Position numbers and translations under genes: made by a program. The notes under the pieces are model-generated. The model was not told the DNA's origin. It worked only from the letters and a program-made list of their open reading frames with translations, and did no database searches. From Gaiellaceae bacterium (GTDB lineage Bacteria; Actinomycetota; Thermoleophilia; Gaiellales; Gaiellaceae), in NCBI GenBank assembly GCA_050011315.1, contig JBEKJI010000026.1:12991-36990 (forward strand): 24,000 bases of DNA, given 5' to 3'. Numbering within the stretch: the stretch's first letter is position 1; the number at the start of each line of letters is the position of its first letter. Below are positions 1 through 24,000 of this stretch, in pieces.

Positions 1-1
1 A

Positions 2-400
2 GCCGAGCGCTTTCAGACGAACCCGTTCGATGCCGGGCGGATATACCGCACCGGTGATCGCGTACGGCTTCGAGACGACGGCGAGCTCCTCTTCGAAGGG
101 CGTCTCGACCGGCAGGTGAAGGTGTCTGGTCAGCGCATCGAGCTCGGAGAGATAGAGCAGGTCCTCGCCACCCATCCAGAGGTGAGCGAGGTGGCGGTTG
201 TCGCACGTGAAGATGTGCCCGGACACAAGCGGCTCGTCGGATACGCGGTGCCAACGGCCGGGGGCAACCTGTCGCCGGCTGCGCTGAGTGGCTACCTCTC
301 GGAACGTCTTCCCCACTTCATGGTGCCGAGCCCGATCGTGATCCTCGACGTGCTTCCTCGATCGGAGCGCGGAAAGGTCGACCGCGACGCCCTTCCGTCT
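2..400 (+). other. NRPS domain: C-terminal subdomain of the upstream module's adenylation domain
   Basis: YRTGDRVR (A7), GRLDRQVKVSGQRIELGEIE (A8), LPHFMVPS (A9), PRSERGKVDR (A10 Lys). Confidence 0.85.
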
Positions 401-3400
401 CCTACTCGCGGTGACTTTGATCTCACCCCGGTCACCGGGATGATCGGGCAGGTGACGTCCGCAATGGCCGAAGTGCTGCGTCTCGAGTCGGTTAGTGCGG
501 ACGAGAACTTCTTCGAGCTCGGCGGCGACTCGCTCCTGGCGATCCGGCTCGCCGGGCGGTTGCGCGAGCGGCTCGGCGTCGATCTGGAGATCGGCGTGGT
601 CTTCGCCGCTCCGACCGCATCGGCACTCACCGAGTTGATCGAGGGGCATACGCCGGCCACGCCGAACATTCCGCCACTGCTACCGGCAACGCGCGCGTCG
701 ACGGCGCCGGCGAGCTTCGCCCAGCGCCGTACCTGGCTCTTCGGACTGATGCATCCGGAGTCGATCGCCTACCAGTCTGCGGTCCTGCTGCAACTTGACG
801 GGAGCTTGGACGAGGCGGCACTGGCCGGCGCGTTGAGCGACCTCATGCAGCGCCACGAGAGCCTGCGCACGTCCTTCGAGGAGCGCGACGGCGAGCCGGT
901 TCAGGTCATACACACGAAGCGCCCGCTGCCTCTCGAGACGGTCGACCTTCGCGGTGCTGGGCAAAGCGCATGGGAGCAACTCCTTCAAACGAAAGTCCGA
1001 ACTCGTATCGACCCCGGGCACGCGCCACTCGTGCGCTGGACGCTCGTGCGCCTGGAAGAAGAGGCGTGGGCGCTGATTCATGTCGAGCACCACCTGATCC
1101 TCGACGGCTGCTCGTTCGCCGTGCTCGTCGGAGAGCTCGCCGAGCTCTACTCAGCCCGAGTGGAGGAGCGTACGCCCGATCTACCGGAAGCGATCGTGCA
1201 GTTCCAGGACTACACGCACTGGGAGCGTGCGCTGGAGAAAAACGATGCGATCGCTCGGCAGCTCGAGCACTGGGTGCGGACACTCGATCGAGATCCTCCG
1301 CTGCTGGAGCTGCCGCTCGATCGACCGCGACCCTTGCGTGAATCCTTCTCCGGCGGCTCGATCCGGCTCCGACTCGAGCCCGAGGCCGCGGCGCGATTAC
1401 GCACGCTCGCCCATGCCGAAGGCAGCACGTTGTTCATGGCTGCCTTCGCCGCGTTCGCAACGCAATTGCACCGCTATACGGGGCGTTCCGACTTGCAGAT
1501 CGGCTCGGGACTAGCCAACCGCCGCGAGCCCGCGTCCGAGCGGTTGCTGGGGATGATCGTCAACACCGTCATCTTCCGCTTCGATCTCGCCGGCGACCCG
1601 ACCGTCCGCGAGCTATTGCGCCGCGTACGGAGCGTCGCACTCGACGCCTATGCCAACGCCGACGCTCCCTTCGATGCCGTCGTCGAGGCCGTGCGCCCAC
1701 CCCGAGATCCCCAGCGCTCGCCCCTCTTCAATATCCTCTTCTCGTTCAACGACCCTCCCCGAGGCGAGGAGCGTTGGTCGGGCCTGCGAGCGCGCCTCGA
1801 GCGCGAACTCCCAAACGGAACCGCGAAGGCCGATCTCGACATCATCGGCATCGACGACCATGACGGAGGGATCACCTTCGTCTGGGAACACTCCGACCTG
1901 TTCTTCGCCGCCACCGCCGAGCGCATGGCCCGTCACCATCTGTCGCTGATCGAGGAGTTCTCGAGCCGGCCCGACGCGCGCATATCCGAGCTCGACCTGA
2001 TACCGAGCGACGAGAGCCGGCAGCTGGCGTCCTGGAGCAACGGTGAGGACACGCGCGGCTACGAGCGCAATTCCACGATCGCCGATCTGTTCGAGGCGCG
2101 CGTCGCCGAGGACGCGCGGGCCGTGGCGGTGTCCTTCCAGGGCGAGACGCTCAGCTACGGGAGACTCGACCGCCGCGCAAACCGCCTGGCCCACCACCTT
2201 CGCGAGCTGGGCATCGATCGAGGCGCGCGGGTGGGCGTCTTCCTCGAGCGCTCGCTGGACATGATCGTGACCTTCCTCGCCATCGTAAAAGCGGGGGGAG
2301 CGTATGTTCCGCTCGATCCGGACGACGCGCCGGAGCGACTGCGCAGGTACGCCCAGATGCTCGACCTGCGACTCATCGTCACCGATGCCCGGCATCGCCC
2401 GCATGTGCCCGGCCCACCCGACCGGGTGACGGTCGTTGACGAACTGGTCGATCTAGCACGTGAGCCGGACACGCCTCCCACGCGCAGTAGCGAGCCACTC
2501 GACGCGGCCTATGTCATGTTCACGTCGGGCTCCACCGGAATACCGAAGGGGGTTGAGGTGCCGCATCGGGCGATCGTGCGCCTCGTGCGCGGCGCTGACT
2601 ACGTCCGCTTGGACGCACAGGAGACAATTCTCGGGATGGCACCCGCGGCCTTCGACGCATCCACTTTCGAGATCTGGGGAGCGCTACTCAACGGCGCGAA
2701 GCTCGTCCTGGCACCGCCCGGTACGCTCACGCTGGGAGAGCTCGCCGAGCTCGTGGCCCGTGAGAAGGTGAGCACCGTGTGGCTCACTGCCGGGCTGTTC
2801 CACCTCGTGGTCGACAACCGACCCGAGCTGCTGGGATCGCTGCGCCAGCTCCTCGCAGGCGGGGATGTCCTCTCTCCCGATCACGTACGCCGGGCACTTG
2901 CCGGGCTGCCGGAAGGAGCTGTTCTCATCAACGGCTACGGACCAACCGAGGCCACGACCTTCACGTGCACACACCGCATGACGGCAGGAGCCAGCATCGA
3001 TGGTTCGGTACCGATCGGGCGCCCCGTCGCCGGTAGCTCGGTCTACATCCTCGACGCGCATGGATCTCCTGCACCGATCGGCGTCGCGGGCGAGCTGTAC
3101 ATCGGCGGCGACGGTGTCGCGCTCGGCTACGCCGGCGATCCCGAACTGACGGCGCAACGCTTCCTGCCCGACCCGTTCTCGGCGGAAGAGGGCGCCCGGA
3201 TGTACAGAAGCGGCGACCTTGCCCGCTGGCGGGCGGACGGCACGATCGAATTCCTCGGACGAACGGATCGCCAGCTAAAGATCAGGGGCTTCCGCGTGGA
3301 GCCCGGCGAGATCGAGCAGGCGCTGCGGAGTCATCCGGACGTCGCCGACGGATACGTAGCGTCGTTCGAGAGCACCCCCGGCGAGCGAGCCCTCGCAGCC

Positions 3401-4963
3401 TATGTCGTTCCGTCCGCGGGCGCCGAATTGCGCGAGGCCGAGTTGCGGGCCCACGCCGCGCGCCTGCTGCCTCCTCACGCGATACCCGTAGCGTGGTGCT
3501 GGCTCGAGCGCTTACCGCTGACCGGCGTCGGGAAGGTCGATGCAGCTGCTCTTCCTGCGCCGATTATCCGCTCCCGCCGGTCCGTAGCTGGCCGTCCCGC
3601 GTCTCCACGGGACGAGTTCGAGCGCGAGCTGATCGCAATCTGGAAGCGGACGCTCGACTGCGACGCGGTCGATCCCGAGGACGACTTCTTCGATCTCGGC
3701 GGGCATTCGCTACTGGCAGTCGAGCTGTTCGACGCGATCGAGCGTTCGCTTGGCCAGTACCTGCCCCTCTCGACCATCTTCGAGGCGCCTACGGTGCGAC
3801 GTCTCGCCGCCGTCCTAATGGGCAACAGCTGGGAGGGCACGCGCAAGTCTCTCGTCCCGGTCACGCGGAGCGGCAGCCGCCCGCCGCTGTTTTGCGTCTC
3901 CGCGGGCGACGGCAACCCAACGGGATTCGGAGCGCTCGCGCGACGCCTCGGCGACGATCAGCCGCTGTTCGCGCTTCAACCTCGGGGAATCAGCGGCGGT
4001 GCGCCGCTCCACGTTTCGGTCGAGGCAATGGCGCGTCACTACGTCCGCGAGATCCGCAAGGTCTGCCCGCATGGTCCATATCTGCTTGCCGGACGCTGCT
4101 TGGGCGCTCTCATTGCCTATGAGATGGCCCGCCGTCTCGAGGCCGCCCGGCAACGAGTCAGGTTGCTCGTGGTGATGGATTCGGGCGGTCCCCTTCAAAC
4201 GCGACGCCGGCTCGCCGATGGAACTTCGTTCGACCTGGTCATGGGTAGCGCCCTGCGACGATCGGGCTTGGACGTCGACGTCTTCTCCTTGCGTGGGACC
4301 GAGGAATTCATGCGCTGGCTCGCCGAGCCGGTGCACTACGGCGGCGACGAGACCCCGCCGATCAATCGTTACCTCGAGGAGCTCTATCGCTCGCGAAGCG
4401 ACGTGCGCGACGTCTATCCCGACCTCGCCGGCGAGGATGCGCGCGGTTTCATCGACTGGACTTGGATCTCGGGCCGCCCCGAGGAGGGCCTATGCGAACG
4501 GCTCCTTCCCCCGCCAAGCGACCCGAGCCTGCGATCCCAGGATGGAAGCCGAAAGCAGAGCAGGTTCGACAAGATCCGCGAGCGGCTCGCCTGGCGCGCC
4601 GCTGAGGCCAGAGACCTCGTCACCGGCGGCCGCCTTCCCGGCGCCGGCTCACGTCTCCGCGAGCGCATCAGAGACGTGGGGACGCGTGCAGCGCTCGGCT
4701 ATCGAGCCGGCGCGTACGGAGGGGTGGTCACGCTGATACGCTCGGCCGAGTATCGGGTGCACACGCACCTCGACCGTTGGTTCAACCTCGACACGGGCGG
4801 AGTCGTCGAGGCGCATGTCTCGGGAACACATCGTTCGATGTTGCGCGAGCCCGATGTGGCCTCACTCGCCGAGTCCATAAGGGGACTCATCGACGCCGCG
4901 ATCGATGAACGAGACGAAAAGCCATCACTGGAAGCTCCCGCCGAAGCGCCTGCAGCTCGCTGA
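2..4963 (+). CDS. Non-ribosomal peptide synthetase, 5'-truncated by the window edge; visible architecture (A C-terminal part)-T-C-A-T-TE, i.e. the terminal module plus the end of the preceding one
   Basis: The frame is open from nt 2 (AERFQTNPFDAGRIYRTGDRVRLRDDGELLFEGRLDRQVKVSGQRIELGEIE = A-domain A7/A8 cores), so the GTG at 116 in the ORF track is internal. Motifs seen: FFELGGDSL, HHLILDG, AYVMFTSGSTGIPKG, NGYGPTE, GELYIGGDGVALGY, YRSGDLARW, GRTDRQLKIRGFRVEPGEIE, LTGVGKVD, FFDLGGHSL, and a TE region. Stop TGA 4961-4963. Confidence 0.95.
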   Translation, partial: AERFQTNPFDAGRIYRTGDRVRLRDDGELLFEGRLDRQVKVSGQRIELGEIEQVLATHPEVSEVAVVAREDVPGHKRLVGYAVPTAGGNLSPAALSGYLSERLPHFMVPSPIVILDVLPRSERGKVDRDALPSPTRGDFDLTPVTGMIGQVTSAMAEVLRLESVSADENFFELGGDSLLAIRLAGRLRERLGVDLEIGVVFAAPTASALTELIEGHTPATPNIPPLLPATRASTAPASFAQRRTWLFGLMHPESIAYQSAVLLQLDGSLDEAALAGALSDLMQRHESLRTSFEERDGEPVQVIHTKRPLPLETVDLRGAGQSAWEQLLQTKVRTRIDPGHAPLVRWTLVRLEEEAWALIHVEHHLILDGCSFAVLVGELAELYSARVEERTPDLPEAIVQFQDYTHWERALEKNDAIARQLEHWVRTLDRDPPLLELPLDRPRPLRESFSGGSIRLRLEPEAAARLRTLAHAEGSTLFMAAFAAFATQLHRYTGRSDLQIGSGLANRREPASERLLGMIVNTVIFRFDLAGDPTVRELLRRVRSVALDAYANADAPFDAVVEAVRPPRDPQRSPLFNILFSFNDPPRGEERWSGLRARLERELPNGTAKADLDIIGIDDHDGGITFVWEHSDLFFAATAERMARHHLSLIEEFSSRPDARISELDLIPSDESRQLASWSNGEDTRGYERNSTIADLFEARVAEDARAVAVSFQGETLSYGRLDRRANRLAHHLRELGIDRGARVGVFLERSLDMIVTFLAIVKAGGAYVPLDPDDAPERLRRYAQMLDLRLIVTDARHRPHVPGPPDRVTVVDELVDLAREPDTPPTRSSEPLDAAYVMFTSGSTGIPKGVEVPHRAIVRLVRGADYVRLDAQETILGMAPAAFDASTFEIWGALLNGAKLVLAPPGTLTLGELAELVAREKVSTVWLTAGLFHLVVDNRPELLGSLRQLLAGGDVLSPDHVRRALAGLPEGAVLINGYGPTEATTFTCTHRMTAGASIDGSVPIGRPVAGSSVYILDAHGSPAPIGVAGELYIGGDGVALGYAGDPELTAQRFLPDPFSAEEGARMYRSGDLARWRADGTIEFLGRTDRQLKIRGFRVEPGEIEQALRSHPDVADGYVASFESTPGERALAAYVVPSAGAELREAELRAHAARLLPPHAIPVAWCWLERLPLTGVGKVDAAALPAPIIRSRRSVAGRPASPRDEFERELIAIWKRTLDCDAVDPEDDFFDLGGHSLLAVELFDAIERSLGQYLPLSTIFEAPTVRRLAAVLMGNSWEGTRKSLVPVTRSGSRPPLFCVSAGDGNPTGFGALARRLGDDQPLFALQPRGISGGAPLHVSVEAMARHYVREIRKVCPHGPYLLAGRCLGALIAYEMARRLEAARQRVRLLVVMDSGGPLQTRRRLADGTSFDLVMGSALRRSGLDVDVFSLRGTEEFMRWLAEPVHYGGDETPPINRYLEELYRSRSDVRDVYPDLAGEDARGFIDWTWISGRPEEGLCERLLPPPSDPSLRSQDGSRKQSRFDKIRERLAWRAAEARDLVTGGRLPGAGSRLRERIRDVGTRAALGYRAGAYGGVVTLIRSAEYRVHTHLDRWFNLDTGGVVEAHVSGTHRSMLREPDVASLAESIRGLIDAAIDERDEKPSLEAPAEAPAAR
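437..643 (+). other. NRPS domain: thiolation (PCP) domain 1
   Basis: FFELGGDSLLAIRL core; the phosphopantetheine Ser codon TCG is at 530-532. Confidence 0.85.
701..2011 (+). other. NRPS domain: condensation domain
   Basis: N-terminal SFAQRRTWLF...AYQ motif and catalytic HHLILDG at 1088-1108. Boundaries are approximate. Confidence 0.85.
2078..3553 (+). other. NRPS domain: adenylation domain of the terminal module
   Basis: Cores A1 LSYGRLDRRANRLA, A2 LAIVKAGGAYVPLD, A3 AYVMFTSGSTGIPKG (2507-2551), A4 FDAS, A5 NGYGPTE, A6 GELYIGGDGVALGY, A7 YRSGDLARW, A8 GRTDRQLKIRGFRVEPGEIE, A10 GVGKVD (Lys codon 3533-3535). Confidence 0.9.
3602..3814 (+). other. NRPS domain: thiolation (PCP) domain 2
   Basis: FFDLGGHSLLAVEL core; Ser codon TCG at 3707-3709. 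Confidence 0.85.
3875..4903 (+). other. NRPS domain: type I thioesterase with a Cys nucleophile and an enlarged lid
   Basis: PLFCVSAGDG (oxyanion region). GRCLG at 4091-4105 occupies the GxSxG position (Cys codon TGC 4097-4099). VVMDS Asp codon at 4178-4180. SGTHRSML His codon at 4829-4831. There are 217 residues between the Asp and the His. Confidence 0.8.
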
Positions 4964-5570
4964 ATCGTCCGTACACGTCTGGCGAGCCGACCTCACGGCC
5001 GCCGATGACGGCGTCGGCGAGTTCCTCTCGGCGGACGAGCGCGTGCGCGCACAACGCTTCGTCTTCGCAAGAGATCGCGAGCGGTGGGTGCGGGCGCGAG
5101 GGATCTTACGAGCGCTGCTTGGTCGCTATCTCGACCTCGATGCGAAAACGCTGAGCTTCACCTCCGGGCCGAACGGAAAGCCGGTTCTGCTCTCGGAATC
5201 GGTGAGCCTTCACTTCAACCTTTCCCATTCGGGAGACCTGGCGCTGTACGCGTTCGCAAGATTCCCAGTGGGAGTCGACGTCGAGGTCGCACGGCCGGGA
5301 ATCGACGCGGTCGCGCTGGCCGAGCGAGCGCTCGGCAGCGACGAGGCCGAGCGGCTGCGGCGGCTGCCGGCCGGCGAACGCGAGCGAGAGTTCCTGCGTG
5401 CCTGGGTGCGCCACGAGGCCTCGCTCAAGTGCCGCGGCAGCGGGCTCGGCACGCGCGCCGATGTGAGCGGGCTGTGGCTCGCCGACGTGGACGTCGGTCC
5501 CGGCGCGGCCGCGGCCGCCGCTCTTGACGGGACGCCGGAAGAGCTCTGTCTCTGGGATTGGTGTGCCTGA
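4905..5570 (+). CDS. Sfp-type 4'-phosphopantetheinyl transferase
   Basis: VHVWRADL, SGPNGKPVL, FNLSHSGDLALYAF, VGVDVE, FLRAWVRHEASLKCRG (W..K/HEA..K). ATG 4905 overlaps the NRPS 3' end by 59 nt, and no later canonical start precedes the conserved N-terminus. Confidence 0.85.
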   Translation: MNETKSHHWKLPPKRLQLAESSVHVWRADLTAADDGVGEFLSADERVRAQRFVFARDRERWVRARGILRALLGRYLDLDAKTLSFTSGPNGKPVLLSESVSLHFNLSHSGDLALYAFARFPVGVDVEVARPGIDAVALAERALGSDEAERLRRLPAGEREREFLRAWVRHEASLKCRGSGLGTRADVSGLWLADVDVGPGAAAAAALDGTPEELCLWDWCA

Positions 5571-5616
5571 CGGATCTTCGTTCGCTCGAGCCCTCTGGAG
5601 CGGGCAACGGAGAGGA

Positions 5617-5845
5617 GCGCCGTTTTCGTTTGGCCCGTTGGCGCGCATACTCGGCACGAAGCCGGCACATGTTCGAGCGTCTTTCCTCGATACCGTGCTA
5701 CGCCCCGTGGGAGGGTTGTTAGAGCGCCAAGCGAAACGAAGCACTCCATCGCCTGGCCGCGCTCGGCGGCGCGATACTGCGTCCTCGGTCGCGCCCGTAG
5801 CCTACGGGTCTTCATTCCGCTTGGCGCTCTGGGGAGGAGGGCGGA
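5617..5845 (+). repeat. Copy A of a modular hairpin-rich intergenic element (unclassified)
   Basis: 5650-5842 aligns by eye nearly base-for-base with 16872-17118. Hairpins at 5652-5664, 5673-5690 and 5794-5808. A 13/13-bp long-range helix pairs 5721-5733 with 5819-5831. It ends in GGGGAGGAGG (5831-5840). Confidence 0.8.
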
Positions 5846-5852
5846 TTAGCGA

Positions 5853-5865
5853 AGTGCCAGGCACT
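5853..5865. promoter_or_regulatory. Perfect 13-bp palindrome AGTGCC-A-GGCACT, 20 nt upstream of the xerC-like ATG; a possible operator
   Basis: Read directly from the sequence. The function is inferred from position only. Confidence 0.25.
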
Positions 5866-5884
5866 CCAAGAAGCGCCGGCGAAG

Positions 5885-6802
5885 ATGCGCCGAGACGCAC
5901 GGCGTCCTCTTTCGCCGAGCGGGATTCCCACGCAGACGGCGAATCAGCCGGAAGTGGATCTCAACCGGACCATCGACCGCTTCCTAGACTCGCCCTCCTT
6001 CTCGGCGGCGACGAGGCGCGCCTACCACATCGACCTGGAAGAGTTCGCCGGTTTCCTGGGTCGGAAAGGCGCGACTCTGGAACAGGTGGACGGTCGCCTG
6101 CTCGCCCTCTACGCCAGTGAGCTCGCCGCCGCCCGCCCCGGACGGCAGCCGCGACGGCTCTCGGAACGAACGATCGCGCGCAAGCTGGCCGCGGTGCGCG
6201 GGCTGATCGGCTTCGCGCTTGGCCCCGCGCGGGTACCCGAGCTGGCGCTGAAACCACGTCGCTCGCGCCACCTACCCGAGACTCCGCGGCCGGACGAGAT
6301 CGACGAGCTCCTACGAGCGAGCGAGGGGAAAGGCCCGCTCGCACTCCGTAATCGCGCCCTGCTCGAGCTGGTCTACTCGGCCGGGCTGCGCAGCGCCGAG
6401 GCGGTCGGGCTCGACCTGGCCGACGTGGACTTCGAGAGCGAGACCGTGCACGTGCGCGGCAAGGGCGGCAAGGAACGTGTCGTGCCACTGGGCGAAGAGG
6501 CGGCCGCCTGGGCAGGGCGCTACCTGCACGAGGCCCGCCCCGCGCTCGCCCGTGGCGCCGAGGATGCCTTCTTCCTCTCCGCGAGTGGACGCCGCCTCGA
6601 CACGAGCACGCTACGCCGCCTCGTCCGCCACCCGCACCGCCTGCGCCACGCCTTCGCCACGCACCTGCTCGAGGGCGGCGCCGACCTGCGCGTGATCCAG
6701 GAGTTGCTCGGGCACAGCTCGCTCTCGACCACCCAGGTCTACAGCCACGTCGACGCGCGCCGGCTCAGACGCGTCTACGACCGAGCGCATCCGAGATCCT
6801 GA
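5885..6802 (+). CDS. xerC: Tyrosine recombinase, XerC/XerD family (XerC-like)
   Basis: All catalytic residues are present: AGLRSAE (Arg), [10 protein letters not shown] (Lys), [12 protein letters not shown] (His, Arg), [16 protein letters not shown] (His, Tyr). The start is uncertain (ATG 5885, or in-frame GTG 5954). The segment before HxxR is shorter than in typical XerC. The C-versus-D assignment is tentative. Confidence 0.8.
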
Positions 6803-6879
6803 TCCGCGAAGTCCGCCTCCCGCCGCCGCTAACGAGGCGAGGAAGAAACGCTCCGTAGGCGGCGAAAGAAGAAAGTCCG

Positions 6880-7776
6880 ATGGAACGAGAAGTCGAAGGC
6901 TTTCTCGCCTTACTCGCCGCGCGCCGTTCGCGGCAGACTGTCGATGCCTATCGCCGCGATCTCGCGGACGCCGCCCGGGTGCTCGAGAAGCCTTTACAGG
7001 CAGTCTCGACCGACGACCTCGAGCGCTACCTGGCCGATCTGCGCTCGCGCGGCCTGGCGGCGGCTACGGTGGCGCGCCGGCTTGCCTCGCTGCGCTCCTT
7101 CTACCGCCATCTCGTTCTCGTCGGGGCGCGTGGCGACAACCCGGCCGCCGAGCTGAGGCCACCGCGGCGACAGCGGCATCTTCCCCACCCACTCTCGCCG
7201 GCCGAGGCCGAGCGCCTGATCGAGGCGGCCGCCGGCGTTACGCCGCGCGATCTGCGTGACCGGGCGCTGGTGGAACTTCTCTACGGCGCCGGGCTGCGCG
7301 TGAGTGAGGCAACCGGACTCGAGCGGGCCGGTGTCGATCTCGAGAGCCGGATCGTGCGCTGCCTGGGCAAGGGCGACAAGGAGCGAATCGTCCCGATCGG
7401 GCGCCAGGCGGTCGAGGCGCTGACTCGCTACCTGGCGCGCGGGCGCCCCTATCTCGAGCGCCGTCTCCGTCCCGAGCTCTTTCTCAACGCCCGCGGCGGT
7501 GCGTTGACCCGAGCCGGCGCCTTCCTGATCCTGCGCCGCCTGGCCGAGGTCGCCGGGCTCGAGCCCGAGCGCATCCATCCCCACCTGCTCCGCCACTCCT
7601 TCGCCACGCATCTGCTCGAGGGCGGCGCCGACCTGCGCAGCGTTCAGGAGATGCTCGGCCACGCCGATCTCTCCACCACCGAGCTCTACACCCACGTCTC
7701 CGACCAGCGCCGGCGCGAGACCTACTTCCGCGCCCATCCGCATGCCAAGCGGCGCACGAAGCTGACAAGTCACTAG
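6880..7776 (+). CDS. xerD: Tyrosine recombinase XerD-like
   Basis: AGLRVSEA, GKGDKERIVPIG, FLNARGGALTRAGAF (XerD-type), [40 protein letters not shown] purine-rich tract (gaaagaagaaag) lies upstream of the ATG. Confidence 0.85.
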   Translation: MEREVEGFLALLAARRSRQTVDAYRRDLADAARVLEKPLQAVSTDDLERYLADLRSRGLAAATVARRLASLRSFYRHLVLVGARGDNPAAELRPPRRQRHLPHPLSPAEAERLIEAAAGVTPRDLRDRALVELLYGAGLRVSEATGLERAGVDLESRIVRCLGKGDKERIVPIGRQAVEALTRYLARGRPYLERRLRPELFLNARGGALTRAGAFLILRRLAEVAGLEPERIHPHLLRHSFATHLLEGGADLRSVQEMLGHADLSTTELYTHVSDQRRRETYFRAHPHAKRRTKLTSH

Positions 7777-7789
7777 GGGTGAACAGCGC

Positions 7790-7905
7790 ATTCAGATTCT
7801 CTGGGTCGCTAGCACCAAGCGATGCTAGGACGCAGGGAGCGTTCGTAGCGGCGCTACGGACGCGACTGAGGACAACGCAGCGCGCCGCGTGATAGCGGGC
7901 CAGAG
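7790..7905 (-). repeat. Copy C: inverted 3'-half copy of the intergenic element
   Basis: The reverse complement of 7790-7905 aligns with 16972-17075 of copy B (tctggcc, cgctgcgttgtcctcRgtcg, tccgtagc..gctacgaa, ctgcgtcctagcatcgc, cRacccag) and with 5752-5831 of copy A. The hairpin is at 7844-7858. Confidence 0.7.
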
Positions 7906-8045
7906 CAGGAGATGCTCGGCCACGCCGACCTCTCCACTCCGAGCTCTACACCCACGTCTCCGACCAGCGCCGGCGCGAGACCTACTTCCGCGCCCACCCG
8001 CACGCACGGCGCAGGTCCGCGCCTGCGGCCAAGAAAGTCCACTAG
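7906..8045 (+). pseudogene. Displaced duplicate of the xerD 3' end (frameshifted, no 5' part)
   Basis: 7906-8045 matches 7645-7776. The first ~106 nt differ by only 3 substitutions plus one cac->tc change that removes 1 nt. The tails diverge with 3-nt indels, and both end in cactag. With the 1-nt loss corrected, it would read ..EMLGHADLST.ELYTHVSDQRRRETYFRAHPHARRRSAPAAKKVH*. Confidence 0.75.
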
Positions 8046-8055
8046 CGATCGGTCC

Positions 8056-8592
8056 TTAACGGCGGGGGCCGCGTGAGCTGGCCTTGCGTTTGAGCGAGGC
8101 GACGACGGTGCGGGCGGCAACGCGCAGGTTCTCGTCCTGAGAGTCGTCGTCGGCCATGCCGGCCAGCATCCCGAGCGTGTCGGGCTGCGCGGAGCCGTTG
8201 CGCAGGCAGAGGATGGCGAGCCGGCGAACGGCGCTGTTCGAGTCCCGGCTGGCAAGTATGTGCAGGTTGGAGCGAACGGAGTTGACCGCTCCGGGATGCT
8301 CGCGCGAGAGCAGCTCCAGCGAGACCAGCGCCGAGCCGCGGCAGGCCGGACTCTCGTCGTCGAAGCCGCGCTTCAAGAGCTCCAGCTTCTGGCGGAAGCG
8401 GAACTGGCCCACGGCCTTGTAGGCGACCGCTCGCTCGCGGAAGTCGGCGTCGCGCGCCGCCGCCTCGATCTCTTCGTCCCACTCGCTGCGTATCTGCGCC
8501 AGCTCGCGCTCGGCTCCGCGCATGGCCAGCCCGTCCGCCTCGGTCGCTGCCTGGGCAAGCGTCATCGGCTTCTCTCCTCCCGTTTCACTCAT
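8056..8592 (-). CDS. HEAT-repeat domain protein (function unknown)
   Basis: Three HEAT-like units (DESPACRGSALVSLELL, DSNSAVRRLAILCLRNG, DSQDENLRVAARTVV). Its ATG (8592-8590) overlaps the citrate synthase TGA (8591-8589) as ATGA. Confidence 0.6.
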   Translation of the reverse strand: MSETGGEKPMTLAQAATEADGLAMRGAERELAQIRSEWDEEIEAAARDADFRERAVAYKAVGQFRFRQKLELLKRGFDDESPACRGSALVSLELLSREHPGAVNSVRSNLHILASRDSNSAVRRLAILCLRNGSAQPDTLGMLAGMADDDSQDENLRVAARTVVASLKRKASSRGPRR

Positions 8593-9734
8593 GCCGTCTG
8601 GCCGGCCCTTCGACTGGCGACCGGGAACTCGCGCGGGGCTGGCCCCGTGTAGTTGATGGTGGGCCTGATGATCCTGTTGTCGAGGTGCTGCTCGATCACG
8701 TGGGCCGCCCAGCCGACCACACGGTTGGCGGCAAACAGCGCCGTCAGCAGGTCGATCGGGAAGCCGAGGTAGTAGAGCACCGAGGCCGAGTAGAGGTCGA
8801 CGTTCGGCACCAGGCCCTTACGCTCGAAGACACGGCGCTCCATGCGCTCGGTCATTGCGAACCAGTTCGGCTCGTCCGGCTCGGCGCGCTCGAAGACCTT
8901 GCGCCCGATCTCCTTGAGCACGATCGCGCGCGGATCGGTGACCTCCTTGTAGATCGCGTGCCCGAAGCCCGGAATCTTCTTTCCCCGGTCGAGCATGTCG
9001 TCGACCCAGGCATCGACCTTCTCCTCGGAACCGATCCGCTTCAGCGTCGCCATCACCCACTCGTTGGCGCCGCCGTGCAGGGGGCCCTTGAGAGCAGCGA
9101 TCGCACCGACGATGGCCGAGTGCATGTCGGTGCAGGTGGCGGCGATCACGCGCGCGGCGAAGGTCGAAGCGTTCATCTCGTGATCGGCATGGAGGATCGA
9201 AACGGCGTCGAGGACGCGCGCGTCTTCTTCGCTCGGCAACTCGCCGCGCAGCATCCAGAGGAAGTTGGCCGCGTAGTCGAGCTCCGGATCGGGCCCGACC
9301 GGCTCGAGACCGTAGTAGCGACGGCGGTAGCGCGCCATCACCGTCGGTAGCTGCGAGATCAGTCGTACCGCCTTGCGCTGGTTGGCCTCCGGCTCGTTCG
9401 AGGCCTTGTCGGGATCGGAGAAGGAGAGCGCCGAGCCCATCGAGCGCATCGCCTCCATCGGTCGCGCGTAGCGCGCCGAGTCGTCCACGACCGCCTCGAC
9501 CTCGGTCGGAATCGAGCGGGCGGCGAGCAGCTCCTCCTTGAAGGCCGCCAGCTGCTCGCTGCCCGGAAGCTCCCCGTGCAAGAGCAGGTGGCAGACCTCC
9601 TCGAAGGTCGAGTTGTGAACGAGATCAACGACGTCGTAGCCGCGGTAGCGCAGGATTCCCTGCACACCATCGATCGAGGTGATGCTCGAATCGACGGCTA
9701 CGACTCCTCTGAGTCCTTTTTCACTCTCAGGCAT
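8589..9734 (-). CDS. gltA: Citrate synthase / 2-methylcitrate synthase family (381 aa, small type)
   Basis: MPESEKGLRGVVAVDSSITSIDG..GILRYRGY, LHADHEMNAST, GFGHAIYK, and a conserved C-terminus. The 652-aa ORF in the track is this gene plus a spurious N-terminal extension antisense to icd. The real ATG is at 9734-9732. Confidence 0.9.
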   Translation of the reverse strand: MPESEKGLRGVVAVDSSITSIDGVQGILRYRGYDVVDLVHNSTFEEVCHLLLHGELPGSEQLAAFKEELLAARSIPTEVEAVVDDSARYARPMEAMRSMGSALSFSDPDKASNEPEANQRKAVRLISQLPTVMARYRRRYYGLEPVGPDPELDYAANFLWMLRGELPSEEDARVLDAVSILHADHEMNASTFAARVIAATCTDMHSAIVGAIAALKGPLHGGANEWVMATLKRIGSEEKVDAWVDDMLDRGKKIPGFGHAIYKEVTDPRAIVLKEIGRKVFERAEPDEPNWFAMTERMERRVFERKGLVPNVDLYSASVLYYLGFPIDLLTALFAANRVVGWAAHVIEQHLDNRIIRPTINYTGPAPREFPVASRRAGQTA

Positions 9735-9741
9735 TGGTTGC

Positions 9742-9747
9742 ACTGTA
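9742..9747 (-). promoter_or_regulatory. Candidate -10 (TACAGT on the minus strand) 7 nt upstream of the citrate synthase ATG; implies a leaderless mRNA
   Basis: The TANNNT hexamer and its spacing were read from the sequence. No SD is present. Confidence 0.3.
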
Positions 9748-9841
9748 CCCCACGCTTCGAGCCGGGAGCCAACCGGCATTGCGCAGGGGCGCCGGCGCCG
9801 GCAGGCGCCGCTACGACCGCACGCAACCCGGCCGTCATCCG

Positions 9842-9847
9842 TAGAAT
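9842..9847 (+). promoter_or_regulatory. Candidate -10 (TAGAAT) 10 nt upstream of the icd ATG; implies a very short or absent leader
   Basis: Hexamer read from the sequence. There is no convincing -35 and no SD. Confidence 0.3.
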
Positions 9848-9857
9848 CGCGCCCACG

Positions 9858-10937
9858 ATGACGCACCAGGTGACTCTGATCCCGGGCGACGGCACCGGCC
9901 CCGAGCTGACCGAGGCGACCAGACGCGTACTCGAGGCGACCGGTGTCGCCTTCGAGTGGGAGGTCGTCGAGGCAGGTGCCGACGTGATGGAGCGCTACGA
10001 CGGTAATCCTCTTCCCGAACAGGTTCTGGACTCGATTCGACGCACCGGCGTCGCTCTCAAGGGTCCGATCACGACGCCCGTCGGCGGCGGCTTCCGCTCG
10101 GTCAACGTCGGCCTGCGCAAGGCGCTCGACCTCTACGGCCAGGTGCGCCCCTGCAAAAGCTACGAGGGTGTGCGCAGCCGCTTCGACAACGTCGACCTGA
10201 TCATCATCCGCGAGAACACCGAGGACCTCTACGCCGGGATCGAATACGAGCAGGGAACGCCCGAGGCCGAGGAGCTGATCGCCTGGATCGAGTCCAAGGG
10301 CGGAGTTCTGCGCCACCGCGACGCCGGCATCTCGATTAAACCGATCTCGATCAGCGGCACGCGCCGGATCGTCCAGTTCGCCTTCGACCACGCGCGCTCC
10401 AACGGCCGGCGCAAGGTAACCGCGGTGCACAAGGCCAACATCATGAAGTTCTCCGACGGGCTCTACCTGCGCGTCGCGCGCGAGGTGGCGGCCGAGAACT
10501 CCGACATCGCCTTCGACGACCGCATCGTCGACAACATGTGCATGCAACTCGTGCAGCGGCCCGACGAGTACGACGTGCTGGTGCTACCGAACCTCTACGG
10601 CGACGTCCTCTCCGACCTCTGCGCAGGGATGATCGGCGGGCTCGGGATGGCGCCGGGCGCCAACTTCGGTGAGGGCATCGCGGTCTTCGAGCCCACCCAC
10701 GGCTCGGCACCCAAGTACACCGGCCAGAACAAGGTCAACCCGATGGCGCAGATGCTCTCCGGAATGCTGATGCTCAAGCACCTGGGTGAGAATGAGGCGG
10801 CGGGCCGGCTCGAGGACGCGATCGCCGCGGTGATCCGCGAGGGAAAGTCGCTCACCTACGACATGAAGCCGACGCGAGACGACCCGACCGCGGTCGGCAC
10901 CAGCGAGGTCGCGGACGCGATCATCGCCAAACTCTGA
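9858..10937 (+). CDS. icd: Isocitrate dehydrogenase (isocitrate/isopropylmalate dehydrogenase family, ~360-aa NAD-IDH-like type)
   Basis: MTHQVTLIPGDGTGPE, GGGFRSVNVGLRKALDLYGQVRPC (the IDH-type S-x-N-V-x-L-R), IIRENTEDLYAG, NLYGDVLSDL, GSAPKYTG. The track ORF from 9576 includes a spurious upstream extension. Confidence 0.85.
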   Translation: MTHQVTLIPGDGTGPELTEATRRVLEATGVAFEWEVVEAGADVMERYDGNPLPEQVLDSIRRTGVALKGPITTPVGGGFRSVNVGLRKALDLYGQVRPCKSYEGVRSRFDNVDLIIIRENTEDLYAGIEYEQGTPEAEELIAWIESKGGVLRHRDAGISIKPISISGTRRIVQFAFDHARSNGRRKVTAVHKANIMKFSDGLYLRVAREVAAENSDIAFDDRIVDNMCMQLVQRPDEYDVLVLPNLYGDVLSDLCAGMIGGLGMAPGANFGEGIAVFEPTHGSAPKYTGQNKVNPMAQMLSGMLMLKHLGENEAAGRLEDAIAAVIREGKSLTYDMKPTRDDPTAVGTSEVADAIIAKL

Positions 10938-11028
10938 GAGGCGCCGGCGGCGACGGAAAAGCTGCACATTCCTCCGTCAGGCGTTAACGTCACAGCCAAC
11001 CATTCGGAGTCGATCTGGGAGGCGCGAT

Positions 11029-11349
11029 ATGGATTTCCATTGGGAGACGATCACAGGGGTCAATCTGATATTGAGTGCCGTGATTCTGGCTCTCGGTCTG
11101 GTCGGCTACGGGCTGTCCAGGAAAATCGCCTCGCTCTACATAGGGCTGGCGTTCGGCCTCTTCGGGTTTTCCCACCTGGCAACGCTGATGGGGAAAAAGG
11201 ACTCGTGGGAATACGAGCTGGTCGCGGTCAGGTCGGTGGGATATCTGCTGGTGGCGCTCGCGCTGTACAGGGTGGTCGTCGCCGTCAAGAAGGAAGCTGC
11301 CAAACCAGCCCGCAGCCCGGCGCGGGCACGCCCCCGTAAATCGGGTTGA
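11029..11349 (+). CDS. Small hypothetical membrane protein (3 predicted TM helices, basic tail)
   Basis: GGGAGG lies 6-7 nt upstream of the ATG. There are three hydrophobic ~20-aa segments and locally lower GC. I recognise no family. Confidence 0.6.
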   Translation: MDFHWETITGVNLILSAVILALGLVGYGLSRKIASLYIGLAFGLFGFSHLATLMGKKDSWEYELVAVRSVGYLLVALALYRVVVAVKKEAAKPARSPARARPRKSG

Positions 11350-11720
11350 AAGGAAACGGCGATAAAGCCCTGACCATCGAGACGCTCGATAACCGCTTCC
11401 GCGAACGGCCCTACGAGGTCGAGCTAGAGGCGCTCGAGTTCACCTCGCTCTGCCCGCTCACCGGCGCCCCCGACTTCGGTGTCCTCGTCATCCGCTACGT
11501 GCCGGACGCCTCCCTGCTCGAGCTGAAGTCGCTCAGGGACTACCTGACCTCGTTCCGCGAGCGCAAGATCCTCCAGGAGGAGGTCGTCAACGCCGTGCTG
11601 GACGAGATCGTCCGCTCGTCGTCCCCGCGCTTCGCCGAGGTCGAAGGCATCTTCAACGTTCGTGGCGGAATCGAGGCGCGAGTAAGGGCCCAGATGGGAG
11701 AGAATCCCCTCGATGATTAG
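11346..11720 (+). CDS. queF: NADPH-dependent 7-cyano-7-deazaguanine (preQ0) reductase, unimodular type
   Basis: EFTSLCPLTGAPDF (catalytic Cys) and ELKSLRDYL (QueF motif). The TTG start at 11346 overlaps the upstream TGA as TTGA. Confidence 0.85.
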   Translation: MKGNGDKALTIETLDNRFRERPYEVELEALEFTSLCPLTGAPDFGVLVIRYVPDASLLELKSLRDYLTSFRERKILQEEVVNAVLDEIVRSSSPRFAEVEGIFNVRGGIEARVRAQMGENPLDD

Positions 11721-11775
11721 AGCTCGTTTCGAAACGAAGCGCTCCGCCGGCTGGGCCGTCATTTGAAACGAGCTC
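11720..11775 (+). repeat. Copy D: short module of the intergenic element, with an 11-bp inverted repeat and a 12-bp palindrome
   Basis: gagctcgtttc (11720-11730) is the exact reverse complement of gaaacgagctc (11765-11775). CGTTTCGAAACG lies at 11725-11736. gaaacgaagcgctccgccg (11731-11749) matches the motif found in copies A and B. Confidence 0.65.
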
Positions 11776-12518
11776 CCAAGACCGATCTGAGAGGTAGGAC
11801 GGCGATCGTCTGCGGCGCCTCCTCGGGCATCGGCCTTGCGATCGCCGAGGAGCTCGACGAGGCGGGTGCCAACGTCTCGATGTTCGCCCGGCGCCGGCTG
11901 CTACTGGAGAAAGAGGCCGACCGCATCGGCGCGTTGGCCGTGCAGGGCGACCTGACCAGCCCGCGTGACCTGCGCAACCTGGTCGAGCGCACGGTCGGCA
12001 CCTTCGGCGGCATCGACATCCTCGTTAACAACGGTGGCGGCCCGCCGGCCGGGCCGGCGCTCGAGATCGACGACGAGTCGCTCGAGGACGCGGTCACGCT
12101 GCTGCTCTTCTCCGCTGTCCGGCTGACCAACCTCTGCCTGCCCCACCTACGAGGTAGCAAGGCGGGGCGGATCATCAACATCAGCTCGAGCGCCGTCCGC
12201 GAGCCGATCGACAACCTCGCCCTCTCGAATGCCGTCCGCCCCGGTCTCGTCGGCTGGGCCAAGACGCTGTCCCACGAGCTCGGTCCGCAGGGAATCACCG
12301 TCAACTCGATCGCGCCCGGACGGATCGCAACCGGGCGCCTCGAGGAGCTCTACAAGACGCGCTCACGCGACGACGACCTGGCGCAGATCCCGCTCGGTCG
12401 CTTCGGCGATCCGCACGAAGTTGCCGCCGTCGTGGCCTTTCTCGCCTCCGACGCGGCCAGCTACGTCACCGGCACGCTGATCCCGGTCGACGGCGGCGCG
12501 AGCAGAGGATTGCTCTAG
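11763..12518 (+). CDS. Short-chain dehydrogenase/reductase (FabG-like SDR)
   Basis: GRTAIVCGASSGIGLAIA (TGxxxGIG), NNGGG, SSSAV...SNAVRPGLVGWAKTLSHEL, ITVNSIAPGRI. The TTG start at 11763 is the only start upstream of the Rossmann motif. Confidence 0.85.
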   Translation: MKRAPKTDLRGRTAIVCGASSGIGLAIAEELDEAGANVSMFARRRLLLEKEADRIGALAVQGDLTSPRDLRNLVERTVGTFGGIDILVNNGGGPPAGPALEIDDESLEDAVTLLLFSAVRLTNLCLPHLRGSKAGRIINISSSAVREPIDNLALSNAVRPGLVGWAKTLSHELGPQGITVNSIAPGRIATGRLEELYKTRSRDDDLAQIPLGRFGDPHEVAAVVAFLASDAASYVTGTLIPVDGGASRGLL

Positions 12519-12535
12519 CCGGCACACGAGCCGGC
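12518..12535 (+). other. GC hairpin gccggc-acacga-gccggc overlapping the SDR stop codon
   Basis: 6-bp stem and 6-nt loop, with no U tract. It resembles hairpin H1 of the repeat element (cggc-acgaa-gccg). Confidence 0.3.
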
Positions 12536-12540
12536 GCCTG

Positions 12541-12546
12541 TATGCT
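12541..12546 (+). promoter_or_regulatory. Candidate -10 (TATGCT) 5 nt before GTG 12552 and 8 nt before ATG 12555; implies a leaderless start for the peptidase gene
   Basis: The TANNNT hexamer and its spacing were read from the sequence. Confidence 0.3.
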
Positions 12547-12551
12547 CGCCG

Positions 12552-13565
12552 GTGATGTCCGTTCGCTCGGCCCTGTCGGCTCTCGCGGCGCTGACCGGTG
12601 TGGTTTTCGTCGCTCTCTGCCTGTACGCGTTCATCTCGCCTTCGAGCTCGTACCTACTGCTTCCGGACAGCCCGCACCCGCTCGCTCCCCTCGTAGAGGT
12701 GAAGGGAGGGCACGACAACGGTCAGGGCGGCTTCTATTTCGTGGACGTGATCGAGCGGCGAGCGACGCTGGCGGAGCGCTACGTGTCCTTCCTGCGCGAC
12801 GGCGGCAAGCTCGTGTCGCATCACGATGTAGTGCCCGACAACCTCAACGAACGCGAGAGCGCGCGGCTGGACACCGCCGCCATGGTCCGCTCGAAGACAT
12901 TCGCCGAAGCGGTAGCACTCAAGTACCTCGGCTATCAGGTCGTCATCCATCCGTCGGGAATGCGGATCGAGCAGACCGCCGAGGGCTCACCGGCGGCCGC
13001 CAAGCTGCTCCCCGGCGATGTGATCGTGGCCGTTGACGGGAAGGCGGCCCTGACCGAATCGCGTTTGCGCGCTCTCATCGACCGGCACCGGGTCGGCCAG
13101 ACGGTCGAGCTCACCATCGTCCGCGTCGGCCGGAGACAGAAGCTGGCGATTCAAACCTACGCTCTGCGCTCGCGCCCGCGCGTGCCGATGATCGGCGTCT
13201 TCCTCACGCAGGCGGCGAGCATCAAGCTCCCGATAAAGGTCGAGATCAACGCCGGTAGTGTCGTCGGGCCGTCGGCCGGGCTCGCCTTCGCGCTCGAGCT
13301 CGCCGAGAAGCTCGACGGCAACGCCGATCGCGGATACCGGGTTGCGGCGACTGGCGAGCTCGCCCTCGACGGCAGCGTGGAGTCGATCGGAGGAGTCGAA
13401 CAGAAGGTGATCGGCGCGAGACGTGCCGGAATCGAGATCATGCTCGTGCCAGCTGGGGATAACGCGACCGAGGCCCGGCGTTACGCAGGGGATATGAAGA
13501 TCATCGCGGTCACCAGTTTTCAACAGGCGTTGCGTACCCTGGCAACGCTACCGCCTCGCAAGTAG
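12552..13565 (+). CDS. PDZ domain-containing S16 (Lon C-terminal proteolytic domain) peptidase, YlbL-like, with an N-terminal TM anchor
   Basis: N-terminal hydrophobic helix. PDZ-like GSPAAAKLLPGDVIVAVDG. Lon-type GPSAGLAFALEL (Ser) and GGVEQKVIGARRAG (Lys). The start may be ATG 12555. Confidence 0.8.
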   Translation: MMSVRSALSALAALTGVVFVALCLYAFISPSSSYLLLPDSPHPLAPLVEVKGGHDNGQGGFYFVDVIERRATLAERYVSFLRDGGKLVSHHDVVPDNLNERESARLDTAAMVRSKTFAEAVALKYLGYQVVIHPSGMRIEQTAEGSPAAAKLLPGDVIVAVDGKAALTESRLRALIDRHRVGQTVELTIVRVGRRQKLAIQTYALRSRPRVPMIGVFLTQAASIKLPIKVEINAGSVVGPSAGLAFALELAEKLDGNADRGYRVAATGELALDGSVESIGGVEQKVIGARRAGIEIMLVPAGDNATEARRYAGDMKIIAVTSFQQALRTLATLPPRK

Positions 13566-13590
13566 TTTTCGGTAGTTTCCGGTAAATCCG
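13562..13590 (+). repeat. Three tandem ~10-bp imperfect direct repeats: GTAGTTTTCG / GTAGTTTCCG / GTAAATCCG
   Basis: Read directly from the sequence. They overlap the peptidase stop codon and sit ~40 nt upstream of the candidate -35 of the next gene. Confidence 0.5.
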
Positions 13591-13596
13591 AAACTC

Positions 13597-13616
13597 CCGC
13601 AATTTGCGGCCTTTTT
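13597..13616 (+). terminator. Weak intrinsic terminator candidate: ccgca-att-tgcgg followed by ccTTTTT
   Basis: 5-bp stem, 3-nt loop and a T5 run, downstream of the peptidase gene. Confidence 0.35.
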
Positions 13617-13630
13617 CTCCGCCGTAACCC

Positions 13631-13658
13631 TTGTCTCTTGCGGACAAGCCCTTATCAT
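13631..13658 (+). promoter_or_regulatory. Candidate sigma70-type promoter: TTGTCT, 16-nt spacer, TATCAT
   Basis: The hexamers were read from an AT-richer intergenic stretch ~45 nt upstream of ATG 13703. Confidence 0.35.
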
Positions 13659-13702
13659 CCAGGCTTGTACCTGGGTAGTCGCCACCAGAGCAAAAGGGGA
13701 GC

Positions 13703-13891
13703 ATGAGCAATAACGTCAAAGTAACTTGCAGCGACTGCTATTTCCACGGAGCAGGGCTTTGTGCGCTCCGCTGCGAAGAGCCTTGCCCCACCTTCCGAGC
13801 CAGCATCCAGGGATCGCGGATTTCTCCCCACCCATCCCGTCTCGTCACCCGTCCGCTCGCGGAGTTGGCGCACGAGCACGTGGTCGTCTGA
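13703..13891 (+). CDS. Small Cys-rich hypothetical protein (62 aa; C-x2-C-x7-C-x3-C-x3-C in the first 28 residues)
   Basis: A strong SD (aaGGGGAg) lies 3-4 nt upstream of the ATG. Sequence: MSNNVKVTCSDCYFHGAGLCALRCEEPCPTFR... I cannot name a family with confidence. Confidence 0.6.
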   Translation: MSNNVKVTCSDCYFHGAGLCALRCEEPCPTFRASIQGSRISPHPSRLVTRPLAELAHEHVVV

Positions 13892-13997
13892 GAAGCGCGC
13901 AGACACAGAGCGCAGTTCTCTCCACGAGACCGACCGGTCGGTGGACGCCCTAGGCGCGCACGTTCCATCGGCTCGATCACGTACTAAACTCCCGCCT

Positions 13998-14342
13998 ATG
14001 AACGAGAACGAGCCCAAGCAAGCGCCGGAGCCCCTCGACAAGGCCGCCGAGAAGAGGAAGCACGGGGCCGAGTTCGAGGAGACCTGGCAACCACAACTGT
14101 GGTCGAAGATCATCCTCCTAGTCCTGCTCGTTGGCTACGGGATAGCGCTCGTAGTGGCCAACAGCGCCAAGGTCAAGATCTCCTTCCTAGTCACCTCGAT
14201 CAAGGTCTCGGAGATCTGGCTGATCCTCCTCTGCTTCGTGATCGGTCTGGCGAGCGGCGTGCTCGTCTCGCAGATGTACCGGCACCGCAAGGTCGAGCGC
14301 GCTCGCTTGAAGCAACAAGCCGAACAGGCGCAGAAGCAGTAG
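13998..14342 (+). CDS. LapA-domain (DUF1049-like) small membrane protein
   Basis: Two TM helices (WSKIILLVLLVGYGIALVV, IWLILLCFVIGLASGVLV) followed by a basic, Gln-rich tail. The track ORF from 13761 overlaps the previous gene, and ATG 13998 is the plausible start. No SD is present. Confidence 0.6.
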   Translation: MNENEPKQAPEPLDKAAEKRKHGAEFEETWQPQLWSKIILLVLLVGYGIALVVANSAKVKISFLVTSIKVSEIWLILLCFVIGLASGVLVSQMYRHRKVERARLKQQAEQAQKQ

Positions 14343-14357
14343 GTAACCGGAGAGAAG

Positions 14358-14376
14358 GAGCGGCTCGCGGCCGCTC
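14358..14376. terminator. GC hairpin gagcggc-tcgcg-gccgctc between convergent genes
   Basis: 7-bp perfect stem and 5-nt loop, with no U tract on either strand. Confidence 0.35.
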
Positions 14377-14388
14377 GCCCCGCCCGGG

Positions 14389-15486
14389 CTAGGCCCTGGC
14401 CAGCTCGGCCAGGATGGCGATGCCCTGCTCGATCTCCTCGGGCGAGGGGAAGCTGTAGGCGAGCCGGAGCGAGCCCGCGCCGCGGCCGTCCGGATAGAAG
14501 TCGGTGCCCTTGCAGTAGACGACGCCCGCCTCGGTGGCTCGCACGAGCAGCTCTCCGGCGTCGACGCCCTTGGGCAGATCGAGCCAGTTGAAGTAGCCGC
14601 CCTCGGGCCGGCTCCAGCTCGCGCTCGAGCCGAAGTGGCGGCCGAGCGCCTCGAGCATCGCGTCTCGGCGAGCGCGGAGAAGCCCGTTCATCCGCTCCAG
14701 GTTGGGCTCGAAATGGCCGCGCCTGGCGAACTCGTACACGGTCGCCGCGGGCAGGTTCGACGGCGATATCGTGGTCGACGAGGCGATCAGCTCGAGCGGC
14801 TTGAGCAGCGGCTTGGGCAGGATGATGAAGCCGACGCGAAGCCCTGGCGAGACCGTCTTCGAGAACGACGAGGTGTGAGCGACCTTGTCGGCGATCGAGC
14901 CCTCGATCTGGAACATCGTCGGCGGCGCCTTGCCCTCGTAGCGGACGAAACCGTAAGGATCATCTTCGAGCACGAGCAGGTCGTGGCTCTGGGCCAGCTC
15001 GACGATGCGCTCGCGGCGCTCGACCGAGAGCGTACGTCCGCTCGGGTTCTGAAAGGTCGGAATCGTGTACAGGAAGGCCGGCTTGGGGCCACGCTTGAGC
15101 TCGCGCTCGAGCGCTTCGGGATCGAGCCCCTCGTCGTCCATCTCGATCGCCGTCACCTCGACGCCGTGGTTGCGCAGGATCAGGAGCGGACGGTCGTAGC
15201 TCGGTGCTTCGACCAGTACGCGCCCGCCGATGCCGCTCCAGAAGAAGTGCTGAGCCAGGTAGACGAAGCCTTGGAGCGAGCCGTTGGTGAGCAGGATCTG
15301 GGCGGGATCGATCTGGTAGCGCTCGCCGATCCATTCCCTGAGCGGCGCGTAGCCGAGCCCGATTCCGTAGGAGAGAACGTTGACCCCGTCACGCTCGATC
15401 GCGCCCTTGGCGCAGTCGGCAAGCAGATCGACGGCGAGGCATTCGGGCGCCGGGGCGCCGCGTGCGAAGGAGATGACTCTGCCCAT
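14389..15486 (-). CDS. PLP-dependent aminotransferase, class I/II fold
   Basis: ISFARGAPAPE N-terminus, typical of this family. SSFSKTVSPGLRVGF (PLP Lys) and LRLAYSF near the C-terminus. Confidence 0.85.
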   Translation of the reverse strand: MGRVISFARGAPAPECLAVDLLADCAKGAIERDGVNVLSYGIGLGYAPLREWIGERYQIDPAQILLTNGSLQGFVYLAQHFFWSGIGGRVLVEAPSYDRPLLILRNHGVEVTAIEMDDEGLDPEALERELKRGPKPAFLYTIPTFQNPSGRTLSVERRERIVELAQSHDLLVLEDDPYGFVRYEGKAPPTMFQIEGSIADKVAHTSSFSKTVSPGLRVGFIILPKPLLKPLELIASSTTISPSNLPAATVYEFARRGHFEPNLERMNGLLRARRDAMLEALGRHFGSSASWSRPEGGYFNWLDLPKGVDAGELLVRATEAGVVYCKGTDFYPDGRGAGSLRLAYSFPSPEEIEQGIAILAELARA

Positions 15487-15494
15487 GGAGCCGC

Positions 15495-15500
15495 AGCCTA
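15495..15500 (-). promoter_or_regulatory. Candidate -10 (TAGGCT on the minus strand) 8 nt upstream of the aminotransferase ATG; implies a leaderless mRNA
   Basis: Read from the 41-bp divergent intergenic region. No SD is present. Confidence 0.3.
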
Positions 15501-15514
15501 GCGAACCGCGCCGA

Positions 15515-15520
15515 TACGCT
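15515..15520 (+). promoter_or_regulatory. Candidate -10 (TACGCT) 7 nt upstream of the bioA ATG; implies a leaderless mRNA
   Basis: Read from the 41-bp divergent intergenic region. No SD is present. Confidence 0.3.
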
Positions 15521-15527
15521 GCCGGGT

Positions 15528-16811
15528 ATGAACGACTGGATCGAGCGCGACGAGACCCGCGTCTGGCACGGCTTCACCCAGATGGCGACCTTCGCCCTGA
15601 ACGAGCCCGTGATCGTCGAGCGAGCCGAGGGACGCGAGCTGATCGACACGGAGGGGCGCCGCTACCTGGATGCGATCTCCTCGCTCTGGGTGACGACGCT
15701 CGGCCACCACGTGCCCGAGCTCGACGCCGCCCTCACCGCGCAGCTCGGCAGGGTCGCCCACACGACTATGCTCGGACACGGCAACCGAGCCGCGGTCGAG
15801 CTCTCTGAGGCGCTCGCCCGGGTGGTGCCGGTCGCAGACCCGCACTTTCTCTTCGCCTCCGACGGCGCCTCGGCCGTCGAGCAGGCGCTCAAATGCGCCG
15901 TCCAGTACTGGCGCAATATCGGGCTCGAAGAGAAGTCCGGCTTTCTGGCGCTGCGCGACGCCTACCACGGCGACACGATCGGAGCTCTCTCGCTCGGGGA
16001 AGGCTTCCACAGCGAGCACTTCGATCTGCTTCGCTTCCCGGTGCTGCGCGCCGGCGGCTACGCGAGCCCCGGCTGGGCCGAGGAGGCCTGCAGCCTGGTT
16101 GCCGCCAACGCCGAGCGACTGGCCGCGGTCGTGATCGAGCCGCTTGTGCAGGCGGCCGGAGGCATGTGGATCGGCCGTCCCGAGGACGTGCGCATGCTCG
16201 CAGAGAGCTGCCGCGAGAACAGGGTGCTGCTCGTCTGCGATGAAGTGGCGACCGGTTTCGGGCGCACGGGTAGCCTCTTCGCCAGCCGGCGCTGCGGCAT
16301 TCAGCCCGACCTACTCGTGCTGGGCAAGGGCATCACCGGCGGCTACTTGCCGATGTCGGCGACGGTGGCGAGCGGTCGCGTCTATACCGCCTTCATGGGT
16401 GAGGACCTGGGCCCACGCACCTTTTACCACGGCCACTCCTACGGAGGGAACGCGCTCGCGGCCGCCGTCGCTTCGAGACATCTCGAGCTGCTCGCGGAGT
16501 GGAACGTGCTCGCGAACGTCGAGGCGCGCTCGGAGGAGCTGCGACAGCTCCTCGACGAGCGGATCGCTCCGCTGGCGCAAGTGGCGGACGTGCGCCTGTG
16601 CGGGCTGCTTGGCGGTATCGAGCTGAAGCCCCACATCGACGCCCGTGCGGTCTGCGCCGAGGCGGTTAGGAACGGAGTTCTCCTGCGATCTCTTGGCCAG
16701 GTCGTCCCGGTGGTGCCGCCGCTGACGATCACGAGCGAAGAGCTGGAGCGAATAGTCTCGGTGCTGGAACAGGCGCTCGCCGCCGTCAGCGAGAATAGCT
16801 TCGATGCTTAA
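15528..16811 (+). CDS. bioA: Adenosylmethionine-8-amino-7-oxononanoate aminotransferase
   Basis: VWHGFTQM, DEVATGFGRTGSLFA, LGKGITGGYLPMSAT (PLP Lys), YHGHSYGGN, and the bio cluster context. Confidence 0.9.
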   Translation: MNDWIERDETRVWHGFTQMATFALNEPVIVERAEGRELIDTEGRRYLDAISSLWVTTLGHHVPELDAALTAQLGRVAHTTMLGHGNRAAVELSEALARVVPVADPHFLFASDGASAVEQALKCAVQYWRNIGLEEKSGFLALRDAYHGDTIGALSLGEGFHSEHFDLLRFPVLRAGGYASPGWAEEACSLVAANAERLAAVVIEPLVQAAGGMWIGRPEDVRMLAESCRENRVLLVCDEVATGFGRTGSLFASRRCGIQPDLLVLGKGITGGYLPMSATVASGRVYTAFMGEDLGPRTFYHGHSYGGNALAAAVASRHLELLAEWNVLANVEARSEELRQLLDERIAPLAQVADVRLCGLLGGIELKPHIDARAVCAEAVRNGVLLRSLGQVVPVVPPLTITSEELERIVSVLEQALAAVSENSFDA

Positions 16812-17118
16812 TCGCTCGTTTCGAAACGCGGCACTCCGCCGCCCGAGTGCGCGCGGTGGTACAACGCTGAATCGGCACGAAGCCGGCACGTTTTCGAGTG
16901 CGTTTTCTCGATACCGTGTTACGCCCCGTGGGTGGGTTGCTAAGAGCCAAGCGAAACGAAGCACTCCACCGTCTGGCCGCGCTCGGCAAGCACGCTGCGT
17001 TGTCCTCGGTCGTATCCGTAGCCTCCAGCTACGAATCCGGCGCTGCGTCCTAGCATCGCACTCACCGATCGCACCCAGTCGGCGAGTCTTCATCCCGCTT
17101 GGCACTCGGGGAGGAGAG
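16812..17118 (+). repeat. Copy B of the modular hairpin-rich intergenic element, filling the bioA-bioB gap
   Basis: Palindrome CGTTTCGAAACG at 16817-16828. The motif occurs at 16823-16841 and 16953-16971. Hairpins at 16873-16885, 16894-16911 and 17017-17033. The closing helix pairs 16946-16953 with 17096-17103. It ends in GGGGAGGAG (17108-17116). Confidence 0.8.
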
Positions 17119-17191
17119 ATGGGTCCCGCCGCTTCGCGGAACCACGAGGAGTCTCGGATAAGACCGAACGCTTCCCGTAGCGGGCGGAGGA

Positions 17192-19997
<2,806 letters not shown>

Positions 19998-20008
<11 letters not shown>

Positions 20009-20645
20009 TCGCCCCGACGAGTCCCCGGACGCCGTGTCCCGGCGCCGGACGAAACTCTTTCTCCCCGGTTGGGGCACCACGGCAGATATCTGGACGCCTT
20101 TCGCAGCGCCCGGCGACCGGCTTGGAGGCGAGATCGAGGCGGGCGCCGACGTCGTCGCCTGGTCGCTCGGCGCGATGCGGGCGCTCGAGGCGGCGACCGA
20201 GACCGAGCTGGGGTCACTCACCCTCGTCGGCGCCACGGGACAGTTCGTGCGCCGGGACGACTATCGCTGCGGCTGGCCCAAGCGCACCCTCGCGCGCATG
20301 AGCGAGCGTCTGGCGGACAACGCCGGCGCCGTTTGGGACGAGTTCCTGGCGCTCGCCCTGGCACCCGGCGAAGAGCTGGCGGCGCCCCTACCGCGCGAAC
20401 AGGAGCTCGCCGTCCTCGAGCACGGGTTAGCCTATCTCGGCGATTTCACCATGCTCGAGCGCGCATCCGACATCCACTGCCCGGTCCGGCTCCTCCACGG
20501 CGGCCGCGATCGCGTCTGCCCGCCCACCGCCGCCCGGCTCCTCGCCGATGCTCTCCCCCAGGCCGAGTTGACCGTCTGGCCCGAGGCCGGACACGCACCC
20601 TTCCTCACTCAACCAGACCGCTTTCGCTCGTGGCTCCTGCCCTGA
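19998..20645 (+). CDS. bioH: BioH-like alpha/beta hydrolase (pimeloyl-ACP methyl ester carboxylesterase)
   Basis: LFLPGWGTTADIW, VVAWSLGA (GxSxG-type WSLG), LLHGGRDRVCP, GHAPFLTQPDRF, and its position between bioF and bioC. The GTG start overlaps the bioF end by 11 nt. Confidence 0.7.
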
Positions 20646-21394
20646 CGCTCGACAAGCAGGCGATCCAGCGCCGCTTCGAGCGCGCCGCCGACGCCTACGA
20701 CACCTTCAGCGTCGTCCAGCGCGCGATGGCCGACGGCCTGGTTGACGACGTCGAGCGCGAGCCGCTCTCGATTCTCGAGCTCGGCTGCGGCACCGGTTAC
20801 CTGACCACGCTCCTGCGCAGGCGCTTCCCGGAGGCGGCGATCGAGGCGGTGGACTTCGCGCCGGCGATGATCGCCCGCGCCAGCGAGCGCGTCCCCAACG
20901 CCCGCTTCGTCGTGGCCGATATCGAGGAGCTCGAGCCCGAGCCCGAGTGGTACGACCTGATCGTCTCAAGCGCGACCGTTCAGTGGCTGGCCGAGCCGGA
21001 GCAGACCTTCGCGCGCCTCGCCGGCTCGCTCGACAGACATGGCGAGCTGCATCTGACCACCTTCGGGCCGCGCACCTTCTGGGAGCTGGACGAGGTGCTC
21101 AGAGAGCTCGGTTGCGAACGAGGGTTGAGTCTGCTTCCGGCGGAGAAATGGGAAACGCTCCTCGCCGGGGCCGGTCTCCGTCGGATCCGCGCCCATTCGT
21201 GCGAGGAGCGTTTCTCTTACCCGGACTGTGCAGCCTTTCTCCGATCTGTCAAGTCCTCCGGTGCAGGATATGCACCCCGCGTTCTCGCACCGGGAACGCT
21301 CTCCGCGGCGATGCGCCGCTACGACGAACGCTTTTTCGACGGCGCCGGGGTGAGCGCCACCTACGACGTCGTGACCCTCTCGGCCGAGCGCTGA
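20630..21394 (+). CDS. bioC: Malonyl-ACP O-methyltransferase
   Basis: LDKQAIQRRFERAADAYD (BioC-type N-terminus), ILELGCGTGYLT (SAM motif I), YDLIVSSATVQW. GTG 20630 overlaps bioH by 16 nt. The 441-aa track ORF from 20069 is this gene plus a spurious extension. Confidence 0.8.
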   Translation: MAPALTLDKQAIQRRFERAADAYDTFSVVQRAMADGLVDDVEREPLSILELGCGTGYLTTLLRRRFPEAAIEAVDFAPAMIARASERVPNARFVVADIEELEPEPEWYDLIVSSATVQWLAEPEQTFARLAGSLDRHGELHLTTFGPRTFWELDEVLRELGCERGLSLLPAEKWETLLAGAGLRRIRAHSCEERFSYPDCAAFLRSVKSSGAGYAPRVLAPGTLSAAMRRYDERFFDGAGVSATYDVVTLSAER

Positions 21395-21441
21395 GAACCC
21401 CACTCTCTCCCGAGCCCGAGCCGAAGTTTGGAGCCGCTTCG

Positions 21442-21606
21442 GGCGAGAACGGCGCCATCGAGCACTACAACCGGATCATCGAGGAGACGAGCGAGGTCGA
21501 CTGGGCGACCCAGGAGATGCCGATCGGCATCCTCCAGGACGAGGAGGGCCACCGGAGGCTCTTCGGGGGCTTCCTGCGAGAGTACGAAGCGGAGGGGGTG
21601 GCGTAG
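21442..21606 (+). pseudogene. C-terminal remnant of a ferritin-like (DPS-like / Ferritin_2-type) gene, with no start codon
   Basis: GENGAIEHYNRIIEETSEVDWATQEMPIGILQDEEGHRRLFGGFLREYE resembles the last helix pair of ferritin-like proteins (AIE.YN..., IL.DEE.H). Upstream, the frame runs into bioC with no ATG, GTG or TTG after the bioC stop. Confidence 0.4.
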
Positions 21607-21687
21607 GAGCGCGCCTCGAGGGGCGATGTGCTCGTAGCCGTAGCCTCGTCGGCGACGGTTCGTCAAGATCGCGGCCGCGGGAGGCGA

Positions 21688-22416
21688 TCACGTGCCGTGG
21701 TGCACCGCCTCGATGTTGTTGCCGTCGGGGTCGAGGACGAACGCTCCGTAGTAACCGGGGTGATAGGTCCGCTCTCCCGGCGGCCCGTTGTCGCGGTAGC
21801 CGGCCGCGAGTGCTAGACGGTGGAACTCGCGAGCGACGACATCGTCCGCGACGGGAAAGGCAACGTGTACGTTCGCGGTCACCGGCTTACCTCGCACGAG
21901 TGCGAACGAGCGGTCGCCGCCTGCGACGTGGAATCGCGTCGCCTGCTCGTTCGCAATCCGCAGCCCGAGGATCGGCGCGATCGTTTGGTAGAACCGTCTG
22001 CTCGCGGCTAGGTCGGCGACCCGGATCCAGAGGTGGTCGATGACGTTATCGCCCTCGCGCGCGCGTCCGTGATAGACGGCCTCGGCGCTGTTGCCTTCGA
22101 GATCGAGCAGGAAGGCACCGTAGTAGTCCTTGTGATACTGCGGCCGCGGGCCTGGCGCGCCGTCGCTTGCGTAGCCTGCCTCCACGCCCGCGCGCCAGAA
22201 CTCCCGCACGTCTTCGCGCGACCGCGAGACGAATGCGACGTGGAGGCCCTGCGTCGCCGGCCGGTCCTCGCCTGCCTGCGCCAGGCCGAAGTCGTTCCAC
22301 TCGTCGAAGTCGTCGGCCGAGTGCGTGATTCCGTGGCCGAGCGGCGCGAGCGCCGTCTCGTAGAAGCGCCTGCTCGCAGCACGGTCGGAGACGCGGATCG
22401 TGACATGGTCGAACAC
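21688..22416 (-). CDS. VOC (glyoxalase/bleomycin-resistance/dioxygenase) family protein with two tandem domains
   Basis: Internal duplication: MFDHVTIRVSDRAASRRFYETALAPLG versus IDHLWIRVADLAASRRFYQTIAPILG. Both halves end in YHxxYYGAFxLDxxGNxxEAV. The start is GTG at 22416-22414. Confidence 0.85.
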   Translation of the reverse strand: MFDHVTIRVSDRAASRRFYETALAPLGHGITHSADDFDEWNDFGLAQAGEDRPATQGLHVAFVSRSREDVREFWRAGVEAGYASDGAPGPRPQYHKDYYGAFLLDLEGNSAEAVYHGRAREGDNVIDHLWIRVADLAASRRFYQTIAPILGLRIANEQATRFHVAGGDRSFALVRGKPVTANVHVAFPVADDVVAREFHRLALAAGYRDNGPPGERTYHPGYYGAFVLDPDGNNIEAVHHGT

Positions 22417-22429
22417 GCCCGTATTCTCT

Positions 22430-22464
22430 AAAAAAAAGGGCCGCTACTGCCGATAGCCGGGCCC
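22430..22464 (-). terminator. Rho-independent terminator downstream of sucD
   Basis: The minus strand reads GGGCC-CG-GCUA-UCGGCAG-UAGC-GGCCC followed by U8 (the A8 run at 22430-22437 on the plus strand). This is the only long homopolymer in the window. Confidence 0.7.
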
Positions 22465-22512
22465 GAGCCGAGCGACTCGCGCGGCCGAGGCGGCGGCACG
22501 GTTGCCGGGACG

Positions 22513-23385
22513 CTACTGCTTCAGCCGCTCCGCGGCGAGCTCGGCCACTTCGGTCGGAGTTGTTCCGACCTGGATGCCGCAGGCCTCGAGCGCCTCCTTC
22601 TTGGCCTGAGCGGTGCCCGACGAGCCGGAGATGATCGCGCCGGCGTGACCCATCGTCTTTCCGGGCGGGGCGGTGAAGCCGGCGATGTAGGCGAGTACGG
22701 GCTTGCTCATCTTCTCGGCCACGAAGCGGGCGGCCCGCTCCTCCTCGTCGCCGCCGATCTCCCCGACCATGACCACGATCTCGGTCTCGGGATCGGCCTC
22801 GAAGCGCTCGAGGATGTCGATGAAGGAGGAGCCGACGATGGCGTCGCCGCCGATGCCGATCACGGTCGTGTTGCCGAGCCCGAGCTGGGCCAGCTCGTAG
22901 CCGATCTGGTAGGTGAGCGTGCCCGAGCGGCTGACCAGACCGACCGATCCCTGGGCGAAGATCTCGGCCGGGATGATGCCGACGTTCGCCTTCCCCGGCG
23001 AGATCACGCCCGGGCAGTTGGGGCCGATCAGGGTCACTCCGTGCGTCTTCGCGAACCCGTGCAGCCGCAGCATCTCGTGCACCGGGATGCCCTCGGTGAT
23101 GCAGACGATCGTCTCGAGGCAGGCGTCGATCGCCTCGTAGAGCGCGTCGGCGGCGAAGCGGGCGGGCACGAAGGCGGCGCTCGTGTTGGCGCCCGTCTCG
23201 GCCACGGCCTCGCGGACGGTGTTGAAGACCGGGATCCCCTCGACCTCCTCGCCGCCGTGCCCGGGAGCGGCGCCCGCGACAACCTGCGTTCCGTAGGCCC
23301 GGTTGCGCAGGGCGTGGAAGGAGCCCTCGCGCCCGGTCAGGTTCTGAACGACGAGGCGGGTGGACTTGTCGACGATGATGGCCAT
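22513..23385 (-). CDS. sucD: Succinyl-CoA synthetase alpha subunit
   Basis: [30 protein letters not shown] (phospho-His loop), and the CoA-binding N-terminus. Its ATG overlaps the stop of the upstream methyltransferase gene as ATGA. Confidence 0.9.
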
Positions 23386-24000
23386 CAGTCCCTCTTCACG
23401 CCTTTGATTAGGAAGACCGTGCTGACGTAGTTGTCGCCGTCGAGGCGGTGCGAGACCAGCTCGCGAGCCTTCTCGGCTTGATCGCCCTTACAGTCGCAGC
23501 GCTCGAGCCACGAAGAGAAGGAGATCTGGCGCTCGATCACCTCGGCCGACTCGATCTCGAGCTCGGCGGCAGCGAAAAGCTCGTGCCACTGCTCGAGCGA
23601 GTAGGCGCGCACGTGCGAGGGGTCGCGTAGCTTCTCGGCCTCCTCGACGCGTTCGTCGACGAAGAGCAGATCCTCGAGCAGGACGGGCCCCCTGGTCACG
23701 CGGGCCATCTCGCGAAGGGCGAGCTCGGCGTCGGCGAAGTGGTGGGAGGCAAGCCGGCTTGCGACCAGATCGAAGGAGGCAGCGGGGAAAGGAAGCTCCT
23801 CGGCCTGGCAGATCACGTCCGACCACATGCCGGCGGAGGGGTCGGCGGTGGTGACGGTGAAGCTCGCCTCGCGCAGGCGCCGCGCGAGGTGCCCGCCGCC
23901 CGAGCCGACATCCAGCGCAGTCCTTCCCTCTCCCGGCCCCGCCCAGGCGACGAGCAGATCGAGATCGGGACCGAACGCATGCGGAGCGCTCTCCCGGTAG
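23385..24000 (-). CDS. Class I SAM-dependent methyltransferase (Methyltransf_11-like), 5' end outside the window
   Basis: The frame stays open upstream of the track's M at 23828 ([42 protein letters not shown] = SAM motif I). It continues with [22 protein letters not shown] (motif II/III region). Confidence 0.8.

Follow-up and report, generated by a model that had tools for sequence, protein, structure and literature searches.

Background

Single-stranded DNA elements of the IS200/IS605 and REPIN/RAYT types are the models for the kind of mobility considered in this work (PMC3116915, PMC6006769), and the spacers of REPINs are free in sequence yet kept paired by compensatory changes, as is the closing stem of the repeat described below (PMC3116915). 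ERIC (IRU) sequences are imperfect palindromes of at least 127 nt from transcribed intergenic regions, with internal deletions or insertions and occasional intragenic copies, and their effects on mRNA depend on orientation (PMC10969869). The Correia (NEMIS) elements of Neisseria are small co-transcribed palindromic repeats, whose paired ends are substrates of RNase III and which can bring promoters; the hairpins of Correia and ERIC in mRNA are targeted by both RNase III and RNase E (PMC10969869). Finally, the pneumococcal BOX, RUP and SPRITE clusters and the RPE family are modular and insert into one another (PMC10969869).

Here we analyze the window, i.e. a stretch of 24,000 nucleotides from a Gaiellaceae bacterium, in which a sequence-only reading had described a "modular" hairpin-rich intergenic element at 5617-5845 with further copies elsewhere. 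Thermoleophilia and Gaiellales are abundant in peat and soil and almost uncultured, and we know of no repeat families described in them. The "modular element" in fact consists of nested repeats from at least two independent families, termed here H and X. Both are new families of a known kind, namely MITE/REPIN/ERIC-like non-autonomous repeats, and their unusual features are the mutual nesting, an outermost stem that is variable in sequence yet paired, and a strong asymmetry between the folding of the sense and antisense strands. H and X are most likely selfish mobile DNA and not regulatory RNA, MITE/REPIN-like and probably moved as single-stranded hairpins.

Architecture of the nested repeats

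A blastn comparison within the window recovered the two long copies that had been aligned by eye (A, 5644-5839, and B, 16865-17116; 83%, E 6e-39) as two blocks: 5644-5803 matches 16865-17024 (83% over 161 nt, E 6e-39) and 5808-5839 matches 17086-17116 (91%). The approximately 60 nt of copy B that are absent from A correspond, in the family alignment, to 57 nt lost from the hairpin apex of A. Short relatives are found at 11717-11754 and 16809-16846, and the motif gaaacgNNgcRctccRYcg indeed occurs four times among the repeats of the window. The inverted copy C (75% over 102 nt in blastn; nhmmer E 8e-13, model positions 47-119) is real and had been placed nearly correctly (7799-7905, against 7790-7905), but it is a complete short relative rather than the 3' half; similarly, the segment 11720-11775 is a repeat copy as proposed, but not merely a 5' module, since it is a complete mini-element with both termini. 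The idea of a single element had to be abandoned: many X copies occur without H and many H copies without X, which makes them independent units. The components identified in the window are listed below; the nhmmer profile of X was built from hairpin-less X copies, and the left boundary of X comes from an alignment of 26 copies. Loci outside the window are referred to by L numbers.

5644-5716, plus strand: X-A, 5' module of the G-rich X repeat (similarity to copy B from 5644; nhmmer 5647-5716, E 6e-17)
5722-5829, plus strand: H-A, hairpin inserted in X-A, with a 57-nt apex deleted relative to the consensus (nhmmer 5721-5806, E 6e-23)
5830-5878, plus strand: X-A tail (nhmmer X profile 5831-5875; tail alignments)
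7799-7905, minus strand: copy C, complete short H relative (blastn, nhmmer, fold)
11720-11775, plus strand: copy D, mini-H with the interior deleted and both termini kept (repeat family, nhmmer, gene calls, fold)
16812-16867, plus strand: outer H, 5' half (TCGCTCGTTT-CGAAACGCGGCACTCC...GCTGA), interrupted by X-B (nhmmer 16815-16868)
16865-16937, plus strand: X-B, 5' module (blastn; nhmmer 16868-16937, E 2.5e-16)
16942-17107, plus strand: H-B, full-length hairpin inside X-B (nhmmer E 5e-49; member of alignment A1)
17108-17157, plus strand: X-B tail (GGGGAGGAGAGATGGGTCCCGCC...AACCACGAGGAGTC) (alignment with the tails of L066 and L093)
17208-17241, plus strand: outer H, 3' half (AGAGTCGAC...TCGTATTCCG-AAATGAGCAC) (matches the H 3' consensus CAGTCGACGGGTCTTCATTCCG)

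A full-length H comprises about 166 nt, with inverted ends paired over approximately 30 bp. Its outer arms are 10 nt long, GARCnnnnnn on the 5' side and the complementary nnnnnnGYTC on the 3' side, giving the end layout GARCnnnnnnCGAAAC...CATTCCGnnnnnnGYTC, and they enclose a conserved interior, CGAAACGAAGCACTCC...CGTAGCC-loop-GGCTACG...GGGTCTTCATTCCG. The outermost 10 nt are variable apart from GARC...GYTC; further in come conserved stems with fixed mismatches and, at the apex, another conserved module. The X repeat is about 125 nt long and G-rich; it opens with a direct repeat YGGCAC-N5-YGGCAC, continues via CGATACCGT and CCCCGTGGGWGGGT to a G-run and then ...GGCGCCC..ACTCCGAGAAG, its terminal inverted repeat being limited to GGCAC/GTGCC. 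Both families are non-coding; insertions and deletions among the aligned copies are not multiples of three.

Of the individual structures proposed earlier, the long-range closing helix (5722-5731 with 5820-5829) and the hairpin cgtagc/gctacg proved to be features of the whole H family. About 19 of 21 X copies retain the small hairpin called H1, albeit mostly via G·U pairs and with no compensatory support, while the next one, H2, is not conserved in the family. The generalization that stems are conserved and loops vary holds only in part: the closing stem (P1) is, in sequence, the most variable segment of H (27 versions in 40 copies), although it does stay paired.

In copies A and B, H is located in the G-run of X, between GGGT and GGGG. 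X-A opens with CGGCAC-N5-CGGCAC followed by CGATACCGT and CCCCGTGGGAGGGT, H-A is closed by the pairing of GAGCGCCAAG (5722-5731) with CTTGGCGCTC (5820-5829), and the X-A tail consists of the G-rich run GGGGAGGAGGGCGG and then ATTAGCGAAGTGCC...ACTCCAAGAAGCGCC, with the start codon of the xerC-like gene (5885) 6 nt past its end. The P1 of H-B is formed by AAGAGCCAAG with CTTGGCACTC. At bioA/bioB there is a third layer, as the outer H is split by an X that in turn carries the inner H. The 5' half of the outer H lies directly 3' of the bioA stop codon, and the order "5' half of H, then X" recurs in L042, L066, L006 and L102-L121; the P1 arm of the 3' half pairs with 16814-16821. Copy C combines the central module of H with a closing stem of its own, CTCTGGGTCGCTA/TAGCGGGCCAGAG, and sits between the stop codon of the xerD-like gene (7776) and a duplicated 3' end of that gene (7906-8044); the same type of element, with another one nested inside, is present in L006 (1634-1905). 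Copy D reads GAGCTCGTTT-CGAAACG...CATTTG-AAACGAGCTC, i.e. it retains P1 (GAGCTCGTTT/AAACGAGCTC) and the ends of P2. Such internally deleted copies that keep both ends form a recurrent type (D, L064, L096, and L006 at 5572-5650).

Distribution and turnover among Thermoleophilia

Scanning of 185,579 species-representative genomes with the 20-nt motif pattern CGAAACGAAGCRCTCCRYCG yielded 94 loci, of which about 9 are estimated to occur by chance and about 60 are true copies with full flanking homology. The true copies are nearly all from Gaiellaceae, Gaiellales, Thermoleophilia and "Actinomycetota bacterium" MAGs (fen, palsa, peat), with 11, 7, 7, 5, 4... exact-motif loci per MAG; all genomes surveyed are MAGs, and these copy counts are MAG counts. 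A profile search of the motif-scan loci revealed about 90 non-overlapping H copies and fragments. The neighboring genes are unrelated (biotin genes, queF, SDR, xerC, tRNA-Met, hemW and others), and copies are frequently found 3' of genes or in the gap between convergent ones, with no link to one functional gene class.

The sequence-only reading had left the choice between a structured RNA, a ssDNA-folding element and a MITE-like repeat of no known family, a caution justified by the dispersed multi-copy occurrence in relatives and by the Rfam results. No part of the window matched Rfam at the gathering thresholds, and at E<=10 the segments 5560-5900 and 16790-17200 returned only noise (mir-3132 at 15-16 bits against a gathering threshold of 84, and similar). 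Plasmid and phage collections queried by BLAST with 16865-17150 gave no match, and a full-text literature search on Gaiellales repeats and on the motif strings returned nothing relevant. The same elements are present in independent assemblies (ENA, Logan, JGI and GenBank MAGs). One ENA metagenome contig begins at window position 5646, the left edge of copy A, and a Logan contig begins inside copy B; both starts are assembly breaks at a repeat. H and X break assemblies, and several public contigs end inside them.

To follow individual junctions, we used a bioB protein-guided scan of metagenome contigs, which provided about 27 close relatives with flanks. At bioA/bioB the window has the outer H, X and the inner H (430 nt); in 14 relatives the genes overlap by 34-49 nt and there is no element, 11 relatives have the outer H and X but no inner H, and in L111 a full H lies in reverse orientation, at most 3 nt from the insertion point of the window. 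Among these relatives (L097 was not scorable), the inner H is found at this junction in the window only; X without the inner H is seen in L102, L104 and L121. At bioF/bioH the window has no element, 8 relatives carry X alone, and L107 and L118 carry X with H; at bioB/bioD the window shows a GTGA overlap while 4 relatives have an inverted X and a remnant of H. Since the junctions concerned carry either nothing or another element in close relatives, H and X are subject to gain and loss; they turn over among close relatives and strike the same junctions repeatedly. Copies in relatives and empty sites, both of which had been suggested as something to look for, are thus represented by the approximately 60 true copies and the 14 relatives without an element at bioA/bioB. 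Exact-protein look-ups with queF and xerC returned contigs of the same strain only, with no empty sites for copies D and A.

No target duplication was evident where filled and empty alleles could be compared. In L111 versus L105 the insert lies between CTGA and GAC with no duplicated bases, H within X (L107 and L118 versus L113 and L114) likewise shows no target duplication, and at the bioA/bioB junction of the window there is only a loose TAATCGC/TGAGTCGC resemblance; the alleles compared are from relatives of 85-98% identity and not isogenic, which blurs the junctions.

Insertions of H and X rebuild gene ends. In the window the insertion gives bioA a new stop codon. The called bioB ORF begins with about 17 codons of X-tail and outer-H sequence, including the 3' half of the outer H, whose 3' arm holds an ATG (17234-17236) in the bioB frame; in relatives that lack the insertion, the similarity to bioB does not start before residue 14-18. 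The earlier dismissal of similar peptides across these regions as artefacts of a nucleotide repeat holds in general; in the window, part of the element is translated and supplies the N-terminus of BioB. Copy D starts on the final base of the queF stop (11718-11720), and the called TTG start (11763) of the following gene, a short-chain dehydrogenase (SDR), is inside the copy. Many solitary H copies are wedged between a stop codon and the following start codon, with the stop codon at most 6 nt from the 5' arm in about 12 of the 19 H copies not nested in X, and in L051 an H lies in frame within a hemW-like ORF. In practical terms, these repeats rewrite gene ends at operon junctions and yield spurious ORFs and false start calls (as for bioB here), while their presence or absence among close relatives makes them usable as strain markers.

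Covariation, folding and strand asymmetry

Taken as whole regions, copies A and B fold no better than shuffled sequences (z -0.9 and -0.55), but the isolated hairpin modules fold better than their shuffles (z -4.4 to -7.4). A structure comprising 48 pairs was defined on an alignment of 40 full H copies (A1) and compared with controls in which the 3' partners were slid by 1-3 columns. In the actual register 91% of the 1912 pair cells are paired, versus 29-41% in the slid controls, and none of 500 shuffles matches the observed values. The check for compensatory changes proposed in the sequence-only reading gave a clear excess, with 147 double-change cells against 13-34 in the slid controls, and 20 pairs are changed on both sides. 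Most of the signal comes from P1, e.g. columns 7/182 (GC 18, UA 14, CG 4) and columns 10/179 (UA 17, AU 11, GC 5, CG 2). Columns 9/180 are unpaired in 16 of 40 copies, owing to a C·T mismatch in which the 3' arm AAATGAG preserves an ATG. The inner stem beside the apical hairpin also covaries (GTCGCG/CGCGAC, GCCTCG/CGAGGC, GTCTCG/CGAGAC), and the copies of L003 and L092, which are orthologous by their common flanks, differ by a compensated change in P1. These two copies are located upstream of a tRNA-Met-like sequence (anticodon CAT, as judged by eye). For X, the possibility of a structured RNA was rejected, as the RNAalifold consensus reaches only -5.5 kcal/mol with one covarying pair.

The strand on which the structure had originally been described is not the one that folds best. 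The complement runs antisense to the genes on either side and has the better fold in all 40 H copies, with a mean MFE of -103.7 versus -73.7 kcal/mol, and this argues against a cis-regulatory RNA on the sense strand. H-B reaches -93.9 kcal/mol on the minus strand (z -7.4) and -67.1 on the plus strand (z -4.5), and H-A -66.9 (z -6.9) and -56.8 (z -4.4), respectively; copies C (z -4.5 on the plus strand and -3.35 on the minus strand) and D show the same strand behavior. The difference lies in the mismatches: on the originally described strand there are 199 A·C/C·A and 26 G·T/T·G mismatches, a ratio that derives from about 6-10 independent positions and some singletons, with many of the wobble positions fixed in the consensus, and in the complement the former become wobble pairs. 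The known deamination biases linked to transcription and replication would push the asymmetry the other way, and we therefore read it as selection on the master lineage.

Between co-directional genes, 14 H copies are co-oriented and 1 is opposed (binomial p 0.001), and X is found in a 14:0 ratio at the genome loci with one opposed event at bioB/bioD, although these counts rely on genes from a crude GC3 heuristic and include some orthologous, non-independent copies; further opposed H cases are L111, L022 and L051. Owing to this bias, host mRNAs usually carry the weaker, mismatch-interrupted hairpin. A bias of about 14:1 is more than replication-coupled insertion can account for on its own; selection acting on the mRNA, or some host function, is required.

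Probable origin and mobility of the repeats

Dispersal, copy number, turnover of sites, nesting, deletions that preserve the ends, lack of coding capacity and unrelated neighbors all lead to the interpretation of H and X as non-autonomous dispersed repeats and not as a regulatory RNA. We consider it fairly probable that they represent a nest of non-autonomous, non-coding dispersed repeats of a Gaiellales type, with H moved in trans as a hairpin of single-stranded DNA. According to this scenario, H would be propagated by an enzyme that it does not itself encode and that would recognize it as a folded single strand; a sequence-free yet paired stem, conserved interior stems and fixed mismatches are what suggests a folded strand recognized by a protein. 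The active strand would be the one antisense to most host genes, on which every fixed mismatch is a G·T wobble. H would insert with no obvious target duplication, as do ssDNA elements of the IS200/IS605 or REPIN/RAYT type, and it is the absence of target duplication together with the strand specificity from which we infer the ssDNA route. H inserts into the G-run of X, and X or X with H can occupy the apex of another H. Copies would survive mainly at gene boundaries, oriented so that the mRNA holds the weakened, A·C-interrupted hairpin, and the elements would rebuild the stop and start codons they displace, as suggested by bioA/bioB, queF/SDR and the start-like AAATGAG of the 3' arm. The strand asymmetry and the orientation bias agree with each other if the antisense strand must fold while operons tolerate only a weakened hairpin in the transcript; replacement of G·U by A·C is the only class of change that meets both constraints.

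With respect to the definition of MITEs, H and X are small, non-coding and multi-copy, but show no clear target duplication of fixed length, a combination that fits the ssDNA/HUH route and fails the classic definition. No transposase was found in approximately 1.1 Mb of flanks (8 kb around the motif matches), nor any longer, autonomous element sharing the ends, and a Pfam scan of the genes in the window revealed no RAYT/HUH (Y1) gene. Candidates for an ORF-bearing autonomous version among the half-elements L006, L015, L036, L069, L076 and L094 turned out to be deletions or nests. A role of the variable P1 bases as a copy of the target or a guide was not supported either: the longest word common to the rebuilt target and the P1 of the copy is 4.0 versus 3.75 in permuted sets (13 of 500 as high), and copies within the same target (X) bear different P1s.

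If the asymmetry does reflect these constraints, the sequence alone would reveal a selfish hairpin reconciled with being transcribed, and would point to a ssDNA transposition system in a clade with none known. A bolder formulation, which we regard as tentative and on the whole doubtful, would make H a new kind of hairpin transposon under two opposing constraints: its antisense strand would be mobilized as a near-perfect 75-bp rod, while A·C mismatches in the sense strand would keep the transcript translatable and beyond the reach of double-strand RNases, coupled junctions would be rebuilt so that coupling survives a 166-nt insertion, and X, with its run of the G-quadruplex type, would be the preferred landing pad.

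Alternative explanations

It is unlikely that H is instead an intercistronic module exapted by the host, in which it would maintain translational coupling, P1 juxtaposing the stop codon with the start codon or Shine-Dalgarno sequence in the 3' arm and being melted by the terminating ribosome, and X would be a leader or promoter that can be carried from gene to gene, its G-rich part binding the ribosome. The flush position of H between stop and start codons and the separation by insertions of genes that overlap in relatives are consistent with such a role, but the presence of the elements varies among close relatives, which implies that they are dispensable. The 3' arm is often AAATGAG, with the ATG retained despite the C·T mismatch; in the window this ATG starts bioB in frame, and elsewhere it opens a mini-ORF of 2-3 codons that ends on the next start (L052, ATGAGTTAATG; L060, GTGAGTTCATGA), a basis that nonetheless amounts to a handful of junctions. 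The strong orientation bias could be accommodated as well, whereas better folding of the antisense strand is not predicted by a function in the sense RNA. As to X, it ends 6-20 nt upstream of start codons, with GGAGG and a conserved TACCGT, but has no conserved RNA fold, and scans of both strands of 5500-5950 and 16750-17250 found neither sigma-70-type promoters nor terminator-like sites. The CGGCAC-N5-CGGCAC repeat of X was rejected as a sigma-54 promoter, because the spacing GG-N10-GC is seen in a subset of copies, without conservation of the -12 GC; to our knowledge, Actinobacteria generally lack sigma-54.

We regard as quite improbable the proposal that H, or X with H, is a family of trans-acting or cis-regulatory structured RNA genes with a host function. 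Strong pair covariation with conserved internal loops, folding of the isolated hairpins far better than shuffles, and sequence conservation across an order-level clade would all suit an RNA gene, but H copies outside X leave no space for a promoter or terminator, the promoter and terminator scans are empty, no Rfam family matches, and the favored strand is antisense to the host operons. Nor are truncated, nested and polymorphic copies with unrelated flanking genes what such a function would lead one to expect. More specific versions fare no better: an intrinsic terminator was rejected, as neither region has a terminator-like site and what comes after the 3' arm of H is a G-run or a start codon, and so was a riboswitch or cis-regulatory leader, given that there is no consistent gene class and the repeats are not regularly upstream.

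Single-strand hairpins are also the active form of integron attC sites, in which structure matters more than sequence. That the H hairpins could be folded recombination sites (attC-like or Xer-type) for the adjacent xerC/xerD-like recombinases is highly improbable, even though copy A is directly upstream of the xerC-like gene, copy C lies directly downstream of the xerD-like gene and adjoins its duplicated 3' end, and L061 also has X with H upstream of a xerC homolog. Across about 95 loci, tblastn with both recombinases matched the window and L061 only, leaving about 90 other copies with no recombinase nearby, and a general link to xerC/xerD-like genes was rejected as confined to the window and this close relative. 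The two recombinases of the window are 42% identical to each other, and we take them to be an ordinary XerC/XerD pair; the hairpin ends bear no R''/R' core (RYYYAAC/GTTRRRY), and the neighbors are housekeeping genes and not cassettes.

The chance that the repeats are fortuitous similarities or an assembly artefact confined to this contig is negligible: high G+C does inflate hairpin counts and the whole-region z-scores are not significant, but the E-value of 6e-39 within the window and the occurrence of the elements in independent assemblies (ENA, Logan, JGI, GenBank MAGs) refute it.

Comparison with known repeat systems

As non-autonomous mobile repeats, H and X can be compared with several systems. 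Like the Correia elements, H is a small palindromic intergenic repeat, but Correia elements have conserved terminal inverted repeats of 26 bp and a TA target duplication and H has neither. With ERIC it shares the form of an imperfect palindrome, the intergenic location, internally deleted copies and an occasional intragenic copy; unlike ERIC, to which it has no sequence similarity, H occurs in another phylum, is nested with a second family and has a closing stem that is not conserved in sequence, whereas the termini of ERIC are. In being modular and mutually inserted, H and X resemble the BOX/RUP/SPRITE clusters, without any sequence relationship. Like the Rickettsia RPE, H can be found in frame in genes (the hemW-like ORF of L051) and adds residues (the N-terminus of BioB), but RPE encodes a conserved peptide and H apparently does not. 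The mycobacterial MIRUs are intercistronic, have a single orientation relative to transcription and overlap flanking stop and start codons, as do H and X; MIRUs, however, are tandem minisatellite units of 40-100 bp with small ORFs and not long hairpins.

A further comparison is that with REPINs/RAYT and IS200/IS605. H differs from REPINs in being 2-3 times longer (166 nt), in the reverse layout of a conserved interior and a variable outermost stem, and in the absence of a short REP bearing a conserved 5' tetranucleotide. No RAYT/TnpA gene was seen in the sequence examined (the Pfam scan covered the genes of the window), and the host clade, Thermoleophilia, is not among the described hosts. On the other hand, H is non-coding, intergenic and multi-copy, as in the REPIN/RAYT and IS200/IS605 systems, and like a REPIN it is a long hairpin made of two inverted halves, folds in a strand-specific manner and shows no obvious target duplication, while its enzyme, too, would act in trans.

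Insertion of H within X and the sequence upstream of copy A

On the plus strand, 12 of the 21 copies of the ~125-nt G-rich repeat X that lack the ~166-nt hairpin repeat H contain a G-quadruplex-type run, GGGWGGGTGGGGGGWGGNGGG (strict G3-N1-7 rule). The insertion point of H lies exactly within this run, which is thereby split in two.

Examples of the G-run of X
L114 (a locus outside the window), 4745-4770, + strand: G-run
Window, 5705-5716 plus 5831-5844, + strand: G-run in two parts

By eye, window 5608-5643 (CGTTTTCGTTTGGCCCGTTGGCGCGC) looks like the reverse complement of the 5' end of H (CTTCGTTTCG-CTTGGCGCTC). This segment may be a degenerate inverted fragment directly upstream of copy A; a profile search returned no match for it.

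Neighboring genes

The tandem pair of tyrosine-recombinase genes at window 5885-7776, which share 42% identity, look like adjacent xerC and xerD; the close relative L061 possesses only the first of them at the corresponding place. The xerD-like gene has its 3' end, including the stop codon, in two copies (window 7645-7776 and 7906-8044), with 97% identity over the first ~100 nt and divergent tails. Copy C, a short relative of H (7799-7905), is located exactly between these two ends, the second of which adjoins it at 7906, and the duplication may be the footprint of repair after an insertion near the gene end.

In locus L124, which lacks the insertion between bioA and bioB, the C-terminus of BioA is 98% identical to that encoded in the window, while BioB is only 86% identical; these values suggest recombination at or near the bioA/bioB junction. 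The called starts of bioB (window 17192-17241 region) and of the short-chain dehydrogenase following queF (11763) fall within repeat sequence. In relatives without the insertion, the alignment to BioB of the window does not begin until residue 14-18. Near the H and X repeats, the annotation of start codons is unreliable.

Assembly breaks and an H copy on a contig binned as Gemmatimonadales

In public assemblies from ENA, Logan, JGI and GenBank MAGs, contig boundaries fall within H or X. The two repeats break the short-read assemblies of these genomes.

Contig breaks in H or X
Window, 5646
Window, ~17043
L097: contig start
L011, L013, L050, L054, L079: contig ends

A full, high-scoring H is found near the end of a 348-kb contig (L017 648-812, CAWDZR010000029.1) binned as Gemmatimonadales, which could reflect a chimeric end, misbinning, or cross-phylum transfer.

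An in-frame copy of H

In contig CAVXWH010000001.1 (L051), a full H (6017-6183) lies in frame within a radical-SAM ORF.

ORF containing H
L051, 5145..6578: hemW/hemN-like radical-SAM ORF, 477 aa

The H copy contributes ~55 extra residues between ...FARVEPG and RHNLGYW..., with no stop codon, and its sense strand is the strongly folding one. The ORF could be a pseudogene, as an alternative to an RPE-like insertion; the in-frame H is similar to the RPE insertions of Rickettsia.

Follow-up and report, generated by a model that had tools for sequence, protein, structure and literature searches.

The DNA analysed here (the window, 24,000 nucleotides) is part of a MEGAHIT metagenome contig from the Gaiellaceae and represents an uncultured soil actinobacterium. 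At positions 6880-7776 of the forward strand, on which all features below lie unless stated otherwise, it carries a live gene for a tyrosine recombinase of 298 residues, recognised from its ORF, from structure alignment and from profiles. The product aligns to E. coli XerD (1a0p, 5dcf) as far as residue 289, at the motif HPHA, with an E-value of 4e-62 for 1a0p. It exceeded the cutoff of NF001399, the NCBIfam tyrosine recombinase family of the XerC/D subfamily (score 316.6, cutoff 279), and fell just under that of the XerD equivalog TIGR02225 (312.6, cutoff 329.6), a profile that likewise stops at residue 289; on these sequence grounds the product is best called XerD-like. Downstream lies a convergent HEAT-repeat gene (8056-8592, reverse strand).

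Pairwise alignment and a repeat finder both placed a second occurrence of the last 132 nt of xerD (7645-7776) at 7906-8045, as a preliminary description of the locus had reported. The upstream copy (7645-7755) supplies the live gene with its codons QEMLGH...HPHAKRR, including the catalytic His and Tyr region, and thus completes it; the downstream copy (7906-8012) is a displaced 3' fragment, and the direct repeat brackets a spacer. Over their first 106 nt the copies are about 97% identical (3 of 106 positions differ, plus an indel), in matching blocks of 32 nt (7645-7676 with 7906-7937, 97%) and 67 nt (7679-7745 with 7939-8005, 97%). Between the blocks, CAC has become TC at 7937-7939, turning ACCACC (7675-7680) into ACT-CC (7936-7940) with the loss of 1 nt; our alignment of both copies returned the same three C/T substitutions and the same single-nucleotide loss as the earlier description. 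A near-perfect 100-nt direct repeat within 24 kb is far beyond chance expectation. After HPHA the copies diverge by indels and unrelated sequence rather than by substitutions alone, and the two tails share nothing beyond RR(R) except that each terminates in CACTAG.

We found the same layout in two more lineages in ENA and JGI data, one comprising L002-L006 (five independently assembled samples) and the other L007-L012 (six such samples). It is hardly credible that the arrangement arose in the assembly of the metagenome, through a mis-join or a collapsed repeat. The window is indeed a MEGAHIT contig and MITEs break assemblies, as in the P0021 lineage, where three end inside one, but 11 other contigs, which come from different samples and pipelines, show the same order of parts, and the copies differ from one another and bear lineage-specific changes. 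For practical purposes this excludes an assembly error.

The 129-nt spacer between the copies (7777-7905) belongs to a MITE-like repeat, of which it is a truncated copy in inverted orientation; it aligns in reverse to 16939-17115 and 5719-5836, which agrees with its earlier reading as an inverted repeat element. Its left arm (7777-7798) is variable and forms a small hairpin that covaries between lineages, and the remaining 107 nt (7799-7905) form a core with a long hairpin, bounded by the inverted repeats CTCTGGGTCGC and GCGGGCCAGAG and homologous to full MITEs. Elsewhere in the window we identified a full-length repeat at 16939-17115, opposite in orientation to the spacer, a shorter copy at 5719-5836 with a perfect 13-bp terminal inverted repeat (AGAGCGCCAAGCG and CGCTTGGCGCTCT), and a miniature copy consisting of termini only at 11717-11780, which begins on the stop codon of an upstream QueF-like gene. 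The repeat is thus short, multicopy and non-coding with terminal inverted repeats, and further copies occur in L003, L008 and L178. Comparison of filled and empty sites indicates that it is mobile: a 171-nt full MITE is nested in the spacer of L008 and L009 and missing from that of L007, L010, L011 and L012, and the MITE that follows the xerD stop in L178 is missing in L182, L181 and L094. In both L178 and L179 the xerD stop is followed directly by a full MITE that is oriented like the spacer, although the spacer core is only about 80% identical to the MITE of L178.

The spacer does not look like a simple insertion. Its flanks are repeats of about 110-140 nt instead of a target-site duplication of 2-9 bp, and at xerD the second MITE terminus is absent, the outer 30 nt or so of the right arm being missing. 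Within the 129 nt we found no integrase, cargo or credible ORF, and no transposase gene was seen in the 24-kb window or the loci examined; the flanking YWAG tetranucleotides are the only hint of an IS5-like target. Rfam returned no family for the whole window at the gathering threshold or for 7600-8100 at E<=1. Integrating elements usually target tRNA or tmRNA genes, and a scan for these had no match. A 22-nt core pattern matched none of the IMG/VR viral contigs, and in about 180 loci no copy of the unit made of a xerD 3' fragment and the MITE hairpin lay away from xerD.

At its right end the spacer joins copy 2 within the MITE, about 30 nt before the terminal repeat, which is missing. Alignment to full MITEs places this apparently illegitimate junction, GGCCAGAGCAG joined to GAGATGCTCGG, at 7896-7919, where the right sub-terminal arm of the MITE meets xerD. 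Here the arm, GGCCAGrCrG-TGrAGTGCTTCG, imperfectly resembles xerD TTCAGGAGATGCTCGG; the patch of similarity between MITE GGAGTGCTTCG and xerD GGAGATGCTCGG extends to 8 of 11 positions, a length that can arise by chance. The junction is identical in L007-L012, and L002-L006 have a 48-nt deletion after it.

The two tails may come from different alleles. Tail 1 (7747-7776) translates as KRRTKLTSH and a stop codon, of which TKLTSH and the stop TAG (7756-7776) form the replacement end beyond the XerD family profile, with the stop abutting the left end of the MITE. Relatives end in ...AKLTRH (P0002) and ...TKLTSN (P0003), and the KLTSH, KLTRH and KLTSN types occur in carriers of the duplication only. 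Tail 1 is similar to tails of the R-T-K type found in other lineages (ARTKAR, ARRRTKTPASK). That the tails differ by more than point changes, and that tail 1 is R-T-K-like, points to two alleles rather than a local duplication. Part of tail 1 may itself be repeat sequence: the left ends of full MITEs are preceded by TAG or AAG, with which its own stop TAG aligns, and in L174 the S-H-stop is provided by the MITE end AGAGCCACTAACGGAATGAAGACC, so the last two or three codons may be MITE-derived. The L174 alignment favours this origin, whereas an alignment of the L178 type starts the MITE just past the stop. The XerD profile stops at HPHA or HPRA, as do the structures of E. coli XerD, so the tail is dispensable.

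The gene's native end survives, displaced, as the downstream copy. Tail 2 (8013-8045, RSAPAAKKVH and a stop) has homologues in the live tail of P0001/L013 (ARRKPAPAIKKS and a stop) and in tail 2 of L002 (ARRKPATAIRKT and a stop), and tail 2 of L002 together with the first 30 nt or so of its flank is collinear with the uninterrupted, single xerD end of L013. L013 is a relative that lacks the insert, and this comparison is the check requested in the preliminary description; the collinearity supports the geometry and polarity proposed there, with a replacement end upstream and a displaced end downstream. Copy 2 still has 107 nt that encode part of the conserved catalytic domain, followed by its own tail. 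Read from 7906 it encodes QEMLGHADLST before the frame is lost, and read from 7938 it encodes ELYTHVSDQRRRETYFRAHPHARRRSAPAAKKVH up to a stop at 8043-8045. It is damaged in all three lineages, by the frameshift that the CAC to TC change causes in both the window and L007, by an extra +2 insertion in L007 and by the 48-nt deletion in L002. Judged by its sequence, copy 2 is decaying and not under coding selection, which departs from the earlier note's refuting case of purifying selection on both copies.

Relatives without the duplication show the state of the locus before it. In the empty sites of L094 (TTAG), L180 (CTAG), L181 and L182, the HEAT-gene stop overlaps or abuts that of xerD, leaving no intergenic space in the ancestral convergent arrangement. 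L177, L184 and L013 carry unrelated inserts at the same spot. Scans for XerD in GTDB genomes and JGI metagenomes found a second tail only in a known carrier lineage (L095, which is the L003 contig) and none in more distant Gaiellaceae across 80 genome and 80 metagenome loci; close relatives among the metagenome loci were limited to L094 (89%) and L095 (92%), the remainder and all genome loci being at most 83% identical. The carriers are not monophyletic, since the window and L002 cluster with the non-carrier L013, and L007 with the non-carriers L177, L178 and L094. A simple vertical history from a single origin is thus insufficient.

We propose, with a probability of about one half, that the locus is a C-terminal displacement scar left by recombination between two xerD alleles that spanned a MITE. 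The clade has an active MITE-like repeat, about 120-180 nt long, which tends to land on or beside stop codons and in some lineages lies directly behind the xerD stop, L178 and L179 being the proposed donor-type state. A donor allele consisting of xerD, the short basic tail 1, its stop and the MITE would then have entered a cell with an empty allele. The left crossover would have been ordinary homologous recombination within xerD, and the right one illegitimate, joining the MITE arm ..GGCCAGrCrGTGGAGTGCTTCG.. to xerD TTCAGGAGATGCTCGG at codons QEMLG, in a mode resembling homology-facilitated illegitimate recombination (HFIR). The product would be a live xerD with tail 1, a MITE minus its outer right arm, and the recipient's 3' end from CAGGAG onward with tail 2. 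Such a swap would have been tolerated at no cost, because nothing past HPHA (residue 289) belongs to the XerD fold or profile. Copy 2 has since decayed through frameshifts and a deletion and would also have been partly homogenised with copy 1 by gene conversion, and the arrangement would have been passed between lineages by recombination, lost via its direct repeats, or both. What we observe directly is the anatomy and polarity of the locus, the identity and truncation of the MITE, the empty sites, the decay of copy 2 and the occurrence of the layout in several lineages; from these we infer the HFIR step between alleles and the history that followed it.

Several observations sit less easily with a displacement scar. 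The 8/11 patch at the junction is weak and possibly a coincidence, and the non-monophyletic carriers call for additional transfers or losses. A donor allele with the exact tail 1 and a full MITE was not recovered among the relatives. That the copies in the window differ at only 3 of 106 positions means that donor and recipient were very close or that gene conversion erased their differences, and conversion must be invoked for L007, in which the distal 51 nt are identical in both copies and of the local type. By the types of its copies, L002 fits a crossover near HPHA, and L007 does not unless conversion is added. Apart from an oddly conserved hairpin, discussed below, the rearrangement scar is real and fairly ordinary.

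Other origins account for parts of the same evidence. The preliminary description had favoured an integrating element that left attL and attR; this does not fit the lack of integrase and cargo, a junction that lies inside a MITE and coincides with neither the end of an element nor a defined core, or the single tails of distant Gaiellaceae. A reduced form of it, in which a miniature non-autonomous cassette (a circle of about 260 bp composed of a xerD 3' fragment and a MITE hairpin) enters the xerD 3' end Campbell-style through a tyrosine recombinase or simple homologous recombination, leaves attL/attR-like repeats and moves between lineages, seems to us quite unlikely. It would explain why carriers are not monophyletic and why the core is 97-98% identical despite a difference of about 30-35% at four-fold sites; the 1-nt loss that the window and L007 share in copy 2 would do no harm if a cassette carried it, and copy 2 of L002, cassette-like proximally and with a local tail, fits a single crossover near HPHA. 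But integrase, cargo and a recognisable core site are all absent, a 260-bp circle is a poor substrate for recombination, and the left 22 nt and tail 1 are far more diverged than the core, which is not expected of one recently spread piece; recent spread of the whole cassette is insufficient for the same reason. In L007, moreover, both copies carry local characters over 51 nt, so that a single crossover would require later conversion, and the viral contigs of IMG/VR yielded no copy, nor did any lie away from xerD in the 180 or so loci. An origin within one genome, by tandem duplication or template switching of the last 130 nt or so of xerD with or after insertion of the MITE, followed by divergence of the tails, we regard as similarly improbable. 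The 97% identity of the copies in the window, the identical distal 51 nt in L007 and the CACTAG that ends both tails would follow from it, and the microhomology patch could equally drive unequal exchange between sister chromosomes. Such exchange, however, predicts a second tail 1 and MITE after copy 2, where we found a different tail and a MITE-free flank, and it leaves unexplained that the tails are separated by indels and unrelated sequence and that tail 2 of L002 and its flank align directly to L013. Over a 51-nt segment, copy 2 of L002 differs from its own copy 1 at 9 of 51 positions and from the window's copies at 2-3; being window-like, it is not a duplicate of the resident gene. The suggestion that a repeat copy had dragged along the tail of a xerD paralogue comes nearer to a displacement scar, except that the tail derives from a xerD allele, an orthologue. 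The sole paralogue in the window, a xerC-like gene (5885-6802), is 75-81% identical, with 75% over 32 nt, and was rejected as the source of the tail.

The feature that a passive scar does not predict, and that counts against recombination between alleles, is the near-invariant core beside a diverged neighbour. Relative to the window, the 107-nt core matches at 105 of 107 positions in L007 and 104 of 107 in L002 (97-98%), while synonymous sites between the same lineages are 65-78% identical and the adjacent 22 nt (7777-7798) match at 16 of 22 positions in L007 and about 11 of 22 in L002 (50-73%). The core is more conserved than the four-fold sites of both flanking genes (Fisher p 4e-5 to 4e-12) and than the neighbouring 22 nt (p = 3e-4 and 7e-8), whose left-arm stem takes the forms TGAA..TTCA, CGAA..TTCG and GGAA..TTCC across the three lineages. 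Folding gave z = -3.9 and -3.5, and the hairpin is stable on both strands. One reading, unlikely but compatible with any origin because it concerns maintenance alone, is that selection has kept an old scar whose hairpin was co-opted where the transcripts of xerD and of citrate synthase-HEAT converge, either to terminate or insulate them in both directions or to stabilise RNA 3' ends. Conservation of the core beyond four-fold sites and the adjacent 22 nt, stability on both strands and ancestral convergent genes without intergenic space agree with this, as does the persistence of the layout in three diverged lineages when direct repeats of about 110 nt should delete readily. Against it, 7500-8300 holds no promoter or terminator consensus and the hairpin has neither the U-tract signature of a terminator nor an Rfam family, near-invariance in place of compensatory change is unusual for a simple hairpin, L094, L180, L181 and L182 do without it, L177, L184 and L013 carry unrelated inserts, and only three lineages were available. 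It is likewise quite unlikely that the unit of about 260 bp (the xerD-like arm and the 107-nt hairpin) is a maintained or self-propagating module, whether a cassette spreading in the Gaiellaceae or a domesticated insulator hairpin; its signatures would be a near-invariant core, non-monophyletic carriers and many database ORFs or contig ends starting exactly at QEMLGH.

The arrangement recalls known systems in which a gene acquires a new end. At icd/icdC in E. coli K-12, the element e14 (also phage 21) brings a replacement 3' end that leaves its target intact and displaces the original 3' end downstream as a pseudogene fragment in direct repeat, and recombination between the repeats restores a chimeric functional gene, according to PMC13626634, which cites Hill et al. 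1989; the geometry is identical to that at xerD, a point that also speaks for the cassette reading. The xerD locus shares the replacement end upstream, the displaced native fragment downstream and the existence of relatives with empty sites, but e14 spans 15 kb, encodes an integrase of its own and has site-specific att sites, whereas the insert here is a 129-nt truncated MITE accompanied by a new tail of 21-30 nt, lacks a recombinase and a defined core, and on its right is joined illegitimately within the MITE. For the orphaned 3' ends of rhs, CDI and T6SS effector loci, HFIR is the proposed origin; in these loci the 5' part anchors homologous recombination, the other end is illegitimate and the arrays move homologously between strains (PMC5361080, citing Jackson 2009, de Vries & Wackernagel 2002 and Meier & Wackernagel 2003). 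As in those loci, the orphan 3' end downstream of xerD retains a piece of the conserved region; unlike them, where toxin/immunity modules are swapped under diversifying selection, xerD swaps a dispensable basic tail of 9-13 residues, and a MITE fragment is the only passenger, with no evident selective cargo. In Coxiella, QMITE1 and QMITE2 at gene 3' ends (e.g. enhC) supply C-terminal residues or the stop codon (PMC5896051; also PMC2229807, PMC2759123). The repeat at xerD is similarly a small, palindromic, non-coding element at or over a stop codon that may add the last residues and places a stable hairpin in the 3' UTR, but the Coxiella elements simply inserted, leaving short target duplications or none, whereas the one at xerD is truncated and flanked by a duplication of about 110-140 nt of the host gene.

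If two alleles did recombine across a MITE at this locus, it is a clear case from nature, in a family of uncultured actinobacteria, of an essential housekeeping gene that received a new tail from a MITE and illegitimate recombination and stayed intact. The displaced old end can persist as a partner for gene conversion, the scar can be shared or lost among species, and the convergent xerD/HEAT junction is a hot spot for insertion. Should the core prove to be truly selected or mobile, the locus would exemplify, on a small scale, either a domesticated MITE or a minimal integrative cassette. Because this family of MITEs lands on stop codons, it also bears on the annotation of gene ends in these genomes. 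A search with the C-terminal peptide returned mostly short ORFs beginning MLGHADL or VQEMLGH; of two such cases that we inspected, the one in L184 was a truncation at a contig edge and the one in L183 came from a frameshift-ridden assembly.

A xerC-like tyrosine recombinase gene (5885-6802) stands in tandem with a xerD-like one (6880-7776), which converges on a HEAT-repeat gene on the minus strand (8056-8592); a citrate synthase gene also lies downstream. By alignment and repeat finding, the last 132 nt of xerD (7645-7776, copy 1) occur a second time at 7906-8045 (copy 2). The repeat falls into two blocks of 97% identity, 7645-7676/7906-7937 (32 nt) and 7679-7745/7939-8005 (67 nt), between which CAC has become TC, with one base lost at 7937-7939. 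Past HPHA the two diverge, the live gene reading KRRTKLTSH (tail 1) and copy 2, in restored frame, RRRSAPAAKKVH (tail 2), each before a stop codon. The preliminary description had reported this duplicated end and the inverted-repeat spacer between the copies, and it was accurate in all details checked by alignment, repeat finding and translation.

Several features of the surrounding genes were also recorded. The two recombinase genes, adjacent in the window, are separated by DUF4304 in the related locus L002 (2426-2785) and by a PQQ-like repeat protein gene in L007 (1782-2769). Upstream of the pair, positions 1-5570 encode non-ribosomal peptide synthetase modules, with direct repeats at 484-549 and 3661-3726 and a 4'-phosphopantetheinyl transferase-like ORF at 4905-5570, the latter based on Pfam assignments of homologous L002 genes. 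Across the window, L007, L174, L177, L178 and L180, 4-fold site identity is 0.68-0.95 over the final ~111 nt of xerD (7645-7755; a small sample of ~19 sites) and lower, 0.54-0.84, in the remainder. The increase is seen in lineages lacking the duplication too and, for this small sample, may reflect nucleotide-level constraint at the expected end of the convergent HEAT transcript.

The window's exact XerD protein was found on an ENA metagenome contig assembled with MEGAHIT, and its named close homologues are Gaiellaceae. The nearest proteins with a tail of the first type, P0002 (92% identity) and P0003 (91%), were assembled in five samples and six others, respectively (ENA, JGI). In all of their contigs, as far as each extends (L009 stops inside the spacer), xerD with a short tail is followed by the same spacer, another xerD 3' fragment and then the HEAT gene, and the two copies are non-identical within each carrier genome. 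Because independent assemblies from different samples agree and the copies differ within each genome, the duplication is real and not an artefact.

The nearest insert-free relatives (L094, L180, L181, L182) have xerD directly against the HEAT gene, and in some the two stop codons overlap (as TTAG in L094 and CTAG in L180). The comparison of related genomes proposed in the preliminary description yielded one, L013, with a single xerD end of the tail 2 type, ARRKPAPAIKKS before the stop; its XerD, P0001, is 94% identical to that of the window. In L013, the tail and the ~30 nt of flank immediately after it match their counterparts in the carrier L002 (tail 2, ARRKPATAIRKT and stop; flank, GGCTTATCCCATTAG...), and tail 2 of the window is of the same type. 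Among the homologue tails compared, tail 1 types (KLTSH, KLTRH, KLTSN) are confined to carriers. These two observations identify copy 2 as the native end, moved downstream, and the end of the live gene as the newcomer. Copy 2 is decaying: an identical 1-nt loss is found in the window and L007, an additional GA insertion in L007 and a 48-nt deletion in L002. Since the XerD profile, like the structures of the E. coli protein, ends at HPxA (residue 289), the live gene tolerates a tail swap; homologues P0022 and P0190 terminate exactly there.

The 129-nt spacer (7777-7905) aligns inverted to repeat copies at 5719-5836, 16939-17115 and 11717-11780. This family is MITE-like, ~120-180 nt, non-coding and a long imperfect palindrome, with terminal inverted repeats that vary from copy to copy and are complementary within each (AGAGCGCCAAGCG/CGCTTGGCGCTCT, AGAGCTCGTTTCG/CGAAACGAGCTC, AACTCGAAG/ATTCGAGTT). 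It was seen only in a close clade of relatives, at 80-90% identity between lineages. Elements start on or just past stop codons, namely the QueF-like TAG (11718-11720), the aminotransferase TAA (16809-16811; family copy at 16809-16860) and the xerD TAG, a placement that fits a putative TAG/TTAG-like target. A full MITE lies directly 3' of the xerD stop in L178 and L179 and is absent there in L182, L181 and L094; such filled and empty sites show the family to be mobile. In one population of the P0003 lineage, a 171-nt full MITE bordered by CAAG on both sides is nested in the spacer (L008, 3184-3354; L009, 3931-4101), with none in the sister contigs L007 and L010-L012, where the empty site is CTAG. 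The nested copy indicates recent transposition into an older MITE fragment.

Compared with full copies, the spacer starts at or just past the xerD stop and extends to ...GCGGGCCAGAG, without the outer ~30 nt of the MITE right arm. Since the next bases, CAG-GAGATGCTCGG at the start of copy 2, match the MITE's own continuation TG(G/A)AGTGCTTCG at 8/11 positions, the junction lies in a patch of imperfect similarity internal to the MITE, not at an element end. Separately, a 78-nt repeat (5644-5721 and 16865-16942, 85% identical), with no match in Rfam, lies directly upstream of two MITE copies and forms with them a composite repeat ending in GGGGAGGAG. In the P0021 lineage (L174-L176, 3869-3981) the xerD tail is AKSH, its S-H-stop lying within the MITE left end (AGAGCCACTAACGGAATGAAGACC); its three independent assemblies all end at most about 100 nt from the xerD stop.

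The simplest path to this arrangement would be recombination between two xerD alleles, one with a MITE behind its stop and the other empty, by a homologous left exchange inside xerD and an illegitimate right exchange between the MITE arm and similar QEMLG-coding sequence. The proposed donor state, a MITE behind the xerD stop, exists in L178. Two origins for the ends are further supported by the unrelated sequences of tails 1 and 2 and by L002, whose copy 2 differs from its own copy 1 at 9 of 51 positions, versus 2-3 for the window copies. This path follows the logic of homology-facilitated illegitimate recombination, an explanation already proposed for the orphaned 3' ends of T6SS and rhs loci (PMC5361080). 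We put its probability at about 0.5, because no donor allele of the exact expected form was recovered among the relatives examined, the patch is short, and gene conversion must be added, as the L007 copies are identical over their distal 51 nt and share local characters there. Canonical MITE insertion is excluded by the absence of one terminus and a flanking repeat of ~110-140 nt, and unequal exchange within one genome, from a chromosome bearing the MITE, would have placed another tail 1 and another MITE behind copy 2, where both are absent. The preliminary reading of an integration or rearrangement scar was right about the scar and its polarity; its integrative element was not borne out, as no integrase-bearing element, or sign of a past one, was found between the copies.

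A scar leaves two observations unaccounted for. The spacer is unevenly conserved: a 107-nt core (7799-7905), for which folding gives a stable hairpin on both strands and Rfam has no match, is identical at 105/107 positions between the window and L007 and 104/107 with L002, versus 16/22 and ~11/22 for the adjacent 22 nt (7777-7798; p = 3e-4 and 7e-8). Core conservation also exceeds that of 4-fold sites in the xerD body (0.65 and 0.70) and the HEAT gene (0.67 and 0.78; Fisher p 4e-5 to 4e-12). Nor are carriers monophyletic: by both genes, L013, a non-carrier, falls with the window and L002, and the non-carriers L177, L178 and L094 fall with L007. The arrangement may be old, with repeated loss through direct-repeat recombination and selection acting on the hairpin; recombination may have carried the whole arrangement, or only its core, between lineages; or the arrangement may be a small mobile cassette. 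The data fit all three, which we treat as rival readings and, in the form of a maintained or self-spreading module, consider unlikely.

From comparison with known systems, we class the arrangement as a new case of a 3' end displaced by illegitimate recombination. Its geometry equals that of icd/icdC around prophage e14 (PMC13626634), but it lacks the recombination module that is the defining test; in mechanism it is akin to the C-terminal displacement of polymorphic-toxin loci (PMC5361080), without cargo; and the MITE at the xerD stop resembles Coxiella QMITEs (PMC5896051). Unusual here are the passenger, a truncated MITE, and the target, a housekeeping recombinase. In relatives the xerD/HEAT junction holds a MazE-type antitoxin pair (L177, 4064-4639), a PHP-domain gene (L184, 211-933), unrelated non-coding sequence (L013, 1471-1610) or a plain MITE (L178), and this convergent junction is an insertion hot spot. 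Because such varied inserts occupy it, the recombinase target appears incidental. The unrelated non-coding sequence at this junction includes, in L002 (4082-4195), a tandem GGGGTCTGACCCC hairpin pair.

For diverse Gaiellaceae, databases contain many short ORFs (P0234, a cluster of 54; P0241-P0254, P0173, P0177, P0186, P0242) that begin exactly at MLGHADL or VQEMLGH, the start boundary of the window duplication. One lies on a 242-kb contig, and L184 (1-125) has its contig edge at AGGAG/ATGCTCGG. This recurrent boundary, or the conserved hairpin, would gain weight if shown to reflect an active process. The ORFs could represent more orphan fragments, contigs broken at the boundary of a repeat, or an effect of gene calling near contig edges.
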